Source of the DNA: Escherichia phage UPEC03
Direction: 5' to 3' (one strand)
Sequence record: MW250785
Length of the DNA stretch: 64,000 nt
In this document: piece after piece, positions 1-64,000 of the stretch
How the letters are laid out: the number at the start of each line of letters is the position of its first letter
Position numbering within the stretch: the stretch's first letter is position 1
Translations under genes and position numbers: made by a program
Notes under the pieces: generated by a model
Seen by the model: the letters and a program-made list of their open reading frames with translations, nothing else
Told to the model about the DNA's origin: nothing
Database searches by the model: none

Positions 1-1218
1 AAGGATAAAGACGAGAAGAAATTCAGCAAGAAAGTATTGTCTTTGCTGGGTGCAATCAAGGATAATACATCCGGTCTTCTGGCTCGCTTTATCGGTTATT
101 CTCTCGAAGCGCTGGCGAAGTTTGCAAAATGGACTCTGATTATCGGTAGTATCGTATTTGCGATCGACGTACTGAGTAAGGTTGTTCAGAAGTGGTTCCA
201 GGATATTCTTGCAGAGGGTGAAGCCTCGAAAGATTTGTTTGGTTCATACTTCGGGAATATCAAAACCCTTGCTGAGAAAATCAACGAAGGTCTGCAAAAC
301 TTTGATATGAGTAATTTGGGCGAATCGCTGAAAAACTTGTTCCTTGAACCGTTTAAGGTTCTGGGCGATACCATCAAAACCGCAATCACGGAAGGTATCG
401 GTAATCTGATTTACGCTCTGGGTGAATATACCGGATCTGAAACAATTACCAACGCCGGACGCGGAATGAAAGTATCAGCACTGCGCGACAAACAAAAATA
501 CGGTCTTGAAATTGATCCCGATGACCTGATTCTGCTGAAACAGCAGGAGATCCAGGATCAGAATGATAAAGTGGTTGAGGCACGTTCTAAGGTTGTCGAA
601 CAGGTTAAGGCTACCCAGGGCGCATTCTCATATAGTTTCGGACAGCAAACAGACGCACAGAAAGCATTGTCTAAGCAATTGGAACAGATGCGCGATCGTG
701 TGGCTATTGAAGAAAAGATCACCGAAGAGAAGAAGAAAGAACTGAAAGCATTGCAGGAAAACCCCGCACTGTTACAGGCTGAGGTTGATAAAGAGAATAC
801 CGCTAATCGTAAGCGCGTGGACGAAACCAAACAGATCGAAGCCGCGCAAGCGAAAGCGAAACCTAAAGCGGATAATGAATTCGATCAGGGCGATGAAATC
901 CTGAACAAAGACAATCTGACGGGCAACGATAAAAAGGTAATGGAAAAACTCATAGAATCGCTTGAAGAGAAAAACAACTCCAAGAAACTTGACGAAGACG
1001 ATAGCGAACGATTCCGCTCAATGCTTGACCAGTGGCAGAACAAGATCGCCGCAGTACCGGAAAGCAGTGCAAGTATTGACAAGCAACCGGAAGCAGTGAA
1101 AGCCCCTGTTCAGCCTACAACGCCTAACAGCGTTCAGGTCAACAACAAAACAGTAAACAACACGGTTCAGCATTCAGTACAACGAACTGACCGTAAATCA
1201 TTGATTGCATTAGCTTAA
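1..1218 (+). CDS. Baseplate hub / tail-associated protein, T4 gp29-like, 5'-partial (continues upstream of window)
   Basis: Frame is open from nt 1 (listed start at 37 is only a TTG); K/E/Q-rich coiled-coil-like sequence; sits directly upstream of gp48- and gp54-like genes as in T4 order 29-48-54. Confidence 0.5.
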   Translation, partial: KDKDEKKFSKKVLSLLGAIKDNTSGLLARFIGYSLEALAKFAKWTLIIGSIVFAIDVLSKVVQKWFQDILAEGEASKDLFGSYFGNIKTLAEKINEGLQNFDMSNLGESLKNLFLEPFKVLGDTIKTAITEGIGNLIYALGEYTGSETITNAGRGMKVSALRDKQKYGLEIDPDDLILLKQQEIQDQNDKVVEARSKVVEQVKATQGAFSYSFGQQTDAQKALSKQLEQMRDRVAIEEKITEEKKKELKALQENPALLQAEVDKENTANRKRVDETKQIEAAQAKAKPKADNEFDQGDEILNKDNLTGNDKKVMEKLIESLEEKNNSKKLDEDDSERFRSMLDQWQNKIAAVPESSASIDKQPEAVKAPVQPTTPNSVQVNNKTVNNTVQHSVQRTDRKSLIALA

Positions 1219-1229
1219 AGGAAATTTAA

Positions 1230-2315
1230 ATGAAAATTACAGTATTGCAAGACACTGTACAATCATTTGCTGAAATCAAAAATGCTGGCATCCCCTCTGG
1301 GGGTGCTGCAACAACTAAAAACGCGTTGACTCAACCGATCGTAACAGCGGAATTTCCTTCCCAACGTGCAGCAGGTATTGATAACGCTTATAATGCATCA
1401 AGCCTGTATAATAACGGCTTGCTGTTCACAGCATATGATTTCACGGGTGGACTTGCACCAGGCAGTAAAGACAACTACCGCTCATTACGTCAGGCAGCAC
1501 AGAACGCGCAACAGATCCTTAGTGCCAACACTGGGAACGTTCGATACAAACAGGTTTTGAATACCCGTACTATGGGTACACTTAACCCCATTTGTCAAAT
1601 ACTTTTACCGCGAAGCCTGAACGATAACGAAGTGAACTCACACCGTTATCAGGATGCAACCGATAGTATTGTTGCTAAAGGTTTATCCCGTGCGGTATCA
1701 AACGTTATCTGGGGCGCTGTAGAATCCGTTTCTGGTGGTATTCTGGCAGACCGTAGGGAAGCAATCGACATCGGTACGAAAGCAGCGTTTCAAGGCTCTG
1801 ATAAGCGCACAAAGATGTATTACAATACATTCGTTATCGAAAGCCGTTATGACCTGCTGGAACTGATTAAAATCTATTACCTGTTCACGGTGCTGGGTTA
1901 TGGTACTACTTCTGGCGGTACTCCAGCAGAATTAGCCGGACTGGTTAAACAAGCGTATAATTCCAGCGCTTCGAAGGTTGCAAACGTTTTTGCACCATCA
2001 ACAAACCAGACGACAGCAAGCGATTTCAACGGCAGCATCGGGGATCAGATTGTTGACTTCGTATCGAACGTTGAAGTTATTAAATCGCCTCCTGTGTGGT
2101 TTATTCGTGACTTCCAGACAGGTGACAGTTTGCGGTTCCCTCATTCCACGTTCGGGCCAGCAGGTATTACCAGCGTTCGTTTCGGGCGTACAATGGACAA
2201 CATTGTAAATACGTTGAGAGAATCACCGAACACCCCGATCGCAGTTGAAATCGAAATTCAGTTTATGGAACTGATCGATATGCGTCAGGATTCGATTTTT
2301 GATACGCAGTATTAA
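1230..2315 (+). CDS. 48: Baseplate tail tube cap protein (T4 gp48-like)
   Basis: 361 aa (T4 gp48 is of similar size); ATG shortly after previous stop; synteny 29-48-54. Confidence 0.55.
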   Translation: MKITVLQDTVQSFAEIKNAGIPSGGAATTKNALTQPIVTAEFPSQRAAGIDNAYNASSLYNNGLLFTAYDFTGGLAPGSKDNYRSLRQAAQNAQQILSANTGNVRYKQVLNTRTMGTLNPICQILLPRSLNDNEVNSHRYQDATDSIVAKGLSRAVSNVIWGAVESVSGGILADRREAIDIGTKAAFQGSDKRTKMYYNTFVIESRYDLLELIKIYYLFTVLGYGTTSGGTPAELAGLVKQAYNSSASKVANVFAPSTNQTTASDFNGSIGDQIVDFVSNVEVIKSPPVWFIRDFQTGDSLRFPHSTFGPAGITSVRFGRTMDNIVNTLRESPNTPIAVEIEIQFMELIDMRQDSIFDTQY

Positions 2316-2324
2316 GGGGGAACA

Positions 2325-3188
2325 ATGTTCTATAGCGTAGATGAATTTTTGTCAGGAATGGCAAATAGAGACTTTCAGCGAAGCAACCTGTTTAGTGTTG
2401 TATTCGCAACCAGTCCTGCATCACGCATTCTCGACAGCACGATCGGGAGTATCCGCGATACTTTAATAGATGGTACTATGAGTTCCATTAACGCGAATAA
2501 CCCGAACGAGTTCATGAACGCTATTACAGGGGGCGTAAGCAAGCTATTCAGCTATACAGTTGATAAAGCTATTATGTCCCTGAACAAAACAGGTTTCAGT
2601 AAAATCATGGGGGCGTTAAGCCCTCGTTTAATTACTTCCCTGTTTGGTGATAGTGTTTACGGACAGATGCTAACAGAATTCCGTGACAAAATGATGTATA
2701 ATATGGGGTTGAGCATCGTTGGTGTTCAGTTGCCTGGCAAAACGCTGGGTTATGAATACGTGTATAATGGCGGTGTACCCCAGATCCGATTCACCCGACC
2801 GGAGAATGGAGAATTATCACTAACGTTCCGTGTGGATTCAGAAGCGCGTAACCTGAAAGTATTCAACGAATGGTTATCGGCTATTCGCGATGATATTACA
2901 GGCCAGTTCGCATTCATTGATGAAGTATCAAGCGCGATCCAGGTAAACTTACACAATCGCGATGGTGTCCCGCACAGCACGTATGTATTCCAGAAGTGTT
3001 TGCCTGTTAAAGTCAGCAACCCAGAACTGAGTTATGAAAGCAATAACGAAATCTGGACATTCACTGTTGACTTTGCATATAAAACAGGCTGGCTTGTCGA
3101 AGCAGATAAAGAAGGTTGGGACGGATTCAAACAATCACTTATCGAAGGGGCAGCAATTGCCGTTCGTGGTGTGGTTACAGGACAATAA
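2325..3188 (+). CDS. 54: Baseplate tail tube initiator (T4 gp54-like)
   Basis: 287 aa, tightly coupled downstream of gp48-like gene; assignment by synteny and size only. Confidence 0.5.
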   Translation: MFYSVDEFLSGMANRDFQRSNLFSVVFATSPASRILDSTIGSIRDTLIDGTMSSINANNPNEFMNAITGGVSKLFSYTVDKAIMSLNKTGFSKIMGALSPRLITSLFGDSVYGQMLTEFRDKMMYNMGLSIVGVQLPGKTLGYEYVYNGGVPQIRFTRPENGELSLTFRVDSEARNLKVFNEWLSAIRDDITGQFAFIDEVSSAIQVNLHNRDGVPHSTYVFQKCLPVKVSNPELSYESNNEIWTFTVDFAYKTGWLVEADKEGWDGFKQSLIEGAAIAVRGVVTGQ

Positions 3189-3206
3189 GGGGCGAAAGCC
3201 CCTTTT
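3187..3206 (+). terminator. GC-rich hairpin with GAAA loop and short T-run, directly followed by SD GAGG
   Basis: AAGGGGC-GAAA-GCCCCTTTT; the identical ~25-nt element recurs at 61439-61463 upstream of gp13. Confidence 0.4.
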
Positions 3207-3215
3207 GAGGTTAAA

Positions 3216-3959
3216 ATGATTGACATAATCCGCGTAAAACTCCCAGGTGGAGTGAAGCGATTCCCTATGTTTACCGTGCGCGATCAATTGAGTTTCTTAC
3301 TCACAAGCGCGGACATGGAAGGGAAGACGCTCACAGAACAGCAAGAAATGCTGGATGAAATTTTAGATATTCTGTATCCGGGTTATTCCCGCACCGAACA
3401 GGAAAACATTTTCACTAAGGTGTATTGTGTATCGTTCGGTAAGAACGCAATCAAGATCCGAATCAAAGGCAGCAGCGGACAATCAGAAGCATTCATGCAT
3501 GTAACTGATTACGTTTTGCAAAATGAATATGCCCTTGATGATTCGCTTACTCTGGGATTCAAATTCCCGAAACATCGTAACAACAGTGAACAATTATTCC
3601 TTGAATGTATCCAGTATGTCAAGCAGGACGGCGAAAGATACGAATGGAATGCATTAGACGAGGATACAAAGAACGCGATCCTGGATCTGGTGTCTATTGA
3701 AGATATGGAAAATATCGTTAAACTGTTACGCAAGTCCTGTCATGTTACCGTGCGTGATATTGAGTTCAGCGACTTATTGACACTGTACAAAATCCTGTTC
3801 AACAAATCAGAACTGAATGAGTTCTTCAAAACCAACTATTTGTTAAATAAGAATACCGTACAGATTGAACCTATAATGAATGGAAGCCCGATGGAACGTT
3901 CAATTTACGTTGCATTGCTGGCAGAAGACTTGAAACGAAAAGAGAATGCAAATGCGTAA
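3216..3959 (+). CDS. Putative baseplate hub assembly protein (T4 gp51-like by size and position)
   Basis: 247 aa; ATG at 3216 preceded by GAGG; lies between gp54-like and gp25; no motif recognised, synteny and size only. Confidence 0.35.
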   Translation: MIDIIRVKLPGGVKRFPMFTVRDQLSFLLTSADMEGKTLTEQQEMLDEILDILYPGYSRTEQENIFTKVYCVSFGKNAIKIRIKGSSGQSEAFMHVTDYVLQNEYALDDSLTLGFKFPKHRNNSEQLFLECIQYVKQDGERYEWNALDEDTKNAILDLVSIEDMENIVKLLRKSCHVTVRDIEFSDLLTLYKILFNKSELNEFFKTNYLLNKNTVQIEPIMNGSPMERSIYVALLAEDLKRKENANA

Positions 3960-4509
3960 ACATACCCCCCGACATATCCCAAAATATAATGTGACTTATC
4001 GCCCGTTAACCATTGGCGATCTTGATGATACGGATAACTTCATCATTGAAGGTGATGTGTTCAGGCATCAGCGCGATTATGTTTACATTATGGCTCTGTT
4101 CGACAGTATCAACAAAGAGACTGTAGATCTCCAAATCAAATGCCCTGAATGCGGGGAACTGATTAAGTTTGTGCTCAACCGTCATCATATCATGGTGGAT
4201 GAATACGAAGAAAAGCTGTATGGCAATGAGATCAAGATTTCAGTTGAACCACGTCGCACCGGAAAGGAAGAGTTACCCGAACTGATTAAGTTTGTTGTCA
4301 TCGACGGTGAACAAATCTTATGGGATGACTGTAAAGAGTCAGAGAAAGAAGCCGTTCTGGATAGTATCGACTATCCGGTCTTTAAATCAATAAATAGCGC
4401 CCTGGATAAGCCAGCAATCGTTGCAAACATTCCGGTAAGGTGTTCGTGTGGCTACGAGCATATCGTTGCACTGAGAGGCTTAGAGGCGTTTCTAAAGGTG
4501 GTTGGATAA
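3946..4509 (+). CDS. Putative baseplate hub subunit (T4 gp26-like by size and position); Cys-rich
   Basis: 187 aa, overlaps upstream gene by 14 nt and gp25 start region; CPECG...CSCG cysteine pairs; assignment by synteny only. Confidence 0.35.
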   Translation: MQMRKHTPRHIPKYNVTYRPLTIGDLDDTDNFIIEGDVFRHQRDYVYIMALFDSINKETVDLQIKCPECGELIKFVLNRHHIMVDEYEEKLYGNEIKISVEPRRTGKEELPELIKFVVIDGEQILWDDCKESEKEAVLDSIDYPVFKSINSALDKPAIVANIPVRCSCGYEHIVALRGLEAFLKVVG

Positions 4510-4510
4510 A

Positions 4511-4903
4511 ATGGGTGTTAACCTTCGCTTACTGTATAGCGATATCGATCCCAACTTAACAAAAGACTGGAACAATGACGTAACCGCCTCGAAAGGGGCG
4601 GCAGCGGTAAAGAATAGTCTGATCGGTATCGTAACAACACAAAAAGGCACACGGCCTTTCGATAGCAACTTTGGTTGTGAGATCGGGGAACAGATTTTCG
4701 AGAACATGAACCCGCTAACAGCGGAAGCAGTAAGGACTTCGATTGTCTCCGCGATCCGCACATACGAACCCCGTGTTTACAATCTGGATGTTGAAGTGAT
4801 TCCGCAGTATGACGAAAACGCAATCACCGTGACGATTTACTACAGCATCATTGATGAACCGGAAGAAGTAGAAAGAATCAAACTCCAGCTATCATCCTCA
4901 TAA
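4511..4903 (+). CDS. 25: Baseplate wedge subunit gp25 (GPW/gp25 family)
   Basis: 130 aa from ATG at 4511 (SD AGGTGG upstream; the listed 4502 start is TTG); size and sequence character typical of T4 gp25. Confidence 0.75.
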   Translation: MGVNLRLLYSDIDPNLTKDWNNDVTASKGAAAVKNSLIGIVTTQKGTRPFDSNFGCEIGEQIFENMNPLTAEAVRTSIVSAIRTYEPRVYNLDVEVIPQYDENAITVTIYYSIIDEPEEVERIKLQLSSS

Positions 4904-4905
4904 CA

Positions 4906-4930
4906 AAAAGCCCCTTTCGGGGCTTTTCTT
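4906..4930. terminator. Bidirectional intrinsic terminator between convergent gp25 (+) and minus-strand block
   Basis: AAAAGCCCC-TTTC-GGGGCTTTTCTT; A-run before and T-run after the stem. Confidence 0.55.
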
Positions 4931-5426
4931 ATTCCATCACGATCCAGCCCATTAGCTGTTGATATCGCAATTCGAACGGGGTGATGAAAGAGCGGTTATT
5001 GATAACCTTCGTCCCGTTGTAGGACTTAATCACTTCTTCACCACGAAGTACATATTCGTATACTTCGTCCATAGTGTCGTAACGCACTTCTTCGACTTCG
5101 AAGCAGAAGTTGGAATATTCAATCATCCCGATCTTGTTCGCGTAACGACGTTCGATACAACCCTGTTTTTCAATCTGAGTAATCGCAGTATCAATGAACT
5201 GCGCAAGTGCTTGCATGAAATTACCACATTCGACTTCACGGCCCCCGCTTGAGATAGCCAGGTAAACGCGGTTCAATCCATCATTACCGATGTAGCCGAT
5301 GCAATCGCCACCGATATTAACAGCCCACACTTTACCCATTGGCCCCATACCCATTCTGTTCTCACTACGAGAAACACCTTTCAGTAACAGTGCCATGATA
5401 CCGCCGCGAACGTAATTCATTTTCAT
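4929..5426 (-). CDS. Hypothetical protein (165 aa)
   Basis: ORF with ATG start, last gene of the minus-strand block; Gly-rich motifs but no family recognised. Confidence 0.5.
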   Translation of the reverse strand: MKMNYVRGGIMALLLKGVSRSENRMGMGPMGKVWAVNIGGDCIGYIGNDGLNRVYLAISSGGREVECGNFMQALAQFIDTAITQIEKQGCIERRYANKIGMIEYSNFCFEVEEVRYDTMDEVYEYVLRGEEVIKSYNGTKVINNRSFITPFELRYQQLMGWIVME

Positions 5427-5436
5427 GATAAGCCCC

Positions 5437-5667
5437 TTATTTTTTCAGGTTGATTAACCAAGATGGTTGGGTTTCTAAACTAACCGCTTTCCAAGCATAT
5501 GCAACACTATAACCGGAATACGTCTGACATACAACAGCATTTTCATTTAAATATTTCACTTTGTGATTTGCCTCTTGTTCATCCAGGGCAGCACACACGA
5601 TATTCTTTTCATACACCCCGCCGTTTGGCTGGATAATGGTTTCTTCAATCAGATAAACGCTGTTCAT
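5437..5667 (-). CDS. Hypothetical protein (76 aa)
   Basis: ORF coupled (4-nt overlap) to upstream gene. Confidence 0.45.
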   Translation of the reverse strand: MNSVYLIEETIIQPNGGVYEKNIVCAALDEQEANHKVKYLNENAVVCQTYSGYSVAYAWKAVSLETQPSWLINLKK

Positions 5668-5879
5668 GCTAATTCCTTCTCGATTGCTTCGATGATGTGG
5701 AGAACGTAACCGTTCAGTTCTTTTGCTTTATCAGCGGCTTCAACCATACCGTAACGAGGAACTTCTAAAACGTTCGCACCTTCGAGCAGGTTGCTTTCGA
5801 TGTCTACGATTACGTAGCTCTCACCGATTACTGCGCCTTTTCTCCAGTCTTTTACGAACTTCATCATTTTAGCTTTCAT
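5664..5879 (-). CDS. Hypothetical protein (71 aa)
   Basis: Listed ORF starts with GTG inside the upstream hairpin; ATG at 5879 with AAGGA SD is the likely start. Confidence 0.5.
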   Translation of the reverse strand: MKAKMMKFVKDWRKGAVIGESYVIVDIESNLLEGANVLEVPRYGMVEAADKAKELNGYVLHIIEAIEKELA

Positions 5880-5958
5880 GTTCTCGTTCCTTTTGGCTGT
5901 TCCGTTTCGATATGTGTAATATAACAAAGCCCTCACCGAGAGGCAAGGGCTTTTTTGA
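5880..5958 (-). promoter_or_regulatory. Terminator-promoter-leader module (copy 1 of 6)
   Basis: Minus strand reads AAAAAAGCCC-TTGCCT-N17-TATATTA-CACATATCGAAAC: hairpin with embedded -35-like TTGCNN, extended -10-like TGTTATATT, conserved leader. Confidence 0.45.
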
Positions 5959-5959
5959 T

Positions 5960-6250
5960 TTAATGCATAAAAGATTTGACGTACTTCACGATTTCTTCAC
6001 GACACATATCGACCGGAGTATCCTCTGCAATAGCAGCATGACAGAAGATTTCACCATCCAGCCAGAACGATAGCATGTACTGAATATCCCGACCTTCGTT
6101 TTCTTTCTGGTGTTTCTTGATGCGATCAAATGCATCATCCATACTTTCGGTAGCTGTAAGCATTTCAGATTCACCCGCTACAGCAGCCATTTCCCCAGCT
6201 TCATCACTGAATTCGCTTTCCAGTTCTTCCCAGTATACTATCGTTATCAT
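5960..6250 (-). CDS. Hypothetical acidic protein (96 aa)
   Basis: ATG start; E/D-rich. Confidence 0.5.
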   Translation of the reverse strand: MITIVYWEELESEFSDEAGEMAAVAGESEMLTATESMDDAFDRIKKHQKENEGRDIQYMLSFWLDGEIFCHAAIAEDTPVDMCREEIVKYVKSFMH

Positions 6251-6383
6251 GGATTACCCCAAACAGATTTTACATTTACAGAGAGGACATTCCGCCTCTT
6301 TAACGCGCAAGCGCTTTGTTGCTGTTCGCTTCGCTGTGTTGTGATCATACACATGCAAACAGCGATAACAGATCACCAATCGT

Positions 6384-6857
6384 TTAGCCGTCATAACCAC
6401 CACCGCAACGAACATCACCTTCAATGAACAGTTCGCGGTTATCTCTCAGGAGATTGTATTTCTTTTCGAGTTCCGGCCCGAATGCGTCCGCGTCGTCATA
6501 CCAGTCATAGTTATAACTTCCGGTTTCCTCGTCGTATTCCGGTTCGTCGCCGCACTCATTGAAGTGAACGATTTTAACATCATCCAGATTCAGTTCTTTC
6601 AGCTTGTCCCAGATGCGGGTTATTTCGACGCTATTACATCCGAACGCTTCCAGTGTGATTGTACCGTCATCATGTACTTGAGGAACACCCCAGCGCGGAC
6701 GATGATGAATTTCGGTGATCATATCCATCAGCGATTCAACGTTTGACTCACCGTAAATCTTTGCAACTTCCTGTTCTTTACCAGGGCGGACAAGTCCTAT
6801 CCCGATAATGAAACTACTGCTTGAGCTATTGCTCACGAACCCAGAACGGATCTTCAT
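6384..6857 (-). CDS. Hypothetical protein, conserved-N-terminus family (MKIRSGFVSNSSSSSFI...), acidic/aromatic C-terminus
   Basis: N-terminal 17 aa identical to ORF 10292-10804 with only synonymous codon differences; C-terminus D/E/Y/W-rich. Confidence 0.55.
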   Translation of the reverse strand: MKIRSGFVSNSSSSSFIIGIGLVRPGKEQEVAKIYGESNVESLMDMITEIHHRPRWGVPQVHDDGTITLEAFGCNSVEITRIWDKLKELNLDDVKIVHFNECGDEPEYDEETGSYNYDWYDDADAFGPELEKKYNLLRDNRELFIEGDVRCGGGYDG

Positions 6858-7045
6858 CGCCTTGCCTCGTATTTCGCGTTATCTGCGATTTTCTCATGAT
6901 ACAGGTTGTATGACAACACCAGCGGGATACAAGCTACTATAAGCCCGATGATAGCCAGTTGATATTCGCGTTTATCGAACGCCATGAATGTAATCGTAGC
7001 GCCCAGAATAAACACACCTAACGCAATGATGAAGAATAATGTCAT
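6854..7045 (-). CDS. Small membrane protein (two predicted TM helices)
   Basis: 63 aa, two hydrophobic stretches; 4-nt overlaps with both neighbours. Confidence 0.45.
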   Translation of the reverse strand: MTLFFIIALGVFILGATITFMAFDKREYQLAIIGLIVACIPLVLSYNLYHEKIADNAKYEARR

Positions 7046-7668
7046 TTTGGCAGGGTATCCATTTCACGAGATTTTGCTTTCAGGATGTCAATCACAGTAG
7101 TCATCGCCTGTTCTACATCACCATCATAGTGAACCAGGAATGTTTTGTGAAGTCCCATGATCAGACGATTGATGATATAAGCCATTTCTGACGGTAACAG
7201 TTTACCATTCTGGCGATCGTACTTTCCAAACAAGCGGTAGAGTTCTGCGCTGTTGCCTGGCTTCTCAATGCTGAAATTATGCATCCCAGACAGAATACCA
7301 TCCAGATACAGAACAGTTTTGTTATCACTACGCAGGTGTCCGCCGACCTTGTAGTAGTTGCTGAATACATACGGTTTTTCGCGGATATCTTCGATATCGA
7401 AATCACCATGATCTTCGATGTTGCCAACATGGGCGAAGAAATGATGATCTTCCAGTTCGAGAAGGATTGCACCCTTTTTGTATGGGAATCCGACTAAATC
7501 GATCTGCCAGCCATTTTCACCGACAAAGACATCATCGACAACCACGAAATCCGGCAGCATAGGCGCGTATGCGTGGTTCTTTTCGTTGTTTTCACGATAG
7601 GCTTGTGGTTCGGACAGATACAGGATATCGCCTTTTACAACTTCACCCCAGAATACGTTACGTGACAT
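7042..7668 (-). CDS. Hypothetical protein (208 aa)
   Basis: ATG at 7668 preceded by GAGGA; the listed start at 7707 lies within the upstream terminator hairpin. Confidence 0.5.
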   Translation of the reverse strand: MSRNVFWGEVVKGDILYLSEPQAYRENNEKNHAYAPMLPDFVVVDDVFVGENGWQIDLVGFPYKKGAILLELEDHHFFAHVGNIEDHGDFDIEDIREKPYVFSNYYKVGGHLRSDNKTVLYLDGILSGMHNFSIEKPGNSAELYRLFGKYDRQNGKLLPSEMAYIINRLIMGLHKTFLVHYDGDVEQAMTTVIDILKAKSREMDTLPK

Positions 7669-7709
7669 ATTATTTTCCTCAATATGCCCCCTTTCGGGGG
7701 CGGTCATTG

Positions 7710-9956
7710 TTAGATTTTGACTTCTTTTTCTTCCAGGACGATTTCACATTCGAATGATGTGGTTTCCCAGACTTTCCAGAAATCGGATGGAATATTATCT
7801 TCTTTCGGAAGAATATCTTTTGCAGCGATAGAAACTTTGGTTTCTTCGAAGTCCAGATCCGCGAACCATGCATGGGCTACTACAACACCGTACATTACGC
7901 GACTTAAACGGGCATTCAGTTTACGGACTTCCTGAATCGTTGCCTTTGTCTGCTTATCAAGATACTCGACTACCTGATCTTTGTCAAGCGCATCCAGTTC
8001 AGATTTCACCTGATCGTAAGCCCACAGGATAATCAGGTCGCCGTTGTTCAGTTTCTTCTTACCTTCGTCACGTTTCGCGACGGTAGCCGCTACAGCAGGA
8101 AGGGAGGAAACACCCTTGACTTTCACGTTCAGTTCTTTCGACATGTAAACATCAGTCGATTCTGTGCGCTCAACCTTCGGAGAGAACCCGTAATCACGAA
8201 TATCCTGTTCAGACAGCCATTCACCCGCTGCATCACCAAAGCGCTGTTTCAGCCCTTCTGCGTTGCGCAGTCCGATCGCGTTGTCACGGAAGAACTTCAT
8301 AACCTTCTGACGGCCTTTCAGGATTTCCAGACGCACGTTATCAGTCACGAACTCTTTACCGCTTAACCCGCGAGTCATGCCACGGTTAACCAGAGGCAGA
8401 GAGGTAAAGTCTACCAGTACCGACATACGGTCATCACCGATTTTTTCCAGCGGCTTGATAGTCAGGCCAGAAGCGCGAAGGTTTTTCAGTGTCGGAATAT
8501 CAGTTTCCAGCGGCAGAACTTTCACGTTCACGATACCATCTTTAACGATGGTGAAGTTACGCACCTGCTTAGTTTCGATTTTTTCCGGCAGACCGAATTC
8601 TTTCTGTTTGCTTTCTGGGATAGTCACATACCCTTCCAGATCCGTGTTGATGGAAATGTTAGGACGGGAACTGTTACCCACCAGATGTTTAACCGATACT
8701 TTGGTTGTGGTCTGGGTAAATTTCGGTGTCCAGACTTCATGCGCTACCATTTGCGCCGCCAGTGCTTTACGTTCTTCTGGGATTGCAGCGTTTGCGATCT
8801 GTTCGGTCAGTTGATCCAGTGTATCATCTTCTTTCTGTACAGTCTGACGGCCTGTGCGGTTATACGCCCAGTGCTCAGAAGACAGGTCGATCACTGTGTC
8901 AGTTTGTGCCAGCAGTTCGAGCGCATCAACCAGAGTGAACGCGTTTTCGTCTGGAACCATGTTGTAATCAATACCATCAACGAAACGCTGTGATGGATCT
9001 ACAACAGCCTGTGCAATCAGGTCTTTCGCGTTGGAGTAGTCCTGTTTGGTAAAGCAGTTGTCATACGCCTTGATCAGACGGACATCACCCAGCTTTTGAA
9101 GCACTTTCCATGCCAGATCAGGGTTCATTGTGTGCAGTGCATGATAAAGCACGACATACAGAACTTGCTGTTCGCTGGCGATGTTCGGATCGAATCCGTC
9201 AACATCATTAATCGCGTTTTCACCCAGCGCCCAGATGTTTTTGATGTGTTCTGGAACTAGCACAACACCGTTTGCAGCGTTCAGGACATACACGCACCCT
9301 TCGTCCAGGTAGATCGCATGGGTAGCATCAGCAACTTTGACTTCGATACGCGCGGAAGTCTGCGCGGTGATGATTTCGTTAAATGCTGGTTCGTATGCGT
9401 CGAAACCTTCAACGAATTTGTGCAATGCGTTGGTTGCTTCTGCCATTTTTTCCAGCAGAGGACGGTTTACATAATAACCGTATTCCAGGAACGCGATACT
9501 GTTGAAAGTCAGTGGCAGAACCGCACACGCTTTCAGAATATCATCGGTACGCCAGCAGTTATCATAACCATCAGTCAGGAAGATCAGGCTGTTCAGGTTG
9601 CCGTTTTCAGATTGCAGATCGGTAGCGATTTCCGCAGCCAGATTCAACGGCTCAACAAAGCCAGTACAACCCGTAGGTTTCAGGTAACGGTCGATAGCCG
9701 CGCAGATGTTAGACAGGTCAGAGACATTGCTAACCTTCTCACCACGGAACACCGTGCCGTAATCGCCTTTGCTGGAGAAGTACAGGATCGAAACGGTGTC
9801 ATCCTGTTTAACCAGACTCGCCAGATTTGCTTTCAGGTGTTTACGGATCTTAGGCAGTTCGTTGTACATTGAACCGGATACGTCACACACGAAAACGTGG
9901 TTTGTCGGGGTTGGCTTCGATACAGCGTTTTTGAATTCGATATTTGTGATTGACAT
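7710..9956 (-). CDS. von Willebrand factor A (vWA) domain protein, 748 aa (CobT-like?)
   Basis: N-terminal MIDAS-like motif VFVCDVSGSM (DxSxS) and downstream FLTDGYDN; ATG start; followed by GC hairpin at about 7685-7705. Confidence 0.7.
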   Translation of the reverse strand: MSITNIEFKNAVSKPTPTNHVFVCDVSGSMYNELPKIRKHLKANLASLVKQDDTVSILYFSSKGDYGTVFRGEKVSNVSDLSNICAAIDRYLKPTGCTGFVEPLNLAAEIATDLQSENGNLNSLIFLTDGYDNCWRTDDILKACAVLPLTFNSIAFLEYGYYVNRPLLEKMAEATNALHKFVEGFDAYEPAFNEIITAQTSARIEVKVADATHAIYLDEGCVYVLNAANGVVLVPEHIKNIWALGENAINDVDGFDPNIASEQQVLYVVLYHALHTMNPDLAWKVLQKLGDVRLIKAYDNCFTKQDYSNAKDLIAQAVVDPSQRFVDGIDYNMVPDENAFTLVDALELLAQTDTVIDLSSEHWAYNRTGRQTVQKEDDTLDQLTEQIANAAIPEERKALAAQMVAHEVWTPKFTQTTTKVSVKHLVGNSSRPNISINTDLEGYVTIPESKQKEFGLPEKIETKQVRNFTIVKDGIVNVKVLPLETDIPTLKNLRASGLTIKPLEKIGDDRMSVLVDFTSLPLVNRGMTRGLSGKEFVTDNVRLEILKGRQKVMKFFRDNAIGLRNAEGLKQRFGDAAGEWLSEQDIRDYGFSPKVERTESTDVYMSKELNVKVKGVSSLPAVAATVAKRDEGKKKLNNGDLIILWAYDQVKSELDALDKDQVVEYLDKQTKATIQEVRKLNARLSRVMYGVVVAHAWFADLDFEETKVSIAAKDILPKEDNIPSDFWKVWETTSFECEIVLEEKEVKI

Positions 9957-10292
9957 TTAAATTTTCTCGTATTTGAATTTTTCTAAAATTTCGTTAACTT
10001 TATTGCTTACTGCTTCGACTGTACGATCACACCCGAACTTACGCGCCAGGAGTTCAACGTATTCATCCATCGTAGTGAGTTTGGATTCTGCAACGTCAAA
10101 CGCAAGCGCATACATTACTGGATTCAATACTCGAACGATTTGGAGAGTATACTCGTTCAGTTCAAAACGTTCAAGATATTTTCGCAGAGAAAATACATCA
10201 AACGGTGCGGGGCGATCCTGGCTAAAGGGGATCGACTCCCCTAATGCATAGCGAGGCATAACAACACAGACTTCGGTTTTTAACTTATCCAT
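9957..10292 (-). CDS. Hypothetical protein (111 aa)
   Basis: ORF immediately upstream of the vWA gene, adjacent stop/start. Confidence 0.45.
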   Translation of the reverse strand: MDKLKTEVCVVMPRYALGESIPFSQDRPAPFDVFSLRKYLERFELNEYTLQIVRVLNPVMYALAFDVAESKLTTMDEYVELLARKFGCDRTVEAVSNKVNEILEKFKYEKI

Positions 10293-10804
10293 CAGTGATG
10301 ACTCTTTGATGTGTGTTCAAGGTTACGGAAGATGTTTCCATGTTCCAGTTGAGTTCCGATCGGGCCGCATTCATCGGAGTACGTGAATTCATAGATAAAC
10401 ACGCCGTCCTGATTGCCATACTTCGTGTTGTACTCTTCATACAACCACATTTTGATCAGAGCGTCTTTCTCTTCTGTGTCCAGATCGTACCAGTCTCGCC
10501 CGTCATACGCAAGCGCAATTTGAGGGTTTGAACGGTAGCGGGTTTCTGCGCTTTCTTCGGTTTCCCAGTCATAGCGTTTATCGTCGTAGAACGATTCAAA
10601 GCTATTACCCAGATGACCGCCTAAGTCACGGTGAACATGATTGACCACTTCTTCCGCTGTTAACGGAGGATTGTAGTAACCGCAGTTCGGAACGCAATCA
10701 CCCATCATTTCGCGCAGGTTGTCGATATTAGTCGGATCTTTCGGGAACCGGACGATGAAACTACTTGATGAACTGTTGCTCACAAAACCAGAACGGATTT
10801 TCAT
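10292..10804 (-). CDS. Hypothetical protein, conserved-N-terminus family (MKIRSGFVSNSSSSSFI...)
   Basis: Paralog of 6384-6857 in the first 17 aa; divergent acidic/aromatic C-terminus. Confidence 0.55.
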   Translation of the reverse strand: MKIRSGFVSNSSSSSFIVRFPKDPTNIDNLREMMGDCVPNCGYYNPPLTAEEVVNHVHRDLGGHLGNSFESFYDDKRYDWETEESAETRYRSNPQIALAYDGRDWYDLDTEEKDALIKMWLYEEYNTKYGNQDGVFIYEFTYSDECGPIGTQLEHGNIFRNLEHTSKSHH

Positions 10805-11034
10805 TTTACATCCTCAAATTGTAAGTTTTCTTTGGTTGCGTTCGCAATGGCTTTTTCGTTGCTCAGTGTTACTATGCGCAGACGTTCTCCAGTAAAGCCG
10901 TCGCATTCAGTGATACTTACCCAGTCAAAAGGTTTAGCCATTTCAATCGCACGTTCCAGCGATACGGTAGAACCGACCAAATCACTAAATGTATAGTAAT
11001 CTTCGCTTAAACTTTCAACAGTATAAATTTTCAC
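10801..11034 (-). CDS. Hypothetical protein (77 aa)
   Basis: Coupled small ORF (4-nt overlap). Confidence 0.4.
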   Translation of the reverse strand: MKIYTVESLSEDYYTFSDLVGSTVSLERAIEMAKPFDWVSITECDGFTGERLRIVTLSNEKAIANATKENLQFEDVK

Positions 11035-11273
11035 GATACTTTACCTTTTGTTTCAGATTTCAGGACGATGTTACTGTAAGGATCTTTTGCTACCAGTTCC
11101 CACAGGTCGCCAGGATGTTCCCCGCTACGGTAGACGGATGAACGGATGATTTCGTTAAACTTGCTCAGGGCTTCGTCTATGTCGTCATACCCGCATTTGA
11201 GAGGCTTACGGTTGCAACGAATGAAGAACATTTCGTTGGTATTCTCCCAGCGTTCGGCGTTTTTAACCTTCAT
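11031..11273 (-). CDS. Hypothetical protein (80 aa)
   Basis: Coupled small ORF. Confidence 0.4.
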   Translation of the reverse strand: MKVKNAERWENTNEMFFIRCNRKPLKCGYDDIDEALSKFNEIIRSSVYRSGEHPGDLWELVAKDPYSNIVLKSETKGKVS

Positions 11274-11542
11274 ACCGCCTCCATTTTACCAATGACTTCT
11301 TCGTATGTCACAGGGTTAGGTTCATAGCCGTTAGCGCCTATTGTATCGCCTACTCTGTTTCCTACTAAAGAAGCAACCGCAACTTTCTTGCCGTCTTTCC
11401 ACGCAGTGAAATGCAGATTATCCGCAACATACGGGAAGGTTTCGTGATTGTTCACCGCGTCGATGCAGTCCATAACGGTATCAGACGCGCAGATCAGATT
11501 ACCAGGTTCATAATCAACCAAACATTCAACAGTGTAAATCAT
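11270..11542 (-). CDS. Hypothetical protein (90 aa)
   Basis: ATG preceded by GAGGA and an upstream hairpin (11553-11575). Confidence 0.45.
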   Translation of the reverse strand: MIYTVECLVDYEPGNLICASDTVMDCIDAVNNHETFPYVADNLHFTAWKDGKKVAVASLVGNRVGDTIGANGYEPNPVTYEEVIGKMEAV

Positions 11543-11584
11543 AATAATTTCCTCACGAAAAAGCCCCTTTCGGGGCTTGATTAA

Positions 11585-11863
11585 TCAGTGTCCGAACACA
11601 CCACGAATAGACTCTGCGAACGCGTACAGTTCAGGGTTTTTCGCTTTCACTGTTTCGATTTGTTCCAGGATGTAATCTGGTTTGTATTTCGCACCGAACC
11701 AGCAGTAAGAGAAAGAACGATCCCACATGAACACGTTGTAGTATTCACCGTTACGCACTTCAACCATCACGTAACCTGGATTAGAACCCAGCGGGTAATC
11801 TTTCAGTAGATTAAATTTCGCACCAGCGCCAGTACATCCGTTAAACAGGTCATTAAAAGTCAT
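11585..11863 (-). CDS. Hypothetical protein (92 aa)
   Basis: ORF with ATG start. Confidence 0.45.
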   Translation of the reverse strand: MTFNDLFNGCTGAGAKFNLLKDYPLGSNPGYVMVEVRNGEYYNVFMWDRSFSYCWFGAKYKPDYILEQIETVKAKNPELYAFAESIRGVFGH

Positions 11864-11916
11864 GGTATGTTCCTTTTCAGTTTCGTTTCGGTAAAGCTAA
11901 TGTATCACTATCCTGG

Positions 11917-12453
11917 TCAGTATGCAATGTTTAATTTTGCAAATTTACCAAAATGTTTTATCGCTTCCCGATCGTATGCTTTTGCAGCCTCGTATTCGTC
12001 ACGATAGGAACCGATATGTTTAACCTTGCCGTCAATCTTTATCTGTGCAATGTAACGTATTCCAGTAGGTTGATCACGTACACATACACCCTTGAATCGA
12101 CTGGTTGCTACTCTTCGTTTAGTCCGGTTCTGACAGTTTCGGGATTGATCCGCTTCACGCAAGTTATCAATCCCGTCGCCAGCCTCAACACCATTTTTAT
12201 GATCAATCACATCAGGCAGTTTTCCGGTTGCAACGTAGTAGATGATTCGATGACGTAGATATCCTTTGCTTTTGAAATAAACGCGGGTATATCCTCCTTT
12301 AATCTTCGAACCTACTTCCTTTCCGATCAAGTCAGAACGTTTGTGTGACGTTCGTATAATTGTCCCCGTTTGTATATCAACAGAAACAGTTTTAAGGAAT
12401 TCGTCAATTCCTTTCTGTTCTTCTTCGATTGTTCTTAGTCCGTTGTGTGACAT
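11917..12453 (-). CDS. HNH endonuclease with C-terminal AP2-like DNA-binding domain (homing-endonuclease-like)
   Basis: HNH-type motif ...VIDHKNGVEAGDGIDNLREA...; AP2-like FKGVCVRDQPTGIRYIAQIKIDGKVKHIGSYRDEYEAAKAYD; paralog at 26069-26593; overlaps Dcm stop by 19 nt. Confidence 0.75.
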   Translation of the reverse strand: MSHNGLRTIEEEQKGIDEFLKTVSVDIQTGTIIRTSHKRSDLIGKEVGSKIKGGYTRVYFKSKGYLRHRIIYYVATGKLPDVIDHKNGVEAGDGIDNLREADQSRNCQNRTKRRVATSRFKGVCVRDQPTGIRYIAQIKIDGKVKHIGSYRDEYEAAKAYDREAIKHFGKFAKLNIAY

Positions 12454-13358
12454 AACACCTTCTTGATTTGTTTTGCTATAGCCTCGATTACTGGTATTGA
12501 AACAGAATTACCTGCTTGTTTATACGCTTGCATCTTGCTTTTGTTGATAATAAACGAATCTGGGAAACCCTGCAAACGAAAACACTCACGGGGAGTAAGT
12601 CTTCGGGGGTTCTTTCCTTCCTGCAATACCAGACATTGAACACCATCTTTATAGTAATTTGCAGTGATAGTCCCAGTGTGCGTAGAATCGCTTGTGACGG
12701 CCTGATAACCGAAACCCTTACCGTTTGCCTTATTTCGTTCCTTACGCTCTCTAAAGCCCTTCCATGCGTTATCTGACAGGGTGAACGAATCATCAGCATC
12801 TTCGAGGATGTCGCCTACGCGTGTAGGGGTACGCGGGGGAACCGGAAACGAAAAGAATACATCATCCAGGAAGCAGACAATAAACACGCGTTCCCGTCTT
12901 TGGGGTAGTCCGAAATCCTTTGTGTTCAGGCGTTGATAGAATACGTTATATCCTTCGGCCTCCAGAAGCCCGTAAATCGTTTTAAACGTCTTCCCCTTGT
13001 CATGGGTTAGCAGTTCAGGCACGTTCTCAAAGAACAACACACGGGGCTTTTTAGCGCGTATAATGCGGAGGATTTCGAAGAACACCGTACCGCGTACATC
13101 ATCAAAGCCCAGTTTCAATCCGGCTTTACTGAACGCCTGACACGGGAACCCCGCGAGCAGGATATCATGATCAGGTACTTTGTTTTCATCAATGGCGAAT
13201 AGATCACCCTGTAGGTTATCATCGCCCCAGTTTTCGATATATGTTTGCTGTGCGAACTTGTCGATTTCAGACGTTAAAAGGCATTCGACACCGCCGAACG
13301 CCTTATCAAATCCTAATCGAACCCCGCCCACACCAGCGCAGAGGTCAATTATTTTCAT
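12435..13358 (-). CDS. DNA (cytosine-5)-methyltransferase, Dcm-type
   Basis: Motif I DLCAGVGG, motif IV GFPCQAFS, ENV motif FFENVPEL; 307 aa. Confidence 0.85.
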   Translation of the reverse strand: MKIIDLCAGVGGVRLGFDKAFGGVECLLTSEIDKFAQQTYIENWGDDNLQGDLFAIDENKVPDHDILLAGFPCQAFSKAGLKLGFDDVRGTVFFEILRIIRAKKPRVLFFENVPELLTHDKGKTFKTIYGLLEAEGYNVFYQRLNTKDFGLPQRRERVFIVCFLDDVFFSFPVPPRTPTRVGDILEDADDSFTLSDNAWKGFRERKERNKANGKGFGYQAVTSDSTHTGTITANYYKDGVQCLVLQEGKNPRRLTPRECFRLQGFPDSFIINKSKMQAYKQAGNSVSIPVIEAIAKQIKKVLCHTTD

Positions 13359-13624
13359 ACGTCAAAATCAATCTCGTCGATTTTGTATGAGTTTTCGTCA
13401 ATGTCCGCCCATAGGGTTACATTAACGTGTTTGCTATCTTCGTACAACTGGCGACCATCAATCCCGCCCGTGTAATTGCTTTCGGTACGTTCAGTAACTT
13501 CCAGTCGGAGGCTATCGCGCATGATCTGAACAACAGCCTGTTCCAGTGTAACTGCGTCTGGGTTTTTGGTATCGCCCAGTACAACATCTTTAACGTTCAA
13601 AATAATATCAGTCATTAGTGCCAC
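13355..13624 (-). CDS. Hypothetical protein (89 aa)
   Basis: Coupled ORF between nucleotidyltransferase and Dcm genes. Confidence 0.4.
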   Translation of the reverse strand: MALMTDIILNVKDVVLGDTKNPDAVTLEQAVVQIMRDSLRLEVTERTESNYTGGIDGRQLYEDSKHVNVTLWADIDENSYKIDEIDFDV

Positions 13625-13857
13625 TCCGTTTTAATACCATGTCGGTATGCGTCAATCCCCAGCGGGGTAATCAGCAACCATGCTTTCGAATTATCGTGAT
13701 AGCCCGTTACCCTTCGAGCGTAACCTTTTTGAATCAGGGCATCACGCCCTGATTTGCTGGGTACGTCATCGAAATCTAAGTCTAGCACCTTAGTTGCATA
13801 TCCGTAAAGTTTATACAGAACATCAATTTCAGCGCCGGACAATTTAGGATACATCAT
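13615..13857 (-). CDS. Hypothetical protein (80 aa)
   Basis: Coupled ORF, overlaps both neighbours by a few nt. Confidence 0.4.
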   Translation of the reverse strand: MMYPKLSGAEIDVLYKLYGYATKVLDLDFDDVPSKSGRDALIQKGYARRVTGYHDNSKAWLLITPLGIDAYRHGIKTEWH

Positions 13858-14855
13858 TTGTAATACCCCACAACATGATCGCGGTATACGCGTTCGATGA
13901 AATCGTTCCAGAATTCGCGGTCAACTTCTTTCGGATATGTTGAAATCGCTGCAAGCCGTTCGACTTCGCCCATGACTTCTTCCAGCTTTTCCTGTACGGT
14001 TGCGAACGGTACGCCGCCAGCTTTAACCAGTTTCAGGAATGCGCTATCAGGCAGAGGATAAACGATATCACCATCTTTGTAAATCTGGATCAACTGCATA
14101 CCACCGCGCAACGCGTGACTTAAAGCCTTCCAGTCGATGCCGTTGTTGGCTTCTGCTTGTCGTGCGCGTTCTCCGTATTCATCCCAGAGTTTGTACACTG
14201 ACTTACGCATTTCATCGGCTTTGATCGTGAACTGGAATTTACGCCCCAGCACTTCATAGAAGTCCTGACAACCAGATTTCATTGTCGTGTCGGTAACGAA
14301 TCGGCAGAACTCGTTTGTAGGGAAACGATTCTTGATGTCAGACACTTTCACTTCACGCGTATAGCGTTTCATATCTGGTGTGAATTCCTGAATACCACCG
14401 ATCGTTTCGGTTTCTTTCAGTACATCGACAACTTCGCGCAGTGCAGCCAGTCGGGAACCTTTCACACCATATTTTGCGGCTTGCTTGCGAACATAACCGA
14501 ACAGGCCAGTTAGTTCAGTGGTGTAAAAACGCCAGCGGTTAGCGCGGATATACTGCCAGATTTCAGAGTTAGCGATCAGCTTGTCATCCGAAGCGTGAAG
14601 CATATCGAGCGCTACGGTATCACCATCACACGCAAGGCTGATAAACTTAGTCAGACTATACAACTGACGATCAACGTCGTCTACGGTGTTTTTAGAGCTT
14701 TTATCGCCCGTGCTGGTGTCGATAGACTTCTTCGCAGTGCCTAACAGGATTTCGCGAGGATGAGGGAGATAGATCCCTTTGTAGTCTTTATCGCTTGTTG
14801 GTGTTTCCAGTCCGTAAAGATGGGATCCAAAAATCATTTCAGTAATCATTTTCAT
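13854..14855 (-). CDS. Pol-beta superfamily nucleotidyltransferase-domain protein, function unknown
   Basis: N-terminal GSHLYGLETPTSDKDYKGIY matches the G[GS]x9-13Dx[DE] NTase signature; ATG at 14855 (listed 14870 start is TTG) overlaps HNH stop as TAATG. Confidence 0.6.
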   Translation of the reverse strand: MKMITEMIFGSHLYGLETPTSDKDYKGIYLPHPREILLGTAKKSIDTSTGDKSSKNTVDDVDRQLYSLTKFISLACDGDTVALDMLHASDDKLIANSEIWQYIRANRWRFYTTELTGLFGYVRKQAAKYGVKGSRLAALREVVDVLKETETIGGIQEFTPDMKRYTREVKVSDIKNRFPTNEFCRFVTDTTMKSGCQDFYEVLGRKFQFTIKADEMRKSVYKLWDEYGERARQAEANNGIDWKALSHALRGGMQLIQIYKDGDIVYPLPDSAFLKLVKAGGVPFATVQEKLEEVMGEVERLAAISTYPKEVDREFWNDFIERVYRDHVVGYYK

Positions 14856-15613
14856 TATACAAATCTCCAATAAAACCCTTTATGAGTTTTTCTTTTACCG
14901 TTACAGCATGAACTTACATGCCCTTTGTTATACCCCATTTCAACGGCTTCCACAATACCACCATTTAAAATAGTTTCTCTTTCTGTTTTGATACATTTCA
15001 TAATCAAAGGTTTTATCAATTCCGTCTTCTTTTGTGAAATATTAGCTAATGCAATTACATTTCTGATATCAGATTCACTCATTAAATCAGAAATCTTCTT
15101 TCTTAACCATACATAGCCTTGACTTTTGGCAAGTTTGCCGGAGCAACATTCATGAATATGACTAGGGTTAAATCCACGCAATTTCATTTCTTGCCGACCG
15201 CCTAATATGATAATCTCGTCTCCTGTTTCAAGGTTGAATCCGACAACTGGAATTATTTGCCGTTCCGACATTTTCTTTCTCGCTTCTTTCGTGAATATTG
15301 TAAGAGATTTTAATTTTCTCGCGTCGCTCATTTGCGAAGATGTCGTTTTGTATTTCTTAGTATTATGAGACATACGGAAAAAAGCATATCTCATTTTATC
15401 ACCAGCATACTTAGCAAGTAGATGATGAGCAAGATAATGCTCTTTATATGTTAAATATACTAAATTTTCGGGTTCATCAGTACCACCTAATGACTTAGCA
15501 ACGATATGGTGTATATCATAACCGCGCTTTCTATACTTTTTCGAGTAACCTTTAGGTATATCTCTTCTTTTTGCCAATGTAATTAGTTGGTCGTAAATAC
15601 GCTTATAGTTCAT
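14855..15613 (-). CDS. HNH homing endonuclease-like protein
   Basis: GYDIHHIVAKSLGGTDEPENLVYLTYKEHYLAHH HNH motif; ATG at 15613 with AAAGGAGAG SD (listed start is GTG). Confidence 0.75.
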   Translation of the reverse strand: MNYKRIYDQLITLAKRRDIPKGYSKKYRKRGYDIHHIVAKSLGGTDEPENLVYLTYKEHYLAHHLLAKYAGDKMRYAFFRMSHNTKKYKTTSSQMSDARKLKSLTIFTKEARKKMSERQIIPVVGFNLETGDEIIILGGRQEMKLRGFNPSHIHECCSGKLAKSQGYVWLRKKISDLMSESDIRNVIALANISQKKTELIKPLIMKCIKTERETILNGGIVEAVEMGYNKGHVSSCCNGKRKTHKGFYWRFV

Positions 15614-15743
15614 ACACTCTCCTTTAGGCGTATTTATCACTTAAAATCCGAACACGGTTTCCATAATCATTTTCATCAGAATTCAACCTTTAATGTTTTT
15701 GCGATCCCGCGCAATTCCGCGGTAGTAATAACAGGGATCATAA

Positions 15744-16016
15744 TCATTTCCTCACAGTTTCAAATTCTTCGTCAGATTTCCAGTACACGTTAAAGTTACG
15801 GCAATCGTGGTCGGAAGTCAACGTATATTTTTCTTTTGTTTTCTCGTCGGTGATCACCATCGTTTCATTCTCGATCGAGTCCACACCATAGACGAATACT
15901 TTATCACCGCGTTTATTCAGGAACGCTTCACCTGTTTCAACCAACTGCCAGCAGTTGACGGGTAAACCACCCGCACAGATCGGACGGTTTACGAGGCAGT
16001 AAGGACGTTTAATCAT
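15744..16016 (-). CDS. Hypothetical protein (90 aa)
   Basis: ORF with ATG start. Confidence 0.4.
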   Translation of the reverse strand: MIKRPYCLVNRPICAGGLPVNCWQLVETGEAFLNKRGDKVFVYGVDSIENETMVITDEKTKEKYTLTSDHDCRNFNVYWKSDEEFETVRK

Positions 16017-16207
16017 TTAAATTCTTCCATTGCATAGGAAGTAAGATCTTTGAAATACCTTGCGGTGTTGCCTTCTGGGTTGTTTGTAATCTCCATCAGG
16101 ATAACAGCACCATCAACTCCTGCTTTCTTAGCCATGAATGAAATGGCTTCGGTAGCAATAATCGTTGCTTTCATAACATCAGCTTTAGAAACGTTGATCG
16201 TATTCAT
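16013..16207 (-). CDS. Hypothetical protein (64 aa)
   Basis: First gene downstream of module copy 2. Confidence 0.4.
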   Translation of the reverse strand: MNTINVSKADVMKATIIATEAISFMAKKAGVDGAVILMEITNNPEGNTARYFKDLTSYAMEEFK

Positions 16208-16285
16208 TTTTCTTCCTTTTCATTATTCATGCGGTATGTGTATATAATACAAAAGCCCTCACGCGAACGCAAGGGCTTTTTTAAT
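16208..16285 (-). promoter_or_regulatory. Terminator-promoter-leader module (copy 2 of 6)
   Basis: Minus strand AAAAAAGCCC-TTGCGT-N17-TATTAT after NatV stop; hairpin 16251-16282. Confidence 0.45.
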
Positions 16286-16291
16286 CTTTTA

Positions 16292-17348
16292 TCAGAGTCC
16301 CGTGAAAGCTACAACGATTTGATAGTGGTCATCGAAGAATTCCCCTTGTCGTTGTACGACCTCATGTAAGGGCATCCAGAACGCCTCTAACGCATCGTCA
16401 GAACCGCCCATAATGCGGGGCAGACTACCATCATTGTTAGGCTCTAACTTGATGTACTGCGCCACAGTCGGTTTTGAGAAGTGTACGGAACGCTTCGGAT
16501 GATCGAACAACATCGAATTGCGGATTGAACCACGGATAACCTTTTCAGGAACCTTGATCCGTACCTCTTCGAGCAGTTCGCGGATCGCACAATCCAGGAA
16601 CGTTTCATTTGCGTTTTTGTGTCCGCCGGGAAGGGCTAACGCGTCTTTACCTGGGGCGAACTTACGACGAATTACCAGCAGGTGATTGTTGCACACAACC
16701 ACACTATCACCCGTGCAACAGTTTAGCGCGTCGGGGTATGGGTAGTTTTTGAATTTCTCCAATTCGCTTTCCCATTTCTCGTATTCGTAGAATAAACGCC
16801 AGAACGTGTCTTCCATCATCCATTTGTCGATATAATCAACGGTTGCTTGAGGAACAAAGCGCAACAGTTTCTTATCCCACCCGTTTTTATGGTTAAAGAT
16901 AATCGGACGCAGATCGGTTGCTGATAGATCCTTGCCGTTAATCTGGACAGGTGGAACTGGTACGTGTGTCCATCCGAACGCTTTAAGCCAGTATGAACCT
17001 GCATCTTTTTCGTAACCGTAGATAGCGATTTTGTCGCCTTTGGTTTCCCTGATAGCAGTACGAACAGAGGTTTTCCATTTCTCTTCGTTGTAAAGATAAT
17101 CTGGAATGTGCTCAAACTGAACACGAACAACATCTTCGATCGGGAAGTTAGCGTTTAACCATGAGAAGATCATGGTTTGACGCTCACGCGCCGTCAGCGG
17201 GTTTAAAACGTTAGGGTAAGCATATGCTGAACCCAGAAGGATGTAAACGATCTTTGCTTCTCCGAGTGCTTTACGCACCATTGCTGCATGACCATTATGG
17301 AAGGGTTGGAATCTGCCAATTACGACAGCTTTATCAAATTGTTTCATA
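16292..17348 (-). CDS. natV: Bifunctional NMN adenylyltransferase / Nudix hydrolase (NatV-like)
   Basis: N-terminal cytidylyltransferase motif GRFQPFHNGH; C-terminal Nudix box GGHKNANETFLDCAIRELLEEV; ATG at 17348 with GGAG SD (listed start is GTG). Confidence 0.8.
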
Positions 17349-17520
17349 ACGTGCTCCACGTTTAAAGGTTAATCATAAAACAGACGCAATCACCAATACA
17401 CCAAGAAAACCGCCAATAAAGCCGAAGAATAGCGAAATGAAGATAGTAAGGATGATCTGTTTTATGTTCATTGTAGTATTCTCGTTCGGAGAAAGCCCCC
17501 GCTCTGGGGGCTTTAAACCC

Positions 17521-18447
17521 TTATTTACGAGAATCGAAAATCACTTTACCAGCGTAATCAGAACCCATGACAGTTTGAGGTACACCGCCCTGATATTTTT
17601 CCGCGATGGTCTGCTGAACATCAAGTTCTTTCCAGCGAATCATTTCTGGTGTAATGGTACGCTGCAACACGGCGTTCGCTTCGGCTTCTTTCTTAGCCGC
17701 ATACAGACGGGCATCAGCATCACGCTCGTTAGCCTGTGCAGCATTGCTACGGGCTTCTTTATCGGCAATTGCCTGAACAACTGCCTGTTGAGCGATTTGC
17801 TCTTTACGTGCCAGTTCTGCTTTCTCTGCGTTCACCTGTTCTTCACGAATTTTCGTGTTTTCAACCTGCTTCTTGATCGCTTCCGGCAGGTCGATATCCT
17901 GCAAGAATACCTGTTTCACGGTGTAACCGTAAGGGCGGGCATACTCTTCAACTTCCTGCTGGATCGCGATCTGTAGCTGGCTTTGAACTTCTGCATTATA
18001 CAGATCCTGTGCTTTCGGTACAGATTTACCGAACTCACGGACAGTTGACAGAAGTTTTTCAGTCACATATTTATCCAGCGCCTGATCCTGACTACCCGCA
18101 TTGATACGGTTGATCGGGGCTTTGCTACCATCGAACTGTAACATCACGGTCATATCCACAGTGGATTTGAATTTATCCTGGGACGGAACCTGCAATTTGT
18201 CAAACTTCATTGCGATGTCTTTGGTGTTGAACACCTCGAAATCAGCCAGTGGATTTACCAGGTGGAAACCAGGCAGAACAGGCTTCGGTGAAACTTTACC
18301 CATGAAGGTTTGAGTTTTTACCGTACCATCCTGAACGATAGTGTACGAGTTCGGAACCAGCCACAGAGCGGCGATTACGCCCAGAGCGATCAGTGTGGTT
18401 TTCTTCGGGTTGTTTACGATAGTGTTTAAGTTCATCATTATTTCCAT
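17521..18447 (-). CDS. SPFH / Band 7 (prohibitin, HflC/K-like) membrane protein
   Basis: N-terminal TM segment LIALGVIAALWLV, SPFH-like core, A/E/K/Q-rich coiled-coil C-terminus. Confidence 0.7.
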   Translation of the reverse strand: MEIMMNLNTIVNNPKKTTLIALGVIAALWLVPNSYTIVQDGTVKTQTFMGKVSPKPVLPGFHLVNPLADFEVFNTKDIAMKFDKLQVPSQDKFKSTVDMTVMLQFDGSKAPINRINAGSQDQALDKYVTEKLLSTVREFGKSVPKAQDLYNAEVQSQLQIAIQQEVEEYARPYGYTVKQVFLQDIDLPEAIKKQVENTKIREEQVNAEKAELARKEQIAQQAVVQAIADKEARSNAAQANERDADARLYAAKKEAEANAVLQRTITPEMIRWKELDVQQTIAEKYQGGVPQTVMGSDYAGKVIFDSRK

Positions 18448-18508
18448 TGGGTTTATGTTTCAATTCGATAGTTATTCTATCATCACTTTTTCGCTTGTCA
18501 AACTCTTT

Positions 18509-18898
18509 TTAAGAAAGTTTTGTCAGCTTGTAAATCGTTTGATAGCACAAGCCTTTGATCTCGTCCAGGACGTTCTTCAATGAACTATCTACTGAATCAT
18601 AGATTTCGTTGGCTTCATCGGCTATTTTACGGAGATACGCGACCGTGTCAAGCACATTTTCTGTTTTTAATACGGGTTTGTATCGACCAGTAATGCCTAT
18701 ATGGATTTCGGTGAATTTATCAACCAAATCCTGCATATCTTCGTAAAACCCTTCAAATGCTTTATGCTGTGAATATGAACCAGTCGCAAAATGTGCGCTG
18801 TGCATATAGGTTACAGACATTAAGCAAGTGCCAATAAAGGCATCAATTTTACTCGCGGTATCGCGTTCTGTTACTTCGTTAAACGTCTGCATCTTCAT
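18509..18898 (-). CDS. Ferritin/Dps-like protein (tentative)
   Basis: HSAHFATGSYSQHKAFEGFYEDMQD resembles the Dps ferroxidase-site helix (two His 12 residues apart, then FE..YE..D); shorter than typical Dps. Confidence 0.4.
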   Translation of the reverse strand: MKMQTFNEVTERDTASKIDAFIGTCLMSVTYMHSAHFATGSYSQHKAFEGFYEDMQDLVDKFTEIHIGITGRYKPVLKTENVLDTVAYLRKIADEANEIYDSVDSSLKNVLDEIKGLCYQTIYKLTKLS

Positions 18899-18901
18899 CC
18901 C

Positions 18902-19186
18902 TTATGAACGATGAATAGCGGCGAATTCACTTGCAACCCGTAGCCCTAAACGTTTACATTCGGGTTCGGATTTACATTGCTTCTGCTGCCATTTTCGTTC
19001 CATGTAATTATAGAATAGTTCACTGATATTTACGCTGGGAGGGATGGTGTCAAGATATACCTGTAGCGCCGCATTGATATAGTAATCGAACTCTTTGGCG
19101 ACTACTGACCTATCATCAGCATGTGATGACGGAGACAAGATTAACAAACCAAACATCAGCGCTTTAGATATGCGTTTAATGTTCAT
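18902..19186 (-). CDS. Periplasmic lysis-inhibition protein, rI-like antiholin (tentative)
   Basis: 94 aa from ATG at 19186; signal/SAR-like N-terminus LLILSPSSHA; C-terminal two-Cys region; resemblance to T4 RI is from memory; located near tk. Confidence 0.45.
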   Translation of the reverse strand: MNIKRISKALMFGLLILSPSSHADDRSVVAKEFDYYINAALQVYLDTIPPSVNISELFYNYMERKWQQKQCKSEPECKRLGLRVASEFAAIHRS

Positions 19187-19236
19187 AAGCAATTCTCTAC
19201 GTGCTTACGGATCAACAATAGATCCGTTCCTGTATA

Positions 19237-19244
19237 TATTTATA
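19237..19244 (-). promoter_or_regulatory. Candidate T4-type late promoter (TATAAATA on minus strand)
   Basis: Exact TATAAATA about 50 nt upstream of the rI-like ATG, just downstream of a terminator. Confidence 0.35.
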
Positions 19245-19272
19245 GCAAAAAAGGGGCGATTCGCCCCTTATG
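19245..19272 (-). terminator. Intrinsic terminator (minus-strand orientation)
   Basis: GGGGCGAATCGCCCC followed by a T-run on the minus strand, after the stop of gene 19294-19686. Confidence 0.5.
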
Positions 19273-19293
19273 TAAAATTAGTCTAAAAATACA

Positions 19294-19686
19294 TCAAGTT
19301 ATCTCATACCAGCATAAGCTACGCTCAAAAGCGCGGATCTTATTTGCGTTCTCGATATTTTCATCCCATCCAATCACGCCAGCTTTCATCCGGCGTAACT
19401 CCTGACGCATTTTAGCGCGTACTTTCGAATCAATCTTTTTGACTGCGATTGAAAGCATCGCGGAGATATCACGATGAGCTTTGTTACCGTCGCGATTCAG
19501 GTTTTTATCGAACCGGATATATGCACAACCTGATTTGTGTTTCCAGTTGGTTGAGTACCAACGAATACCATCAGGGCTTTCTCCGTGCTGTGCATAATAC
19601 TGTGAAAATGCTTTTGTCTCTTCGATTTGTTCGATAGAGGACTTATCACGGACTGGAACATATTTCTTACGGTAAGTACGGCTCAT
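19294..19686 (-). CDS. Hypothetical basic protein (130 aa)
   Basis: ORF with ATG start between tk and rI-like gene. Confidence 0.45.
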   Translation of the reverse strand: MSRTYRKKYVPVRDKSSIEQIEETKAFSQYYAQHGESPDGIRWYSTNWKHKSGCAYIRFDKNLNRDGNKAHRDISAMLSIAVKKIDSKVRAKMRQELRRMKAGVIGWDENIENANKIRAFERSLCWYEIT

Positions 19687-19716
19687 AGTGTTCTCCTTTG
19701 TTTGTCTGAATACACC

Positions 19717-20301
19717 TTAACAGTTCAGACCAACATTATCAAGAAGTTTTTCGTGATAATGTTTGCGACAGAGCGAAACGTATTTGTCTTCGGCTCCGAT
19801 CTCAACCTGCGCCCCTTCGGTTACGAAGTTGCCTTGTGCGTCGATACGTGCAACCGTAGTTGCTTTACGCCCACAGTGACACATTCCGCGCAGTTCTCGG
19901 ATCTCGTCTGCCCAGGCCAGCAACCAGTAAGAACCCTCGAACAGATTCAACTGAAAATCAGTACGCAGACCGTAAGCCATTACAGGGATTTCGAGTTCAT
20001 CAACAACGCGACATAGATCGAAAACGTTTTTCTTCGAAAGGAATTGCGCCTCGTCAACGAAGATGCAAGCAATTTTATTCCGGCGCTGAATGTCCCAGAA
20101 CAGATCCATATCAGGCGCAATCAATTCACACTTTTCGTTCAGCCCGATACGCGAACTCACTGTGTTTGATGTGCGGGTGTCGATTGCTGGCTTATAGATT
20201 ACAACTCGCATACCGCGCTCTTTGTAATTGTGCGCGTCCGTCAATAGTCGCGCACTTTTGCCAGCGTTCATGGATGCATAGTGATAATACAATTTAGCCA
20301 T
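19717..20301 (-). CDS. tk: Thymidine kinase
   Basis: MAKLYYHYASMNAGKSARLL (P-loop), VDEAQFL, C-terminal zinc ribbon CHCGRKAT...CRKHY; ATG at 20301 with GGAG SD; the listed ORF carries a 39-codon upstream extension. Confidence 0.9.
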   Translation of the reverse strand: MAKLYYHYASMNAGKSARLLTDAHNYKERGMRVVIYKPAIDTRTSNTVSSRIGLNEKCELIAPDMDLFWDIQRRNKIACIFVDEAQFLSKKNVFDLCRVVDELEIPVMAYGLRTDFQLNLFEGSYWLLAWADEIRELRGMCHCGRKATTVARIDAQGNFVTEGAQVEIGAEDKYVSLCRKHYHEKLLDNVGLNC

Positions 20302-20575
20302 TGACACGCTCCACAAACTTAATATGATTCTGGAATTTGCCCTCACCTTCATGGTTTTTGCATGTTTTGTTTGAACAGTATATCCACCAATCCCACTCGT
20401 CGTAAGGGGGTTTGTCAATGTTCATGACGCAAATCAAAGGAAAATGACAATCCCGACAACGAACTTTTTCTATAATGTGTGCGTTAGCCAATTGAAAACC
20501 ATCCTTTACCCATGAGTTTTTCATTATGTCGCGCAAGATGCTCTTTGATTTCCGGTATCTGGATAGCAATATCAT
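20294..20575 (-). CDS. Hypothetical Cys-rich protein (start uncertain)
   Basis: Overlaps tk start by 8 nt and the upstream ORF by about 90 nt; CRDCHF...CSNKTC cysteines. Confidence 0.35.
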   Translation of the reverse strand: MILLSRYRKSKSILRDIMKNSWVKDGFQLANAHIIEKVRCRDCHFPLICVMNIDKPPYDEWDWWIYCSNKTCKNHEGEGKFQNHIKFVERVNG

Positions 20576-20699
20576 ACTCTTCTTTCGTCATAGTATGATT
20601 TGCGCAACCCATACACCCGCACACCTGCGCGTTACACCAACGGAGTGTTCCGTATGTCGCAATCACCTTCATTGCTTTAGCTTTGATTTTGTCAGTCAT
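20484..20699 (-). CDS. Hypothetical Cys-rich protein (71 aa)
   Basis: CNAQVCGCMGCANH cluster; overlaps downstream ORF in another frame. Confidence 0.35.
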   Translation of the reverse strand: MTDKIKAKAMKVIATYGTLRWCNAQVCGCMGCANHTMTKEEYDIAIQIPEIKEHLARHNEKLMGKGWFSIG

Positions 20700-20904
20700 G
20701 ATTAGCTCGCTCCACCGCTACCGCATCACGAACAGCATCGGTGATTTCATTTTCAACGAAATCCAGGATATCCGCTGTAATATCGTCGATACAGGATTGA
20801 TTGTAGTTACGTGAATCAGGATCATCATCTTCGGCATAATCCTGATACGCTTCGCCCAGTTGTTTCAGCTTGTGTTTTAACAGCTTTTGTTCTTGCGGTC
20901 TCAT
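20692..20904 (-). CDS. Hypothetical acidic protein (70 aa)
   Basis: Coupled ORF downstream of macrodomain gene. Confidence 0.4.
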   Translation of the reverse strand: MRPQEQKLLKHKLKQLGEAYQDYAEDDDPDSRNYNQSCIDDITADILDFVENEITDAVRDAVAVERANHD

Positions 20905-21398
20905 GATAAATCCGCCTTATGTGGATCAACCGATGGATCGAAGTGAACAACGATGATTGGATAATCACCCGTACACTCGTCGATAATGGCGCTAATACGC
21001 AACCAATCGCCACCAGCAAGCCCCGCACCGATAAGAGGGGTAATGATAGGCAATTTTTCAGGAAACGCACTGGCGCGTTCTACGGCGCTCACAAAGCATG
21101 ATCGGATTGCGTCATAATCCACTTGCGGGCCAGTACCCCAGAATTTAAACTGAGTGTAGGCATTGAAGACAATCTGACCTTCTTCCGTCATGTAGATGGA
21201 GTTAGTGCCTAACTTACGCTGGTCTCCTTTCATCGTCAATGCATCAATTTTGAACGCACCAGGGATTTTGTGCTTCACTTCTTTAGCAATACCCGCACCC
21301 ATGTTGCAATAACAGTTACACCCATGAATCAAGTGTACTTTTCGTTTCAGGAACAACTCTACAGCGTTCCCTTTGATTTCTTTAATAATCATTTTCAT
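20901..21398 (-). CDS. Macrodomain protein, TARG1/DarG-like (putative ADP-ribosyl hydrolase)
   Basis: HLIHGCNCYCNMGAGIA and PLIGAGLAGGDW resemble the TARG1 (C6orf130)/DarG macrodomain motifs; ATG at 21398. Confidence 0.65.
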   Translation of the reverse strand: MKMIIKEIKGNAVELFLKRKVHLIHGCNCYCNMGAGIAKEVKHKIPGAFKIDALTMKGDQRKLGTNSIYMTEEGQIVFNAYTQFKFWGTGPQVDYDAIRSCFVSAVERASAFPEKLPIITPLIGAGLAGGDWLRISAIIDECTGDYPIIVVHFDPSVDPHKADLS

Positions 21399-21622
21399 CA
21401 CCTGTATAGTGGCGGTAAGCCAGCACAGCCAGCCCCGCGATCACAACAATAACACACATTAAGATATAACCTGTGTTCATTTAAATTGGTCATCCCATCT
21501 TTGCCACGCTTCCAACTCGTCATCATATACAGGGAACGAGCTTTCGTTTGGCTTTTTAACGTAATACCAGATAATGATTGCAGCAGCAATCACACACCCA
21601 TAAAAGATCACTAATCCCAACA

Positions 21623-21943
21623 TCAGTATAATCCTATACCAGCGTTATATTCTTCAACCAGGTAAGTACGGAGTTTTTCACAACGTTCCTTATTTGGCGC
21701 TTTGGTGCAGAGGTTCATCATCGGTTCAGACTGCAAAAACTCACGCTGTTTAACCAGCTTCTGACGCTTGAAGAGGTGCGCATTTTCTTCGCCCCATACA
21801 TAAGCCGCGTCCAGTTGTTCAGCGATTACCTGTTCACATACCGCAACGTCTTTAATGTCACGATTATTGCAGAGTTCAGCCAGTCGATCATCAGCATGAG
21901 CAAAGCCAGCAAACAGAGTGAGTAACAGCGCAAGTTTTTTCAT
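21623..21943 (-). CDS. Secreted/periplasmic Cys-containing protein (106 aa)
   Basis: Signal peptide MKKLALLLTLFAGFAHA; four Cys in the mature part. Confidence 0.5.
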   Translation of the reverse strand: MKKLALLLTLFAGFAHADDRLAELCNNRDIKDVAVCEQVIAEQLDAAYVWGEENAHLFKRQKLVKQREFLQSEPMMNLCTKAPNKERCEKLRTYLVEEYNAGIGLY

Positions 21944-21952
21944 CGTTTTACC

Positions 21953-22564
21953 TTAGTATGAATCGTTTTCGATAGGGGTATAATAATGGGTTTCGCAGAC
22001 ATAAGCAAGCACTGATCGCAAACTATCGCTTTCAAATTCTGGCTTTTGATTGAGTTCCAGACTCCAGCCAGTGAAGCACATCCAGCGTTCTTCTGCAACG
22101 TCAAAGGCTAACCAATACATGTTGAACTGTGAACATGTATGTTCGAAGATGTCGAATAGTAGTTTACCGCCGATCGGTTTCACATATGGTTTCACGCGTT
22201 GAAGCGATTTCAGGACTGTTTCGAGGTTACTGCGATCCTCATTCATCGCGATACGAAGAATATGCTGATTGGTTTCTGGGTTGTATCCATCAATCCCCAA
22301 CCCCATATCCTGGAAGAACTTAGTCGCATCATGGAAAATCTCTCGTCCGCTGTTCGGGGAATTGATGTAAAACTTAATGCGTTGTTTTGGAGTCATCGCG
22401 CGGACACGGGAAGCGGTTTTGTGATCGATCTCTTCTTTGATGTCTTTGCGAGCGTTCAGAAGTTTATTCAGCTTTTCCTGGTAAGGTTTCATTACCGCCC
22501 TGATCTCGTCGATACGTTCATCAACGATCGCTAACTGCTGTTCCGGTGTCAGTTTAGTTTCCAT
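21953..22564 (-). CDS. Hypothetical protein (203 aa)
   Basis: ORF with ATG start. Confidence 0.5.
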   Translation of the reverse strand: METKLTPEQQLAIVDERIDEIRAVMKPYQEKLNKLLNARKDIKEEIDHKTASRVRAMTPKQRIKFYINSPNSGREIFHDATKFFQDMGLGIDGYNPETNQHILRIAMNEDRSNLETVLKSLQRVKPYVKPIGGKLLFDIFEHTCSQFNMYWLAFDVAEERWMCFTGWSLELNQKPEFESDSLRSVLAYVCETHYYTPIENDSY

Positions 22565-22565
22565 G

Positions 22566-22970
22566 TTAAGCCCCTACGCACACAAAGCGATCTTCAATTG
22601 CATCATTAACACATTCGTAAATGCTAACGTCATTCGGGACGTGCTTACGAATACCCACTTTCACGATATCCATGATCTCTTTGTTGCTGCCCCACACGTT
22701 CAGGTTGAAGTAAACACCGCCGCTATGAATTGTGCTGTTGCCAACATCAAGATACGTATCTTGACTTTCGCAGATAAACAGTTTGCGTTTTTCTTCTCCG
22801 TATGCGAAGTAGATACTGAACGATTCCATACGATGACGATCGACCGTGATGGTTTCCACTTTAACCTTTGGATCTTTGTTCAGTTCATCTAACACACCCT
22901 GAATGATGTGCAGCATGTTCGGCTTGATGATAGTCGGATGACTGGTGATAACTCGATGTGATGTGCTCAT
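22566..22970 (-). CDS. Hypothetical protein (134 aa)
   Basis: First gene after module copy 3. Confidence 0.5.
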   Translation of the reverse strand: MSTSHRVITSHPTIIKPNMLHIIQGVLDELNKDPKVKVETITVDRHRMESFSIYFAYGEEKRKLFICESQDTYLDVGNSTIHSGGVYFNLNVWGSNKEIMDIVKVGIRKHVPNDVSIYECVNDAIEDRFVCVGA

Positions 22971-23037
22971 AATTTAATCCTCAATAGTTGGTACACACAT
23001 AATAAAAAAGCCCCTGCGAAAATGCAAGGGCTTTTTA
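22971..23037 (-). promoter_or_regulatory. Terminator-promoter module (copy 3 of 6, variant -10)
   Basis: Minus strand AAAAAGCCC-TTGCAT-N17-TATTAT; hairpin 23005-23036. Confidence 0.4.
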
Positions 23038-23685
23038 TCAGATAATGCGTTTTTCTTCTAACAGCTTCGCGGTATGGTTAACCATGCGAGCATAATCACG
23101 GGCTTCTTTCTTTGAATACTTGAACCCCGCGTTGTAACTCGCCAGCGCCTTTTTCAAGTCGCCTTTGTGGTAATCAAGCCAGTATTCCAGTTCGTGAAGT
23201 GCGTACTTGGAACCACCCCGAAGGGTTTCGAGCTTATTGATTACTACGCGTTTGGAATATGATTTATCCATTCGTGCGGACGCGCTACGGGCTGTTACTT
23301 GAAAACAACCATAAGCATGATGATTCTTTTTGCCTTTCCCTACGTTCTCACATGCGCGAGACTCGATCCAGGCAATAGCCGCTAAATGATATCCCAAACG
23401 TTTCGATGTTTCCGATTCAACTGGCTTTGCAGTTTTGAGATCGTATTCGTTACCGATCCTGAAAGCGTACTCCAAAACCTTTTTCTGCTTTGGTGTAATA
23501 TCATCCAATTCCTTAACATAGCTGAGGGCATTGGCTGGCGCTTTCTTCATTACTGTTGCTTGTTGTAGCGGTAAAGTTGACTTCACAGAAGGGAGTGTTT
23601 GGATAAACTCTCCTAACGGATCAGTCGCCGCGTTGCCAGAAAAAGAGCATAAGAAAATGCTGGCAGCAAAGATAATTTTCTTCAT
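23038..23685 (-). CDS. Lytic transglycosylase (SLT domain) with signal peptide
   Basis: MKKIIFAASIFLCSFSGNA signal; SLT motifs AIAWIESR, YGCFQV, YNAG; ATG at 23685 (listed start is TTG). Confidence 0.75.
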   Translation of the reverse strand: MKKIIFAASIFLCSFSGNAATDPLGEFIQTLPSVKSTLPLQQATVMKKAPANALSYVKELDDITPKQKKVLEYAFRIGNEYDLKTAKPVESETSKRLGYHLAAIAWIESRACENVGKGKKNHHAYGCFQVTARSASARMDKSYSKRVVINKLETLRGGSKYALHELEYWLDYHKGDLKKALASYNAGFKYSKKEARDYARMVNHTAKLLEEKRII

Positions 23686-23736
23686 TGTAATACCTATTTG
23701 TAACAAGAGAGGGCTATGATACCCTCGTCTTATTAT

Positions 23737-24306
23737 TTATGCAACGATTTTACGCTGTTTTGCTTCGGTCAGCTTTTTCTCGATGAATTCAGCAATGTTA
23801 TAGTTTGAAATTGACGCAATCGGATCGTACAGCGCTATGATTTCATCAAACGATACCCGAACCACATGTTTAAAGTAAACGCTCCAGCTTGTCGTAAAGA
23901 TTTCGCTGTGATCAAATCCACAATTAGGACTGAACAAGGCGCGGTATTGGTATCCGCTGTATTTGGTCAGACGGCTTGTGCTGTGCGCGTTACTGGTGAT
24001 GAGGAATTTCCCTGTGTGAGTCTCAACCACGAAGAAATAACCCAGACGTTCTTTGTTGTCCAGCATCGTTTCAAACTTACGATTGTTTTCTTCGCGCTCA
24101 ACACGGGTTTCGATCATCTTCCAGACCTGTTCATATTCAGGCCAATCATGCTCGACAACAACCCCTTTTATGGGTTCTTTGCCTTGCTCTTTACGATAGC
24201 GATCAATTTTATTCACTACCGCAGAGAGAAGCAGTTTGTCGCTATCACTTAACGCCGCATCAATATCCGCATATTTAAGCACTGCATAACGTTCTTCGCG
24301 TTTCAT
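23737..24306 (-). CDS. Hypothetical protein (189 aa)
   Basis: ORF with ATG start. Confidence 0.5.
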   Translation of the reverse strand: MKREERYAVLKYADIDAALSDSDKLLLSAVVNKIDRYRKEQGKEPIKGVVVEHDWPEYEQVWKMIETRVEREENNRKFETMLDNKERLGYFFVVETHTGKFLITSNAHSTSRLTKYSGYQYRALFSPNCGFDHSEIFTTSWSVYFKHVVRVSFDEIIALYDPIASISNYNIAEFIEKKLTEAKQRKIVA

Positions 24307-24473
24307 ACTACTACATCCTTATCACAGACTGGACACCGGATCACACGATACACATCACGACCGCCAGTGTAATCAGTAGATACCTTTTCTTTGACATCCT
24401 GCGCAGTGTATGACAGAACAGCACCACAACGACAGGCAGTTTGTTTTGGGGTAATGCTTACAACTTGAACCAT
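24303..24473 (-). CDS. Small zinc-ribbon protein (56 aa, not in ORF track)
   Basis: MVQVVSITPKQTACRCG...CPVCDK; ATGA overlap with downstream gene start at 24306. Confidence 0.35.
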   Translation of the reverse strand: MVQVVSITPKQTACRCGAVLSYTAQDVKEKVSTDYTGGRDVYRVIRCPVCDKDVVV

Positions 24474-24480
24474 AATAACC

Positions 24481-24675
24481 TCACAAAAATAGTTTCACTT
24501 CGCTACCGCATTTCGGGCAGACGATATGTTTTTTCACGATGTAATCAGCAGCACGGAAGAAACCGTTGTAGAACACTTCGTTTTTCTTCTGTACATCAGA
24601 CAATTCATACTCTAACCCACTTTTGCAGTTAGCGCAAACGGTAATTAGCTTTGGACTAACAATAACGCTGATCAT
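24481..24675 (-). CDS. Small zinc-ribbon protein (64 aa)
   Basis: CANCKSG...CPKCGSE; ATG at 24675 with GAGGT SD just after a hairpin. Confidence 0.4.
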   Translation of the reverse strand: MISVIVSPKLITVCANCKSGLEYELSDVQKKNEVFYNGFFRAADYIVKKHIVCPKCGSEVKLFL

Positions 24676-24677
24676 GT

Positions 24678-24706
24678 ATACCTCACGAAAAAGGGGGCCG
24701 AAGCCC
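24678..24706 (-). terminator. GC-rich hairpin after PhoH
   Basis: AAGGGGGC-CGAA-GCCCCCTT, T-run on minus strand. Confidence 0.45.
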
Positions 24707-24712
24707 CCTTGA

Positions 24713-26059
24713 TTAAAAGTTCTCTTCGACGAATGCAGCCAGTCGCCCACGATATACGGTATCCAGGATCACATGACTTGAATGACCGTACTCTTTAAGT
24801 TTTTCAACCGCATACACAAAGCCGTTGTTAACAGCAGTGTTGCGCGGGTTGTCAATCTGTTTAATGTTCCCGCATAGTATCAGAAGGGTGTTCTCACCGC
24901 AACGGGAAATGATGGATTTGATTTCGTGATTGCTCAAGTTTTGACATTCATCAACAATCAGAACCGAACCTTTACCCGGATCAGGATGCCCGATTGAGCG
25001 CCCACGGAAGTAATACAGGCTAGGGAACTGGACAACGTTTTTCTCCAGCAGCCCTTCTACGTATTTGTCAACTTCCGGTTGATCCTTAAACAGAATGTTC
25101 AGGCTCGTAATACATGGTTCTACAGCAGGACGCAGTTTTTCGCCAAGAGTACCAGGTAAGAACCCGATTTCGCCCGACAGAGGGCTATCTGCCTTGACAT
25201 ACATCAGGTTTGCGAAGTGTCCCGCGTTTACCATGTGCATTGCACCAGCAACAGCCAGCATGGTTTTACCTGAACCCGCCGCGCCCATGATGGTCACAAC
25301 GTCATTGTTTTTGTCCAGAATAGCATCAACGAATGACGCTTGCAGAGCATCGCGAGGCTGAATTGTTTTCATCAGCTTACGCTTTAACGCCTGTTCGTGC
25401 TTAATAGGCAACACTTCAAGCTGAAACTCTCCAGCATTCACCACACGCCCTACAATCTCACCACACGATAGAATGTATTGGTTAGGGTAGAAATCCGCGT
25501 CAGGAAGCGATGAATACGTTATAACGGCAACAGGCCCGACATACTCCAGGACTTCAACAGTTTCCCAGAACAGAGGCAGGTCGATATAACCTGAATACAA
25601 CACATCACTATCTTTCAGCGAGTCATCGCCAGTGTATTGAAGAACCGAACAACCTTTAGACATCGCGATCAACAGCATGTTAATGTCACGAGTCACCAGA
25701 GTTGCGCCCTGCTGAATACAAGTTGCAATGATCCGCGCATCCTGTTTATCCAGAGGGAATTCTTCGGTGCCGTCATAATCGACGATTTTCAGTGTTACGC
25801 TTTCCGGTACTGCTGGGTTCGATAAGTTTAACGAAACCCCTGTTTGGGTAATTGCTTCATAATTTTGTCCCAGGATTGCTTTGGACAAAAGCCGGATCGC
25901 CAGTCGTGCTTCATGAGCGGTTCGCTCTTTGCTTTTCAGGTGATCCAGTTCTTCCATCGTTGCAGCGGTGATAATGATTTCGCTGTCAGGTTCGATGTAA
26001 GAATAGATTGAATATGGGTTACTAATCAAAACATTGGTGTCTAATACGTATTTTGACAT
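24713..26059 (-). CDS. phoH: PhoH-like ATPase with N-terminal PIN domain
   Basis: N-terminal YVLDTNVLI (PIN-like); Walker A GAAGSGKT; Walker B LIVDEC. Confidence 0.8.
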   Translation of the reverse strand: MSKYVLDTNVLISNPYSIYSYIEPDSEIIITAATMEELDHLKSKERTAHEARLAIRLLSKAILGQNYEAITQTGVSLNLSNPAVPESVTLKIVDYDGTEEFPLDKQDARIIATCIQQGATLVTRDINMLLIAMSKGCSVLQYTGDDSLKDSDVLYSGYIDLPLFWETVEVLEYVGPVAVITYSSLPDADFYPNQYILSCGEIVGRVVNAGEFQLEVLPIKHEQALKRKLMKTIQPRDALQASFVDAILDKNNDVVTIMGAAGSGKTMLAVAGAMHMVNAGHFANLMYVKADSPLSGEIGFLPGTLGEKLRPAVEPCITSLNILFKDQPEVDKYVEGLLEKNVVQFPSLYYFRGRSIGHPDPGKGSVLIVDECQNLSNHEIKSIISRCGENTLLILCGNIKQIDNPRNTAVNNGFVYAVEKLKEYGHSSHVILDTVYRGRLAAFVEENF

Positions 26060-26068
26060 ACATTAACC

Positions 26069-26593
26069 TTATGTGGTTTCGTTAAAAAATGTGCCGAAAA
26101 CCTCTTTCGCTTTCCGGTCATAAACGGCTTTTGCTTCTTCTGGAGTGGTATAATACCCCAAAAATTTTCTTTTTCCATCTATGTTTATCTGCGCTTTATA
26201 CTTCCCATTTGCTTTGTGATAAGAAACACCTTTCAACCCCGTACTGCTGTTTGAATTACATTTCTTTTTCATCGCGTTTTGTTGGTTCGTCGCTTTCTGT
26301 AGATTTCTTGCTGTATCTCCATTTTCAACACCATACACATGATCTACGATAGGAGGAAGATAACCATTCTCAACGTAAAACACTATTCGGTGTCGCAAAT
26401 ACATAGAACCTTTAAAATGAATTTGGGAATACTCGTTCTTGCTTCCGGCTTCACTTCCAGGAGACATAGGGCCGCGCTGAATTTTCCAATACACTTTTCC
26501 CGTAGATGTATCAACATCTACATAACTCAGAAGAGACTCAATCCCTTGAATCTCTTCCTGTATGGTTCTTGATGAATAACCATGACTTTTCAT
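26069..26593 (-). CDS. HNH endonuclease with AP2-like domain (paralog of 11917-12453)
   Basis: MKSHGYSSRTIQEEIQGIESLL... parallels the other HNH-AP2 protein; AP2-like LKGVSYHKANGKYKAQINIDGKRKFLGYY; ATG at 26593 overlaps upstream stop by 1 nt. Confidence 0.7.
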   Translation of the reverse strand: MKSHGYSSRTIQEEIQGIESLLSYVDVDTSTGKVYWKIQRGPMSPGSEAGSKNEYSQIHFKGSMYLRHRIVFYVENGYLPPIVDHVYGVENGDTARNLQKATNQQNAMKKKCNSNSSTGLKGVSYHKANGKYKAQINIDGKRKFLGYYTTPEEAKAVYDRKAKEVFGTFFNETT

Positions 26594-27063
26594 TACATAC
26601 CCAAACGGATAATATGGATATATGGGAACGGGTGAAGATGACTTGAACGCATACACAAGGTCAGTGTTTTTGCCAGTTCAAACCGTTCGTCGATCGTCAT
26701 GTCGCATTCATCGAAAATCAGGTTGATTGCCTGATACTTGATCGTTTGTCCACGGAAAATGGTATTCAGATCTTGACGTTTCGACAGAATGAAAGACGAA
26801 TCAGCGCCCTTATCCATTCCATGTTCTGCCGCAGCACAAATACCCATTTGCTTTGTCGGCGCAACGTAGATATTCAGTGTCCCTTTCGACTGCTTGATGA
26901 TATCGAAAGCCGCTTTGGTTTTACCCGACATCCGGCCCATATCCAGCGCAGTTTCGAAAATAGACACACCGCCGCATTCTTGCCCCCAACGCCCATCAAT
27001 GATTCGCGCAAGGTGCAGGTTACGTGACTGCTTTACAGCGTCAACATAGAATTGTGAAATCAT
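26593..27063 (-). CDS. Hypothetical P-loop-like protein (156 aa)
   Basis: Deviant Walker A-like GRMSGKT and Walker B-like LIFDECD; directly upstream of the HNH gene. Confidence 0.4.
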   Translation of the reverse strand: MISQFYVDAVKQSRNLHLARIIDGRWGQECGGVSIFETALDMGRMSGKTKAAFDIIKQSKGTLNIYVAPTKQMGICAAAEHGMDKGADSSFILSKRQDLNTIFRGQTIKYQAINLIFDECDMTIDERFELAKTLTLCMRSSHLHPFPYIHIIRLGM

Positions 27064-27072
27064 GTTGTCGCC

Positions 27073-27468
27073 TTATGCAAGTTCAACGTGTGGTGCGTCG
27101 ATAAATTTCGTTTCAATAGGAAGATTTGGATCGTTCTTCCAGTTGATACCGTAACGCAGTTTTACACCCTGTTCACCAGCGGCTTGTTTCACTGCATTCA
27201 GGACAGGCAACCACACTTTCGGGTTAGTCTGCCAGCCAGCAGGGAGAACGCTAGGATACAGATCCACAGCATCACCAGTGATGTGTTTTGAGTTCATGGT
27301 CTGGGAAACACCCTTGCGGACGTTCTCGCGCTGTTGCTCTACGGTGCGCAGACCTTCGCGTACACCAAAATCAACAGGCGAGAGTTCCAAAGCACGTTTT
27401 ACCACCTTAACCAGTTCCGGCTTCACGCCTTGCAGGTTGTTCAGGCTTTTCTGACTAAATTTAAACAT
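27073..27468 (-). CDS. Endolysin, L-alanyl-D-glutamate peptidase (M15 family, T5 Lys-like)
   Basis: SKHITGDAVDL (SxHxxGxAxD) and C-terminal DAPHVELA; overall pattern resembles T5 endolysin; AGAGG SD. Confidence 0.8.
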   Translation of the reverse strand: MFKFSQKSLNNLQGVKPELVKVVKRALELSPVDFGVREGLRTVEQQRENVRKGVSQTMNSKHITGDAVDLYPSVLPAGWQTNPKVWLPVLNAVKQAAGEQGVKLRYGINWKNDPNLPIETKFIDAPHVELA

Positions 27469-27535
27469 ACATACCTCTTTATGAAAATACCCTATGGGCT
27501 ACACAGGGTATTTACGGTTTAAGAGGCGCAACGTT

Positions 27536-27961
27536 TTACATGTAACCCCAAATTGCATCTTCCGCGCGATCGCGTTTCCAGCGAATCGTCATTTCAACAC
27601 TCTCCTGTTTGTCATCAGGAGGAAGTTTATCATTATTGATTTGTTCAATATATGCTTGCGCATCTGCTTCGCTACGGAACAACGCATGGAAATTATAATG
27701 GTTGCGCCCAGTTACGTTACGATCATCCAGAGAGAATTGACCTTTATTTTCCCAATCATCATACACAGTGATTCCGTTAACAAACAGCCCCAGCCCACGA
27801 TGTTCACGCGGGAAGCCAGTGATGATATGTTTTCGACCCATCTGTGCCTTTTCACCAGTGATACTGATTACTTCGTACAGGATTGCGCCAGGTTTGATAT
27901 CTTTCAGGACAGCACGTTTTTCAAAAGCGTTCATAATGTATTCCTCACAATTAGTTTTCAT
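27536..27961 (-). CDS. Hypothetical protein (141 aa; start may be internal ATG)
   Basis: ORF with ATG start. Confidence 0.45.
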   Translation of the reverse strand: MKTNCEEYIMNAFEKRAVLKDIKPGAILYEVISITGEKAQMGRKHIITGFPREHRGLGLFVNGITVYDDWENKGQFSLDDRNVTGRNHYNFHALFRSEADAQAYIEQINNDKLPPDDKQESVEMTIRWKRDRAEDAIWGYM

Positions 27962-27989
27962 ATACAGATTACCACAATCTGTTTTGATG

Positions 27990-28310
27990 TCAACAAGGTC
28001 TATCGTTTTTATTTGGGAAAGTTAACTGGAACAGGCGATCGTGTAATCCCTCGATCCGCTCATACGCTTGTTTCAGGATCGTCTTATCTTCTGGGTTCGT
28101 TGTCTCGATACAGATCAGTTCGTCCGAGTCGATAGCGATCACATCATCCATCAGTGAAGCGAATACGTTCACGTCAGGGTGAGTCAATTCCTTTATCTCC
28201 GCTTCCATCCCGTCATGCTGGGATAACAGTTCGATGATATCGCGCTGTAGATCTCCCTGGTACGGGAATCCGGTTTGAAGATGGTTAATAATTCTTTCTG
28301 CTTTGGTCAT
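27990..28310 (-). CDS. Hypothetical acidic protein (106 aa)
   Basis: ATG preceded by AGGTG and a hairpin (28325-28345). Confidence 0.45.
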   Translation of the reverse strand: MTKAERIINHLQTGFPYQGDLQRDIIELLSQHDGMEAEIKELTHPDVNVFASLMDDVIAIDSDELICIETTNPEDKTILKQAYERIEGLHDRLFQLTFPNKNDRPC

Positions 28311-28347
28311 ATTTCACCTACAAAAAAAGCCCCTTTCGGGGCTGGGA

Positions 28348-28611
28348 TTAAATGTCTTTGCACTGGCAAACACCGTATTTGGTGAAAGGCTTGTCACCGC
28401 TCAGGTAAGACCAGAAATCGCAAGCCTGTTCAGCGGTTTCGAAGATTACAGCATCATAGAAGCCGTGTTCTTCGTTACCATCTTTATTGAGGAACACAGG
28501 AAGCCAGCTTTGCGGTTTGAAGCAGTCAGTAACAACTACCCAACCTTCTTTCGCTTTCATTGCTTCTTTGTTCGCTTCAACCATTTCCAGCATTTCGTTC
28601 AGTAAGTTCAT
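28348..28611 (-). CDS. Hypothetical protein (87 aa)
   Basis: ORF with ATG start. Confidence 0.45.
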   Translation of the reverse strand: MNLLNEMLEMVEANKEAMKAKEGWVVVTDCFKPQSWLPVFLNKDGNEEHGFYDAVIFETAEQACDFWSYLSGDKPFTKYGVCQCKDI

Positions 28612-28683
28612 TTCAATCCCCTTGTTTATCTGTTTCGTTGTCTACGAGAGAGATATTATCACAACGGGGATTAGTGTCAACAG

Positions 28684-28947
28684 TTATTCGAAACGAATTG
28701 TGCTATTTTTGAAAAACATTCCAGAGCACACAGATCCTTTGATCTGCTTGCCGTTCACACCAGTTGCTTCGAATCCGGTTGAGTATGTGTCTTTTTCAGA
28801 ACATGCAAACCACTTGTAACCCGTGAACTGGATGTTCGTATAACCCTGTGCTTCCAGGATACGCTGTGCCTCTTTCTCGTCAGTACAGCTTGACTGCAAG
28901 AACACAACAACGACAACCATCAAAATACACACAACAATTTTCCACAT
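28684..28947 (-). CDS. Small secreted/lipoprotein-like protein (87 aa)
   Basis: Hydrophobic N-terminus IVVCILMVVVVVFLQSSC with a lipobox-like Cys. Confidence 0.45.
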   Translation of the reverse strand: MWKIVVCILMVVVVVFLQSSCTDEKEAQRILEAQGYTNIQFTGYKWFACSEKDTYSTGFEATGVNGKQIKGSVCSGMFFKNSTIRFE

Positions 28948-28950
28948 AAT

Positions 28951-29379
28951 TTATACTCTTTTAAGGTTAGTTTTGCTGGCTTCGATCCAGCTTACTTGGT
29001 TAGATCCAATATCACCCAGACATACAGTTGTATGACTAAATGTGTTCGGTAAAGAAACACCATCAGGAGATAACAACAAATCATGTACACTTACGCTGGT
29101 TGCATACAAATAACCACCGGACGTATACAGTGTTTTTATGAAATCATATGAATCGTTGGGCCACTTGAAACGGTATTTCTGGTTCCAGAGTTCAACTTCA
29201 TGCACATCATATTCATCGAACAGGGGATCGTTGCCCTTTGTCGCTTCGTAAAGCGCACCGCGCCATTCAACTAAATCCGCTTCGATATCACTTACACAAA
29301 ACTCTTCTTTTGCGCTCAGTTTATCAAGCATCATTTCAATAGTGCGGATAGCCATGCTTAATTCACGATCGAGTTTCAT
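28951..29379 (-). CDS. Hypothetical protein (142 aa)
   Basis: Internal ATG at 29379 gives an ATGA overlap with the upstream gene. Confidence 0.45.
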   Translation of the reverse strand: MKLDRELSMAIRTIEMMLDKLSAKEEFCVSDIEADLVEWRGALYEATKGNDPLFDEYDVHEVELWNQKYRFKWPNDSYDFIKTLYTSGGYLYATSVSVHDLLLSPDGVSLPNTFSHTTVCLGDIGSNQVSWIEASKTNLKRV

Positions 29380-29738
29380 ACAATACCCTCTTCTTCGAGC
29401 ACTTCCCAGATCAGGCGATCCAGGTGCATCAGGTTCCACATAACGGAGTCATACGAACCCAGCGAGCGGGAGTAAATCACTCCCCATGAACGATAAGCCT
29501 TTTGGAATGATTCAGCACTGTTTTCATCGTGCGGCATATCGTCACCCGAAGCGATCAGCAGTTTCAGAACCATCAGGCTATTGAGTGCCTTTGGTGTGAA
29601 TTCCTGTTCGCTTAACTTCATCGCGTAGCGTTCGATGATCGCGATTGACTTCGGATCTTTAATACGCCCATCTGTACGGCGCGTTTTAAACGCTCTCATT
29701 AATTCATCAACTACGGCGGTACACTTCATATGCTTCAT
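29376..29738 (-). CDS. Hypothetical protein (about 120 aa)
   Basis: Start placed at internal ATG (29738 or 29729); still overlaps upstream gene by 23-32 nt. Confidence 0.4.
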   Translation of the reverse strand: MKHMKCTAVVDELMRAFKTRRTDGRIKDPKSIAIIERYAMKLSEQEFTPKALNSLMVLKLLIASGDDMPHDENSAESFQKAYRSWGVIYSRSLGSYDSVMWNLMHLDRLIWEVLEEEGIV

Positions 29739-30084
29739 CCTTTTCCTGTACAGACATCCGATTATAGCGGATCTCTTCGCGCTGTTCAACTTCTCTCACT
29801 GCTTCGGCTTTCTTTTCAGCGGTGAGTATGTGATGTACTACAGCGTTTCGGATTTCCCAGAGATATTCAATCATCTGCATATCTTCAACGGTGTGGTAGC
29901 CTTTCATATCACATTCAAATACAATTTCATCGCGTTCTGCCATTGCCACCTGTGCGGTAGAAGGACAAATAACCATTCCAGAGTATTTTTCAATCAACGA
30001 TTCCAGTGTACGCGGTTTTGCTGGAATGTCAATAGATACCGGAACCATTCGCATCGTTGAATCATTATGGGATTGGTAAATCAT
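29707..30084 (-). CDS. Hypothetical protein (125 aa)
   Basis: ORF coupled to upstream gene. Confidence 0.45.
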   Translation of the reverse strand: MIYQSHNDSTMRMVPVSIDIPAKPRTLESLIEKYSGMVICPSTAQVAMAERDEIVFECDMKGYHTVEDMQMIEYLWEIRNAVVHHILTAEKKAEAVREVEQREEIRYNRMSVQEKDEAYEVYRRS

Positions 30085-30377
30085 CAGAATGTGATCTCCG
30101 CAAACTGCATTCTACGCTCAATCGCATGGATAGCGTTATCACGCTGTTCTTTGTTTTCATATCCAGCCCAGGTAATCGGAGTTGAACAGATCAGGTGAAA
30201 AGTGATTGCTGGGTGTCTCTTCCCTTCAACAACGATTGTTGCATCATCTTCGATCCAGGTTACGTGATCCAGATTCACCGGATAGTTTCTTACGGTAACA
30301 GTTTCACCAACCATAGGCGACACGTCCAGAATATCACGATCACGAACGTATGATTTAATACGAGATACGATTAACAT
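30084..30377 (-). CDS. Hypothetical protein (97 aa)
   Basis: 1-nt overlap with the upstream large gene. Confidence 0.45.
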   Translation of the reverse strand: MLIVSRIKSYVRDRDILDVSPMVGETVTVRNYPVNLDHVTWIEDDATIVVEGKRHPAITFHLICSTPITWAGYENKEQRDNAIHAIERRMQFAEITF

Positions 30378-31531
30378 TATTTCAACTCCACTGCATATAC
30401 ATCGGTTTCAGGGGCTTTGTGTACGCGCATATCTTTACCACATACCGCATAAGCCGGACAGTTACGGCAACCGTTATGATCCTTGTTGCCCGTCAGTTCT
30501 TTACGGAACTGTTTTGTTTTCGGGTGTTCCCAGATATCCTTCACAAAATCTTCGGCTTCCAGAACATCCAGACCTTCTTCCCAGCCACCTTCAACCCAAC
30601 GTTCGGTAAACGAGCAAGGGAAGAACTGACCACGTTCATTAATGTAAGAGCTAAACATCGTCGCTTCACAGTCTTCGGCGTATTGCTTGTACTGTTCGAA
30701 GTTCGGGTGTCCCTCCATCGCTTCAACGAAAGCGGGGGCTGAACAGCTATCGAATCCAAATCCTACACCAGAATCGAGGCAATATTCAACAAGTTTTTTA
30801 TATTGTTCGCGGGTAACGGTGTCCCAGTTCTTACCGCGTCCTTTTTGTTTCAGTCCCAGGAACACGATCGCGTTGACTTGTTTCAGGCGCGGATCATTCT
30901 TCACGGCATCAACCACGTTAAACGCATCATCATAGGTTTTCGAGCTAACCATGAAGTGAAGGTTGATTTGCTGTTGTCCGGCTTCTGTCAGGTTCGCTAC
31001 TGAGTCGAAAGCGACATCAAAACCAGCGTGTTTATAAACCGATACCGCAACAGCCCCAGCAACCGCCGCTAAACGCGCTGCAACGTCTTTTGATACGTCA
31101 GCAATGGTAAGGTTCGGTACAATGCCTTTAGAACGCGCATACGCCATCATATCGAACATATCAGGGTTTGTTTGCCCCTGTGCATCAGCACCGAGTGCGC
31201 ATTGAGTCAGCCAGGGCATTTTGTCGATGATTTTTTTGAAGTTGGCAAGATCCATGTTGAACCCGTTAGGGTTATTGGACTTGTAGCAGAACCCGCAGAG
31301 TTTACCAGCGGGACCATTACATTTGGTAGTGATCTCAACATCCAAGATTTCTGGGAATGGGGCATAGGTAGGATCAGTTTCGAACGATGTTCCCCAGCGA
31401 GCAAACTCACCAGTTTTAACGTTGAAATTGTAGTTGTACCAATTAGAGCGAGCGAAGCGCATATTACCCTGCTGGTAAATCATTAGCGAAGGGGCTTTCA
31501 TTACAGTCTGTGCGCGGTCAATAATATCCAT
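30377..31531 (-). CDS. Cys-rich protein, radical-SAM/SPASM-like (tentative; non-canonical Cx7CxFC)
   Basis: N-terminal CNGPAGKLCGFCY (aromatic residue before the third Cys); C-terminal CRNCPAYAVCG cluster; 384 aa. Confidence 0.4.
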   Translation of the reverse strand: MDIIDRAQTVMKAPSLMIYQQGNMRFARSNWYNYNFNVKTGEFARWGTSFETDPTYAPFPEILDVEITTKCNGPAGKLCGFCYKSNNPNGFNMDLANFKKIIDKMPWLTQCALGADAQGQTNPDMFDMMAYARSKGIVPNLTIADVSKDVAARLAAVAGAVAVSVYKHAGFDVAFDSVANLTEAGQQQINLHFMVSSKTYDDAFNVVDAVKNDPRLKQVNAIVFLGLKQKGRGKNWDTVTREQYKKLVEYCLDSGVGFGFDSCSAPAFVEAMEGHPNFEQYKQYAEDCEATMFSSYINERGQFFPCSFTERWVEGGWEEGLDVLEAEDFVKDIWEHPKTKQFRKELTGNKDHNGCRNCPAYAVCGKDMRVHKAPETDVYAVELK

Positions 31532-31542
31532 GTATATAGTTC

Positions 31543-31749
31543 TCAGAATTTAATGTGGGATTGGAAAACAGCACGAGCAAGTGTTTCGCTATCGAACGGG
31601 ATTGATGTTCCCTGGTCTTTGCTGTCAATGTTAACGCGCCAGAACTCACTAGACCCGTTTTTGGTGGAGTAATGCATCAGCGTTACCGTCTTATTCTTTT
31701 CCAGGAAGGTGCGTTTATCAATCTCTGTTTTTATTTCGTGCTGCATCAT
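31543..31749 (-). CDS. Hypothetical protein (68 aa)
   Basis: Coupled small ORF; weak similarity to ORF 32073-32273. Confidence 0.4.
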   Translation of the reverse strand: MMQHEIKTEIDKRTFLEKNKTVTLMHYSTKNGSSEFWRVNIDSKDQGTSIPFDSETLARAVFQSHIKF

Positions 31750-32006
31750 TTTACACTCCGTTTCAGTTTACGTTCGTCAGCCAGTTCTTTTTTGTACGTT
31801 TTGATGTACTTCCCGTTAAGGATGCGAAGCTGTTGGAAAACTTTGTTGCACAAAGCACGTTTTGCTTTGTATTCCTGCGTATTACGGATTGATTCGACCG
31901 TCATACCCATTTCGTTTTTAGGGTACGCGCTCAACTCCCTGCCGATCTCTCTGTGCCAGTTGCTTAACTGATCACGCTGTGCTTTGTACTCTTCAAAAGT
32001 TAACAT
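31746..32006 (-). CDS. Hypothetical basic protein (86 aa)
   Basis: Coupled small ORF. Confidence 0.4.
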   Translation of the reverse strand: MLTFEEYKAQRDQLSNWHREIGRELSAYPKNEMGMTVESIRNTQEYKAKRALCNKVFQQLRILNGKYIKTYKKELADERKLKRSVK

Positions 32007-32072
32007 AACAATCTCCGGTTTCGTTTCTATGTGTGTAAGGTATCATTACCCTACACACAACGCAAGCGATTT

Positions 32073-32273
32073 TTATTTTCCGTAAAGAACACAATATTCT
32101 TTATATTTTTCACGGGCTTTTTCTTCATTACTAAAGGAAACTCCCATTCCAAAATCAGAACCTTCGAACGTAACATCCCACGATTCATACCCATCTTCCG
32201 AATAATAGGAAAGTGTTATTTTACGATCTTCAAGAACAAGTTGTTCAACAACAATATCAATTTCAGTAGTCAT
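32073..32273 (-). CDS. Hypothetical protein (66 aa)
   Basis: ATG overlaps upstream small ORF stop (ATGA). Confidence 0.4.
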   Translation of the reverse strand: MTTEIDIVVEQLVLEDRKITLSYYSEDGYESWDVTFEGSDFGMGVSFSNEEKAREKYKEYCVLYGK

Positions 32274-32416
32274 AGTTCATTTCCATAATCTTTTGCTGCA
32301 TCTTCGGGGGTTGCGTCCAGTCGGTAAAGCTCAACGGCTAACGGACTGGGTTTGATTTCGCGGTTCAGGATCTCACTGATACCGCGAAGGAATTCGATAT
32401 AAGGACGGAATCTCAT
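32270..32416 (-). CDS. Small ORF (48 aa, not in ORF track)
   Basis: MRFRPYIEFLRGISEILNREIK...; ATGA overlaps at both ends link it into the coupled chain. Confidence 0.35.
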   Translation of the reverse strand: MRFRPYIEFLRGISEILNREIKPSPLAVELYRLDATPEDAAKDYGNEL

Positions 32417-32664
32417 TTGATACGTACCGCGTTAAAAGCCTGGTTGCGCAGTTCATAAGCCTGTTCAAGCTGTTCTGTAGTGAACAGAGGACTATCGGTG
32501 TTAGTGGTGAAACTGCAAATGGTTTTGTTGTCGGCGTTAACTTCTTCAACAACGATTTCATAACCCCAGATCCCGCTGTACTCACATTTCACGTTACGGT
32601 ACTTGATGTAAACCGCAGCAACATCTTCTTTTTTGTAGTTCCGGCTTTTGTAGATGATTTCCAT
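32413..32664 (-). CDS. Hypothetical protein (84 aa)
   Basis: ATG at 32664 with AAGGAGGA SD; the listed ORF extends upstream through the conserved leader. Confidence 0.5.
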   Translation of the reverse strand: MEIIYKSRNYKKEDVAAVYIKYRNVKCEYSGIWGYEIVVEEVNADNKTICSFTTNTDSPLFTTEQLEQAYELRNQAFNAVRIK

Positions 32665-32730
32665 GATATCCTCCTTCGTTTCGATGTGTGTAATATAACA
32701 AAACCCCTCACCATAGACAAGGGGTTTCTT
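32665..32730 (-). promoter_or_regulatory. Terminator-promoter-leader module (copy 4 of 6)
   Basis: Minus strand AAACCCC-TTGTCT-N17-TATATTA-CACACATCGAAACGAAGGAGG-ATG. Confidence 0.5.
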
Positions 32731-32746
32731 TAACAAAAAGTGCTAT

Positions 32747-33349
32747 TTAATAGTATCCAGGATCTTTGAAGTGTGCTTTCATATATCGCAGAATTTCACG
32801 CAACATCTGGGTTTGCTCATGTCCACACTGTGAAGCCATATCGATCATGACGCGAGTCATTTCGACGTTCTCCAAGCTGGTTATACGCTGTTTTAAGGCT
32901 TTGTTTTCCTCTTCCAACTCAACCATACGGTCATATGCTTTGATGCGCTCCAAAGGCATATCAGGGCGCTGTTTGAGGACACGGGCGCGTGACACTTCGC
33001 ATTCGTGATTTGCTTTCCAGTGATCACGTTCACCAGCAATTTTATCATTCTCCTGGTGTAGACGTACAATCTCTTTAAGGAGGCGTTCAGTGGTATCGGG
33101 ATCAAACGAAACCATGTATTGCATCAGGGATTGCAACCACAGATCCTCTTGTACCGCCTGTAACGCTTTAGGCCCAATAATGGTAAACTCGCGTTTCTTC
33201 ATGTTGCTACCGCAACCGTAGTTAACGTTACCCGCAATCGAACCTGGTTGATTAGTACCATCCCATTTGTCACCGATAACAGGTTTTACTTGCTGAATAG
33301 CACGATTCAGCATTTCGAATTCTTCATCTAAAATCATTTCATATCCCAT
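32747..33349 (-). CDS. Hypothetical protein with coiled-coil region (200 aa)
   Basis: ORF with ATG start. Confidence 0.5.
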   Translation of the reverse strand: MGYEMILDEEFEMLNRAIQQVKPVIGDKWDGTNQPGSIAGNVNYGCGSNMKKREFTIIGPKALQAVQEDLWLQSLMQYMVSFDPDTTERLLKEIVRLHQENDKIAGERDHWKANHECEVSRARVLKQRPDMPLERIKAYDRMVELEEENKALKQRITSLENVEMTRVMIDMASQCGHEQTQMLREILRYMKAHFKDPGYY

Positions 33350-33738
33350 AATTCATATTGTGAGCGAAGGATAGCGTAAAGGCTACCGATATGGATTGTG
33401 TCTACCGGACACTGGAAAAGATCCCCGCGCATCATGTTAAACTCGATATCGTTACGTTCAACATAGTTACCGATCATTGATGTCCAACCCATCACCAGGT
33501 TATAACCATCTTCTGATAACCCATAAGCCAGCCTAACCATGATACAACGCTTATCAGCCAGTTCTACGCGCATATGGGTACTGGTATGAGTGACCTTGTT
33601 CGGGAATCTGCGAAACATTTTAGTAAGGAGTTTGGCGGTTTCAATATTGAACGCCAGTTCTTGATCCTTACTGGTCTGGTTGTCATGACGGCGATTCAGA
33701 TACTTTTCCATTTTTGGGTTGAGATTCACATGTTGCAT
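33334..33738 (-). CDS. Hypothetical protein (134 aa)
   Basis: ORF with ATG start. Confidence 0.45.
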   Translation of the reverse strand: MQHVNLNPKMEKYLNRRHDNQTSKDQELAFNIETAKLLTKMFRRFPNKVTHTSTHMRVELADKRCIMVRLAYGLSEDGYNLVMGWTSMIGNYVERNDIEFNMMRGDLFQCPVDTIHIGSLYAILRSQYELWDMK

Positions 33739-33944
33739 AATATATTCCTCACAGGTTTAAAGCGTTCTTTTCCGGTTCCATTACATGAACTGCATTTCGG
33801 AGATCGGTCGCTATCATATCGCCCAGATCCATTACATGCAACACATTTCCGTAATTTCCAGCCATACACGAACCGCATATAATCGGTTCGTGCGGCCTTG
33901 CGTTCGTGGAAGTTCATACTTTGTTGTAAACCTGAACAACCCAC
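33726..33944 (-). CDS. Small DnaJ-type zinc-finger protein (CxxCxGxG x2)
   Basis: CVACNGSG and CSSCNGTG repeats. Confidence 0.45.
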   Translation of the reverse strand: MGCSGLQQSMNFHERKAARTDYMRFVYGWKLRKCVACNGSGRYDSDRSPKCSSCNGTGKERFKPVRNILCNM

Positions 33945-34117
33945 ATTTCGATGTTCGGTGAGTAAGTAACGTTCACCATCGGCATAGTGCGGTATTTGTA
34001 TGCGGCTTTGTACGCATCGAGTTCAGTCGGAACACAGAAAGAGAAACCGTTGTCATAACGTTCTGCGTTAGAAACTTCACAACCAACTACAGAAGCAATG
34101 TTTTTGTTCATGTTCAT
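33914..34117 (-). CDS. Hypothetical protein (67 aa)
   Basis: ATG at 34117 downstream of module copy 5; the listed ORF extends through the leader. Confidence 0.45.
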   Translation of the reverse strand: MNMNKNIASVVGCEVSNAERYDNGFSFCVPTELDAYKAAYKYRTMPMVNVTYSPNIEMWVVQVYNKV

Positions 34118-34119
34118 GA

Positions 34120-34195
34120 TGTTTTCCTTTCTCTGTTTCGTTTCGATGTGTGTAATATAACAAAGCCCCTGCATTGCTGCAAGGGCTTTTTTCAC
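34120..34195 (-). promoter_or_regulatory. Terminator-promoter-leader module (copy 5 of 6)
   Basis: Minus strand AAAAAAGCCC-TTGCAG-N17-TATATTA-CACACATCGAAAC. Confidence 0.5.
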
Positions 34196-34196
34196 T

Positions 34197-34505
34197 TTAA
34201 TCGAATTTTTCTGGCAACTGGTCTACAAGTGCTTGAGTTTGATGAAGTTCTTCACTCAATTTATCACGATAATGAACCAATTCGCGGGTTCTTGATGCGG
34301 AATAGCTAATGAGTTTATCAGCGGTAGCGGTGTAACCGTAACCAGCACACGCGATTTCCAGTTTTGCGTTATCGCCGTTAGGTACGCGGATATGAGCATA
34401 CGCCAGCAAGTTTTTAACCGCTTGCAACAGTTCATGATCTTCTTTGCCGATGATAAACTGGTTTGGTTCTGCTGAATCCATATACAGTTCTTCGTCTTTG
34501 TTCAT
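34197..34505 (-). CDS. Hypothetical protein (102 aa)
   Basis: ORF with ATG start. Confidence 0.45.
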   Translation of the reverse strand: MNKDEELYMDSAEPNQFIIGKEDHELLQAVKNLLAYAHIRVPNGDNAKLEIACAGYGYTATADKLISYSASRTRELVHYRDKLSEELHQTQALVDQLPEKFD

Positions 34506-35035
34506 TTTGCAGCCTTATACATTTCCAGGACGCGGTTCATGTGATCTTGAGATTGAGGCACACCCGCGAAGTTCAGTTTGATGAAGAATTCCAGACGATC
34601 CTTTTTGGTGCATTCATCCAGCCCCAGGGCAGGTAATGAAATGTTTTCAAAGGCTCGTTGTTCGTGTCGTGGTATTTCGTCCCAGAACAAACGGGAACCG
34701 TCCGGCATAGGAATCCCAATTTCACCTTCGTAGACTTTGATAATCGTCGTCAGGCGTTGTTTGCCGTCGATCACTTCTACCCAATGGGTTTCGTTGAACT
34801 GACTATCAACCGCGATCGCAATGATACCGCAAGGGAAACCACTGATCAGGGTAGTCAGAAACGCATCTTGCTCTTTCTGCGTCCACACATAGGGGCGCTG
34901 GTAAGATGGATTCAGATCCAGATCTTTATTCTTCCACCAATGCAGATAACTCCCAACCATGATCGCGTGATCGCGACTGCGAAAAGTTAACTGATCGCGG
35001 ATACGGTTATGAACCGGAATATCATCTTTAGACAT
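34502..35035 (-). CDS. DUF262 / ParB-like (GmrSD N-terminal-type) domain protein
   Basis: YQRPYVWTQKEQDAFLTTLISGFPCGIIAI and VIDGKQRLTTI (DGQQR-like) signatures; 177 aa, no nuclease domain attached. Confidence 0.65.
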   Translation of the reverse strand: MSKDDIPVHNRIRDQLTFRSRDHAIMVGSYLHWWKNKDLDLNPSYQRPYVWTQKEQDAFLTTLISGFPCGIIAIAVDSQFNETHWVEVIDGKQRLTTIIKVYEGEIGIPMPDGSRLFWDEIPRHEQRAFENISLPALGLDECTKKDRLEFFIKLNFAGVPQSQDHMNRVLEMYKAAK

Positions 35036-35357
35036 GATTCACCACCCAGCCCAACAAACCAGTATTGATAGCCGCAACGGTAAGGCAAATCACCGCCAAC
35101 ACCCGCGCGTTATGAACTTTGGTTTTCAGTTCTGCGATCTCCTGATCATTTTCACTTTCGAACTCTTCACGGGTTCCATAGTAACCAGGATCAGCAGCGG
35201 TTGCCGGACGAACTGCATCTTTTTCAACGATGGTTGCATAACCGCTCGTTACTTTCGTTGCTCCGTACCAGTCACCGCGATCGTTATTGATGATCAGGTG
35301 ATCACCCTTCGCGTTATGCTTCGACTTACCAATGACAACTACACGTTCACCATTCAT
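35028..35357 (-). CDS. Hypothetical protein with C-terminal TM helix (109 aa)
   Basis: C-terminal LAVICLTVAAINTGLLGWVV. Confidence 0.45.
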   Translation of the reverse strand: MNGERVVVIGKSKHNAKGDHLIINNDRGDWYGATKVTSGYATIVEKDAVRPATAADPGYYGTREEFESENDQEIAELKTKVHNARVLAVICLTVAAINTGLLGWVVNHV

Positions 35358-35364
35358 AATATAA

Positions 35365-35625
35365 TCACTCTTTCACGTTTTGTTGTAAGAACTCTAACAG
35401 CTTTCCTTCGGCCTGTAAAGCATAAAGTTTATTCAGCTTTGCGATATTTTCAAAGTCTGATTTTTCGCTGAACGACCAGACCCCATCATCGGAAACCAGC
35501 GCACCGATTGATACGCCAGTTTCAGGATCACGCGTCAACGCCAGCCCCAGGGGATGCAGGATATCTTTATTGATTTTCCAAATCAGCCCCAATTGAGATA
35601 AGGTGTTGAAATCAACGTGACTCAT
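35365..35625 (-). CDS. Hypothetical protein (86 aa)
   Basis: ORF with ATG start. Confidence 0.4.
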   Translation of the reverse strand: MSHVDFNTLSQLGLIWKINKDILHPLGLALTRDPETGVSIGALVSDDGVWSFSEKSDFENIAKLNKLYALQAEGKLLEFLQQNVKE

Positions 35626-36008
35626 TTAGGCAATGCCCCGAAAGACAGCAGCCCCATACGATGATCGTTATCTGATTCACCAGTGCTGAATTCAAATTCT
35701 TCACCGCTGATACTGATAGCGCGGAAACCGTCTTTCAGGTATGGCAACAGATACAGAGGGATCAGCATCATGTTTGAATCGTCGCTCCACTTACGGAAGC
35801 CCAGATTTTTCATTTCTTCCAGCGTCAAATCATTCGGATCGACGGGTTCGAAATCAGGGGAAGCGTAAAGGCGTCCAGGCAGATCGCGAATATTTTTCAC
35901 GGTGAATGAATCACCCCAGGACTGATACACGGTAGGTTCAGCGGCGCGGGTTGCGGTAGCCAGGAGGATCATTTGACAGATTTGAAAAGTTGTTGCTTTT
36001 GGTTTCAT
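35622..36008 (-). CDS. Secreted protein (128 aa)
   Basis: Signal-peptide-like N-terminus ICQMILLATATRAA. Confidence 0.45.
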   Translation of the reverse strand: MKPKATTFQICQMILLATATRAAEPTVYQSWGDSFTVKNIRDLPGRLYASPDFEPVDPNDLTLEEMKNLGFRKWSDDSNMMLIPLYLLPYLKDGFRAISISGEEFEFSTGESDNDHRMGLLSFGALPK

Positions 36009-36418
36009 GATGTATATCCCACAAGTTTAGTCAGTAAATTCCCCATAGTCTTACGCGCATGATCGCGGATCTGGCTATACGGAACATATTTGAAGTCATC
36101 CATTTCAGTAATGGTTCGACCATTTTTAACGAAGGTTGAAGCACAAACACATTTTTCTGCTTCGGGGTAATTATTACCCACATATACGAATAACACAAGC
36201 TCTTTTTTACTCGTATAATCAATCAGACCCAGGCTCAACAGTTCGTGTTGTTCAACTACAACGCCCGTTTCCTCGAAGCATTCACGGATAGCAGCATTGA
36301 TCGGGGATTCGCCTTTTTCGATATGCCCCTTTGGGATGTCCCAATGAGGCGTTTCGGTTGCGTGGCCCATTAAAACGCTGCCGTTATTCAGGAAGAGAAT
36401 ACCAGCAGACCGTTCCAT
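36005..36418 (-). CDS. Nudix hydrolase
   Basis: Nudix box GHIEKGESPINAAIRECFEETGV. Confidence 0.75.
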   Translation of the reverse strand: MERSAGILFLNNGSVLMGHATETPHWDIPKGHIEKGESPINAAIRECFEETGVVVEQHELLSLGLIDYTSKKELVLFVYVGNNYPEAEKCVCASTFVKNGRTITEMDDFKYVPYSQIRDHARKTMGNLLTKLVGYTS

Positions 36419-36663
36419 TACTGTGCTCCGAACTTACGATCGTATGCTGCCAGCGCTTTATCTGCTGCATCAACTGCCTGAGTGTGTTTGTTAGCGGATT
36501 TCTCGCTGAACACTTCGCGGTAAATGGCAACCCAGAGGGATCGGCGGGTCTGTTCGCTTTCTTCATTGACGCGAGAAGCCGCAAAAGCGTTATGTTCTTT
36601 GATCAGTTGTGCGAATTCAGCATCATGATCAATGGTTTGTTGTTGAATAGCTGTAGAAGTCAT
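36418..36663 (-). CDS. Hypothetical protein (81 aa)
   Basis: Coupled ORF. Confidence 0.4.
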   Translation of the reverse strand: MTSTAIQQQTIDHDAEFAQLIKEHNAFAASRVNEESEQTRRSLWVAIYREVFSEKSANKHTQAVDAADKALAAYDRKFGAQ

Positions 36664-36938
36664 AATTCACCTATTTCTTTCAGTTCAGTTTTGAGTTTTT
36701 CGAGAGTCGATTGGTACTGAATGCCGTTTTCTGGATTTGGCAGACGGGCATAATACAGCGTACCAGTTTTGTTGATGTCTGACAACACCTCTTGATCGAG
36801 GGTAGCCGGATCGATGCCAAAAGCCATTTTAAACATGGTTTCCGCGTCTGGGGCGAATCCGTGAGAGAATGCAAACCCCAGCTTTTTATCAAACTGCATC
36901 AGGGATACTTTGTTACCCATTGATATCTTATTCCCCAT
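36660..36938 (-). CDS. Hypothetical protein (about 90 aa; start uncertain)
   Basis: Internal ATG chosen to limit overlap with the upstream gene. Confidence 0.4.
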   Translation of the reverse strand: MGNKISMGNKVSLMQFDKKLGFAFSHGFAPDAETMFKMAFGIDPATLDQEVLSDINKTGTLYYARLPNPENGIQYQSTLEKLKTELKEIGEL

Positions 36939-37224
36939 AATGTTCTTCGTAATCCTCGCATTCTGGGAGATAGGTTTCGCAGAACATACACAGCGTGAAG
37001 AATGTAGGCTGGCGAATTCCGATATTATCGGGTAAGTACATCCAGAACGTGTTAGCAAACACGATGAACGTTTTCAGGTTTTCAACGGTTACGGTACTGA
37101 CACCATCATAACCGGATTGAGCAATTGCGCGTTCCAGGGGAACAGGGTATTGCTCGCAGTAATCGACGTAATGATCGCTTGTTACAAGCGCATTAGCCGC
37201 TTTTACGAGATCGGTAATTTTCAT
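36928..37224 (-). CDS. Hypothetical protein (98 aa)
   Basis: ORF with ATG start. Confidence 0.4.
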   Translation of the reverse strand: MKITDLVKAANALVTSDHYVDYCEQYPVPLERAIAQSGYDGVSTVTVENLKTFIVFANTFWMYLPDNIGIRQPTFFTLCMFCETYLPECEDYEEHYGE

Positions 37225-37487
37225 TCAATATATCCCCAACGAATTTTTACGTTATCTTCTGACGCCGGACTTGTAGGAGTTGGGTATGGATAACTTTGCG
37301 CTTCCCACAGATAAACAATGGCGTGTTTTGTCAATTCTTCGATAACTTCATCGAAAGTACCGACACTGGTTTGTAAAGGCAACGAGAAAGGTTTATCGTT
37401 GGTTTCTACTTGAGCGATTGGCCCATCTACCAAGATAACACGAACCGTTGTGTGCTCAGACATATGAGCATAGATTTTGTTTTTCAT
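37221..37487 (-). CDS. Hypothetical protein (88 aa)
   Basis: Coupled ORF. Confidence 0.4.
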   Translation of the reverse strand: MKNKIYAHMSEHTTVRVILVDGPIAQVETNDKPFSLPLQTSVGTFDEVIEELTKHAIVYLWEAQSYPYPTPTSPASEDNVKIRWGYIE

Positions 37488-37822
37488 GCGGGTACATATT
37501 CCACTTTGACAGGTTTTGCAATAAGGCGTTCTTTGGTGAAGCCTTGCCCGTTACAGATATCACAAGTAACGTTGAAGTCTTCCATCTGATCAACCCAGCC
37601 AGAATCCGGTAAGCCAGAAGGATACGTGTTAACACGCACAACTTCGAACCCTTTACCATCGCATTTCGGGCATTTGTGCGGGTACTGGGATTTAACCATA
37701 CTCAGCAGTTGCCCCAGCGTTGTTGAACGATCGAAGCGTTCGACCAGTGCCATTACATCAGCAATACGAATCGAACCAGCATCAATAACGGTATACAGGT
37801 TTTTCGGTACATTTGAGCGCAT
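37484..37822 (-). CDS. Small DnaJ-type zinc-finger protein (CxxCxGxG x2)
   Basis: CPKCDGKG and CDICNGQG; ATG at 37822 (listed ORF has an implausible Cys/Ser-rich extension). Confidence 0.45.
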   Translation of the reverse strand: MRSNVPKNLYTVIDAGSIRIADVMALVERFDRSTTLGQLLSMVKSQYPHKCPKCDGKGFEVVRVNTYPSGLPDSGWVDQMEDFNVTCDICNGQGFTKERLIAKPVKVEYVPA

Positions 37823-38062
37823 AGTATATTTCTCACTTAAAAATTTTTTTGATGAAAGAGAGGAACAATCCACCACCGAACATGATCCAGTATCCCGCGC
37901 CGTCACCGTTAAACAGGACATACACAGCGACACCATAGCAAAAGATTTCCGCGATATTCAGTAAGTTTCTCATAACTCCCTCCTTTGTCTACACCAGGTA
38001 TTTTACCAGAAAGTAGATTACTGTCAACAACAAAGTTTTATCAACCCACTTATCACCAGTCA

Positions 38063-38203
38063 TTAGTAATCCCCTACAGGTTGAGAAGATGCAACGCTCA
38101 GTATACGGAAAGAGCATTCATTCCATTTGCAATAAGTTTTCGCACAGTGAACAGTGCCTTTCATTACAAACCCGTTTGAGAACACCAGCCAGTAAAGTTT
38201 CAT
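38063..38203 (-). CDS. Small hypothetical protein (46 aa)
   Basis: ATG at 38203 with AAAGGAGG SD downstream of module copy 6. Confidence 0.35.
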   Translation of the reverse strand: MKLYWLVFSNGFVMKGTVHCAKTYCKWNECSFRILSVASSQPVGDY

Positions 38204-38268
38204 GATTGCCTCCTTTGTTTCGACACCCCTAATATAACAAAAGCCCCTGCACGAATGCAAGGGCTTTT
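38204..38268 (-). promoter_or_regulatory. Terminator-promoter-leader module (copy 6 of 6)
   Basis: Minus strand AAAAAAGCCC-TTGCAT-N17/18-TATATTA-GGGGTGTCGAAAC. Confidence 0.45.
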
Positions 38269-38269
38269 T

Positions 38270-38827
38270 TCAAATATTTTTCAACATGTGTAGTTGAGGC
38301 GGACAATCTTTTGAAGCAATCAGGCGATCCAGGCGTGACATAACGCGTCTGTAGCCGTCATACTCGAACTTGATTTTAGGTGCGATGTAATTAACATGGA
38401 TCGCGTTTCGCGTGTTCAGGCTCAATGTATACTCAGGGATAACGGTTCGGAATCGTACAGCAATCACTGGCTTTTCGTGAGCAATAGAATCATCCATGTT
38501 TTCAAACATCTGGACGGTGAACGCACAGGCAAACACTTTGCCATTGATCCGGCGATATGCAATGACTTCCTGCATACCTTCGTTTTTCGCTTTCACCGCG
38601 TAATGCAGAACGTTACACGAATAATGTTTAGCGAGACTATTAAGAATTTCACTGTAGATCGCAAAGTCTTTTTTGACTGACGCGGAACGATCCAGGAATC
38701 GGTCTGCGATGTGATCTGTAGTCATTGAAACCTTTGTCACATACCAATCACTTAACGCTTTACTGAAATTTTGGTTAACTTCTCTGCGTAAGTTATTGAT
38801 AACATACATCAATCGTGCTCTGTTCAT
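38270..38827 (-). CDS. Hypothetical protein (185 aa)
   Basis: ORF with ATG start. Confidence 0.5.
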   Translation of the reverse strand: MNRARLMYVINNLRREVNQNFSKALSDWYVTKVSMTTDHIADRFLDRSASVKKDFAIYSEILNSLAKHYSCNVLHYAVKAKNEGMQEVIAYRRINGKVFACAFTVQMFENMDDSIAHEKPVIAVRFRTVIPEYTLSLNTRNAIHVNYIAPKIKFEYDGYRRVMSRLDRLIASKDCPPQLHMLKNI

Positions 38828-38830
38828 AAA

Positions 38831-39454
38831 TCACCCATTATGTTTGAAGTATTCGATCTGACGCAGACGTTTTTCTGCTGCCTCTTTCGAATCATATTCA
38901 CCAAGTTCTTTCGTGCGATCATGGTTCAGCACAACCCACTTATCGCCGCGATGTTCGATGTGCTCCGTGATGTCTTCAACTTTCTTATCAAGATCCAGCG
39001 GTTCAGCATCTTCCTCGATAATAGTCAAATCTACGGGCAGTGTCAACAGTCTTTTAACTCCGCTGATATCTTCGATGCGGGAATCATATGCGAGCGTTAC
39101 GTGTGGTTTGTAATCGTCATAATCGTATGTTGCTCCAGCATCCATTGCATCTTTGAAGCGGCTATGGAGATAATCAGATTCCAGAACGCCCACGATCGTA
39201 TTACCGTATTTCGTTTCCCACTTCTCCACGTCAACCAGTCGGGCAGGTTCAGAGATACCGGAGGCAGGGAACAGATCAACCGTCTTACGGCTATACACAA
39301 TCGTTGTATGCAGTTTTGCAGCGGAAACAGGATTCTCTACACCCAGAAGTTTTTGCACCTTCGCGAGCGCTTCACAGGAAGCCTGATCGAACTTCGCACA
39401 CATATAGATCCCCGGATCAACTACGGGTTTCGCTACTTCAATAAAACTTTTCAT
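38831..39454 (-). CDS. 2H phosphoesterase-like protein, candidate Acb1 (anti-CBASS) homolog with C-terminal extension
   Basis: Two H-x-T motifs (LHTTIVYS, PHVTLAYD) typical of the 2H/LigT fold; next to gp57A-like and gp1 genes, as 57B is next to gene 1 in T4. Confidence 0.5.
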   Translation of the reverse strand: MKSFIEVAKPVVDPGIYMCAKFDQASCEALAKVQKLLGVENPVSAAKLHTTIVYSRKTVDLFPASGISEPARLVDVEKWETKYGNTIVGVLESDYLHSRFKDAMDAGATYDYDDYKPHVTLAYDSRIEDISGVKRLLTLPVDLTIIEEDAEPLDLDKKVEDITEHIEHRGDKWVVLNHDRTKELGEYDSKEAAEKRLRQIEYFKHNG

Positions 39455-39512
39455 GTGTACTCCAAATGAAAAAGGGGCTTTCGCCCCCAGTGGTTAAACG
39501 CCTAAGCGTTAA

Positions 39513-39779
39513 TTATGCTTTTGATGCATCAATCGCTTCATTATCACCAGCGATTTCTACTGTTGCTGGCAGAAGTGCTTTGATCGCGCCGATCAGGGCA
39601 TCAGGGGATACACCCTGCGAACCGTCGATTTCCAGAAGACCGCAAATCTGGCCTACGAGTTGACGGTGATTTGCCAGTTCTTGTTCTTTACCCTGAATGA
39701 TTTCGTTCAGGTCGAATACACGGGCTTTCAGGATCAGGACATCGTTTTGAAGCTGTTGGGTTTGGTTTTGTTCAGTCAT
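39513..39779 (-). CDS. Tail fibre assembly chaperone gp57A-like
   Basis: 88-aa coiled-coil protein (...DVLILKARVFDL...IGAIKALL...); resemblance to T4 gp57A is from memory; adjacent to gene 1. Confidence 0.45.
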   Translation of the reverse strand: MTEQNQTQQLQNDVLILKARVFDLNEIIQGKEQELANHRQLVGQICGLLEIDGSQGVSPDALIGAIKALLPATVEIAGDNEAIDASKA

Positions 39780-39782
39780 TGT

Positions 39783-40451
39783 TTACACTCTTAAAAGATT
39801 GAATACATTAAGCACGTTGCGTTTCAAATCGTCTAACGTACCATTATTTAGGATTGTATAATCACTCAAGCCAGGTGTCAAACCTTTCTCCGTTGAATGA
39901 TTATCTTCAATACCAGTTTCACGTTCAAGGAACACAAAGCGAGTCCCGAACTTGCTCAGGTATTTATATTCGTGCGGTTGACGCACATCGGTAATGATAA
40001 AGTGATCCGCGTAGGATTTCAACATTTTTTGAAGCGCAATTGAAGTCCAGATAGACGGATCTACTTTACAAACAATATCAGTCCCGAACACCTGCATCAA
40101 ACGGCGAATCGTCCAGGGCTGGGTGTTTTCTTCGCAAATTTTATGAGCGATAACATCTGCGTTACTCATGAAGAACCCGCGAGAACTTAATTTTTTGATA
40201 CCGCTAGAAAACAGCGTGTATGCATCGTTATTGGACATCACCAGCGGGGCTTCACGATCACCCTCATAGAATGGGTTCTTCGCTGCCAGCGCTCGCAATT
40301 GCGTGTTATCGTGATGTTCCATAGAACGTTTCAGGATAGCTTTGATTTCGTCGGCTAACGCGATAACTTCAACATTGCGGAAGTTATGCACAACCATTTG
40401 AGCAACGGTATCTTTACCCGTTCGCTTTTTACCACAAATACCATAAATCAT
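39783..40451 (-). CDS. 1: Deoxynucleoside monophosphate kinase
   Basis: P-loop GICGKKRTGKDT; IRRLMQVFGTD, TDVRQPHE and HSTEKGL parallel T4 gp1 motifs. Confidence 0.85.
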   Translation of the reverse strand: MIYGICGKKRTGKDTVAQMVVHNFRNVEVIALADEIKAILKRSMEHHDNTQLRALAAKNPFYEGDREAPLVMSNNDAYTLFSSGIKKLSSRGFFMSNADVIAHKICEENTQPWTIRRLMQVFGTDIVCKVDPSIWTSIALQKMLKSYADHFIITDVRQPHEYKYLSKFGTRFVFLERETGIEDNHSTEKGLTPGLSDYTILNNGTLDDLKRNVLNVFNLLRV

Positions 40452-40999
40452 TTTTGCGTTTTCCGTGGAGTAGGCACGATCACCCGTCCGTCGATCTCAA
40501 TTTCCATGTGAGCGAAGTTGAACATCGTCATACAGGATACGGCTTCATCCGAATCATTGGTATACATAAGCTCAAGCTCTCCGAGGTTGGAGGGCCAAGC
40601 GCCATAGAAGCGAAATGTCGCTACAGTTTTTGACTGCGAGTTATCCAGGATATGCAAAGCCATTGCCTGTTGTGGTTCACTCCAACGCACGGAATCGAAG
40701 GTGTTAAAATCGACAGTACCGAGCATCCAAAGGTAAACCCCAAGATACGATCGCAGTTCTTCATCAACAGCAAAACGAATAGTCAGTGGATCGAACTCCA
40801 TTGCAGATCCTGGGATCTTCCCTCGAATCATTGGGTTCAGTGGGACATCCGTAATTGGAATGTTGATAGAAGGTAGTGTAACACCCTGAACTTGTAGTTT
40901 CAACCCTTTTACATAATCATTGTCAGGAATATCTAACATGAAGTTAGTAGGTGAAATCTGGTTCAGGATCATAGCAGTTGTATTCATGATGATCTCCAT
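40448..40999 (-). CDS. Tail completion / sheath stabiliser protein (gp3-like)
   Basis: 183 aa; 4-nt overlap with gene 1; T4 order 1-3-2-4. Confidence 0.45.
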   Translation of the reverse strand: MEIIMNTTAMILNQISPTNFMLDIPDNDYVKGLKLQVQGVTLPSINIPITDVPLNPMIRGKIPGSAMEFDPLTIRFAVDEELRSYLGVYLWMLGTVDFNTFDSVRWSEPQQAMALHILDNSQSKTVATFRFYGAWPSNLGELELMYTNDSDEAVSCMTMFNFAHMEIEIDGRVIVPTPRKTQK

Positions 41000-41025
41000 T
41001 TTATAGATATTTAGATCAAGACCGT

Positions 41026-41184
41026 GAGCGAAGCGAACACACGAACGAAGTGAGTGTTATGTACGATGTACTGTTTATAATATTTATATTTTATATATAG
41101 AGAAAACAGTACATTTCCGTATACTTTTTATACAATCGTTAACTATCCGTCTTCGCTTCGCTTGACGGAACTCGCTTCGCTCGC
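41026..41184. promoter_or_regulatory. Divergent intergenic region with nested inverted repeats
   Basis: GAGCGAAGCGAAC (41026-41038) vs TCGCTTCGC (41153-41161, 41172-41180); inner ATGTACTGTTT (41066-41076) vs AAACAGTACAT (41104-41114) around an AT-rich core holding minus-strand TATAAATA (41081-41088). Confidence 0.4.
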
Positions 41185-41210
41185 GATCTAATTTTTAGTT
41201 GATCTATTCA

Positions 41211-41217
41211 ATAAATA
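41211..41217 (+). promoter_or_regulatory. Candidate late promoter (ATAAATA) for gene 41256-42041
   Basis: caATAAATAgg about 39 nt upstream of the ATG; an overlapping sigma70-like TTGATC-N17-TATCAT is also present. Confidence 0.35.
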
Positions 41218-41255
41218 GGTATATCATACCTATACTTTCAAAAGAGATTGAAAAC

Positions 41256-42041
41256 ATGAAATCATTCAAAGAACTACTTTCTGAATCTGTTCAGAACAAA
41301 AAATTTGCTAAGACCGTTGATCTGGTTGACCGTGGTAACGCTGCAAAAGGTCAGATCGGTTTCCTGCATTTTGCACATGGTGCTGATTACGATGTGTATG
41401 CGCCGGACTCCCACGATCTCGCTTACTTCGGTAAAGGTGTTGTCCGCCTGAAAGGTAAAACCACTGGTAAGACTCAGGCAGCGTATATTGACTGGGCGAA
41501 AGGCACTGTTTCATTCTACAGCGGTGATCCTGCTGACGATCTGAAATTTGACAAGCCACTGAAATTCAAAGGCGCTTCCCTGTACAAAGAAGCCGAAGAA
41601 AACCTGGATCTGTACAATCAGTTGGCGGAAGATTTCGAGATTGATCTGCCTCTGGATGAAGCATTGGTGAAAGGAAAGGTGTACAAGCTCCCAAGTAACG
41701 ATATGTGCTTGCTGTATACCGGACGTACCAAAACCAAAGAAACAGGTGAATACGCCGTGTTTACGGTTGTAGATGCCTCTGGTAAGCCTCGTCTGGTATC
41801 GGGTAAACGCTTTACCCAGGAATACAAAGGTGATGTTCTGTCTAAACTGGTTCTAGCTGAATCAGAAGATTTGAACGAAGCCGCTAAAGATATTCGCGAA
41901 AAAGTTATTGCGGTGTTGGTGAAACGTGGGTTTAACGAAAAAGACGCAGAAAAGATGGTTGATAAAAACCTGAAAGATGCGATGAAGGTTCGACCTGGCG
42001 CAACCCCTGGCAAACTCGCGGAAATCGTGAGTATCCTGTAA
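41256..42041 (+). CDS. Hypothetical late protein (261 aa)
   Basis: ATG at 41256 (listed start at 41199 is TTG); visibly optimised codons (CGT, CTG, GGT, AAC); own promoter and strong terminator; inserted between gp3-like and gp2-like genes on the opposite strand. Confidence 0.6.
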   Translation: MKSFKELLSESVQNKKFAKTVDLVDRGNAAKGQIGFLHFAHGADYDVYAPDSHDLAYFGKGVVRLKGKTTGKTQAAYIDWAKGTVSFYSGDPADDLKFDKPLKFKGASLYKEAEENLDLYNQLAEDFEIDLPLDEALVKGKVYKLPSNDMCLLYTGRTKTKETGEYAVFTVVDASGKPRLVSGKRFTQEYKGDVLSKLVLAESEDLNEAAKDIREKVIAVLVKRGFNEKDAEKMVDKNLKDAMKVRPGATPGKLAEIVSIL

Positions 42042-42045
42042 AAAT

Positions 42046-42078
42046 AAAGCCCCTTCCTTTCGGTTGGGGCTTTTTTGT
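42046..42078. terminator. Intrinsic terminator between convergent genes
   Basis: AAAGCCCC-TTCCTTTCGGTT-GGGGCTTTTTTGTT. Confidence 0.6.
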
Positions 42079-42932
42079 TAATATCTGTTCCAAACTTTCT
42101 TCGCGCTGTATGGTTTTCCTTTGGACTGGAAAGCCTGTGTAGGCAACCAAACTGCTTTCGCCCAATCTTTTGGGGCGATCTCTGCAAGTGGTGAACGTAG
42201 ATGGGCTGGCAGATAGGCTTTGATCATTTGATCAGCCCCGCGCATTCCCTTCACGTTGTTCCAGTTGATTTTCAGTCTGGTTTTGTTAGAAAGTCGATCT
42301 GTTGATCCGTAGCCACGTTTCAGGAGTTCTTCTAAAAACTCTTGACGTGCTCGCGGTGGCGCATAGTGCAAGTTCAGCCCGTAAAGAACCAAGTTACCCG
42401 CTTTCGAACGTCCTGAACCCAGGAAAATGATCAGCGGGAACCGATCCCAGTATGGCAGGGTGTCTTTGTATTTCGCATCGTAGATGAACGTATACAAACG
42501 ACCCGTTGCTGGTTTCGCAACCCTGTGCGTCTTAATGCTGGTTTTGATGAAATCACCAAACCAATCGGTCGAATCTTTCTGACGTTTCGCAGCGGTTACA
42601 CCAACAGTCATTTTCTTCAAACTGTTGCGGAAATCGTTTACGATATCAACCGCGTGTTTTTTGCGATAATCATTACGTTTGCGTCGGGCTTCGGTTTCTG
42701 CTTTACGGCGTTCGATTTCATCATCAATCTGCTGCTTATAGCGGTGCATAGACTTTGTGAACGTTGCGTATGCAATCCCGTTTTCGTCCGCGAACTTTTT
42801 GGCTGTCATGCCTTTTAATTTTGCGCGTCGGAATTTGATACCAAGTTCAACCCATTCACCCAGCTTTCGCTTCGGTGGTGGTTTTGGCTTGTCTTCTTCT
42901 GCGATGATCTCGAACTCAAAAATAAAACTCAT
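42078..42932 (-). CDS. DNA end protector protein (gp2-like)
   Basis: 284-aa basic protein; strong SD GGAGGG; minus-strand AATAAATA late-promoter-like motif about 20 nt upstream (42951-42957); synteny 4-2-3-1. Confidence 0.45.
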   Translation of the reverse strand: MSFIFEFEIIAEEDKPKPPPKRKLGEWVELGIKFRRAKLKGMTAKKFADENGIAYATFTKSMHRYKQQIDDEIERRKAETEARRKRNDYRKKHAVDIVNDFRNSLKKMTVGVTAAKRQKDSTDWFGDFIKTSIKTHRVAKPATGRLYTFIYDAKYKDTLPYWDRFPLIIFLGSGRSKAGNLVLYGLNLHYAPPRARQEFLEELLKRGYGSTDRLSNKTRLKINWNNVKGMRGADQMIKAYLPAHLRSPLAEIAPKDWAKAVWLPTQAFQSKGKPYSAKKVWNRY

Positions 42933-42953
42933 AATTCCCTCCGTTTAGGGTAT

Positions 42954-43421
42954 TTATTGCCCTTTCCATCCGAACACACGTTTCAATGTGTCCTCTGTGA
43001 TGATCTTGAACTCCCAGCCCTTTTGTTTTGCTGCTGCATTCGCGGCTTTCCATTTGTCAATGTTTACTGCATACGTATACAGTGCATCAACGAATTTCTT
43101 TTTGTTGTGAACGTTGTTGTTCGCTGGCTTAGGTGGGGGCAACGTTTCTTTCATCGGTTTGACTTCCCAAAGGTAGGTCACTCCATTATCCATTTCGACA
43201 TAGAAATCCATGAAGTAACGCCGTCGCTTTCCGTCTGCGTTGCTGAAATAAGGGATCACAACGCATTCTGAATTCCACCTCTTTACGTGGGGATTTCGGT
43301 CTAACCAATTCATTATATATTTTTCCCATGAAGAACGATATGTTATTTTTCTGGGATCTCCTTTATACTTTTCTATCTGTTGTGGCATAAAGGAACCTTT
43401 GTATGTCTGTCTTCCAGTCAT
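42954..43421 (-). CDS. Head completion protein (gp4-like)
   Basis: 155 aa (T4 gp4 about 150 aa); position between gp2-like gene and the 53/5 block. Confidence 0.45.
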   Translation of the reverse strand: MTGRQTYKGSFMPQQIEKYKGDPRKITYRSSWEKYIMNWLDRNPHVKRWNSECVVIPYFSNADGKRRRYFMDFYVEMDNGVTYLWEVKPMKETLPPPKPANNNVHNKKKFVDALYTYAVNIDKWKAANAAAKQKGWEFKIITEDTLKRVFGWKGQ

Positions 43422-44089
43422 TATTTCACCTTACAATTATCAAAATGCCACCTATACATTGCTCTGGGGTTTCCTTCTTTTCCGCAATGTGGACATATTA
43501 CAGGTTTCGTGTTTTTAGCTGAGTCGCGCATCTTTTGTTTTGCTTCTTCGCTAATAATTCTTCCTGTTAACGAAGCGCTAAGGTTATCTCTATGCTCTTT
43601 AGAACGGTTTGACGCAACTCTACTCATTTTTTGTTTGAATTCATCACTTCTCTTTATTCCGGTCATCCCTTCGGAAATACTTTTCTTGTGTGCTTCTGAT
43701 AGCGGTTTCCCTTTTATTGATTCTCGTCTTTTTCGTTTCCAATCATCGCTACGTGGTGGGTGTTTAGTCCCTATAGAATTGATTCGATTTTGTTCGGCTA
43801 CTTTCTCTCTGATCCATCCGTAAGTTCGAGAAGTCATTCTTCCAGAATGAAATCTTGATGCCATTGACATCATCTTACACGCGTATATAAGTTTTCCGTT
43901 TGTTGGGTACATTTTGACGAGTAGTTGATGGGCGAGATAGTGTTCTTCGGCAGTGAGACAAACGATATTTTCGGGTTCGTCCATTCCTCCCATACACCGA
44001 GGGATGATGTGATGGTTTTCTGAATACCCGCTTATAGTTCTTGATTGTGCTCTTTTGATAAGAAGTTCATAGTGTTTGCGGTAATTCAT
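43421..44089 (-). CDS. HNH homing endonuclease-like protein with basic repeats and C-terminal zinc ribbon
   Basis: HHIIPRCMGGMDEPENIVCLTAEEHYLAHQ; C-terminal CPHCG...C; AT-rich; sits between gp4-like and gp53. Confidence 0.75.
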   Translation of the reverse strand: MNYRKHYELLIKRAQSRTISGYSENHHIIPRCMGGMDEPENIVCLTAEEHYLAHQLLVKMYPTNGKLIYACKMMSMASRFHSGRMTSRTYGWIREKVAEQNRINSIGTKHPPRSDDWKRKRRESIKGKPLSEAHKKSISEGMTGIKRSDEFKQKMSRVASNRSKEHRDNLSASLTGRIISEEAKQKMRDSAKNTKPVICPHCGKEGNPRAMYRWHFDNCKVK

Positions 44090-44098
44090 GCGTATTCC

Positions 44099-44105
44099 CT
44101 AAATA
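44099..44105 (+). promoter_or_regulatory. Candidate late promoter (CTAAATA) for gp53-gp5 operon
   Basis: ccCTAAATAgt about 32 nt upstream of the gp53 GTG, with AGGAGA SD between. Confidence 0.4.
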
Positions 44106-44136
44106 GTAGTAATATTCATATTTAGGAGAAGCCATC

Positions 44137-44691
44137 GTGTTGTTCTCATTCTTTCCACCAGTTGATTACAAAGGCACACCAACTACTGATATCTACCGCG
44201 ATTATCGTTTTTACTTTAACCGCGTGATCAGGAATTATAAGCCGCGTACATATCAACTGACAGGTTCATTAAGACCCGAACAATTAGCGGAAACGCTATA
44301 CGGAAACCAGCAATACTACTGGGTTATCCTGATGCTTAACGATAATTACGATCCGTTTTACGGATGGATTACCGATCAGGAAACGGCTTATCAATGCGCT
44401 ATCCAGCGTTATTCAAAAGCAGGTGGTGAACAGGTTCTTTATCATATGGATGGTAAGGGCAACCGTTATTACAATTTGGTTGAAGACCCTACGAATCCCG
44501 GTCATTGGTATGACAAAGGCGATAAGAACATGCGTTATTTGCAGTACCAGGGAACATTAGTCCCTGTAGATATTTATGAAGATGCGGTGCTTCAAAATGA
44601 AGCAAAACGAACCATCAAGATTATTAACCCCTCTGATATTCAATCATTTGTAAGTGATTATATCAAGGAAATGGAAAAGGCAAACCTATGA
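44137..44691 (+). CDS. 53: Baseplate wedge subunit gp53-like
   Basis: 184 aa, GTG start with AGGAGA SD; overlaps gp5 start (ATGA). Confidence 0.6.
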   Translation: MLFSFFPPVDYKGTPTTDIYRDYRFYFNRVIRNYKPRTYQLTGSLRPEQLAETLYGNQQYYWVILMLNDNYDPFYGWITDQETAYQCAIQRYSKAGGEQVLYHMDGKGNRYYNLVEDPTNPGHWYDKGDKNMRYLQYQGTLVPVDIYEDAVLQNEAKRTIKIINPSDIQSFVSDYIKEMEKANL

Positions 44692-46454
44692 AATACGGTG
44701 GAAATAAATACTCCCCTTTCTTTGAGGGGGTGGTCGAAGAAGTCGATGATCCTCGTCTATTGGGGCGTGTTCAGGTGCGTGTATTCGGTGAGCATCCGGC
44801 ACAGAAACAAAAATCTGAAACTATCGGTATTCCGGTTGAGGAATTGCCGTGGATGATGCCTATTCAGGATATTCGCAGCGCCGCTATTTCTGGTGTTGGT
44901 TTTTCCCCGACTGGTATCACGCGCGGTAGTTTCGTTATCGGTTACTGGCGCGATAAATGGCACCAGGACGGCGTTATACTGGGAACCTTTGCGGGTGAGT
45001 ACCGAGAGAAGCCGGACACCCAGAAAGGCTTCTGTGACCCGTTTGGTGAGTATCCTCGTTATGTAGGTAACGATGTCAACGTACTGGCTCGCGGTGGCGC
45101 AGAGGGGCGCGGTTCTTCAAGCGTGATTATTCGTGATGCTAACAGTTCGTTAGCTGTCAATCCAGATGATCGCCCACTTGACGAGATCCCAGAAGATAAC
45201 CGACCTGATACTGGTGGGTTTACGATAGAAAAAATGATCCGTGGTGATGAAGGTATTAGATTGACGTGGTATTATGATGTTAAAGGTTATACCATCGGGA
45301 TCGGGCACTTTTTCTTAACCGCACCACAAGGAACAGACCCAGCAGTTGTTAACGCTGCGTTATCTAAACAAATTGGCAGAACGGTTACTGGTGTTCCTGG
45401 ATCAATCACTGCTGATGAAGCGAGTGTTTTATTTCAGCAGGATTTAGCTAAAGTTCATAACGATATTCAGAATAATAGCAAAGTTCGCGAAGTGTATGTG
45501 ACGTTAAACCGTCCTCGTCAAATGGCTATTGAAAATATGTGCTTCCAGATGGGTGTTGGTGGTGTCGCCAAATTTACGAATGCTCTGGCTGCTATGAAGC
45601 GTCAGGACTGGCAAACCGCTTACAACGAACTGCGAAACTCTACATGGGCTAACCAGACGCCAGGACGTTCTTCACGCGTATCTAAAATCGTTCTGACGGG
45701 CAACCTTGAATCATACGGTGTTCAGGTTCCAGATCCAGAAGGGCGTTCATTGAGTGCTGCTTATAATGCGGTGGTTCTGCAAGCAAGCAACCCAGAAGAT
45801 CCTTTTGTTCCTGGTGATACCCGCGTAATGTTCGAGGAACCTAAATCGGCATACGCTGCTGCATATCCATACAACATGGTATTCGAATCCCGTTCTGGAC
45901 ACATTCAGGAATTCGACGACACCCCAGGCTTTGAGCGTTACAACCGCGTTCACCCAGCAGGATCATACGAAGAAATTCGTCCTGATGGAACCCGTGTTGT
46001 TAAAATCGTTGGTGATGATTATCAAATCGTCATGCAAGGCCGTAAATTAAACGTCAAGGGTAATTTGCAGGTTGTTATCGAGGGTGATGCGTTCATTTAC
46101 AATATGGGTAACGTTCAACAGACCGTTGATGGTAACGTGACCGAGTTCGTGCGCGGTAACGTGAATCAAACCGTTGAAGGTGAATATTTGGGGCTGATTA
46201 AAGGCAACGCAGAATTAACCGTTGAAAAAGATGCAACCGTAAACGTGAATCAGAATTTAATGGCTAACGTTAAACAGAATGCAACCGTTGCCGTAACTGA
46301 GGATGCAACAATTACCGCAAAAAATGCTCTGATTGATATTGAGCAAGATTTGGATATTGGCGCACGTAATATCAACATACGAGCATCGAATAATACTTTC
46401 ATTGATTCCGGCGCACTGACTAAGATCACTGGCGGAACAGTCCAGGTAGGTTAA
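44688..46454 (+). CDS. 5: Baseplate hub subunit and tail lysozyme gp5
   Basis: Central T4-lysozyme-like domain (DEGIRLTWYYDVKGYTIGIGH, MCFQMGVGGVAKFTNAL, WANQTPGRSSRV); C-terminal beta-helix repeats (VxGNxxxxV). Confidence 0.9.
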   Translation: MKYGGNKYSPFFEGVVEEVDDPRLLGRVQVRVFGEHPAQKQKSETIGIPVEELPWMMPIQDIRSAAISGVGFSPTGITRGSFVIGYWRDKWHQDGVILGTFAGEYREKPDTQKGFCDPFGEYPRYVGNDVNVLARGGAEGRGSSSVIIRDANSSLAVNPDDRPLDEIPEDNRPDTGGFTIEKMIRGDEGIRLTWYYDVKGYTIGIGHFFLTAPQGTDPAVVNAALSKQIGRTVTGVPGSITADEASVLFQQDLAKVHNDIQNNSKVREVYVTLNRPRQMAIENMCFQMGVGGVAKFTNALAAMKRQDWQTAYNELRNSTWANQTPGRSSRVSKIVLTGNLESYGVQVPDPEGRSLSAAYNAVVLQASNPEDPFVPGDTRVMFEEPKSAYAAAYPYNMVFESRSGHIQEFDDTPGFERYNRVHPAGSYEEIRPDGTRVVKIVGDDYQIVMQGRKLNVKGNLQVVIEGDAFIYNMGNVQQTVDGNVTEFVRGNVNQTVEGEYLGLIKGNAELTVEKDATVNVNQNLMANVKQNATVAVTEDATITAKNALIDIEQDLDIGARNINIRASNNTFIDSGALTKITGGTVQVG

Positions 46455-46456
46455 TC

Positions 46457-48547
46457 ATGATCATGGATTACGAAACCATCATTGATGGGATTATGCAAAA
46501 TTTTCAGCATCCTTGCGATGCTGAGATCCCCGCTGGATATTACCGACGCGTTATCTGGCAGGGACACACAGAAAATTACCCCGCTGTTGGGGTAGAATGG
46601 GCGACCGAAATCATCCCGATCGGAACTCACCTGTATACGAGTTCCCCTTTCGGGCAGAAAAGCGATCCGCTTCCGGTGGTGAACTCTCCAAACGTACCCA
46701 CAAACCCAGATGGAAGCCCTGGAGTTTCTACTGATATTCTGGTTACGAAGATTGGTTATTATTTCGCCAGTCAAGCGGATATTGATGCCTATATCACATC
46801 GATCGGGGCTACGAAGCTCGCGGGCAATGACTGGTACGGGGCTGATTTGTCAAAAGCGAATCTGTTCAAGAACCCTGGCGAACTCGCAATGTACAAGGCG
46901 GAAAACTCCGGTGGTTACTTGCTAACTTCCGGCCCCCGTTGCGATCAGCGAATCCGACAGGTATACAATCAGACTACAGGCGCATTTACCAGCATTGATT
47001 ATTACTGGAATGGCAATCGTATTGCTTACATGAAACACGACGAATCCCCAGCGCACCAGTGCAAGTATACAGGGATGTCAGTAAACACGAACGCAGATAC
47101 CAGTATTCCTCCGGTTCCTCCGGCTCTCCCGTCAACGTATGGGGCGCTACCGAGTGAGATCTCTTTGTTGCGTTCTGCTCGTTCTGGACTGGGTTGTATT
47201 CCGGCGACCGTAGGCTTTGCATACACTAACATTAGTGATGCTATGTTGTCCGCATGGAACGAGACTCGTAAAACGTTCAAGCTGGCTTTTGATATGCTGA
47301 CGGGTACGATTAAGAACGGTACGGGCATTGCGACGATGTTTGACGGGCTTTCGATCGGGATGGAAGAAATCACAGCGGGTGCTCTGGCATTGTCACAGCA
47401 AGCATGGCAAACCGCAATGAAGGTATTCCGACAGATCATTAGCTCTGCGTTTAACATCGTGGGCGGGGCGTGGGATTTGATCAAGAATTTCCTCCCGACT
47501 GTTGCGATCATGGGTGTTGCGATCAACATTTACGATCTGGTGTTTGGTGATAGTTCGGTTCAATCCCTGAAAGATTCTTTCCAGTCTCTGATTGATTCCG
47601 GCGCACAGACGTATGAAAGCGTCATAAACGCAATATACGGGGCTATAGGCAGTTCTTACAACTACGCCGTTGAATACGTCAAGGCTGGCGCTCGCGACCT
47701 TGTAGACGCGTGTAGCGCGTTATTTGACTGGTGTTTGACTATGTTCCAAAATGGTTGCGTTGCTTTGGTGGATTTGTACGGGCGTATGATGCAGATCTGG
47801 TCAATGCCTCCTGAAACACCAAACCCGCTTTGGTCTGCGGTGTTGGCTATCCGTAACATCATGCGGCAGATTAAACCACTTGATGTGATTCTGGGCGGTA
47901 ACTTCCCAGGGTTTACAGCAATGGATCTGTATCAGCAAGCACAGGTCAAGGTTAAAGCAGTTATCGATGCATCATATGCGCAGATCTCCGCATTGTATGA
48001 ACAGGCGCAAGAAGTTTACAAAACCTTGACTTCTCAGACTCAGGAAAGGGATTCGATTAAACGTAAGTTCGACCAGTACCTTAACTGGATGTGGGAACCT
48101 GTAACTGAAATGGCTACCGCTGCTTATCAGGCTTCACTCGATGCAGCAAACGCGGCTATTGCAGCGACTAAGGCAACATATGAGGGCATCAAGGCGCAGA
48201 TCGCATTGTTGCAGGATGGATTGAAAGACACCTACAGCATGGCGATGGATGAACTCAAGAAACTTCCTGTAATGGCTCAGATTAACCAGTTCTTAGGTTA
48301 CTGTGGGGTTGCATTCGATGACCTGTTAAAAACGTATGACAACGCACTGACGGGCGCTAAATCGCTATACAAAGACTTTGTTGACAGTTCCAGATCGTTT
48401 AAGGATACATGCAAAGTAATATATAACCAGATTTGTACGCTTGCCCTAAGTAAAGTGACTCAATATGTTAACAAGCTATTGTCTCTGATTGGACTTGCGA
48501 TCACTTTCGGTTCGATTAGTGTTTGCGTCCCTATGGTTCAATACTAA
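46457..48547 (+). CDS. Hypothetical 696-aa protein between gp5 and gp6 with hydrophobic helices
   Basis: ATG 2 nt after gp5 stop; hydrophobic segments (NFLPTVAIMGVAINIYDLVF; C-terminal LLSLIGLAITFGSISVCVPMV) and long helical A/Q-rich region; no PAAR motif seen. Confidence 0.6.
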   Translation: MIMDYETIIDGIMQNFQHPCDAEIPAGYYRRVIWQGHTENYPAVGVEWATEIIPIGTHLYTSSPFGQKSDPLPVVNSPNVPTNPDGSPGVSTDILVTKIGYYFASQADIDAYITSIGATKLAGNDWYGADLSKANLFKNPGELAMYKAENSGGYLLTSGPRCDQRIRQVYNQTTGAFTSIDYYWNGNRIAYMKHDESPAHQCKYTGMSVNTNADTSIPPVPPALPSTYGALPSEISLLRSARSGLGCIPATVGFAYTNISDAMLSAWNETRKTFKLAFDMLTGTIKNGTGIATMFDGLSIGMEEITAGALALSQQAWQTAMKVFRQIISSAFNIVGGAWDLIKNFLPTVAIMGVAINIYDLVFGDSSVQSLKDSFQSLIDSGAQTYESVINAIYGAIGSSYNYAVEYVKAGARDLVDACSALFDWCLTMFQNGCVALVDLYGRMMQIWSMPPETPNPLWSAVLAIRNIMRQIKPLDVILGGNFPGFTAMDLYQQAQVKVKAVIDASYAQISALYEQAQEVYKTLTSQTQERDSIKRKFDQYLNWMWEPVTEMATAAYQASLDAANAAIAATKATYEGIKAQIALLQDGLKDTYSMAMDELKKLPVMAQINQFLGYCGVAFDDLLKTYDNALTGAKSLYKDFVDSSRSFKDTCKVIYNQICTLALSKVTQYVNKLLSLIGLAITFGSISVCVPMVQY

Positions 48548-48551
48548 ATAC
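48545..48551 (+). promoter_or_regulatory. Candidate late promoter (CTAAATA) upstream of gp6
   Basis: aCTAAATAcc about 20 nt upstream of the gp6 ATG. Confidence 0.3.
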
Positions 48552-48570
48552 CCGATAAAGAGGGGTAATA

Positions 48571-50481
48571 ATGGCTACTTTAAAGAAACAAATTAATCAG
48601 ATCCCCGATATTTTTGTCGGGGCTACTTTCGAAGAAATCAAAGCGGACTTAATTAACTGGCTCCGTGGACAAGAAGAATTCAAAGACTACGATTTTTCAG
48701 GCTCGCGTATGAACGTGCTTGTGGATCTGCTGGGTTATGCTACTCTGTACATTCAACAGATGGGTAACACTGCACTGTTCGAATCGTTTATTCGTACTGC
48801 GGCGCTTCGTAGCTCTGTTGTGCAACACGCTCAAGATTTGGGCTATATGCCGGATTCCCGTACTGCTGCAAGCACTGCGATCATGGTTACTGCTAAAAAC
48901 CCACTGAACCCGACATCGATCCGTATTCCGCGCGGTACGAAATTCATCGGTACAGTAAAACAGACAAACAGTTTCCCGTTCGTCGTATCTGATGACGTGG
49001 TTATCGTTCGTGACAAAGACAACAACTATGTTTCTATGCTGAACATCGTTCAGGGGCGTTTAGTACGTACCGAAGTCATCTTCGACGGCTCTACTATCCT
49101 GATTCGAGATCCAAACATCGATCGTAGTCAGGTTCGCGTTACTGTTAACGGCGCACAATGGGATGACTGGACGAATGAAAGTATCGTAAACGCCACGGGC
49201 GCATCAACAATTTTCTATATGCGTGAAACTGTGGACGGACACACCGAAGTTTACTTTGGTGAAGGTGAAACAAGCCAACAAGTCGCGGGTGGTGCTCTGA
49301 CTGCTGATTATATCGGTGGTCTGAAACCAGCAAACGGATCAACTATCGTTATTGAATATATTTCGACGAACGGAGAAGATGCTAACGGTGCTGAAAACTT
49401 TGTTTACGTGGATACGCTGACAAACATTAGCATTACCAGCATCACCGAAAACCCTACAGATTCCTCTGATTATGTCGGTGCTGATGGTGGTGGCGAACCG
49501 GAGAATATTGAACGTATTCGTGAACTGGCTCCGATCATGCGTGAGACACAGCGACGTTGCGTTACTGCATCGGATTATGAATCGTTCTTGTCACACCGTT
49601 TCGGTTCTGTTATTCAGGCGGTTCAGTGTTTTACCGATAGCGAGAAACCTGGTTATGCATTCATTTCCGTTAAGCCTAAATCTGGTTTACGGTTGACTTC
49701 TGTACAAAAAGAAGACATGCAAAACTATCTTGCGAAGTATAATCTTGCGACGATCACGCCGTCTATTCTCGACCCGAACTACTTGTATATTGTACAAAGC
49801 ATCAAAGTAACGTATGATATCAGCAAACTCGTTGAGTCGGAAGAATGGTTGCGCGGTCAGGTAATCACAGCGATTGATAATTACTATACTGATAACGTTG
49901 AAATTTTCAACAAATCATTCAGTAAGTCCAAAATGTTAACCTATGTTGATAATGCGGACGTGTCGATCATTGGTTCCTCTGCTACGATTAGCCTGTTGCG
50001 TGAACTGGACAACTACTACAGCGCCCCAATGTCAGGTATTCACTTCCTGAACCAAGTAGCGCCGCGCAGTATTGTTTCGAACGGTTTCAAGTACACAAAC
50101 GCCGCTGGTGATTCGTATAACGTTCGTTATGCGTCAACCGCTGCCAACAGTTCTGGACGGGCAAAAATCGTGATTGGGCCTTTCAAAAACGGCGATATCG
50201 CTATTACTGCGTATACAGGAACCGATTTTAATAAATACCCAGGAGTCACGGATCGTACTAAATATTACGAAGTCGGATATGCGGAACACTACACTGATTT
50301 CATTAGTTTCGATCTGGGTGTGCTTAACGTCCCTGCTGAACGCTTTAGCGCTGCATACATCGAACTGACAGCAACACCGTTAGAAGAAACTATTTTCACC
50401 CGCGATGGTTCCTTGATTGTATTTGAAAACGATCTACGTCCTCAATATACAACGCTGACGATGAACCCGATCAGTCAATAA
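48571..50481 (+). CDS. 6: Baseplate wedge subunit gp6
   Basis: N-terminal IPDIFVGATFEEIKADLINWLRGQEEFKDYDFSGSRMNVLVDLLGYATLYIQQ closely parallels T4 gp6; 636 aa. Confidence 0.85.
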   Translation: MATLKKQINQIPDIFVGATFEEIKADLINWLRGQEEFKDYDFSGSRMNVLVDLLGYATLYIQQMGNTALFESFIRTAALRSSVVQHAQDLGYMPDSRTAASTAIMVTAKNPLNPTSIRIPRGTKFIGTVKQTNSFPFVVSDDVVIVRDKDNNYVSMLNIVQGRLVRTEVIFDGSTILIRDPNIDRSQVRVTVNGAQWDDWTNESIVNATGASTIFYMRETVDGHTEVYFGEGETSQQVAGGALTADYIGGLKPANGSTIVIEYISTNGEDANGAENFVYVDTLTNISITSITENPTDSSDYVGADGGGEPENIERIRELAPIMRETQRRCVTASDYESFLSHRFGSVIQAVQCFTDSEKPGYAFISVKPKSGLRLTSVQKEDMQNYLAKYNLATITPSILDPNYLYIVQSIKVTYDISKLVESEEWLRGQVITAIDNYYTDNVEIFNKSFSKSKMLTYVDNADVSIIGSSATISLLRELDNYYSAPMSGIHFLNQVAPRSIVSNGFKYTNAAGDSYNVRYASTAANSSGRAKIVIGPFKNGDIAITAYTGTDFNKYPGVTDRTKYYEVGYAEHYTDFISFDLGVLNVPAERFSAAYIELTATPLEETIFTRDGSLIVFENDLRPQYTTLTMNPISQ

Positions 50482-50485
50482 TTTC

Positions 50486-50517
50486 AACCCCTGTCATCCG
50501 GCAGGGGTTTTTTGTTT
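50486..50517 (+). terminator. Intrinsic terminator after gp6
   Basis: AACCCCTG-TCATCCGG-CAGGGGTTTTTTGTTT. Confidence 0.6.
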
Positions 50518-50518
50518 G

Positions 50519-50525
50519 CTAAATA
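50519..50525 (+). promoter_or_regulatory. Candidate late promoter (CTAAATA) upstream of gp7
   Basis: gCTAAATAtg about 36 nt upstream of the gp7 ATG, immediately after the terminator. Confidence 0.35.
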
Positions 50526-50561
50526 TGGGATATAAGTAAAACGCAAATTTGGAGAAACATA

Positions 50562-53500
50562 ATGATTAAAGCGCCGTCAATTACCAGTTTGCGCGTTGAT
50601 AAACTGGCTGCTAACTTCGTATATTTGAAGTGGGATAGCGTAGGCATGGATTTCTACTACGTGGTAGAAATGGCTGAAACTCGCGGTGCGGGTGGTGCTG
50701 TGGTTCCAGATGATGAACTTACCTGGTTTCAATTAGGTTACGCATATCAGAACGAATGGTTTTCTTCTGACGTACAGCCCAACAGCTATTACAAATATCG
50801 CGTCATGGTTACGCATAAAGGCTTTGACCCGTCTGACTGGGTTTATACAGAGGAACTCTGGACATTCGATCTCAACGCATACACATATTCGACTATGCGT
50901 GAATTCACACCAAGTGATGCATTCATAAACGAAAAATTTTCAAAGAATAACAGAAACTACGTGAATTTTGATTCTGATGTGGTAATGGCGGCTCTGATGA
51001 AAGAAGACTTTGTGTTTTCTCCATTATACACCGACGTTTCACAAATCAGTGATAAAATCCTTACTCAAGAAAACTATCATGAGATCCAGGATCATATCGA
51101 ACACGTTTGTAACGACATTAACAGAACTTTCCTGGTAGCGTCAAACGGTTTGCTTTATCTGTTTGAACGTTTTCAGAACATGGCGAAGGTATCAAACGAC
51201 AAAGGGCAAACATGGCATTACTACAAGGCGTTTAACGACCGCGTAGGAAACCCTGTATCGCGCTCTGTTGCGTATCAAAGCCGAAACACAACCTATGTAC
51301 TGGGTTACGATCGTATCTTCTACGGGCGCACCTCAACAGATATTCGCTGGTCTGCGGACGATGTGCGATTCTCTGCTGATGATGTTACGTTTGCCAAACT
51401 GGGGAACCAGACGGGCTTAGATTTCGATGTAGACTCATACAACACGTTTGCTAAATTGCCTGGTAACGTGGCGAAATATGCCGAAGCAATGGCCTGTTCT
51501 GATGGCTGGCTCTATGTTGCTGCTAAAAACGTCATGCGTCGTATCGCTCTGAAACAGACACCGATCGATACGAACCCAAGTTCACCAACGTTCGGGGAAA
51601 AGATTTTCGATACTGTTAGCTATACAATCGTACCTGGTAATGATAAGATTGTTGTTAAGAAAATGGATGTTATGGACGGCATTCTGTACGCGCTTGTAAC
51701 GGGTGAGGTGAAAACTGCTCTGTTAGATCCAACAAAACCTGCTAACGTTAAATCGTCTACTGCATCCGGTGTGTATCAGTGGCAAGAAGACACTAAAACT
51801 TTTGTACGCCTGTACGGGAACACGGAAAAAGAACGTTTCTTCATTGAACATCAATACACCAATATGTCAACAAACGGTACAGAAATTTTCATTTCTGTTG
51901 CAAACTACAAGTATCCTGGAACTTTACCAGATCCAGAACTGGTGGTGGAAAACCCAGCGTTGGTTGATGCGGTGAAATATGATCTGCGTCCTGGCTATAC
52001 CTCCAGCCTTGCGATCAACTTCACGACGATTCGCGCACACATCGACGATCCTACTGTGTGGAAATTTGGTGCTCAGGAATACTACAACGAGGCAAACTAT
52101 AGTTGGTTCTTCCGCGATTCTGTTCGCACATGGATTACCAATGATAACCGCCCTCTGGTGGTGTACCCGAAAATAACGTATACGCTAGTTACTGATAGTG
52201 CTGGCACGTCATCATCGCTTCGTGTTAACCGTGAAGTGTGGGATCGTGGTAATGTGAAAATCTATATCAACAACATCAAGTTTACTGGTTTTACCAAGTA
52301 CACTAACGGTGTGTTACTGTATAAGAGTTCAGGCGAAATCATCGGATTTTATGAGTTGAGTTATCGCGCCCGTGACAGTTTAACGATTTTCTGGAAACCA
52401 GACAATACTTTGTTGATTGCTAATCTGATTCAGCAGGAACGAGAAAAACCATATACGCCAGATCTGTCTCCTGGTTTGATTGACCCAGATTTAAGCCATA
52501 TGATTACGCGCTTTGCGCCTCAAAGCTATCTGGAACAGCAATATTTCGAGAAGTTCGGGGAATATTATTTGCAGTTCGTTTCATTGGGTGAAAATACCTA
52601 TTATAACAAACTGTTGAACCTGATCAGGAACAAATATCCTCGCGAACCAAACAGCGTTGAATATCTCTGGTCGGAAGTAAACCGCCGTAATATCTACCTG
52701 GATAAATCGAAACGTGATCAGGTTGTTCGGTTCTTCGAATCCCGTGCGAGTGACTTCTATTCGTCAAAGGGTATCGAAACCAGTTACAAATTCCTGTTCA
52801 AAATGCTGTATAACGAAGATGTTACCGTTGAAATCGAAAGTTCAAACACTCTCGAATATGATATTTTGGTATCGTCAACGAATATCAGCCAGGATATTGT
52901 AGGCCGGACGATTTACACACCAACAGCAAGAGCTAACGTGACGTATATCGAACGCAACTATGAAAACGGACAATTACGCTGGTCAATGACTCTGCATAAC
53001 GTGATAGGAAACTTCCTTGAAGGTCAGGTTGTCAAGTCAGAAAAAACTAACTTTACTGGAATGGTTCTGCGTGGTGTTCGTGGTAAACAAATGGCGAATA
53101 ACTCGATCGACTACTTCAACCGTGGACGTTCGTACTATGTGATGAAAATTCGTTCGAATCTACCAGCATCCCGTTATAAGGATGATGTTCTGCGATTCGT
53201 TCACCCTGTAGGCTTCGGTTTTATTGGAATCACGATGTTGACTGTTTTCATTAACTCTGGTTTGTCTATGACGCATAGCGAAACGATTATTGATATTCTT
53301 CGAAATTATCGCTATGACAGTGGTTATCCGAAGTATTGGCCTGATCGTGTAGCCCGTCTTGATGGTAACGGAAATCAGACATTCGACCTCGTAACAGGAG
53401 AAGCATTATATGATGCACATCCTAAAGCCGGACAGCTTTTTGATGTTCCTCCTGAATATGATGTTGATGAACAACCGCTGAATGGTGTTTTACCTTCTGC

Positions 53501-53645
53501 GCGTCGATTTGATCAAAGTCCACTGTTCGATAGCTCTGCGGTTAAATACTCTCAGTTCCGTAACTTAGTGGAAAAACGATTGAAAGATGACGCTGGTAAT
53601 CCACGCGATCCAAATCCACCGTCACAAAGAAAGGTAGGAAAATAA
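50562..53645 (+). CDS. 7: Baseplate wedge initiator gp7
   Basis: 1027 aa (T4 gp7 is of similar size); position between gp6 and gp8. Confidence 0.7.
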   Translation: MIKAPSITSLRVDKLAANFVYLKWDSVGMDFYYVVEMAETRGAGGAVVPDDELTWFQLGYAYQNEWFSSDVQPNSYYKYRVMVTHKGFDPSDWVYTEELWTFDLNAYTYSTMREFTPSDAFINEKFSKNNRNYVNFDSDVVMAALMKEDFVFSPLYTDVSQISDKILTQENYHEIQDHIEHVCNDINRTFLVASNGLLYLFERFQNMAKVSNDKGQTWHYYKAFNDRVGNPVSRSVAYQSRNTTYVLGYDRIFYGRTSTDIRWSADDVRFSADDVTFAKLGNQTGLDFDVDSYNTFAKLPGNVAKYAEAMACSDGWLYVAAKNVMRRIALKQTPIDTNPSSPTFGEKIFDTVSYTIVPGNDKIVVKKMDVMDGILYALVTGEVKTALLDPTKPANVKSSTASGVYQWQEDTKTFVRLYGNTEKERFFIEHQYTNMSTNGTEIFISVANYKYPGTLPDPELVVENPALVDAVKYDLRPGYTSSLAINFTTIRAHIDDPTVWKFGAQEYYNEANYSWFFRDSVRTWITNDNRPLVVYPKITYTLVTDSAGTSSSLRVNREVWDRGNVKIYINNIKFTGFTKYTNGVLLYKSSGEIIGFYELSYRARDSLTIFWKPDNTLLIANLIQQEREKPYTPDLSPGLIDPDLSHMITRFAPQSYLEQQYFEKFGEYYLQFVSLGENTYYNKLLNLIRNKYPREPNSVEYLWSEVNRRNIYLDKSKRDQVVRFFESRASDFYSSKGIETSYKFLFKMLYNEDVTVEIESSNTLEYDILVSSTNISQDIVGRTIYTPTARANVTYIERNYENGQLRWSMTLHNVIGNFLEGQVVKSEKTNFTGMVLRGVRGKQMANNSIDYFNRGRSYYVMKIRSNLPASRYKDDVLRFVHPVGFGFIGITMLTVFINSGLSMTHSETIIDILRNYRYDSGYPKYWPDRVARLDGNGNQTFDLVTGEALYDAHPKAGQLFDVPPEYDVDEQPLNGVLPSARRFDQSPLFDSSAVKYSQFRNLVEKRLKDDAGNPRDPNPPSQRKVGK

Positions 53646-54638
53646 ATGGCTCAACAAAACATTTACCGTGCGGTTGTAACTGGTAAGTTCCGCACGGAAA
53701 ACATGATGAACTTTCGCGAAATGATCGGGGATGCCTCCGATCATAACTCGATTTATATGTCGATCGGGAGAACTGAACAATGGGCGGATAATGAATCCGA
53801 CCCAGAATTCGCGCCCCCTTATCCTAACGATGATACAGATGGTATTGTCGATATGTGGACGCATATGATCGGGATGACTAAAGTTCCTGGCGAAATGATT
53901 GATGCGATCGTTCCCCGTAAAGACTGGGGCGATACACGATATCCGAACCCTAAAATCTTTTACGTTAATGATATTGTGGTTGTCAACTCCGCTCCTTATA
54001 ACCGTACTGACTACGGTAAAGGATGGATGGTATATCGCGTTGCTGACGTTCCTGATATCGGTTCTTGCTCTATCTCCAGCATCACGGGGAAAGTTGAATG
54101 TGTGCGTATTGGTGGCGTTTGGACACCTACACACGAATCGATCGAACCTCCACGCGGAGAAGCGAACGGTATTGATATGGGCGACGGTTATATCTGGGAA
54201 TATCTCTACACGATTCCACCAGATGTTGTGATCAACCGTTGCACAAACGAACATATCGTTGTTCCGTTCCCGAATGAACTCGAAGAAGATCCGGTTCGCT
54301 GGGGTTACGACAACGTAATCAAATGGTATCCAGATATGTATGATTTGGTTTACCGAATGAAGGTTCACTCAATGCGATTCCGTGCGTATATGGATTCGTT
54401 GTTCTTCCCGCAAGCCTCTTTACCTGGGAACCGTGGATTCCGTCAAGTAAGCGTTATTGTAAACCCGCTACTTAAAAAGGCGCAACCCTCAGACCCAGAA
54501 GTAAAAGCAACAGGCCAGTATTACACACGGAATCAACTTGAACTGGATTCAGGACAAATGATCTATATGGAAAACCGTCAACCGATTATTCGTTCTCCTG
54601 ATCAGACCGAAGAAGTCAGTATTATTTTCGAATTCTAA
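53646..54638 (+). CDS. 8: Baseplate wedge subunit gp8
   Basis: IYRAVVTGKFRTENMMNF...FAPPYPNDDTDGIVDMWTHMIGMTKV parallels T4 gp8; 330 aa. Confidence 0.8.
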   Translation: MAQQNIYRAVVTGKFRTENMMNFREMIGDASDHNSIYMSIGRTEQWADNESDPEFAPPYPNDDTDGIVDMWTHMIGMTKVPGEMIDAIVPRKDWGDTRYPNPKIFYVNDIVVVNSAPYNRTDYGKGWMVYRVADVPDIGSCSISSITGKVECVRIGGVWTPTHESIEPPRGEANGIDMGDGYIWEYLYTIPPDVVINRCTNEHIVVPFPNELEEDPVRWGYDNVIKWYPDMYDLVYRMKVHSMRFRAYMDSLFFPQASLPGNRGFRQVSVIVNPLLKKAQPSDPEVKATGQYYTRNQLELDSGQMIYMENRQPIIRSPDQTEEVSIIFEF

Positions 54639-54648
54639 GGAAACCATA

Positions 54649-55512
54649 ATGGCATATCAAACAGGTAAAAAATTGATTGACGTGGGGCAGATCGGCAACC
54701 CGTCAACTGGTGATCCGCTGTATGACGGCGGTGTTAAATTAAACGAAATGGTAACGAACATATACAACGCATTTGGTGATGTTCGTCTGCTTAGTGCTAA
54801 TAATGGCGTTGGTACAATGTTGCTTCACGCGACTGGTTATTATCAAAAGCTGCCTCGCACATATTATTCAGGGAACCCGATCGAATTGGGTTCTTTGCAT
54901 GATATGGATACTTCTACAGGGCCGATTACAGTTGTTCTCCCTACGGGTAAGTTAGGTGAAGGATGCTATTTCATAAATAGTAACGGTAGCGTTTCTGTTG
55001 ATCGCCCTATTGTTTTCCGTCCTCAAGTTGGCGATGGAATTACGGGAGTACAGGATCAGCTTTACGTGACCTCCCCGTATACCCGCGTTATGCTGTGGTG
55101 TACGAAGAAAGAGGGTTCAGTAACTACATGGGATTATTCAGTAGAATCAATGTTCGGTTCTAAAACAATGCCCGTTGACGCTACCAAACTAATTTTGAAA
55201 GCATCATCTACCGCAATACCGTTATTTGGTTACAGTGAGTTCAGCGGCGCGAAACTTCTCGTGTATGCTGAAAATATGAGAGGTACAGTCACTAAAATGG
55301 CTGAAATTCTGTTAGGCGTGGATCGTGTCGCTCGAAATGTGTATTCAACTGAATATGCAGTATTGAAAAACAGCGACGATGATATGTACACGCTAAACTT
55401 CACTGTTGGCGCTGGTGATGTGGTATATGCTAACGTTCAATCCAAACTCGAAGATCGTATTAAGTTTACGATTAAAGCGATTGACACCATTAAATCAGGG
55501 ATCGCAGCATGA
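54649..55512 (+). CDS. 9: Baseplate wedge / long tail fibre attachment protein gp9
   Basis: KKLIDVGQIGNPSTGDPLYDGGVKLNEMVTNIYNAFGD...HATGYYQK parallels T4 gp9; 287 aa. Confidence 0.8.
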   Translation: MAYQTGKKLIDVGQIGNPSTGDPLYDGGVKLNEMVTNIYNAFGDVRLLSANNGVGTMLLHATGYYQKLPRTYYSGNPIELGSLHDMDTSTGPITVVLPTGKLGEGCYFINSNGSVSVDRPIVFRPQVGDGITGVQDQLYVTSPYTRVMLWCTKKEGSVTTWDYSVESMFGSKTMPVDATKLILKASSTAIPLFGYSEFSGAKLLVYAENMRGTVTKMAEILLGVDRVARNVYSTEYAVLKNSDDDMYTLNFTVGAGDVVYANVQSKLEDRIKFTIKAIDTIKSGIAA

Positions 55513-57326
55513 AACAAGAAATTATTATTGGTAACGTGGTTGATGACGGCGCTGGCGATTACTTACGCCGTGGTGGTCAAAAGACAAACGCGAACTTTAC
55601 CGAACTTTACAACAAGCTGGGTGATGGGGAAATCCCTCACCCAGCGGGTGCATGGAAAACGCATTCAGCCCCTACGCTATCCCCTATTTTCGGTGATTCG
55701 TGGGCGCTGAATACAAGTAACAACCGTATTACTGTAAACCTCCCTAAAGGCGGCGTAAGCGATTATAACAAGGTTATTCGTCTACGTGACGTATGGAGTA
55801 AATGGGCTACCAACAACGTGCGTCTGATTCCTGCAAGCGGAGACACCATTAAAGGTTCCCCGACTTACAAAGAATTGTACAAAGATTTCATGGATGTTGA
55901 ATTGGTTTATTGTTCTCCTGGTCGCTGGGAATATGTCGAAAACAAACAGATCGACAAAATCACTACTTCGGATCTTGCAACCGTATCAAAAGAAACGTAT
56001 ATCGCTACACAGGGACAGACAGACTTTCCTAACGTATTTGGCCCTAATAACTCGTATAACGTCCGTGCTTTGGAAGTTTACTATCGCGGTAACTTGCTGT
56101 ACATCGACGACAAAAACGGCTTTGTAGAGGCAAACAGTGATTACGGTTCGCCTGGTGCTAGCGCCGGACAACTGGTAGATCTGGATGGGGTGAATATTCG
56201 CCTCAAACGTCCGTGTAACGCTGGTGACACGCTTCAATTCGTTACCTATCTGGATGGTATTGCCGCATGGCGTTCGACGTATGAGGCGCATACTATGCGC
56301 GTATACAACACAGGCGACACCGAACAGGTTAGTGTTCCTGGCGAAATCTGGGTTGGTGACTTGTCAACCAAACGCGAATTCACCAATGCCGAGTTCGGGA
56401 TCAGTCCTCGTATTCTGGTAAACCCTAACTCGTTTGAACTGCTGCTTAACGGTCGTCAACTGGTTAAAGCTGGTGATGCGGATCTCCCGACCTTTACGTG
56501 CGAAGGGGCACAAGGTTACGATGAATCAAGCTGTTTGGCTAACTCCGGTGCGTGGGTTCCCTCTGGACAGGACTACAGCCTAATTTTCGTTGATTCTATT
56601 GTAACTGGTATCAAATTCGCTCAACCTCTGGAAACTCGCGATGTCGTAACAATTCGTTGGTTCAACAATGATATCGGTACGGTGATGGAATGGGACGGTG
56701 TAGGCGGTATTAAAGAACATACTGATAAGATTTATCTGAACAACGAAGAAGAAGTTGTTCTGGTGAATCAGATTGAATATACCGATTACAACAACCCGAC
56801 ACAGAAAACCGCTCGAAAAGTAGCCGATACCTTTACTGGTCGTCTGCTGGATCTGCAAGCGTTCTTTGATGTGATTCACCCGATTGGGACAATCTACGAA
56901 AACGCACACAACGACGCGAACCCAGGCGATTATATGGGCTTTGGTATCTGGACACGTTATGCCGAAGGAATGTTCCTTGCTGGCTGGACTACCGATGAAG
57001 CCGATAGTGATTTTGGTCTGAATAATAACGATCTGGATGGTTCCGGTCAACCAACTCATACTTCTGGTGGCACTGGTGGCGAACGTGGTTACGAAATCAA
57101 ACCGATCAACGTTCCTCAAATTCAGTCAACCGATAAGGTTCTGATTAAAGACGCGAACGGGATCATTATTATCGGGGGCTGTCAGGTTGATCCTGATGCG
57201 AAGGGGCCAGGTTACACTAAATACCGCGAGGATGTAATTAAAGTAAATCAGGGTAACACTACCCCCGATAAACTTAGAACGCTCCCGCCATATATTACTG
57301 TTCATCGCTGGATAAGGGTAGCATAA
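55509..57326 (+). CDS. 10: Baseplate wedge / short tail fibre attachment protein gp10
   Basis: MKQEIIIGNVVDDGAGDYLRRGG...ELVYCSPGRWEYVENKQIDKIT...YITVHRWIRVA closely parallels T4 gp10; 605 aa. Confidence 0.9.
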   Translation: MKQEIIIGNVVDDGAGDYLRRGGQKTNANFTELYNKLGDGEIPHPAGAWKTHSAPTLSPIFGDSWALNTSNNRITVNLPKGGVSDYNKVIRLRDVWSKWATNNVRLIPASGDTIKGSPTYKELYKDFMDVELVYCSPGRWEYVENKQIDKITTSDLATVSKETYIATQGQTDFPNVFGPNNSYNVRALEVYYRGNLLYIDDKNGFVEANSDYGSPGASAGQLVDLDGVNIRLKRPCNAGDTLQFVTYLDGIAAWRSTYEAHTMRVYNTGDTEQVSVPGEIWVGDLSTKREFTNAEFGISPRILVNPNSFELLLNGRQLVKAGDADLPTFTCEGAQGYDESSCLANSGAWVPSGQDYSLIFVDSIVTGIKFAQPLETRDVVTIRWFNNDIGTVMEWDGVGGIKEHTDKIYLNNEEEVVLVNQIEYTDYNNPTQKTARKVADTFTGRLLDLQAFFDVIHPIGTIYENAHNDANPGDYMGFGIWTRYAEGMFLAGWTTDEADSDFGLNNNDLDGSGQPTHTSGGTGGERGYEIKPINVPQIQSTDKVLIKDANGIIIIGGCQVDPDAKGPGYTKYREDVIKVNQGNTTPDKLRTLPPYITVHRWIRVA

Positions 57327-57991
57327 TGAAACAACAATTTATTTCCAAAACAAGGGAGGGGGCGAAAGTCCCTTCCCGCGAAGCAGATTTTTTACAATAT
57401 GAAATGGGTACGAAAGACCCTTTGATTGGTGGTAAACGTACTATCGGCGGCGCTAACGTCGATCAGCTTCGCAAAGGGGTTGATTATCCTAACGTACAAT
57501 CAGCAATCGACGATCTATATTCTTTATCTCAGCAGATCCCGATTAACGGGGTGATTATGATGACCGAAGATAGTCCGCCGTCTGCTGTTCAGCAAGTAGA
57601 AACAATTAAGTTTGGCGGTGCGGTATTAAACCCAGACCCGGATCAGACAAAAGCAACTATTCACGTATACGGATTCCCATTTGTATTCGATAATACAACT
57701 AACGCATCAAGTGTGTGTGAAGAAGTATATAACACCTTTAACGATTTTGTTACCCATGAAAAATATTTCGATTTGGTGACTCGTAAAGGGCTTAACGGGG
57801 AAATGCTGGAAGTTCGTTTTATTGATGCAGTTCCGCATCCGGTAACTAATAAAACAGAAAACGGTATTTCTATGGTCGGTACGATCGACGTTCAGGCTAA
57901 ATCTGGTTATGGCACATGGTCGAAATTGGGTGAAGTTGATTTGGCAGTCACACCAACAATTCCGATCTACTATTTCCAGCGTATTGCATAA
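57326..57991 (+). CDS. 11: Baseplate wedge subunit gp11
   Basis: 221 aa (T4 gp11 is of similar size); position between gp10 and gp12. Confidence 0.65.
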   Translation: MKQQFISKTREGAKVPSREADFLQYEMGTKDPLIGGKRTIGGANVDQLRKGVDYPNVQSAIDDLYSLSQQIPINGVIMMTEDSPPSAVQQVETIKFGGAVLNPDPDQTKATIHVYGFPFVFDNTTNASSVCEEVYNTFNDFVTHEKYFDLVTRKGLNGEMLEVRFIDAVPHPVTNKTENGISMVGTIDVQAKSGYGTWSKLGEVDLAVTPTIPIYYFQRIA

Positions 57992-58000
57992 GGATAACAA

Positions 58001-59392
58001 ATGAGTAACAACACAATTAACCACGTAAGCGATGCGTCCGTTTACGTGACTTTTGATCCTACGGGTACGCAATGGCCTAGCACGTATAAAAACGTCCAAC
58101 AGGCTCTTTCTGTTATCGGTAGTTGGGCGCGTACTGATGTTGGCTTGCCTGTTGCTGCTCCTGGCTTCCGTGGTATAGCCGCTATCGCGACACAGGCGCA
58201 AATTGACGCTGGTACTGATAACACAACGATTGTTACCCCTGCATTGCTGCAATATCGTTTACAGAACCCTCATGCGTCACAAATCGTATGGGGGTACACT
58301 CGCTATGCAACTGATGCTGAATCGGTAACTGTTTCGAACGATCTGGTAACTATTACCCCTCGTTCGTTGAATTACGTGTTCAATAACAGAAAATCAACAG
58401 AAACCGTGTGGGGTTCTGCTAAACTGTCAACTACTGCTCAGGCAACGTCCGGCACTGATGACACAACCGCAATGACTCCGCTTAAAGTTAAACAGGCGAT
58501 CTCTGCTCTGGTTCCGGTACAATCCAACGCAACAGAAAGTTCGTTTGGTTTGGTTCAGTTGGCTACCGTCGCAGAAGTCCGCGCAGGTACAATCCGTGAT
58601 GGATTTGCGATTTCACCATACACGTTTATTCGTCTGACTGCAAGCGAAAGCGATTTAGGTTTACTCCGCATCGCTACCCAGGCAGAAGTAAACGCGGGTA
58701 CTGATAATACCAAAGTGATCACCCCGCAAAAACTTGCGGCTGTTAAGGGTTCCGGCTCTGCTTTCGGTATGGTTAAATTATCAACAGAAATCAATACTGG
58801 ATTAGCAAACACCGCGTTATCTGCTGGTGCAAACGTTGTTCCGAGTAACCGAAACAGTGCGATCACTGGCGGTGCATTGTATCAGGGTTCAATTACTGCT
58901 GACAATAAATACCAGACAAAGACTGATGTTGACGCAAATATCCCGATCGGATGCATGATGCTTGCTGCATTCAACTCCGATGCAGGAAACCTGTTTATCT
59001 GTAACGGTCGCTCATTAAGCACGACAACTTACGCAGATCTGTTTGCCCGTATCGGGTACACGTATGGTGGTTCAGGCGGTACTTTCAACCTCCCAGATAT
59101 GCGCGGTGTTGCTGCTCGCGGATTTGATGCTGGACGTGGTTTAGACCCAGGTCGCGGGTTTGGTACTTACCAGGAAGATATGTATGAATCTCACGGACAT
59201 GATCTGGAATTGATTTATAACAATGGTGGTAACATTCCAAGAAGTCAAGCGATTTACGAACTGAAAGGCGCAGAAAAGAATGACCAACGAGTTATTCATT
59301 TCGACAACCGCTATACCCGTGCGCTTCCTAATGGCGGCACAGAAACACGAATGAAAAACGTTGCGGTCAACTATGTAATTCGAGTACGATAA
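58001..59392 (+). CDS. 12: Short tail fibre protein gp12
   Basis: 463 aa; repetitive A/T/G-rich shaft; C-terminal NLPDMRGVAARG and HGH motif as in the gp12 receptor-binding domain. Confidence 0.7.
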   Translation: MSNNTINHVSDASVYVTFDPTGTQWPSTYKNVQQALSVIGSWARTDVGLPVAAPGFRGIAAIATQAQIDAGTDNTTIVTPALLQYRLQNPHASQIVWGYTRYATDAESVTVSNDLVTITPRSLNYVFNNRKSTETVWGSAKLSTTAQATSGTDDTTAMTPLKVKQAISALVPVQSNATESSFGLVQLATVAEVRAGTIRDGFAISPYTFIRLTASESDLGLLRIATQAEVNAGTDNTKVITPQKLAAVKGSGSAFGMVKLSTEINTGLANTALSAGANVVPSNRNSAITGGALYQGSITADNKYQTKTDVDANIPIGCMMLAAFNSDAGNLFICNGRSLSTTTYADLFARIGYTYGGSGGTFNLPDMRGVAARGFDAGRGLDPGRGFGTYQEDMYESHGHDLELIYNNGGNIPRSQAIYELKGAEKNDQRVIHFDNRYTRALPNGGTETRMKNVAVNYVIRVR

Positions 59393-59403
59393 AGGGGTTA
59401 TCC

Positions 59404-61434
59404 ATGATTTCAAAACTTAACCCGTTACCTAAGATCCCGTTTGTTGATGGAGTCCCTACGGACTCCACGCAAACAAAGATCCAATGGATTATTAACGGCG
59501 AAACTCTCAATGGTGCAAACACCAAAACCACTAATGAGGGTTCATTAAACAGAAGCGGTGTTATGGTTCAACAGAACGCCGTGCAACTGGAACAAAACAC
59601 AACTACACAGACATCGAAGATCAACGAAGTCATTGATCAGGTTAACCTCATTAGTGAAAACCTTGCCGCAATCTCTGATGAAAGTGTAATTGAAAAACTG
59701 GATCAGGTTGTTTCTGATGTAGCAGTTCTTAAAGTCGATATGACTGGTGTTCAGAGTACCTTAGCAGGTCAAGTGCTCAAAGTACAGGACATTGAAAAAG
59801 AAATTGGTGTATGGGATTCGACAACCGATCCTAAACACCGCACGATCCGTAAAGATATCATTTTCCTGAAAGGTGAAATGGGCGCGTATCCGGGCTTTAA
59901 CGAAAACGGTGATGTAGATCCTTCGTCTACTGGCTCCGGCATGAAATACAAAATCATGACGAACGCACAGGCTATTTCTATTCACGAAGGGCGTATTACC
60001 CGCCTCGAAGATGATTGGGCTAACTCAGACGTAGGACATCTAACCGATGAAGTGACCGATCTGCGTAACGAAATGGGGCCGAAACATTTGGCAACCTTCG
60101 AATCCGTATACGTGCGCTTAAATGGCATTGGGACGCGTTTAACTGGTATCGATAACGAACTGACAAGCATCAACCAGTATATCGGTCGTAGCGGTTCTGG
60201 TGGCACTGGTAGCATCGTTAACCGTATGAGTGTAGCAGAACAGAACATCGTTACTCTACAAACTCAGGTAAACGATCCTGTTGTTGGTGTTCTTCCTCGC
60301 GTGATCCTGCTCGAAAGTTCTGTTGGTAACTCTCAGGTTCCTGGCAGTATCCGTTATGATATCAGTACCATGAAGCGTGACATTGGCGATCTTAGTATGA
60401 TTGTTGGTGAATCAAGCGACGATGGACTGCGCGGAGAAATGGCGCAGGTATTGACGGATATCGGTACTGACGTACAGCCAACGAGCATAAAAGGCCGTAT
60501 TCTGAACCTGGAAAACACCCAGCGTGACGATCATCAATCACTCGTTGATGTTACTGCAATTGTTGGTAATACATCGTCTGGTCTGGTAGCTGCTAATATC
60601 GCGATGGGTAAAGCCGTCTACGGTGATGCAGCAAGTTCCGATCCGTTCCTGAAAGACGGTATTCAGAAAACTGCTCGCGATAGTAAAGCTGCAATCGGCG
60701 TGAACACTACTGGTTCTGAAACTGGTTTGTATAAACTGATTTCCGATCTGACTGCTCGCGTTGCTGCTCTTGAAGGTGGTTCTGGTGGTGATCTCGCGGC
60801 CCGTGTTACCGATCTGGAAAACAACAAAGCATCACATGATGACGTTGCGGCGGCTCTGGTTCCATATATCACAGAAGTTGAAGCAGACGCGAAATATGTT
60901 GCAAAAACTGTTCCTCTGGTGTTCGATCAGAACATTTCTGGAAACAGTAATTACACCGAAGGAAACACAATTTCGTTCAGCGTAGTTGTTTCAGGTGGCG
61001 CTACCCCTTACACTTACCAGTGGAAGAAAGATAACGTCAACGTAGGAACTGATAGCGCAACATTCTCTAAAGCTGGGGCAACCTCTGCTGATGATGGTGT
61101 GTACAAAGTTGTCGTGACTGACGCGGAAAATACTGTAATTACTTCCAACGAAGTGACTGTTACCGTTTATCCGGCGCTGACACTAAGCACTGATATTGCT
61201 GACGTTACTGTAACTACTGGTGATCCATTAACGCTTCATGTTGTGGCAACTGGTGGTAAAGCTCCATACGCGTATCAGTGGAATAAAGACGGTTCTGATT
61301 TGACTGGTGAAACTACAGATACTCTGACAGTAGCAACGGCGGCAAGCGAAAACGCTGGCGTGTACTTTGTTTCTGTTCTGGATGACCTGGGTAATTCCAT
61401 CGAATCAACTCACGCAACCGTTACGGTTCAATAA
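59404..61434 (+). CDS. wac: Fibritin (wac, neck whiskers) with two C-terminal Ig-like domains
   Basis: N-terminus LPKIPFVDGVPTDSTQTKIQWIINGETLNGANT parallels T4 fibritin; long coiled-coil; C-terminal tandem repeats GGATPYTYQWKKDNVNV / GGKAPYAYQWNKDGSDL. Confidence 0.75.
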   Translation: MISKLNPLPKIPFVDGVPTDSTQTKIQWIINGETLNGANTKTTNEGSLNRSGVMVQQNAVQLEQNTTTQTSKINEVIDQVNLISENLAAISDESVIEKLDQVVSDVAVLKVDMTGVQSTLAGQVLKVQDIEKEIGVWDSTTDPKHRTIRKDIIFLKGEMGAYPGFNENGDVDPSSTGSGMKYKIMTNAQAISIHEGRITRLEDDWANSDVGHLTDEVTDLRNEMGPKHLATFESVYVRLNGIGTRLTGIDNELTSINQYIGRSGSGGTGSIVNRMSVAEQNIVTLQTQVNDPVVGVLPRVILLESSVGNSQVPGSIRYDISTMKRDIGDLSMIVGESSDDGLRGEMAQVLTDIGTDVQPTSIKGRILNLENTQRDDHQSLVDVTAIVGNTSSGLVAANIAMGKAVYGDAASSDPFLKDGIQKTARDSKAAIGVNTTGSETGLYKLISDLTARVAALEGGSGGDLAARVTDLENNKASHDDVAAALVPYITEVEADAKYVAKTVPLVFDQNISGNSNYTEGNTISFSVVVSGGATPYTYQWKKDNVNVGTDSATFSKAGATSADDGVYKVVVTDAENTVITSNEVTVTVYPALTLSTDIADVTVTTGDPLTLHVVATGGKAPYAYQWNKDGSDLTGETTDTLTVATAASENAGVYFVSVLDDLGNSIESTHATVTVQ

Positions 61435-61439
61435 TTAAT

Positions 61440-61459
61440 AAGGGGCGAAAGCCCCTTTT
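61440..61459 (+). terminator. GC-rich GAAA-loop hairpin with T-run, followed by SD (repeat of element at 3187-3206)
   Basis: AAGGGGC-GAAA-GCCCCTTTTGAGG identical to 3187-3210. Confidence 0.4.
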
Positions 61460-61468
61460 GAGGATCAT

Positions 61469-62392
61469 ATGATTACTAACAACCCTGAACAACTGAAAGA
61501 TGAAATTCTTCGTCGTCTGGGCGCACCAATCATCAAAATCGAAATCACACAAGACCAGATTTATGACTGTATTCAACGTGCTCTCGATTTATACGCAGAA
61601 TATCATTACAACGGTACGAACAAAAGTTATATTATTCTGACACTGGGCGAAGATAACCCACGTAACGTTTTCGATTTGAGCAAAGAGCATATTTTCGCGA
61701 TCACAAAAGTATTGCGTACAAACATGGGTTCACTGACCACGATGGACGGTACAGCGGTTTATCCGTGGTTTACCGATTTCCTGATGGGGCTTACTGGTGG
61801 TTCTCTGGGCGGTCGCTGTGCATCAAGCGTGTACGGTATGAACGCATACGGGGCTGATATGGGTTACTTTACCCAGATGATGTCTTATCAGCGCTCAATG
61901 CAAGATCTGCTGGCTCCGCTGCCTGATTACTGGTTCAACGATGATACTGGTCAGTTCTGCGCGTGGGGGCAGGTGAACAACGGCGATATTCTTGTTCTCG
62001 AAGCGATGGTTCGTTCCTTCGTTGATGTTCCTAGCTCCGTAGGAAGCATCGCAGGATACGCTACGGCGGGTTCTAACGCAGTGGAAGACCAATCCATAGC
62101 CGACATCTACGATAACCCTTACAACAGCGTTGTGGGCGGTGTACGCGCGGGACAGGGTTCAACTGTTACGGGCGGAACGTCCGCATATAACAACCGCTGG
62201 GTAAAAGACTACTCTACAGCGCTGGTGAAAGAGATCAACGGACAAATTCTGGCTAAATTCCAGGGGATGCAATTGCCTGGCGGTGTTTCTCCAGATGGTA
62301 CGCGATTAATTCAGGAAGCAGAAACCAAACTGCAAAGTCTGCGCGATGAACTGATTTCGATGTCTGACGCAGTACCGATCATTATGGTGTAG
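61469..62392 (+). CDS. 13: Neck protein gp13
   Basis: 307 aa (T4 gp13 is of similar size); follows wac. Confidence 0.6.
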   Translation: MITNNPEQLKDEILRRLGAPIIKIEITQDQIYDCIQRALDLYAEYHYNGTNKSYIILTLGEDNPRNVFDLSKEHIFAITKVLRTNMGSLTTMDGTAVYPWFTDFLMGLTGGSLGGRCASSVYGMNAYGADMGYFTQMMSYQRSMQDLLAPLPDYWFNDDTGQFCAWGQVNNGDILVLEAMVRSFVDVPSSVGSIAGYATAGSNAVEDQSIADIYDNPYNSVVGGVRAGQGSTVTGGTSAYNNRWVKDYSTALVKEINGQILAKFQGMQLPGGVSPDGTRLIQEAETKLQSLRDELISMSDAVPIIMV

Positions 62393-62400
62393 GGGGAATA

Positions 62401-63147
62401 ATGCAAAACTGGGATGAAAGTTTATTCGCTCAGTTGTCTACGGGGGAAGGGGTTGATCGCAACTTAAAGGATCAGGTCACTAACCCGTATGTAAACTGGT
62501 ACAAATACAACCCGACACAACAGCTACACGATTCACTGACAGCAGAATCAATCCAGATGAAATCGCCTGATATGTATTACGTCCGGCGCGACTTCGTGAA
62601 TATTGATAAGATCCTGGGCGAAGACCGAGAATCCAAATTTACGAAGTCATGGAAAATTGCTGCATATATTGAATCGTATGCCAACTATGAAGGACAACGA
62701 GATTTCTTTAGTAAATTTGGTCTGAGTTCAAACGATGAAATGACGCTGGTAATTAACCCTCGTTTGTTCGCACATCAAACTGATGGTGGTATTCCTGTTC
62801 TGGGGGATCTGGTTTATTTCCCTATGGACAATAGCCTGTTTGAAATTACGTGGGTAGAAGCCGATCCGTTCTATCAGTTCGGTGATCGTCCTCAACGCAA
62901 AATCAACCTTGCGAAATTCATCTACACAGGTGAAGAACTGGCTCCTGAATTGCAGCGAAATGAAGGAATCCACATTGAACCTGATGCAGAACTGGATCTC
63001 GAACCGATTCGAAATCTTGACGGGCTGGCTGATATTAACATTGAACAGTACGAAGAAGACAAAGAATTTGAAAGAGAAGGTGATGAATTCATCGAATCTT
63101 TTGATGTTGTCAACGGACGCGGTTCACCGTTTGCAAGTCTGCCATAA
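62401..63147 (+). CDS. 14: Neck protein gp14
   Basis: 248 aa (T4 gp14 about 256 aa); follows gp13. Confidence 0.6.
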   Translation: MQNWDESLFAQLSTGEGVDRNLKDQVTNPYVNWYKYNPTQQLHDSLTAESIQMKSPDMYYVRRDFVNIDKILGEDRESKFTKSWKIAAYIESYANYEGQRDFFSKFGLSSNDEMTLVINPRLFAHQTDGGIPVLGDLVYFPMDNSLFEITWVEADPFYQFGDRPQRKINLAKFIYTGEELAPELQRNEGIHIEPDAELDLEPIRNLDGLADINIEQYEEDKEFEREGDEFIESFDVVNGRGSPFASLP

Positions 63148-63150
63148 ATA
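63144..63150 (+). promoter_or_regulatory. Candidate late promoter (ATAAATA)
   Basis: cATAAATAcg overlapping the gp14 stop, upstream of ORF 63157-63930. Confidence 0.3.
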
Positions 63151-63156
63151 CGTTAT

Positions 63157-63930
63157 ATGGGTATAGGCGGAAGTCTATACCCTCTTCGAAGAGGATTTTA
63201 TGATATGGTTGCAAAAATCTCTATAGAACAAAGAGAACATCAATTAAAAGAACGTTGTGCGGAATTAGAACTATCTTTTGATGGATGGGTAGACCAATCA
63301 GCGATCACAAAATATTCAAAGTTTTATGTTGTTTGCAGTAAAGGACATAGAACAGAAAAACAGATCAAACCATTTGTCAACAAAAGTCGTCCAAACGGAT
63401 GTTATTTGTGTTCCCCTAAGATGAAAATATCAAAGGAAAACAGAATCAAGGAAATCAAAACTCTTACAGATTCAATTGGATATACATTCATAGATTTCGT
63501 TGGGGTGTATAAAGATGCACACACAAAAATATCAATGGTTTGCGATAAAGGCCATAATTGGGATGTAAGTATAGTTGCTTTTCTCAATCAAGGTCATCGC
63601 TGTAAAAAATGCGCAACGTCTGGGTTCAATCCGAACAAACCAGCATACGTATACGTACAATCACTATCTGGAAAATTTCTGAAATTTGGGATAACCAACA
63701 GAACACCAAAGAAAAGAATGTGTGCGCAATCAAATAAATCCGTTTATAAACACGAACTGGTTTATCAAAAATTATTCGATAAAGGTATTGATGCAATGAG
63801 TATTGAACAGAAGATCAAACAATCTCTTATTTGTGGCGTAGTTGATAAATCAGATATGATGGATGGATATACAGAAACAACAGATATATCCAATTACGAT
63901 AAACTGTTGAATATTATAGAAGGAGTATAA
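63157..63930 (+). CDS. AT-rich zinc-finger protein, possible homing endonuclease (GIY-YIG-like motif in C-terminal half)
   Basis: CSKGH...CYLCS and CDKGHNW...CKKCATSG pairs; KPAYVYVQSLSGKFLKFGITNRTPKKR resembles GIY...YIG...R; codon usage unlike flanking neck genes; start may be internal ATG at 63205. Confidence 0.4.
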   Translation: MGIGGSLYPLRRGFYDMVAKISIEQREHQLKERCAELELSFDGWVDQSAITKYSKFYVVCSKGHRTEKQIKPFVNKSRPNGCYLCSPKMKISKENRIKEIKTLTDSIGYTFIDFVGVYKDAHTKISMVCDKGHNWDVSIVAFLNQGHRCKKCATSGFNPNKPAYVYVQSLSGKFLKFGITNRTPKKRMCAQSNKSVYKHELVYQKLFDKGIDAMSIEQKIKQSLICGVVDKSDMMDGYTETTDISNYDKLLNIIEGV

Positions 63931-64000
63931 AATTGTTTGGATACTGGTATAATAGTTCGCTGCGTAACTACATTGTTCTTATGGGACAATTGTTTAACCA

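Follow-up and report, generated by a model that had tools for sequence, protein, structure and literature searches.

The two overlapping genes described here, which lie on the minus strand of a 64-kb stretch of phage DNA (hereafter the window, to which all positions refer), are very probably two functionally independent genes, namely an orphan C5-cytosine DNA methyltransferase and a selfish HNH-AP2 homing endonuclease inserted beside it. The independence of the two activities is what we infer from the comparisons below, and the genes would be neighbours because one of them is a site-specific selfish element. The original prediction preferred this same reading, a methylase protecting the phage DNA with a homing HNH gene inserted next to it, and it is now supported by a polymorphic fixed site, a clean insertion, a mosaic flank, the presence of paralogues and the literature. 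The arrangement is an ordinary one and the class is already described; the exact protein is also already annotated as 'homing endonuclease [Escherichia phage UPEC03]', and the copy of Enterobacter phage EC-F1 (99.8% identical) as 'putative homing endonuclease RB16 6'.

Identity of the two genes

The phage is a Pseudotevenvirus of the RB16/RB43/GAP161 group of T4-like phages, and its nearest genome is that of EC-F1, also a Pseudotevenvirus (97.5%). The locus is present in 166-176 records of the GenBank phage collection, which served as the comparison set; a scan of IMG/VR with the methylase returned six close loci, mostly from reference phages, and the GenBank collection was the more informative of the two.

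C5-methyltransferases are recognized by ten motifs in canonical order, including FxGxG (I, AdoMet), Pro-Cys (IV), ENV (VI), QRR (VIII) and GN (X). The conserved motifs can be read directly from the methylase sequence (Table 1), where QRRER, RRLTPRECFRLQGFP and GNSVSIPV are present as well, and Pfam PF00145 is matched from end to end (profile positions 1-324 of 324, E 3e-92). The complete enzyme with DLCAGVGG, PCQ and ENV motifs that had been announced is thus in place, and every relative examined keeps the gene at this locus, even the diverged phage Miller. Its description as "Dcm-type" holds for one part of the protein only. Indeed, the best solved structure for the core is that of M.HhaI (6e-64, with an alignment covering residues 2-299, against 3.5e-47 for Dcm), while a search with just the target-recognition region finds the Dcm structures 3lx6/3me5 (6.6e-10) and nothing else, not even HhaI. 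This region is homologous to that of Dcm-type enzymes, which places the methylase with the Dcm/EcoRII/SsoII-NlaX group. A GCGC target deduced from the likeness to HhaI was rejected, since only the catalytic core shows this likeness, the recognition region being Dcm-like.

An HNH nuclease is expected to carry an Asp before the catalytic His, a structural Asn and a metal-binding Asn/His with the correct spacing. In the protein encoded here the corresponding residues (D84, H85, N97 and N106) are invariant across 26 homologues and line up residue for residue with I-HmuI. Furthermore, the protein matches HNH_3 of Pfam (E 3e-6, 27.2 bits for a curated cut-off of 24.8) and PHROG 99 'HNH endonuclease' (2.6e-48). 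The AP2 domain, a module of about 60 residues with the pattern (Y/F)(R/K)GV...W.A.I...LG.F...EAA.AYD.AA, is missed by Pfam in the single sequence even at E<=10. Nevertheless, phmmer relates residues 105-175 to the plant AP2 proteins WRI1 (2e-4) and TEM1 (0.019), and a profile of the 26-member family matches WRI1 (1e-18), TEM1 (4e-10), ERF096 and AtERF1, as well as I-HmuI over the HNH part (2e-8). The Pfam AP2 profile (PF00847) is moreover matched individually by 19 of the 26 members. On this sequence evidence the AP2 domain is real, and the HNH endonuclease with an AP2 domain named in the prediction stands. A literature search for published cleavage assays of this enzyme or its close homologues found none.

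Table 1. Positions of the features of the methylase-HNH locus in the window
Feature	Positions	Strand	Basis or remark
92-aa gene, conserved	11585..11863	-	downstream neighbour of HNH gene
Conserved intergenic junction, …TGACCAGG / ATAGTGATAC…GAAACGAAACTGAAAAGGAACATACC ATG	11864..11916	-	3' of HNH gene, leads into 92-aa gene
Segment without counterpart in HNH-less Pseudotevenvirus genomes	11913..12450	.	blastn breakpoints
Putative free-standing HNH-AP2 homing endonuclease gene, 178 aa	11917..12453	-	ORF, HNH_3, PHROG 99
HNH protein, variable N-terminal region	aa 1-64	-	
HNH protein, HNH domain, I-HmuI-like	aa 65-109; 12127-12261	-	
HNH protein, AP2 DNA-binding domain	aa 117-175; 11929-12105	-	
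19-nt overlap of methylase and HNH genes	12435..12453	-	ORF coordinates
Orphan C5-cytosine DNA methyltransferase gene, 307 aa	12435..13358	-	ORF, Pfam PF00145
Methylase 3'-terminal tract (last about 216 nt) travelling with the slot	12454..12669	-	mismatch maps, segment identities
Methylase target-recognition region, Dcm/EcoRII-like, GKGFGYQAV...TITANYYKDG	12573..12797 (about aa 188-262)	-	structure search with region alone
Methylase motif I, DLCAGVGG	aa 5-12; 13323-13346	-	
Methylase motif IV (PCQ), GFPCQAFS, catalytic Cys73	aa 70-77; 13128-13151	-	
Methylase motif VI (ENV), FFENV	aa 109-113; 13020-13034	-	
Methylase motif VIII	12882-12902	-	
Methylase motif IX	12561-12605	-	
Methylase motif X	12489-12512	-	

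A polymorphic slot at the methylase 3' end

The HNH gene occurs in 21 of about 170 related records and always overlaps the 3' end of the methylase gene, while about 87% of the related genomes have the methylase without it. The 21 records span Pseudotevenvirus and Slopekvirus (82-99.8% nucleotide identity). Such patchy occurrence at a single position, with the empty site intact in the other genomes, is the distribution expected of a homing endonuclease gene. At least five versions of the slot were seen, as it may house the HNH gene, an ORF of 146 aa, the 78-aa truncation of that ORF, an RB16-type ORF, or nothing. A truncated HNH remnant is seen in KLB1, and leE, Banach and HMGUkp1 have one more small gene, with a repeated intergenic motif on either side. 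HNH-AP2 paralogues also lie at unrelated sites with no methylase nearby; one of them, 40% identical, is found elsewhere in the window (26069..26656), and phage Miller has an HNH-AP2 gene beside its DNA ligase gene.

The 19-nt overlap reported in the prediction is exact, both ORFs being found on the minus strand at the expected positions (Table 1). The HNH start codon (12451-12453) lies inside an extended methylase tail that reads CHTTD before the stop codon at 12435-12437. In HNH-less alleles, the ATG of the next gene forms ATGA with the methylase stop, whereas HNH-bearing alleles have ATGT instead, which gives the methylase five extra codons. The overlap exists because the usual ATGA stop/start junction became ATGT, and as read from these junctions it is a side effect, although it gave the pair its coupled appearance. 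Whatever gene fills the slot begins at the same ATG, and an RBS-like GAAGG falls in the methylase codons for KKV. No hairpin masking the HNH ribosome-binding site or start codon was predicted beyond shuffled sequences (z +1.3), and a promoter and terminator scan of 11000-16200 gave counts equal to the shuffled expectation, with nothing flanking the HNH gene.

The segment lacking a counterpart in HNH-less Pseudotevenvirus genomes corresponds to the HNH ORF plus 4 nt, and blastn alignments with GAP161 and Olmo break at 11912 and 12451-12457; in these HNH-less genomes unrelated small ORFs fill the slot. On the right-hand side, homology to all relatives restarts at the conserved intergenic junction, and the first 5 nt past the HNH insert (GCATA) are those of the Slopekvirus methylase tail. 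In Slopekvirus about 528 bp carrying the gene have been inserted cleanly at the last methylase codons, between ...GCGCTT and GCATAGG... of the empty site. The insertion is clean with respect to the empty sites of KP15, KP27 and Matisse; between KP27 (empty) and phT4A (HNH-bearing) the flanks are identical, with about 528 bp between ...GCG(C/T)T(T/A) and GCATAGG.

The flank of the insertion is mosaic. The methylase 3'-terminal tract is 21% diverged from GAP161/Olmo and 99.5% identical to the HNH-bearing EC-F1 and KPN-11i. The comparison with GAP161 gives a single mismatch over 11056-11912, none over 12850-13605 and 44 over 12462-12669, while that with EC-F1 gives 2 mismatches over 11906-12830 and then 21 in the next 500 bp, which sets the outer limit of the EC-F1-like patch at about 12830. 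In other words, an HNH-less backbone of GAP161/Olmo type carries an EC-F1-type patch made of the HNH gene and about 215-380 bp of the methylase 3' end, and this patch looks like the footprint of homing and co-conversion. A similar mosaic would also result if cassettes were exchanged in the ordinary way at a hyperplastic slot.

Selection and divergence point to movement of the gene between genera. The HNH gene is under purifying selection (dN/dS 0.11-0.24 between alleles). Between this phage and Kiwi its dS (0.49) is below that of the methylase (1.12), so that it crossed between genera after these had split. The patch and this inter-genus dS agree with horizontal movement with co-conversion, and diverged 3' tracts are also found between HNH-less alleles. 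Indeed, dS is saturated in the methylase 3' tract for 0.01-0.09 in the 5' 690 nt, the tract boundary recurs at nt 690-720 across independent pairs, and the HNH gene is found on at least three 3' allele classes, but the same steep divergence separates HNH-less alleles such as GAP161 and Olmo, and thus it is not attributable to the HNH endonuclease alone. The tract of leE, HMGUkp1 and Banach is Olmo-like. Apart from the junction, no substitution is common to all HNH-bearing methylase alleles, so the immunity of carrier genomes through site disruption is presumed. Universal immunity substitutions were rejected on this ground, the NKSKMQ variant of this phage being lineage-specific.

A more elaborate reading of the tract, which we regard as rather unlikely, would have the homing endonuclease drive hypervariability in the final ~216 nt of the methylase gene, with at least six allele classes, saturated synonymous divergence and the recurring boundary at nt 690-720. 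The HNH-AP2 enzyme would cut about 215 bp upstream of its own gene, in the sequence for the TITAxYYKDG target-recognition loop, and the allele classes would have arisen through repeated rounds of cutting and co-conversion, with selection for synonymous recoding that resists cleavage. Under the same doubtful scheme, a cluster of five substitutions in HNH-bearing Slopekvirus alleles (YYKDG to YGKDG) would be an immunity mutation, which might also change the specificity of the methylase.

Methylase target and competing readings

In the window, CCWGG is found 118 times for 98 expected, CCSGG 7 times for 60 and GGWCC once for 54, and the latter two are the most depleted among all 1024 pentamers. 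In addition, 25 six-base palindromes are absent or nearly so (at most 13 copies and <0.35 of expectation, 20 of them with none). The pattern is repeated in 50 kb of phage Miller, used as an independent replicate; Miller was rejected as a methylase-less control for CCWGG tolerance, since it has the methylase, diverged at the DNA level only. Because CCWGG is tolerated while CCSGG, GGWCC and the 25 palindromes have been purged, CCWGG methylation is predicted: on these site statistics the enzyme is predicted to methylate the inner C of CCWGG and probably shields such sites from host restriction. The resistance of KP15 and KP27 DNA to EcoRII has been shown experimentally (PMC3620542), and our literature search for methylome data on these phages found only such restriction-digest evidence. 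CCWGG tolerance could stem from the host Dcm instead of the phage enzyme. Furthermore, some bacterial homologues at about 60% identity carry the name 'nlaX'. M.NlaX and M.SsoII recognize CCNGG, and by analogy this label hints at CCNGG rather than CCWGG. Another bacterial homologue at about 60% identity, from Morganella, adjoins a protein with an EcoRII-C domain.

The alternative raised by the prediction, that the pair is a restriction-modification (R-M)-like or exclusion module in which the HNH enzyme cuts unmarked DNA of the host or of competitors and the methylase protects self, is very unlikely. The genes are adjacent, co-oriented and overlapping, and all 21 near-full-length HNH copies of the lineage adjoin the methylase. 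Homing endonucleases cause marker exclusion of competitors, and "exclusion" in this weak sense is compatible with homing. However, about 87% of the related genomes have the methylase and no HNH gene, the overlap is a trivial consequence of the change from ATGA to ATGT, HNH-AP2 paralogues occur where no methylase is nearby, and the nearest bacterial homologue of the methylase is paired with an EcoRII-C-type protein unrelated to HNH-AP2. A nuclease directed at CCWGG would also be a genome-wide cutter (118 sites), unlike an AP2-guided long-site enzyme. The methylase 3' tract is free of CCWGG, as are the stretches up to about 30 nt from the empty-site junctions, and a link between CCWGG and the insertion site was rejected on this basis; the only nearby site of this type, CCTGG at 11912-11916, belongs to the inserted segment, where it directly follows the HNH stop codon. 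There is no obligately co-occurring nuclease sharing the specificity of the methylase, as a Type II R-M system would have, and we abandon the module on account of the methylases that lack a nuclease, the nuclease unrelated to EcoRII-C and the junctions devoid of CCWGG.

That the HNH gene is instead a domesticated or regulatory resident, immobile and useful to the phage, for instance by nicking DNA to serve recombination-dependent replication or by altering the expression of its neighbours, is improbable, if somewhat less so. Purifying selection across alleles that differ by a dS of 0.5-1.0 would fit such a role, as would the reliance of the gene on the translation signals of its host operon, and regulatory functions have been suggested for KP27 HNH genes by Maciejewska et al. 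(PMC5219037). Yet one would not expect a gene that benefits the phage to be lacking in most of its close relatives, to give way to unrelated ORFs or an empty slot, or to decay as it does in KLB1; the inter-genus transfer signal and the recombinant patch indicate ongoing mobility, and an active homing endonuclease is equally expected under purifying selection. Ordinary illegitimate or homologous shuffling of cassettes, by which the other small ORFs of the slot would have come too, with the nuclease uninvolved and maybe inactive, could draw on the five or more alternative contents of the slot, on the diverged 3' tracts that also separate HNH-less alleles, and on the small gene and repeated motif of leE, Banach and HMGUkp1. 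We give it hardly any credence, because the catalytic D-H...N...N and AP2 residues are invariant and under purifying selection, and because one and the same element occupies an identical nucleotide position in two genera, against three or more backgrounds of methylase 3' alleles, which would be difficult to achieve unless it were targeted to the site.

Under the preferred reading of an orphan methylase with an inserted homing endonuclease, the methylase would be a conserved anti-restriction enzyme of RB43-like/KP15-like T4-type phages that have ordinary cytosine and not hmC. RB43ORF127c is listed as a C5 methylase (PMC1524935, PMC2993671), and dCMP hydroxymethylase (gene 42) is absent from the genes listed for RB16 and RB43. 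The enzyme would act through the standard Cys73 (PCQ) mechanism, and CCWGG methylation would protect the fast-replicating phage DNA from EcoRII-type enzymes and, where a site is CCWGG, also from the CCNGG-type enzymes that are widespread among Enterobacteriaceae. As for the HNH protein, whose cleavage activity and target site we infer, its AP2 domain would bind a long target, and its single I-HmuI-like centre (D84/H85/N97/N106) would nick or cut the HNH-less allele when both phages infect one cell; repair by recombination with the HNH-bearing genome would then copy the HNH gene and the flanking methylase 3' sequence into the recipient. By lying at the exact end of the methylase ORF, the HNH gene would borrow the start position and ribosome-binding site of the slot and would be transcribed together with the early gene cluster.

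Significance and comparison with known systems

The analysis has little import beyond annotation, in that catalogues of phage R-M or defence modules should leave this pair out. It nonetheless provides a testable CCWGG prediction for an orphan methylase widespread in therapeutic-candidate phages of Klebsiella, Enterobacter and Cronobacter. The genomes of those phages otherwise depend on extreme restriction-site avoidance. The exact empty and filled sites offer a clean substrate set for a first biochemical test of HNH-AP2 in T4-like phages, and the locus is a natural example of an apparent homing footprint across two phage genera.

The methylase resembles Dcm of E. coli and Shigella in the GxGFGY...T(L/I)(S/T)AxYYKDG region, and the EcoRII/SsoII/NlaX enzymes in that its homologues are named 'nlaX' or lie beside EcoRII-C; the site statistics and the EcoRII resistance fit CCWGG. 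In contrast to Dcm, it is short (307 aa), has no N-terminal extension and has a core nearer to M.HhaI, and unlike the Dcm/EcoRII group it belongs to a lytic phage, where it is an orphan that has neither Vsr nor a restriction enzyme as partner.

The HNH-AP2 class was reportedly defined by Magnani in 2004. The HNH-AP2 genes of RB16, RB43 and RB49 (Nolan 2006, PMC1524935; Petrov 2010, PMC2993671 Table 5) belong to the same phage group, and the published tallies of putative homing endonuclease genes include six of them for RB16 and three for RB43 (PMC1524935, PMC2993671), the class being 'putative' throughout. As here, they encode an I-HmuI-like HNH domain followed by a C-terminal AP2 domain, and they are free-standing, about 170-195 aa long, multi-copy and sporadic. 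Unlike here, RB16 has no HNH gene at the slot, its nearest copy being a 36%-identical paralogue 1.5 kb away. The catalytic module also aligns with that of I-HmuI from Bacillus phage SPO1 (PDB 1u3e; 2e-8), with the same spacing of D-H, N and N (VVDHKDGNKDNNLSTNLR...QKIN against VIDHKNGVEAGDGIDNLR...QSRN). I-HmuI is a monomeric strand-specific nicking enzyme, and by analogy the HNH-AP2 protein may be one as well. I-HmuI is encoded in an intron and binds DNA through NUMOD and helix-turn-helix modules, whereas the gene described here is free-standing and encodes an AP2 domain. Finally, SegF, SegG and MobE of T4 exemplify intronless homing, in which a double-strand break in the endonuclease-less genome at co-infection is repaired with co-conversion of the flanks (PMC2993671). 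While Seg proteins are of the GIY-YIG type, Mob proteins form another HNH lineage, and cleavage sites and co-conversion tracts, putative here, have been measured for them, the HNH gene likewise lies between or abuts conserved genes, and its EC-F1-type patch fits their pattern of co-conversion.

Identity and predicted specificity of the methylase

The complete C5-cytosine methyltransferase of the original prediction (hereafter the methylase) is indeed present, its ORF and that of the HNH endonuclease gene at its 3' end (HNH) being found exactly where they had been placed, on the minus strand. A profile search covers Pfam PF00145 end to end (E 3e-92), and the full canonical set of motifs can be read, including DLCAGVGG, GFPCQAFS with the catalytic Cys73, FFENV, QRRER, and GNSV. 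M.HhaI is the nearest solved structure to the catalytic core, and the target-recognition region, searched alone, matches Dcm as sole structure.

Features of the methylase region and related endonuclease genes in the window
Feature	Coordinates	Strand	Size	Remarks
HNH endonuclease with C-terminal AP2	11917..12453	-	178 aa	Pfam HNH_3, PHROG 99
Methylase/HNH overlap	12435..12453	-	19 nt	
C5-cytosine methyltransferase	12435..13358	-	307 aa	Pfam PF00145
Homing-endonuclease-like gene, unrelated to HNH-AP2	14855..15640	-	261 aa	PHROG 655 'homing endonuclease'
HNH-AP2 paralogue	26069..26656	-		40% identical; between PhoH/PIN gene (24713..26059) and next gene

The hmC pathway is lacking in these phages, gene 42 being unlisted for RB16/RB43 and absent in KP15/KP27, and cytosine is therefore open to C5 methylation. 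Restriction-site avoidance is extreme in the 64-kb window, where 25 six-base palindromes are missing or almost missing (AAGCTT, 0 versus 22 expected; CAGCTG, 0 versus 27; CTGCAG, 0 versus 19). Among all 1024 pentamers, depletion is strongest for CCSGG (7 observed versus 60 expected) and GGWCC (1 versus 54), and neither CCWGG (118 versus 98) nor GATC (429 versus 438) is avoided. The same pattern is seen in 50 kb of phage Miller, with ratios of 1.43 for CCWGG and 0.03 for CCSGG. These counts are most simply read as CCWGG being guarded by methylation and CCSGG not; since the former is kept and the latter depleted, we predict a Dcm-like CCWGG specificity rather than CCNGG, host Dcm being a confounder. 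The EcoRII resistance of KP15 and KP27 DNA (PMC3620542) is consistent with this prediction. GCGC occurs near its expected level, of which the predicted specificity gives no account.

Bacterial homologues (~60% identity) include one that adjoins an EcoRII-C-domain protein in a Morganella P2-like prophage and others, named 'nlaX', that adjoin GmrSD. On three independent metagenome contigs, 'nlaX' homologues (~58% identity) lie directly downstream of a GmrSD-type gene; such systems are type IV, modification-dependent restriction, and their pairing with a C5 methylase is odd.

An HNH-AP2 gene inserted at a fixed site

The assignment of the neighboring gene to HNH endonucleases with an AP2 domain is confirmed. 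Its product passes the curated Pfam threshold for HNH_3 and matches PHROG 99. While the single sequence gives no match to Pfam AP2, a phmmer search against structures returns plant AP2 matches (WRI1, 2e-4), a 26-homologue profile matches WRI1 (1e-18), TEM1 (4e-10), ERF096, and AtERF1 over the C-terminal 60 residues, and 19 of the 26 homologues match Pfam AP2 individually; on these matches, we consider the AP2 domain to be real despite the Pfam miss. The HNH module of the same profile matches the homing endonuclease I-HmuI (2e-8), whose active-site pattern aligns with the invariant residues D84, H85, N97, and N106.

The region matches ~176 records of T4-like Straboviridae infecting Klebsiella, Enterobacter, Cronobacter, Citrobacter, and Escherichia, from the genera Pseudotevenvirus (RB16/RB43/GAP161 group) and Slopekvirus (KP15/KP27 group), the nearest relative being Enterobacter phage EC-F1 (97.5% identity). 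The HNH gene has inserted at one fixed position beside a constant methylase: the methylase stands without HNH in ~87% of records, and the diverged phage Miller retains the methylase at the same locus. Near-full-length HNH copies (82-99.8% nt identity) occur in only 21 records from both genera, and all 21 overlap the methylase gene. Against the HNH-less Pseudotevenvirus GAP161 and Olmo, homology ends at 11912 and restarts at 12451-12457, so that the missing segment is the HNH ORF plus 4 nt; a small, unrelated ORF stands in its place. The slot, 3' of the methylase, occurs in at least five states, namely HNH, a 146-aa ORF, its 78-aa truncation, an RB16-type ORF, or empty. Empty Slopekvirus sites resolve the insertion point to the nucleotide: KP27 reads ...AAAGCGCTT / GCATAGGCTAACGAAGAATAGTATAGTG, and the HNH-bearing phT4A reads ...AAGGCGTTA (TGTCACAT - about 528 bp - AAATCTT) GCATAGGCTAACGAAGAATAGTATAGTG.

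The predicted 19-nt overlap is also real, the two ORFs sharing these positions. The same ATG starts all slot occupants and usually forms with the methylase stop an ATGA stop/start overlap; HNH alleles have ATGT, adding five codons (CHTTD) to the methylase before the next stop. Because ATGT only lengthens the methylase in this way, the overlap is a by-product of insertion and no sign of coupling. Neither a hairpin nor a dedicated promoter was found for the HNH gene, which appears to be expressed from the operon's own signals.

The HNH-bearing phages HMGUkp1, leE, and Banach (loci L060-L062, 1197-1500) carry an extra 71-aa gene (Banach gp203) between HNH and a conserved 92-aa gene, with a copy of the intergenic motif ...TTTACCGAAAC... 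on either side. This recalls the mobile promoter cassettes reported from hyperplastic regions of T4-type phages. Their HNH protein is mosaic, being far from that of the window over aa 1-64 (window 12262..12453) and nearly the same in its HNH and AP2 domains.

Movement of the HNH gene and alternative readings

The window has a GAP161/Olmo-like backbone, with one mismatch to GAP161 in 11056-11912, none in 12850-13605, and 44 in 12462-12669; it shows two differences from EC-F1 over 11906-12830 and diverges beyond. HNH thus came from an EC-F1-type donor jointly with the 215-380 bp of methylase 3' sequence next to it, in an asymmetric tract reaching into the methylase gene. This endonuclease need not account for the whole mosaic, part of which may stem from a general exchange of cassettes at a hyperplastic slot. 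Indeed, HNH-less alleles too diverge strongly from one another over the final 216 nt of the methylase: for GAP161 versus Olmo, dS is saturated in this tract against 0.06 in the 5' 690 nt, with a recurrent boundary at ~nt 690-720.

Further traces point the same way. HNH alleles have dN/dS of 0.11-0.24, HNH dS between genera (0.49) is lower than that of the adjacent methylase (1.12), and at least three methylase 3' allele classes carry HNH. In KLB1 (L065, 1704-1952), a decayed HNH keeps its first 51 residues, beyond which the frame is lost or unrelated sequence is fused on; its annotation is that of a hypothetical transmembrane protein. The window has the 40%-identical paralogue at 26069..26656, for which Miller shows no gene in the corresponding place, and in Miller an HNH-AP2 gene abuts that of the DNA ligase. 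These features are what one would expect at the successive stages of a homing endonuclease's cycle, from invasion and maintenance to decay and loss.

A functional R-M-like module, which the original prediction had raised as the less likely reading, is not supported: in most relatives the methylase can dispense with the nuclease, which belongs to a multi-copy selfish family and differs in kind from the nuclease that naturally accompanies methylases of this family; furthermore, CCWGG is found neither at the empty-site junctions nor in the methylase 3' tract. Exclusion holds in the ordinary homing sense only, whereby a relative that co-infects and lacks the endonuclease would have its allele cut and then converted. 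The preferred reading, a phage-protecting methylase beside which an HNH homing endonuclease has inserted, is supported.

In Slopekvirus methylases accompanied by HNH or its remnant (Kiwi, phT4A, KLB1), a five-substitution cluster (nt 703-716) changes the conserved recognition-loop YYKDG to YGKDG, KP15, a close empty-site allele, still having YYKDG; the cluster may confer immunity to cleavage or alter methylase function.

Relation to known systems

The protein encoded at 14855..15640 has an HNH motif and a C-terminus like the I-HmuI NUMOD, and its gene overlaps the end of an NrdC.11-like nucleotidyltransferase gene (13854..14870). EC-F1, GAP161, and Olmo have no such gene at this position. With HNH-AP2, two different selfish endonuclease genes therefore lie inside 3.5 kb.

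The arrangement is of a known kind and already annotated as such in public records. The EC-F1 copy of HNH (99.8% nt identity, same protein) carries the annotation 'putative homing endonuclease RB16 6', and the identical protein of Escherichia phage UPEC03 that of 'homing endonuclease'. Published lists give RB43ORF127c as a C5 methylase and count three putative homing endonuclease genes of the HNH-AP2 type in RB43 and six in RB16 (PMC1524935, PMC2993671).

Follow-up and report, generated by a model that had tools for sequence, protein, structure and literature searches.

The gene at 13854–14855 of the window—the whole stretch of 64,000 nucleotides of Escherichia phage UPEC03 (record MW250785) that was analysed—encodes a nucleotidyltransferase (NTase) which, judged from its sequence, is the Pseudotevenvirus ortholog of NrdC.11 of phage T4 and a long-form member of the RlaP family (RNA-ligase-associating Pol-beta, PF10127). 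We propose that this NrdC.11-type RlaP extends the 3'-OH of broken RNA as a third component of phage RNA repair, an explanation that, taken as a whole, we consider evenly poised between right and wrong. The gene is already catalogued and annotated, so that the window adds one more ortholog and not a discovery; the hypothesis that nucleotides are restored during phage RNA repair is also already in the literature.

The protein matches PF10127 with 44.9 bits for a gathering cut-off of 23 (E = 1.5e-11), over residues 7–129 only, i.e. profile positions 24–140 of 249, and it matches PHROG 388 over its full length (E = 2.6e-120). It is 52% identical to T4 NrdC.11 (T4p095, NP_049709; 333/336 aa, E = 6e-119), 80% identical to NrdC.11 of RB43 and 96% identical to the NTase of other Pseudotevenvirus phages, GAP161_120 being ~96% identical at the DNA level. 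Homologs were found in 1585 phage records, and 3628 representatives of 50%-identity clusters match the protein at E <= 0.001; together with the PF10127 and PHROG 388 scores, these numbers place the identification well beyond chance. Besides, 68 of 69 diverse homologs pass the gathering score of PF10127, and neither the query nor the homologs match any other Pfam family. Scans of the protein against NCBIfam and PADLOC gave no match, and searches of the PDB sequences with the protein and with its family profile returned chance-level matches only.

The homologs of RB43 and RB16 carry NrdC.11 as their source name. T4 NrdC.11 has been recognised since 2006 as a conserved ORF of T4-like phages with a nucleotidyltransferase domain, near-identical RefSeq phages annotate the protein as "nucleotidyltransferase", and a 2025 preprint labels T4 NrdC.11 "unknown function" (bioRxiv 10.64898/2025.12.29.696909). 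A previous reading of this DNA made from the sequence only had called the protein uncharacterised: this stands insofar as our literature search found no experiment on the phage NrdC.11 clade, and it fails insofar as the protein has a named T4 ortholog, a Pfam family and a RefSeq annotation.

The same sequence-only reading had announced a protein of ~330 aa with an N-terminal Pol-beta signature, and both points proved correct. In the ORF list of the window the frame runs on the minus strand from ATG at 14855 to TGA at 13854 and gives 333 aa. Its longest version reaches a TTG at 14870; we prefer the ATG as the start, because a GGAG lies 9 nt upstream and because the homologs begin with MK(T/M). 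Residues 10–29, GSHLYGLETPTSDKDYKGIY, contain G10-S11, separated by ten residues from D22-K-D24, in agreement with the pattern G[GS]x9-13Dx[DE]. In alignment A1, made of the 69 diverse homologs, G10, S11, D22 and D24 are invariant, as are Y129, R230, K243, H247 and R250 in the C-terminal part, while D60, D62 and D84 are nearly so. The acidic triad, whose absence would have spoken against the assignment, is thus intact (D22, D24, D62), and the catalytic signature of Pol-beta NTases (hG[GS], DxD, third carboxylate) is present in the phage protein. Comparison of the NTase family with canonical RlaP by hhalign (93% probability, E = 2.5e-7) places the acidic residues in register: the G/S, D22/D24 and D62 of the phage protein align to the invariant G/S, D43/D45 and D82. 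The Pfam and hhalign matches cover the N-terminal 90–129 residues only; as the C-terminal 200 residues do not align to canonical RlaP, the choice of substrate could differ between the two. The features of the locus are collected in Table 1.

Table 1. Features of the NTase locus (window coordinates).
Feature	Position	Strand	Evidence
Dcm	12435-13358		PF00145, 3.3e-92
86-aa ORF (ATG start; 89 aa from GTG)	13355..13615	-	PHROG 7342
80-aa ORF, restricted to this phage genus	13615..13857	-	PHROG 4365
NrdC.11-type RlaP nucleotidyltransferase CDS, 333 aa	13854..14855	-	ORF; PF10127; PHROG 388; similarity to T4 NrdC.11; AF2 model
Codon of D62, putative third catalytic carboxylate	14670..14672	-	Alignment A1; hhalign; AF2 model strand E61-67
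Codons of the NTase signature: G10-S11 (14828-14823), D22-x-D24 (14792-14784)	14784..14828	-	Alignment A1; hhalign
HNH homing-endonuclease ORF, mobile cassette; likely start ATG 15613, giving 252 aa	14855..15640	-	PHROG 655; PF01844; PF22083
Shine-Dalgarno GGAG, 9 nt 5' of the NTase ATG 14855	14865..14868	-	Sequence reading
Remnant of the original 5' end of the NTase gene, truncated (MKMIMETVFGF, then stop), upstream of the HNH cassette	15641..15676	-	Sequence; translation; comparison with GAP161

[quoted passage not shown] The repair role of RlaP is only partly demonstrated in this preprint, which places T4 NrdC.11 in cluster 5 of its SSN and the bacterial RlaP in cluster 1a. By analogy with these two assayed enzymes, RNA would be the substrate of the phage NTase; we likewise infer how many nucleotides it would add, and that it would serve in counter-defence.

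Relatives of the NTase encoded outside phages strengthen this orientation. Full-length relatives, 25–45% identical, are encoded at 70 cellular or MAG loci, nine of which have an RNA ligase within 8 kb, where rough reasoning predicts less than one by chance. Within this distance we found RtcB (loci L020, L033, L038, L068), Pnkp (L020, L040, L069) and a PF09414 ligase (L037, L045, L069, L073), and the ligases are accompanied by RtcA, Ro60, RtcR and Hen1. A candidate "RtcB" beside L047 proved on inspection to encode a solute-binding protein and was excluded from the count. Most of the 70 loci have unrelated neighbours and no ligase. Nevertheless the cellular relatives point to RNA repair rather than to the roles suggested from the sequence alone—signal synthase or decoy, nucleotidylating modifier, minimal-NTase toxin/antitoxin—which found no support in Pfam or PADLOC.

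The scarcity of ligases near most cellular loci, and the fact that the phage gene does not lie beside RnlA or PseT, would also suit a function independent of ligation: general tailing of RNA 3' ends, or a CCA-like repair of tRNA 3' ends, in which nucleotides joined to tRNA or mRNA termini would either mend acceptor ends damaged by host toxins or mark host transcripts for decay. The NTase chemistry would be the same, and bacterial RlaPs do accept any NTP when they label single-stranded RNAs and species of rRNA or tRNA size (bioRxiv 10.64898/2025.12.29.696909). Yet ligase-based repair operons are the only recurrent functional context of the cellular relatives, and, when an anticodon loop is cleaved, the bacterial RlaP favours the 3' end at the cut rather than the acceptor-side fragment (same preprint). 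In addition the protein has no Pfam or NCBIfam match to the families of CCA-adding enzymes or poly(A) polymerases (PF01743 and relatives), and the structures of eukaryotic PAP and TUTase are reached with Foldseek E > 0.09 and a TM-score of ~0.1 only. We therefore judge tailing or CCA-like repair unlikely; Pfam bears out the initial opinion that the protein looks like none of the CCA-adding enzymes, ligases and canonical polymerases.

The cellular long forms have another habit: the gene most often found directly beside them encodes a second RlaP, of the canonical kind (14 of 105 neighbours), and ~15 loci carry such a short canonical RlaP in tandem. No second canonical RlaP was found in the window, in GAP161 (1–100 kb) or in T4 (42–58 kb). 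Since the bacterial long form usually comes with the short one, unlike in the phage sequence examined, the long form alone may act differently. Long forms of the NrdC.11 type may have a function distinct from that of other RlaPs and serve T4-like phages on their own.

The AF2 model of the protein (pLDDT 93.5) consists of an NTase domain, with D62 on the beta strand E61-67, and a helical domain (helices 213–332, including a terminal helix 313–332), plus an extra beta-rich segment at ~153–210. The crystal structure of PfRlaP is described as having a C-terminal helical domain, whose final helix packs back on the NTase domain and forms a cleft (bioRxiv 10.64898/2025.12.29.696909). The best solved fold matches of the model are template-independent NTases, and the first of them is HalB of the Hailong system (PDB 9dbh/9dbj), a defence NTase that synthesises oligodeoxyadenylate. 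This match, and the fact that neither the beta-rich insert nor the last 200 residues have a characterised counterpart, are the grounds for considering that NrdC.11 is a synthase like HalB, making a nucleotide signal or oligonucleotide as counter-defence, for example oligodeoxyadenylate that would keep the Hailong HalA channel closed. The resemblance holds at the fold level only (13% identity, TM-score ~0.3, Foldseek E at best 5e-3); the PDB and PADLOC searches detect no likeness in sequence to HalB, a host defence protein of 217 aa which works with the membrane channel HalA, and no such partner was found for the NTase of the window. Moreover, no PADLOC model was matched, both the sequence family and the gene neighbourhoods in cells speak for RNA repair, and the assayed RlaPs require an RNA 3'-OH as primer and stop after one or two additions. 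HalB is the sole result in favour of the signal synthase or decoy imagined at the outset: no CD-NTase was listed among the solved-structure fold matches, nor was any CD-NTase matched by sequence. Counter-defence of this type thus appears very unlikely; that NrdC.11 would work as a primer-independent oligonucleotide synthase, with a product that imitates an immune signal of the host or restores its level, shutting for instance HalA, appears less likely still.

Weaker fold matches than HalB and the structural-genomics protein 3c18 bring to mind a modifier of small molecules or proteins, which would act as an aminoglycoside or lincosamide NTase, by AMPylation of the DrrA type, or by AMPylation of a HEPN toxin as MNT does. 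These matches reflect the common architecture of an NTase joined to a helical bundle, and MNT and HEPN proteins appear in them at the domain level only. Pfam and PADLOC gave no match to the MNT, AbiEii or ANT families, no HEPN or AbiEi partner adjoins the NTase gene, and proteins of E. coli are not substrates of bacterial RlaPs (bioRxiv 10.64898/2025.12.29.696909). The kanamycin/aminoglycoside enzyme ANT(4'), whose substrates are small molecules, and 3c18 share with the phage protein neither a sequence family nor a gene context. A modifying function is, to our mind, very improbable.

The neighbours of the NTase gene in the window are an HNH gene, two small ORFs, Dcm and NMNAT/Nudix, and no RNA ligase adjoins it among them. 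The HNH frame has its stronger match to PHROG 655 (2.8e-34) and weak to borderline ones to PF01844 (HNH) and PF22083 (I-HmuI NUMOD-like); phi1_146015 annotates an ortholog of 759 nt, while GAP161 and many close relatives lack it. Its stop codon TAA (14857–14855) overlaps the ATG of the NTase (14855–14853), forming TAATG. On its far side lies the remnant listed in Table 1, in a region matching at 78% the start of the GAP161 NTase and the 3' end of gene 121. This arrangement marks the HNH ORF as a homing-endonuclease cassette that entered the 5' end of the NTase gene, and not as a functional partner. The overlap noticed initially is real, but the link between the two genes is incidental: the cassette structure and the absence from close relatives led us to reject translational coupling as a sign of partnership.

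On the other side, the two small ORFs followed by Dcm are arranged as first described. The ATGA at 13857–13854 is common to the stop of the NTase and the start of the 80-aa ORF, which has no Pfam or PADLOC match, and a TAATG at 13617–13613 is common to the stop of this ORF and the start of the next. A promoter scan gave 11 sites for 10.1 expected from shuffled sequence, no better than chance, and no tRNA gene was found in the window.

With Dcm and HNH genes nearby, one might wonder if the enzyme works as a terminal transferase on the ends of phage or host DNA, for example in replication, in recombination or as a protection against exonucleases; HalB, whose solved fold is the closest, synthesises DNA, and dATP can be used as donor by the bacterial RlaP. 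However, neither of these DNA genes is a conserved partner, since the HNH gene is a mobile insertion and Dcm is missing from the T4 and T6 loci, and bacterial RlaPs left DNA ends, genomic or synthetic, unextended with ATP, UTP or dATP (for donor and DNA ends, bioRxiv 10.64898/2025.12.29.696909). We find action on DNA ends scarcely probable.

PseT and RnlA of T4 were the first RNA-repair system to be discovered. GAP161, whose DNA is ~96–98% identical to the window, encodes both, ~27 kb from its NTase gene; among the nearest relatives, Banach has PseT and CYPEBC003 has RnlA. The counts of NrdC.11, PseT and RnlA per genus run in parallel, which we rejected as a mark of functional linkage, all three being conserved in T4-like phages by shared descent. 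In the laboratory, T4 tolerates deletion of its segment nrdC.11-mobD.3 (PMC9825161).

In the RNA-repair explanation that we favour, the N-terminal Pol-beta domain (G10-S11, D22, D24, D62) would bind two divalent metal ions and an NTP, and the basic C-terminal helical domain (R230, K243, H247, R250) together with the beta-rich insert would hold the RNA and the triphosphate, allowing the untemplated transfer of one or a few NMPs to the 3'-OH of a broken RNA. During infection PseT (polynucleotide kinase/3'-phosphatase) would first convert the ends of cleaved tRNA to 3'-OH and 5'-P, NrdC.11 would next restore the nucleotides excised by RloC-type anticodon nucleases of the host, and RnlA would lastly seal the tRNA break. 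These nucleases excise a nucleotide after cutting, which is expected to defeat simple religation (bioRxiv 10.64898/2025.12.29.696909; PMC7824862), and in jumbo phages the distribution of RlaP mirrors that of RNA ligases, with the prediction that it restores nucleotides excised by RloC (PMC7824862). If NrdC.11 were shown to add the lost nucleotide back, the classic PseT/RnlA pathway would be completed and the wide retention of the gene explained.

Compared with bacterial RlaP, as in the rtcB-rlaP-rtcA operons of P. fluorescens and P. aeruginosa, the phage protein is ~60–70 aa longer, with the beta-rich segment and the unaligned C-terminal part described above; its gene is not in an operon with a ligase, and the two stand apart in the SSN (clusters 5 and 1a). 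They share PF10127, the GS...DxD...D residues in register and probably, to judge from the model, the succession of an NTase and a helical domain; and the cellular relatives of the phage protein are found in operons with RtcB, Pnkp/Hen1 or RNA ligase. The locus of the window and that of T4 NrdC.11 differ downstream, where the genus-specific small ORFs and Dcm stand here and nrdC.10 stands in T4 and T6, in the place of the 80-aa ORF; the upstream HNH endonuclease also differs from MobD of T4, to which it is 40% identical over the first 80 aa. The two proteins are similar over their full length, nearly equal in size (333 and 336 aa) and endowed with the same PF10127 domain, a homing endonuclease of HNH type lies directly upstream in both genomes, and the gene occupies the same place 3' of the tk-rI block, an order that T6, T4 and GAP161 have in common.

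The window is about 96-98% identical in DNA to Cronobacter phage GAP161, a Pseudotevenvirus (RB43/RB16 group of the T4-like phages), except for a few swapped cassettes. The sequence-only reading had considered its 333-aa nucleotidyltransferase (NTase) as uncharacterised, but the gene, NrdC.11/RlaP, is a known one in T4-like phages, already catalogued and named, as attested by its family matches, its orthologs and earlier reports. The protein matches PF10127 (RlaP, "RNA repair pathway DNA polymerase beta family") at 44.9 bits, for a curated cut-off of 23, and PHROG 388 ("nucleotidyltransferase") along its entire length (2.6e-120); it is 52% identical to T4 NrdC.11 over the full length (6e-119) and 80% identical to RB43 NrdC.11, and its GAP161 counterpart, GAP161_120, is annotated "nucleotidyltransferase, similar to NrdC.11". 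A 2006 paper (PMC1524935) already described the NrdC.11 orthologs as ORFs that are conserved among T4-like phages and carry a nucleotidyltransferase domain, COG3541, and the nrdC.11-mobD.3 block of T4 is deletable in the laboratory (PMC9825161); our literature search found no experimental work on the phage NrdC.11 protein. Homologs occur in 1585 of 50,697 phage records, chiefly T4-like phages of enterobacteria, Aeromonas, Acinetobacter and Vibrio, and the wider family counts 3628 cluster representatives at E <= 0.001, 803 of them at E <= 1e-30.

The ORF stands where the first reading had placed it, on the minus strand, a detail which that reading left out. The longest frame reaches back to a TTG at 14870; we nevertheless prefer the ATG at 14855, which has a GGAG 9 nt before it (14868-14865) and agrees with the MK(T/M) start of the homologs. 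The announced order downstream, two small ORFs then Dcm, is also seen. These small ORFs are specific to the genus, since T4 and T6 carry nrdC.10 in that place, and Pfam, PHROG and PADLOC searches detected no domain in either. The 80-aa ORF, without Pfam match, has a sequence pattern (…SGRDALIQKGYARRV…WLLITPLGIDAY…) that may recall a small winged-helix protein, which is an impression only.

Features of the NTase region in the UPEC03 window
Feature	Position	Strand	Remarks
NMN adenylyltransferase (cytidylyltransferase-like domain) + Nudix, bifunctional, 355 aa	16292-17359	minus	on HNH upstream side, two small genes between
Terminator-like hairpin, strong	16280-16251		13 bp stem; end of the preceding gene
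Truncated NTase 5' end, MKMIMETVFGF*	15676-15641	minus	upstream of HNH ORF
HNH cassette as compared	14820-15735	minus	versus GAP161 15353-16586
NTase CDS, 333 aa	14855-13854	minus	
80-aa ORF	13615-13857	minus	start overlaps NTase stop (ATGA); PHROG 4365
86-aa ORF			downstream of 80-aa ORF; its start shares TAATG with the 80-aa ORF stop
Dcm methyltransferase	12435-13358		downstream of 86-aa ORF; PF00145, 3.3e-92
Homing-type endonuclease (HNH_3/AP2-like), 178 aa	11917-12453	minus	directly 3' of Dcm

The TAATG in which the HNH ORF, lying upstream, has its stop and the NTase its start is present as described; we rejected it as a sign of a partnership between the two genes, the overlap being a by-product of cassette insertion. 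The HNH ORF has a clear match to PHROG 655 (2.8e-34) and weak to borderline Pfam matches (HNH, I-HmuI NUMOD-like domain). GAP161 lacks it, as do many of the other close relatives, and three small genes occupy the site there. The window has lost GAP161 genes 122-123 altogether and gene 121 for the most part. Just upstream of the HNH ORF lie the surviving 3' end of the GAP161_121 homolog and then the truncated NTase start, while the functional start, downstream of the cassette, is a recoded copy, MKMITEMIFGSH. The cassette has thus gone into the codons for F-G-S-H-L-Y-G, a conserved motif, and restores the 5' end of the NTase gene, which is the behaviour of a homing endonuclease. On the same side of nrdC.11, T4 carries a different, unrelated-looking HNH, MobD (40% identity over 80 aa), which points to the conserved 5' end of the NTase gene as a target of repeated homing. 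As the 178-aa endonuclease lies on the other side, the Dcm-NTase block is flanked by mobile endonuclease cassettes on both sides; that second gene takes the place of GAP161_116 (544 bp in the window versus 445 bp in GAP161). Beyond the HNH ORF, the NMN adenylyltransferase/Nudix protein may serve the phage in NAD salvage or counter-defence.

NTase residues 10-29, GSHLYGLETPTSDKDYKGIY, display the nucleotidyltransferase signature G[GS]x9-13Dx[DE] recognised by the sequence-only reading: G10-S11, ten residues, D22-x-D24. In an alignment of 69 homologs (33-80% identity), G10, S11, S21, D22, D24, W100, Y129, R230, K243, H247, R250 and P267 are invariant and D60, D62, D84, K128 and R135 nearly so. 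The acidic triad, whose absence would have counted against the first assignment, is in place (D22, D24 and, as putative third carboxylate, D62), and the active site is intact. The family aligns with canonical short RlaPs by profile-profile comparison (hhalign, 93% probability, E = 2.5e-7, first 90 columns), D22, D24 and D62 facing their invariant D43, D45 and D82. Besides, 68 of the 69 homologs match PF10127, and none matches another Pfam family. Judging from sequence and model the enzyme looks active, and we consider it very probably an active nucleotidyltransferase of the RlaP family.

In the confident AlphaFold2 model (pLDDT 93.5, pTM 0.84) an alpha/beta NTase domain comes first, at the N-terminus, then a beta-rich segment (about 153-210), then a helical C-terminal domain with a long last helix. 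A sequence-level PDB search returned no related entry, and Foldseek matches of the model reach E-values of 5e-3 at best and TM-scores of about 0.3; the C-terminal two-thirds are without characterised counterpart. A match at this fold level, at 13% identity, is all that suggests a synthase of oligonucleotides or signals like HalB, the Hailong defence nucleotidyltransferase (PDB 9dbh/9dbj) and the best match among solved structures; with neither PADLOC nor gene context behind it, such a role, and with it the signal synthase or decoy first imagined, is very improbable. Just as improbable is the nucleotidylation of small molecules or proteins, for which the fold matches (ANT, LinB, DrrA, MNT-like) are still weaker than that of HalB and a partner gene is lacking; the nucleotidylating modifier and the minimal toxin/antitoxin module proposed earlier lose ground likewise. 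Pfam, NCBIfam and PADLOC searches matched the NTase to no CD-NTase, MNT/AbiEii or CCA-adding family, the last in agreement with the first reading.

A December 2025 preprint (bioRxiv 10.64898/2025.12.29.696909) dealt with two RlaPs whose genes lie between rtcB and rtcA, from Pseudomonas fluorescens and P. aeruginosa: with Mn2+ or Co2+ as preferred metal they add 1-2 NMPs (or dNMPs) to RNA 3'-OH ends, act by preference on the 3' end where an anticodon loop has been cleaved, leave DNA and protein unmodified, and partly restore aminoacylation of a tRNA lacking one anticodon-loop nucleotide. According to its authors the 3'-OH products fit ligases acting on 5'-phosphate ends; in their clustering by sequence similarity T4 NrdC.11 stands apart (cluster 5 versus 1a), and they call its function unknown. 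Since the assayed RlaPs do not use DNA, extension of DNA ends by the phage enzyme is disfavoured, and the least probable role that we considered.

We scanned one genome per prokaryotic species, clustering the flanking ORFs and annotating the recurrent ones. Full-length relatives of the NTase (25-45% identity) were found at 70 cellular loci (L-numbers below), many ending early at contig ends, and including isolate chromosomes of Mesorhizobium, Allorhizobium, Bradyrhizobium and Candidatus Odyssella. At 9 of the 70 an RNA ligase lies within 8 kb, three unrelated ligase families being represented. RtcB is near the long NTase in L020, L033, L038 and L068, Pnkp in L020, L040 and L069, and a PF09414 ligase with a PHA02142 OB domain in L037, L045, L069 and L073. 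Bacterial genomes hold very few RNA ligase genes, so that by rough reasoning, rather than by a computed statistic, chance would give less than one such locus in 70. The NrdC.11-type clade therefore shows the RNA-ligase association that gave RlaP its name.

Among 105 immediate neighbours PF10127 (14) is the sole strongly recurrent family, radical SAM and RtcB appearing 3 and 2 times. In L012, L017, L020, L030, L033, L038, L046, L047, L051, L053, L060, L066 and L069 (also L043 and L050) the next gene after the long form (about 325 aa) encodes a canonical short RlaP of about 270 aa that matches PF10127 over its full length (down to 3e-84); stop and start of the pair frequently overlap by 4 nt. 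Alignment between the two forms is confined to the N-terminal 90 columns, and their pairing could mean that two enzymes share the work or that they form a heterodimer. Complete repair operons can be made out: they read RtcR (divergent), Ro60/TROVE, RtcB, long NTase, short RlaP in L033; RtcR, Ro60, RtcB, RtcA, long NTase, short RlaP, Hen1, with Pnkp further on, in L020; and Hen1, Pnkp, long NTase, short RlaP, RNA ligase in L069. Two Desulfobacterales MAG loci (L021 5137-7986, L024 1266-3972) have a PHP-domain protein, RNase III and a radical-SAM protein 5' of the long NTase on the same strand, which may be an RNA-processing context other than the Rtc and Pnkp/Hen1 operons.

The phage genus of the window holds the classic T4 repair pair, RNA ligase RnlA and kinase/3'-phosphatase PseT (GAP161_068 and GAP161_072); of the close relatives, Banach carries PseT and CYPEBC003 RnlA, each at 100% identity. 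After cleavage of a tRNA by a host anticodon nuclease, possibly with a nucleotide trimmed, PseT would turn the ends into 3'-OH and 5'-P, NrdC.11 would re-add one or two nucleotides without template, and RnlA would seal the break. The results above establish the family membership, intact active site, fold, cellular operon context and occurrence of RnlA and PseT in the genus; RNA as substrate, the number of additions and a counter-defence role are inferred by analogy. We give this full scheme an even chance. A comparative study reported that in jumbo phages the distribution of RlaP mirrors that of RNA ligases, and predicted that RlaP puts back, ahead of ligation, nucleotides taken by nucleases such as RloC (PMC7824862). 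On the other hand rnlA and pseT are about 27 kb distant from the NTase gene (in GAP161), which weakens the scheme, and the parallel genus counts of NrdC.11, PseT and RnlA reflect shared ancestry only. Tailing of RNA independently of a ligase, or repair of acceptor ends, is a rather unlikely alternative. GAP161_179 (39752-40375, collinear with an estimated 38.8-39.5 kb of the window), annotated "RNA ligase" in RefSeq, should not count as a ligase near the NTase: it is a homolog of T4 57B, the anti-CBASS phosphodiesterase Acb1, so that the annotation is probably misleading.

Two further points weaken the repair scheme for the phage. The C-terminal 200 residues of its NTase fail to align with the assayed RlaPs, and in bacteria the long form is mostly found beside a short canonical RlaP, whereas no second, short RlaP was found in the phage sequence examined. 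Whether NrdC.11 joins PseT and RnlA as a third player in RNA repair by the phage is a question worth testing, and already posed in the literature.

What the first reader, a model, noticed from the sequence alone, without database searches (positions are those of the whole stretch)
16292..17348. NatV-type NMNAT-Nudix fusion: NAD+ salvage capacity
GRFQPFHNGH (adenylyltransferase) plus GGHKNANETFLDCAIRELLEEV (Nudix box) in one 352-aa protein matches the bifunctional NMNAT/Nudix enzyme reported from T4-like vibriophage. With a partner NadV it would rebuild NAD+ and could counter NAD-depleting defences. No NadV-sized gene is in this window. A 26-codon hydrophobic ORF (MNIKQIILTIFISLFFGFIGGFLGYW, about 17391-17471) precedes it.
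Basis: partly seen in the sequence, partly recalled or inferred. Interest (0 to 1): 0.5.

Follow-up and report, generated by a model that had tools for sequence, protein, structure and literature searches.

The report
Known phage NAD+ salvage enzyme (NatV)
This is an intact copy of a well-known phage enzyme that makes NAD+ from NMN and breaks down ADP-ribose; its partner gene nadV lies about 73 kb away in every close relative, and the pair is already catalogued as the NARP2 counter-defence pathway, so the finding is correct but ordinary.

Summary
The gene is real. It fuses an NMN adenylyltransferase domain to a Nudix domain, and all catalytic motifs are intact. It aligns end to end with the solved bacterial NadM-Nudix enzymes (E 3e-54) and with Vibrio phage KVP40 NatV (40% identity, E 6e-86).

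The window comes from a Pseudotevenvirus of the RB16/RB43/GAP161 group of T4-like phages. Close relatives already annotate this gene as "bifunctional NMN adenylyltransferase/NUDIX hydrolase".

There is no nadV homologue in the window. The relatives I checked by name, including the closest, carry nadV about 73 kb away on the other strand, and record counts across the genus match almost one to one. The RB43 pair was described in 2006. KVP40 NadV+NatV was shown to overcome Thoeris, DSR2 and aRES and was named NARP2. Table S2 of that study lists the GAP161 and RB16 Nampt as "Nmnat-associated".

The upstream hydrophobic ORF is real and conserved, but it has 32 codons (17373-17471), not 26.

Verdict: observation confirmed, interpretation supported, already known, low interest.

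The parts
16292..17347 (-). natV gene: bifunctional NMN adenylyltransferase / Nudix (ADP-ribose pyrophosphatase-type) protein, 351 aa plus stop
   Evidence: ORF and sequence. Family and structure matches. Same length as the annotated GAP161_126. 100% aa identity to Enterobacter phage CYPEBC003.
16778..17347 (-). N-terminal NMN adenylyltransferase (HIGH-type nucleotidyltransferase) domain, about aa 1-190
   Evidence: Pfam CTP_transf_like aa 9-63. NCBIfam NMNAT models cover aa 1-189. Aligns with 2qjo and 2qjt and with the archaeal NMNATs 1f9a and 1ej2.
17288..17317 (-). GRFQPFHNGH, the (H/T)xGH ATP-binding motif, aa 11-20
   Evidence: Position. G11, R12, F13, P15, F16, H17, G19 and H20 are invariant in five phage genera and identical in 2qjo, 2qjt and 1f9a.
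16907..16927 (-). LSATDLR, the SxTxxR second nucleotidyltransferase motif, aa 141-147
   Evidence: Position. S142, T144 and R147 are invariant. Aligned with fsSTaiR of 2qjo and ySGTeiR of 1f9a.
16295..16717 (-). C-terminal Nudix domain, about aa 211-351
   Evidence: Pfam NUDIX aa 215-336, E 5e-14. Aligned colinearly with the Nudix halves of 2qjo and 2qjt.
16556..16624 (-). Nudix box G242-x5-E248-x7-R256 E257 L L E260 E261 V R I264
   Evidence: All catalytic Glu and Arg residues are invariant. The usual Gly of 'EExGU' is Arg here, as in the active Synechocystis enzyme 2qjo (eetRl), and Asn in Francisella.
17354..17357 (-). GGAG ribosome-binding site, 6 nt before the natV ATG
   Evidence: Read from the sequence. 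The same RBS position is annotated in Miller and Miro.
17373..17471 (-). 32-codon hydrophobic ORF, predicted to span the membrane once, 25 nt upstream of natV; function unknown
   Evidence: Conserved in Miller (Pseudotevenvirus) and Miro (Slopekvirus). Window versus Miro has 14 of 19 differences at third codon positions and none at second. Annotated as a CDS in phage Fraggle. No Pfam or PHROG hit.
17492..17514 (-). Conserved GC hairpin between the SPFH gene and the small ORF; a possible partial terminator or RNA-stability element
   Evidence: Fold -18.8 kcal/mol, z -2.75. The stem is conserved while the loop differs in Miller and Miro. It has no T-tract, so the terminator scan did not call it.
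16251..16280 (-). Intrinsic terminator immediately after natV
   Evidence: 13-bp stem followed by TTTTGTATTAT. Fold -18.9 kcal/mol, z -4.35, 0 of 200 shuffles as good. A terminator is annotated at the same place in Miller and Miro.
18474..18501 (-). Sigma-70-type promoter-like site (TTGACA-16-TgnTAGAAT) upstream of the SPFH gene; likely start of an SPFH - small ORF - natV transcription unit
   Evidence: 11 of 12 consensus matches with an extended -10 TG. The identical site is conserved in Miro. Consensus match only; transcription was not shown.
17521..18447 (-). Upstream neighbour: SPFH/band-7 lipoprotein gene (context only, no shown functional link)
   Evidence: Pfam Band_7 2.5e-20 and phrog_200. 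Adjacent to natV only in Pseudotevenvirus and Slopekvirus, not in LPCS28 or KVP40.

Best explanation
The gene encodes a NatV/NadM-type bifunctional enzyme.

The N-terminal domain adenylylates nicotinamide mononucleotide: NMN + ATP -> NAD+ + PPi. The C-terminal Nudix domain splits ADP-ribose into AMP and ribose-5-phosphate. The KVP40 enzyme also acts on NAD+ and NADH; this is from my recollection of Lee et al. 2017, which I could not read here.

The partner is the phage's own nicotinamide phosphoribosyltransferase NadV. It lies outside the window, about 73 kb away on the other strand in the relatives checked. NadV makes NMN from nicotinamide and PRPP. Together the two genes form the two-gene salvage route called NARP2.

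The likely cycle runs as follows. Defence NADases release nicotinamide and ADP-ribose. The Nudix domain turns ADP-ribose into ribose-5-phosphate. Host Prs turns that into PRPP. NadV and NatV then rebuild NAD+.

The pathway keeps NAD+ available during infection and so blunts NAD+-depleting defences such as type I Thoeris, DSR, SIR2-HerA and aRES.

Shown here: gene integrity, domain architecture, motif conservation, homology, and the presence of nadV in relatives. Inferred: the enzymatic activities, the ribose-5-phosphate recycling loop, early expression and the anti-defence effect in this phage.
For: - Full-length match to solved NadM-Nudix structures: 2qjo E 2.7e-54 and 2qjt/2r5w E 5.4e-45.
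- Full-length match to KVP40 natV, 40% identity, E 6e-86.
- Pfam CTP_transf_like plus NUDIX; NCBIfam bifunctional NMNAT/Nudix, full length, 1e-73; phrog_395, full length, 1.5e-96.
- The HxGH, SxTxxR and Nudix-box residues are invariant across five Straboviridae genera.
- nadV, with NAMPT_N and NAPRTase domains, is present in Citrof4, Fraggle, GAP161, CYPEBC003 and others.
- Across the genus, 62 records hold natV at >=80% nt identity and 63 hold nadV by megablast.
- Literature: RB43ORF138c and ORF255w were described as this pair in 2006.
- Literature: every NadM/NatV phage also has NadV.
- Literature: KVP40 Nampt+Nmnat abolish Thoeris and DSR2 defence and raise NAD+, and cancel aRES defence.
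- Literature: GAP161 and RB16 Nampt are tagged 'Nmnat-associated' in Table S2.
Against: - No activity of this protein, or of any Pseudotevenvirus or Slopekvirus homologue, has been measured. I found no report of one in the text searches I ran.
- The genome this window comes from is not in the phage collection. The best match is 97.5% identity over 94% of a 24-kb stretch. Its nadV is therefore inferred from relatives.
- Scores fall below all NCBIfam equivalog cut-offs (248 bits against 354-449). The protein belongs to a phage branch, not to any curated bacterial subfamily.
- natV and nadV are far apart and on opposite strands, so co-regulation is unproven.
- NARP2 makes NAD+ whether or not a defence system is present. 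Anti-defence may therefore not be its only or main benefit.
Confidence: 0.82

Rival explanations
1. General metabolic booster rather than counter-defence. NadV and NatV raise NAD+ simply to support rapid phage replication: redox supply for nucleotide synthesis, and substrate for T4-type ADP-ribosyltransferases. Any anti-defence effect would be a by-product. This overlaps with the main explanation and differs only in which benefit is selected for.
For: NARP2 overproduces NAD+ even in cells without a defence system. The pair was first interpreted as a pyridine nucleotide salvage pathway among nucleotide-metabolism genes. Here natV sits in a block of early-type metabolic genes such as tk, nrdC.11-like and PhoH.
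Against: NARP2 is described as costly and somewhat toxic, which argues for a specific selective pay-off. Heterologous expression is enough to defeat four kinds of NAD+-depleting system.
Confidence: 0.3
2. NatV acts mainly without NadV. It would use host-derived NMN (from NAD-dependent ligase turnover or nicotinamide riboside uptake) or NaMN, or it would serve mainly as an ADP-ribose pyrophosphatase that clears ADP-ribose.
For: natV and nadV are about 73 kb apart on opposite strands. The Nudix half is the more conserved half of the protein. Bacterial NadM-Nudix enzymes work inside larger host pathways (established knowledge of the family).
Against: The two genes co-occur strictly. Every NatV/NadM phage has NadV, and 94% of KVP40-type Nampt phages have Nmnat. 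Within this genus the counts are 62 natV records against 63 nadV records. The phage also has a separate T4 NudE-type Nudix enzyme.
Confidence: 0.08
3. The Nudix domain's important targets are not free ADP-ribose. They would be ADP-ribose-derived immune signals (gcADPR, His-ADPR) or NAD caps on RNA, which would make the protein a signal- or cap-degrading enzyme as well.
For: There is only circumstantial support. Nudix enzymes cut pyrophosphate bonds in many ADP-ribose derivatives; NudC, for example, cleaves ADPR-PP. KVP40 NARP2 fully abolished type I Thoeris. Nothing I tested excludes this.
Against: No evidence points to it. The domain is closest to ADP-ribose pyrophosphatase-type NadM Nudix domains. 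NAD+ restoration alone explains the published phenotypes, including DSR2 and aRES, which use no such signal.
Confidence: 0.05
4. The gene is a decaying or inactive remnant.
For: None, apart from scores below the NCBIfam equivalog cut-offs.
Against: The ORF is intact and full length, with an RBS and a terminator. All catalytic residues are invariant. 435 of 467 phage records cover at least 80% of the protein.
Confidence: 0.02

Closest known systems
Vibrio phage KVP40 NatV (KVP40.0162), the Nmnat of the NARP2 pathway, with its partner NadV/Nampt
   Same: Same two-domain architecture and nearly the same length (351 vs 341 aa). 40% identity over the full length, with identical HxGH, SxTxxR and Nudix-box residues. 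Also from a T4-like phage (Straboviridae). A Nampt-type nadV lies elsewhere in the genome.
   Different: Different genus and host (enterobacterial Pseudotevenvirus versus Schizotequatrovirus). The gene neighbourhood differs: here SPFH gene - 32-aa ORF - natV, while in KVP40 natV follows hypothetical genes. No biochemical or anti-defence test has been done on this orthologue.
RB43ORF138c / RB16 / GAP161_126 'putative bifunctional NMN adenylyltransferase/NUDIX hydrolase' (Pseudotevenvirus orthologues)
   Same: Orthologous gene at the same map position. 98.9% nt identity to GAP161, 99.7% to Citrof4 and Fraggle, and 100% aa identity to Enterobacter phage CYPEBC003. The pairing with an NAPRTase-family gene on the other strand was noted for RB43 in 2006.
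   Different: Essentially nothing at the gene level. This genome is a distinct isolate, at best 97.5% identical over 94% of a 24-kb stretch. Nearby it differs by a homing-endonuclease swap.
Bacterial NadM-Nudix (Synechocystis slr0787, PDB 2qjo; Francisella tularensis, PDB 2qjt/2r5w)
   Same: Colinear full-length alignment (E 3e-54 and 5e-45). Same motifs, including the non-Gly residue in the 'EExGU' position of the Nudix box and the FDxPxRS stretch after it.
   Different: Scores are below every NCBIfam equivalog cut-off for the bacterial subfamilies. It is phage-encoded and paired with a phage NadV rather than set within a cellular pathway.
NARP1 (Adps + Namat)
   Same: Same outcome: the phage rebuilds NAD+ after NADase defences.
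   Different: Different enzymes and intermediates. NARP1 goes through ADPR-PP, while this route goes through PRPP and NMN. No phage was found with both. NARP2, but not NARP1, overcomes aRES.
T4 NudE (e.1) monofunctional Nudix hydrolase
   Same: Nudix fold with reported ADP-ribose activity. A NudE-like gene is also present in this window at 36005-36418.
   Different: NudE is 137 aa with a single domain and no adenylyltransferase part. It belongs to a separate Nudix clade.

Membership tests
NadM-Nudix / NatV bifunctional NMNAT-Nudix family | N-terminal HIGH-type nucleotidyltransferase domain with the GxFxPxHxGH motif | tested here: met
   GRFQPFHNGH at aa 11-20. Pfam CTP_transf_like. Identical motif in 2qjo, 2qjt and 1f9a. 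Invariant in five phage genera.
NadM-Nudix / NatV bifunctional NMNAT-Nudix family | Second nucleotidyltransferase motif SxTxxR | tested here: met
   LSATDLR at aa 141-147. S142, T144 and R147 invariant. Aligned with the same motif in 2qjo, 2qjt and 1f9a.
NadM-Nudix / NatV bifunctional NMNAT-Nudix family | C-terminal Nudix domain with the catalytic Nudix-box residues (E, RE, EE) | tested here: met
   Pfam NUDIX 5e-14. E248, R256, E257, E260 and E261 invariant. The Gly of EExGU is replaced by Arg, as in the active Synechocystis enzyme.
NadM-Nudix / NatV bifunctional NMNAT-Nudix family | Both domains in one polypeptide, colinear with characterised members over the full length | tested here: met
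   aa 4-349 align with 7-338 of 2qjo. aa 7-351 align with 4-341 of KVP40 NatV. NCBIfam PRK05379 models match aa 3-351.
NadM-Nudix / NatV bifunctional NMNAT-Nudix family | Score above an NCBIfam equivalog cut-off (membership of one curated bacterial subfamily) | tested here: not met
   Best score is 248 bits against a cut-off of 397, and all seven PRK05379 models fall below their cut-offs. This excludes membership of those narrow bacterial subfamilies, not of the wider family. The protein fits the phage family phrog_395 over its full length at 1.5e-96.
NadM-Nudix / NatV bifunctional NMNAT-Nudix family | NMN adenylyltransferase and ADP-ribose pyrophosphatase activities | not testable with these tools
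   Needs enzyme assays. Reported for KVP40 NatV (cited) and for the bacterial enzymes (established knowledge).
NARP2 (phage NAD+ reconstitution pathway 2) | Homologue of KVP40 Nmnat encoded by the phage | tested here: met
   40% identity, E 6e-86, full length.
NARP2 (phage NAD+ reconstitution pathway 2) | Nampt (NadV) homologue in the same phage genome | tested here: inconclusive
   Absent from the 64-kb window. Present in the close relatives checked, about 73 kb from natV: Citrof4, Fraggle, GAP161, CYPEBC003 and others. It carries NAMPT_N and NAPRTase domains. GAP161 and RB16 are listed as Nmnat-associated. The rest of this particular genome is not available to me.
NARP2 (phage NAD+ reconstitution pathway 2) | No Adps/NARP1 in the same genome (reported mutual exclusivity) | not tested
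   Nothing in the GAP161 annotation of the region matching window positions 1-40080 is named Prs or Adps. The whole genome was not examined.
NARP2 (phage NAD+ reconstitution pathway 2) | Restores NAD+ and rescues the phage from NAD+-depleting defence systems | not testable with these tools
   Shown only for the KVP40 genes expressed heterologously.

The most novel reading that the evidence does not exclude
The most novel reading my evidence does not exclude has two parts, either of which could hold alone. First, the highly conserved Nudix half might also destroy ADP-ribose-derived immune messengers (gcADPR, His-ADPR) or NAD caps on RNA. That would make NatV a two-pronged anti-defence enzyme. 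Second, the conserved 32-aa membrane peptide and the SPFH lipoprotein encoded just upstream might form a functional unit with NatV in Pseudotevenvirus and Slopekvirus. Neither part has positive support here.
Probability: 0.05. Interest if true: 0.5.

Novelty: already known. Interest (0 to 1): 0.1.

Why it matters
It adds little. The gene shows that this enterobacterial T4-like phage very probably carries the NARP2 NAD+ salvage pair. That may help explain or predict its ability to infect Klebsiella, Enterobacter, Cronobacter or Citrobacter strains armed with NAD+-depleting defences (Thoeris, DSR, SIR2-HerA, aRES), which is of some practical use when choosing therapeutic phages.

The gene, its partner, the biochemistry in KVP40 and the counter-defence role are all published. 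This phage group is already listed among NARP2 carriers. The one real gap is that no Pseudotevenvirus or Slopekvirus orthologue has been tested experimentally.

Tried and rejected
- **nadV in the window.** The two NadV-sized ORFs are a PIN+PhoH protein and a tail-collar protein.
- **Source genome.** I tried to identify the exact genome so I could read its nadV directly. The best match is GAP161, at 97.5% over 94% of 24 kb, so the genome is not in the collection.
- **Small peptide search.** tblastn with the 32-aa peptide against all phages gave no match. The low-complexity filter probably masks it. I judged conservation from three aligned loci instead.
- **Small peptide families.** Pfam and PHROGs gave no hit.
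- **A dedicated natV promoter.** The window has no sigma-70-like site between the hairpin and the small ORF. Miro has a perfect one there. I did not pursue middle or late promoter motifs because they cannot be validated with these tools.
- **The KVP40 paper.** I tried to read Lee, Li & Miller 2017 by DOI and by PMC id, and it is not held. Its results are cited second-hand or marked as my own recollection.
- **Searches not run.** I did not run the large protein-database, metagenome or structure-prediction searches. Full-length E-values of 1e-54 to 1e-96 against characterised relatives had already settled the identity.
- **SPFH linkage.** I considered and rejected a functional link between natV and the SPFH gene based on adjacency. 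The adjacency holds only in two sister genera and is absent in LPCS28 and KVP40.

Full report
**1. What is there**

On the minus strand an ORF runs from a possible GTG at 17359 to the stop at 16292. The credible start is ATG 17347, which has GGAG six bases upstream. This gives 351 aa, the length annotated for the orthologue GAP161_126 (1056 nt).

Both quoted motifs are present: GRFQPFHNGH at aa 11-20 and GGHKNANETFLDCAIRELLEEV at aa 241-262. A third motif, LSATDLR (SxTxxR), lies at aa 141-147.

**2. Identity of the protein**

| Search | Result |
|---|---|
| Pfam | CTP_transf_like (aa 9-63, 6e-8) and NUDIX (aa 215-336, 5e-14) |
| NCBIfam | seven 'bifunctional NMNAT/Nudix' models match end to end, best 1.2e-73, all below their equivalog cut-offs (248 vs 397 bits) |
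| PHROGs | phrog_395 over the full length, 1.5e-96 |
| PDB | 2qjo, Synechocystis NadM-Nudix (aa 4-349, E 2.7e-54); 2qjt/2r5w, Francisella NadM-Nudix (E 5.4e-45) |
| KVP40 NatV | 40% identical over 348 aa, E 6e-86 |

Because the NCBIfam scores fall below the equivalog cut-offs, this is a phage branch rather than one of the curated bacterial subfamilies. phrog_395 is named 'cytidyltransferase', which explains that uninformative label in many GenBank records.

In the PDB alignments the HxGH and SxTxxR motifs and the Nudix box are aligned and conserved. The Gly expected in 'EExGU' is Arg here and also in the active Synechocystis enzyme, so the substitution is typical of the family.

In an alignment of five Straboviridae genera, every catalytic residue is invariant and the Nudix half is the more conserved half. 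The gene is intact and shows no sign of decay.

**3. Source genome**

The natV/small-ORF segment (window 16292-17471) is 99.7% identical to Citrobacter phage Citrof4 and Klebsiella phage Fraggle_ER53, and 98.9% identical to Cronobacter phage GAP161. GAP161 is classified as Pseudotevenvirus, Straboviridae. A 24-kb stretch matches GAP161 at 97.5% over 94%, so the exact genome is not in the collection. The protein itself is 100% identical to that of Enterobacter phage CYPEBC003.

**4. The partner gene**

The window holds no NadV homologue. Its two ORFs of NadV-like size are a PIN+PhoH protein and a tail-collar protein.

A tblastn with NAMPT finds Nampt genes in 2016 phage records. They include relatives of this phage such as Dev_CS701, whose nadV lies at 148.5 kb while its natV lies at 75.8 kb. 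That protein has NAMPT_N and NAPRTase domains.

Megablast with that nadV gene finds it in 63 records. They include Citrof4 (natV 99,313; nadV 172,478), Fraggle, GAP161 and CYPEBC003. By comparison, 62 records hold natV at >=80% nt identity.

nadV is therefore a standing gene of the genus. It lies about 73 kb from natV on the opposite strand, roughly 25 kb beyond the right end of this window.

**5. What is already published**

- Nolan et al. 2006 listed RB43ORF138c (NUDIX + cytidylyltransferase) and RB43ORF255w (NAPRTase) as orthologues of the KVP40 salvage pathway. They also noted the co-existing T4-type NudE.
- Genome notes on pseudo-T-even phages repeat this.
- Surveys state that every NatV/NadM phage also has NadV.
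- Osterman et al. showed that KVP40 Nampt+Nmnat abolish type I Thoeris and DSR2 defence and raise NAD+. They named the pair NARP2 and found it in about 1.1% of phages.
- Their Table S2 lists the GAP161 and RB16 Nampt as 'Nmnat-associated'.
- A 2026 preprint shows that NARP2, unlike NARP1, also cancels aRES defence.
- I could not read Lee et al. 2017. The substrate preferences I give for the KVP40 Nudix domain come from my own recollection.

**6. Mechanism**

Shown: an intact bifunctional gene with all catalytic residues, and a Nampt partner in relatives.

Inferred by homology:
- NadV: nicotinamide + PRPP -> NMN.
- NatV N-terminal domain: NMN + ATP -> NAD+.
- NatV Nudix domain: ADP-ribose -> AMP + ribose-5-phosphate, which host Prs could return to PRPP.

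The net effect would be NAD+ maintenance during infection and escape from NAD+-depleting defences. The main rival differs only in emphasis: a general metabolic boost rather than counter-defence. NatV acting independently of NadV, a signal- or cap-degrading role for the Nudix domain, and gene decay are all unlikely. The reasons are given in the rivals section.

**7. Local anatomy**

natV is followed by a strong intrinsic terminator at 16280-16251 (-18.9 kcal/mol, z -4.35).

Upstream, 25 nt away, lies a 32-codon hydrophobic ORF at 17373-17471. It is conserved in Miller and in the Slopekvirus Miro. Window versus Miro shows 14 of 19 nucleotide differences at third codon positions, none at second positions, and only conservative replacements. 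It is annotated as a CDS in Fraggle. It is very probably a real small membrane protein of unknown function, and it is absent upstream of natV in LPCS28 and KVP40.

Between this ORF and the SPFH/band-7 lipoprotein gene (17521-18447) is a conserved GC hairpin without a T-tract.

The nearest good sigma-70-like site is TTGACA-16-TAGAAT with an extended TG at 18501-18474, upstream of the SPFH gene. It is conserved in Miro. This suggests an SPFH - small ORF - natV unit. These are consensus matches only.

**8. Verdict**

The feature is already known at the levels of sequence, annotation, family biochemistry and counter-defence role. Interest is low. The only open point is the lack of direct experiments on the enterobacterial orthologues.

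Noticed in passing
window 17373-17471 (-): A 32-aa hydrophobic ORF, predicted to span the membrane once, lies between the SPFH gene and natV. It is unannotated in GAP161, Miller and Miro but conserved, with a coding-type substitution pattern across two genera. It has no family match, and its function is unknown.
   Followed up: partly
window 17476-17520 (-); L004 (Klebsiella phage Miro) 1842-1869: Miro has a perfect 12/12 sigma-70 consensus promoter directly after the conserved hairpin. Its -10 box overlaps the small ORF's ATG, so transcripts from it would carry natV but not the small ORF. The window phage has lost the -35 box through a 3-4 nt deletion. Relatives may therefore regulate natV differently.
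   Followed up: partly
window 14855-15640 (-): An HNH/AP2-type homing endonuclease ORF (phrog_655, 3e-33) sits where GAP161 has three small hypothetical genes (GAP161_121-123). Window 14831-15759 does not align with GAP161. This is a mobile-element swap about 650 bp downstream of natV.
   Followed up: partly
window 36005-36418 (-): A second, monofunctional Nudix hydrolase of 137 aa, the T4 NudE-type gene (GAP161_171). The phage therefore has two Nudix enzymes that may both act on ADP-ribose. This redundancy was remarked on for RB43 in 2006 and is still unexplained.
   Followed up: partly
window 24713-26059 (-): A 448-aa protein with an N-terminal PIN domain fused to PhoH. It is annotated only as 'PhoH family' in relatives.
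   Followed up: no
window 17521-18447 (-) and 18509-18898 (-): An SPFH/band-7 lipoprotein gene lies next to an rI.-1-like gene that some records annotate as 'starvation-inducible transcriptional regulator', with rI beyond it. Membrane- and lysis-timing genes thus directly abut the NAD+ gene. The SPFH-natV adjacency is conserved only in Pseudotevenvirus and Slopekvirus.
   Followed up: partly
window 5960, 11912-12457, 37224-37481 compared with L001 (GAP161): There are several small gene-content differences from GAP161. GAP161 9920-10591 (GAP161_104) is missing at window 5960. The segments at window 11912-12457 and 37224-37481 do not align. This is typical of hyperplastic regions in T4-like phages.
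   Followed up: no
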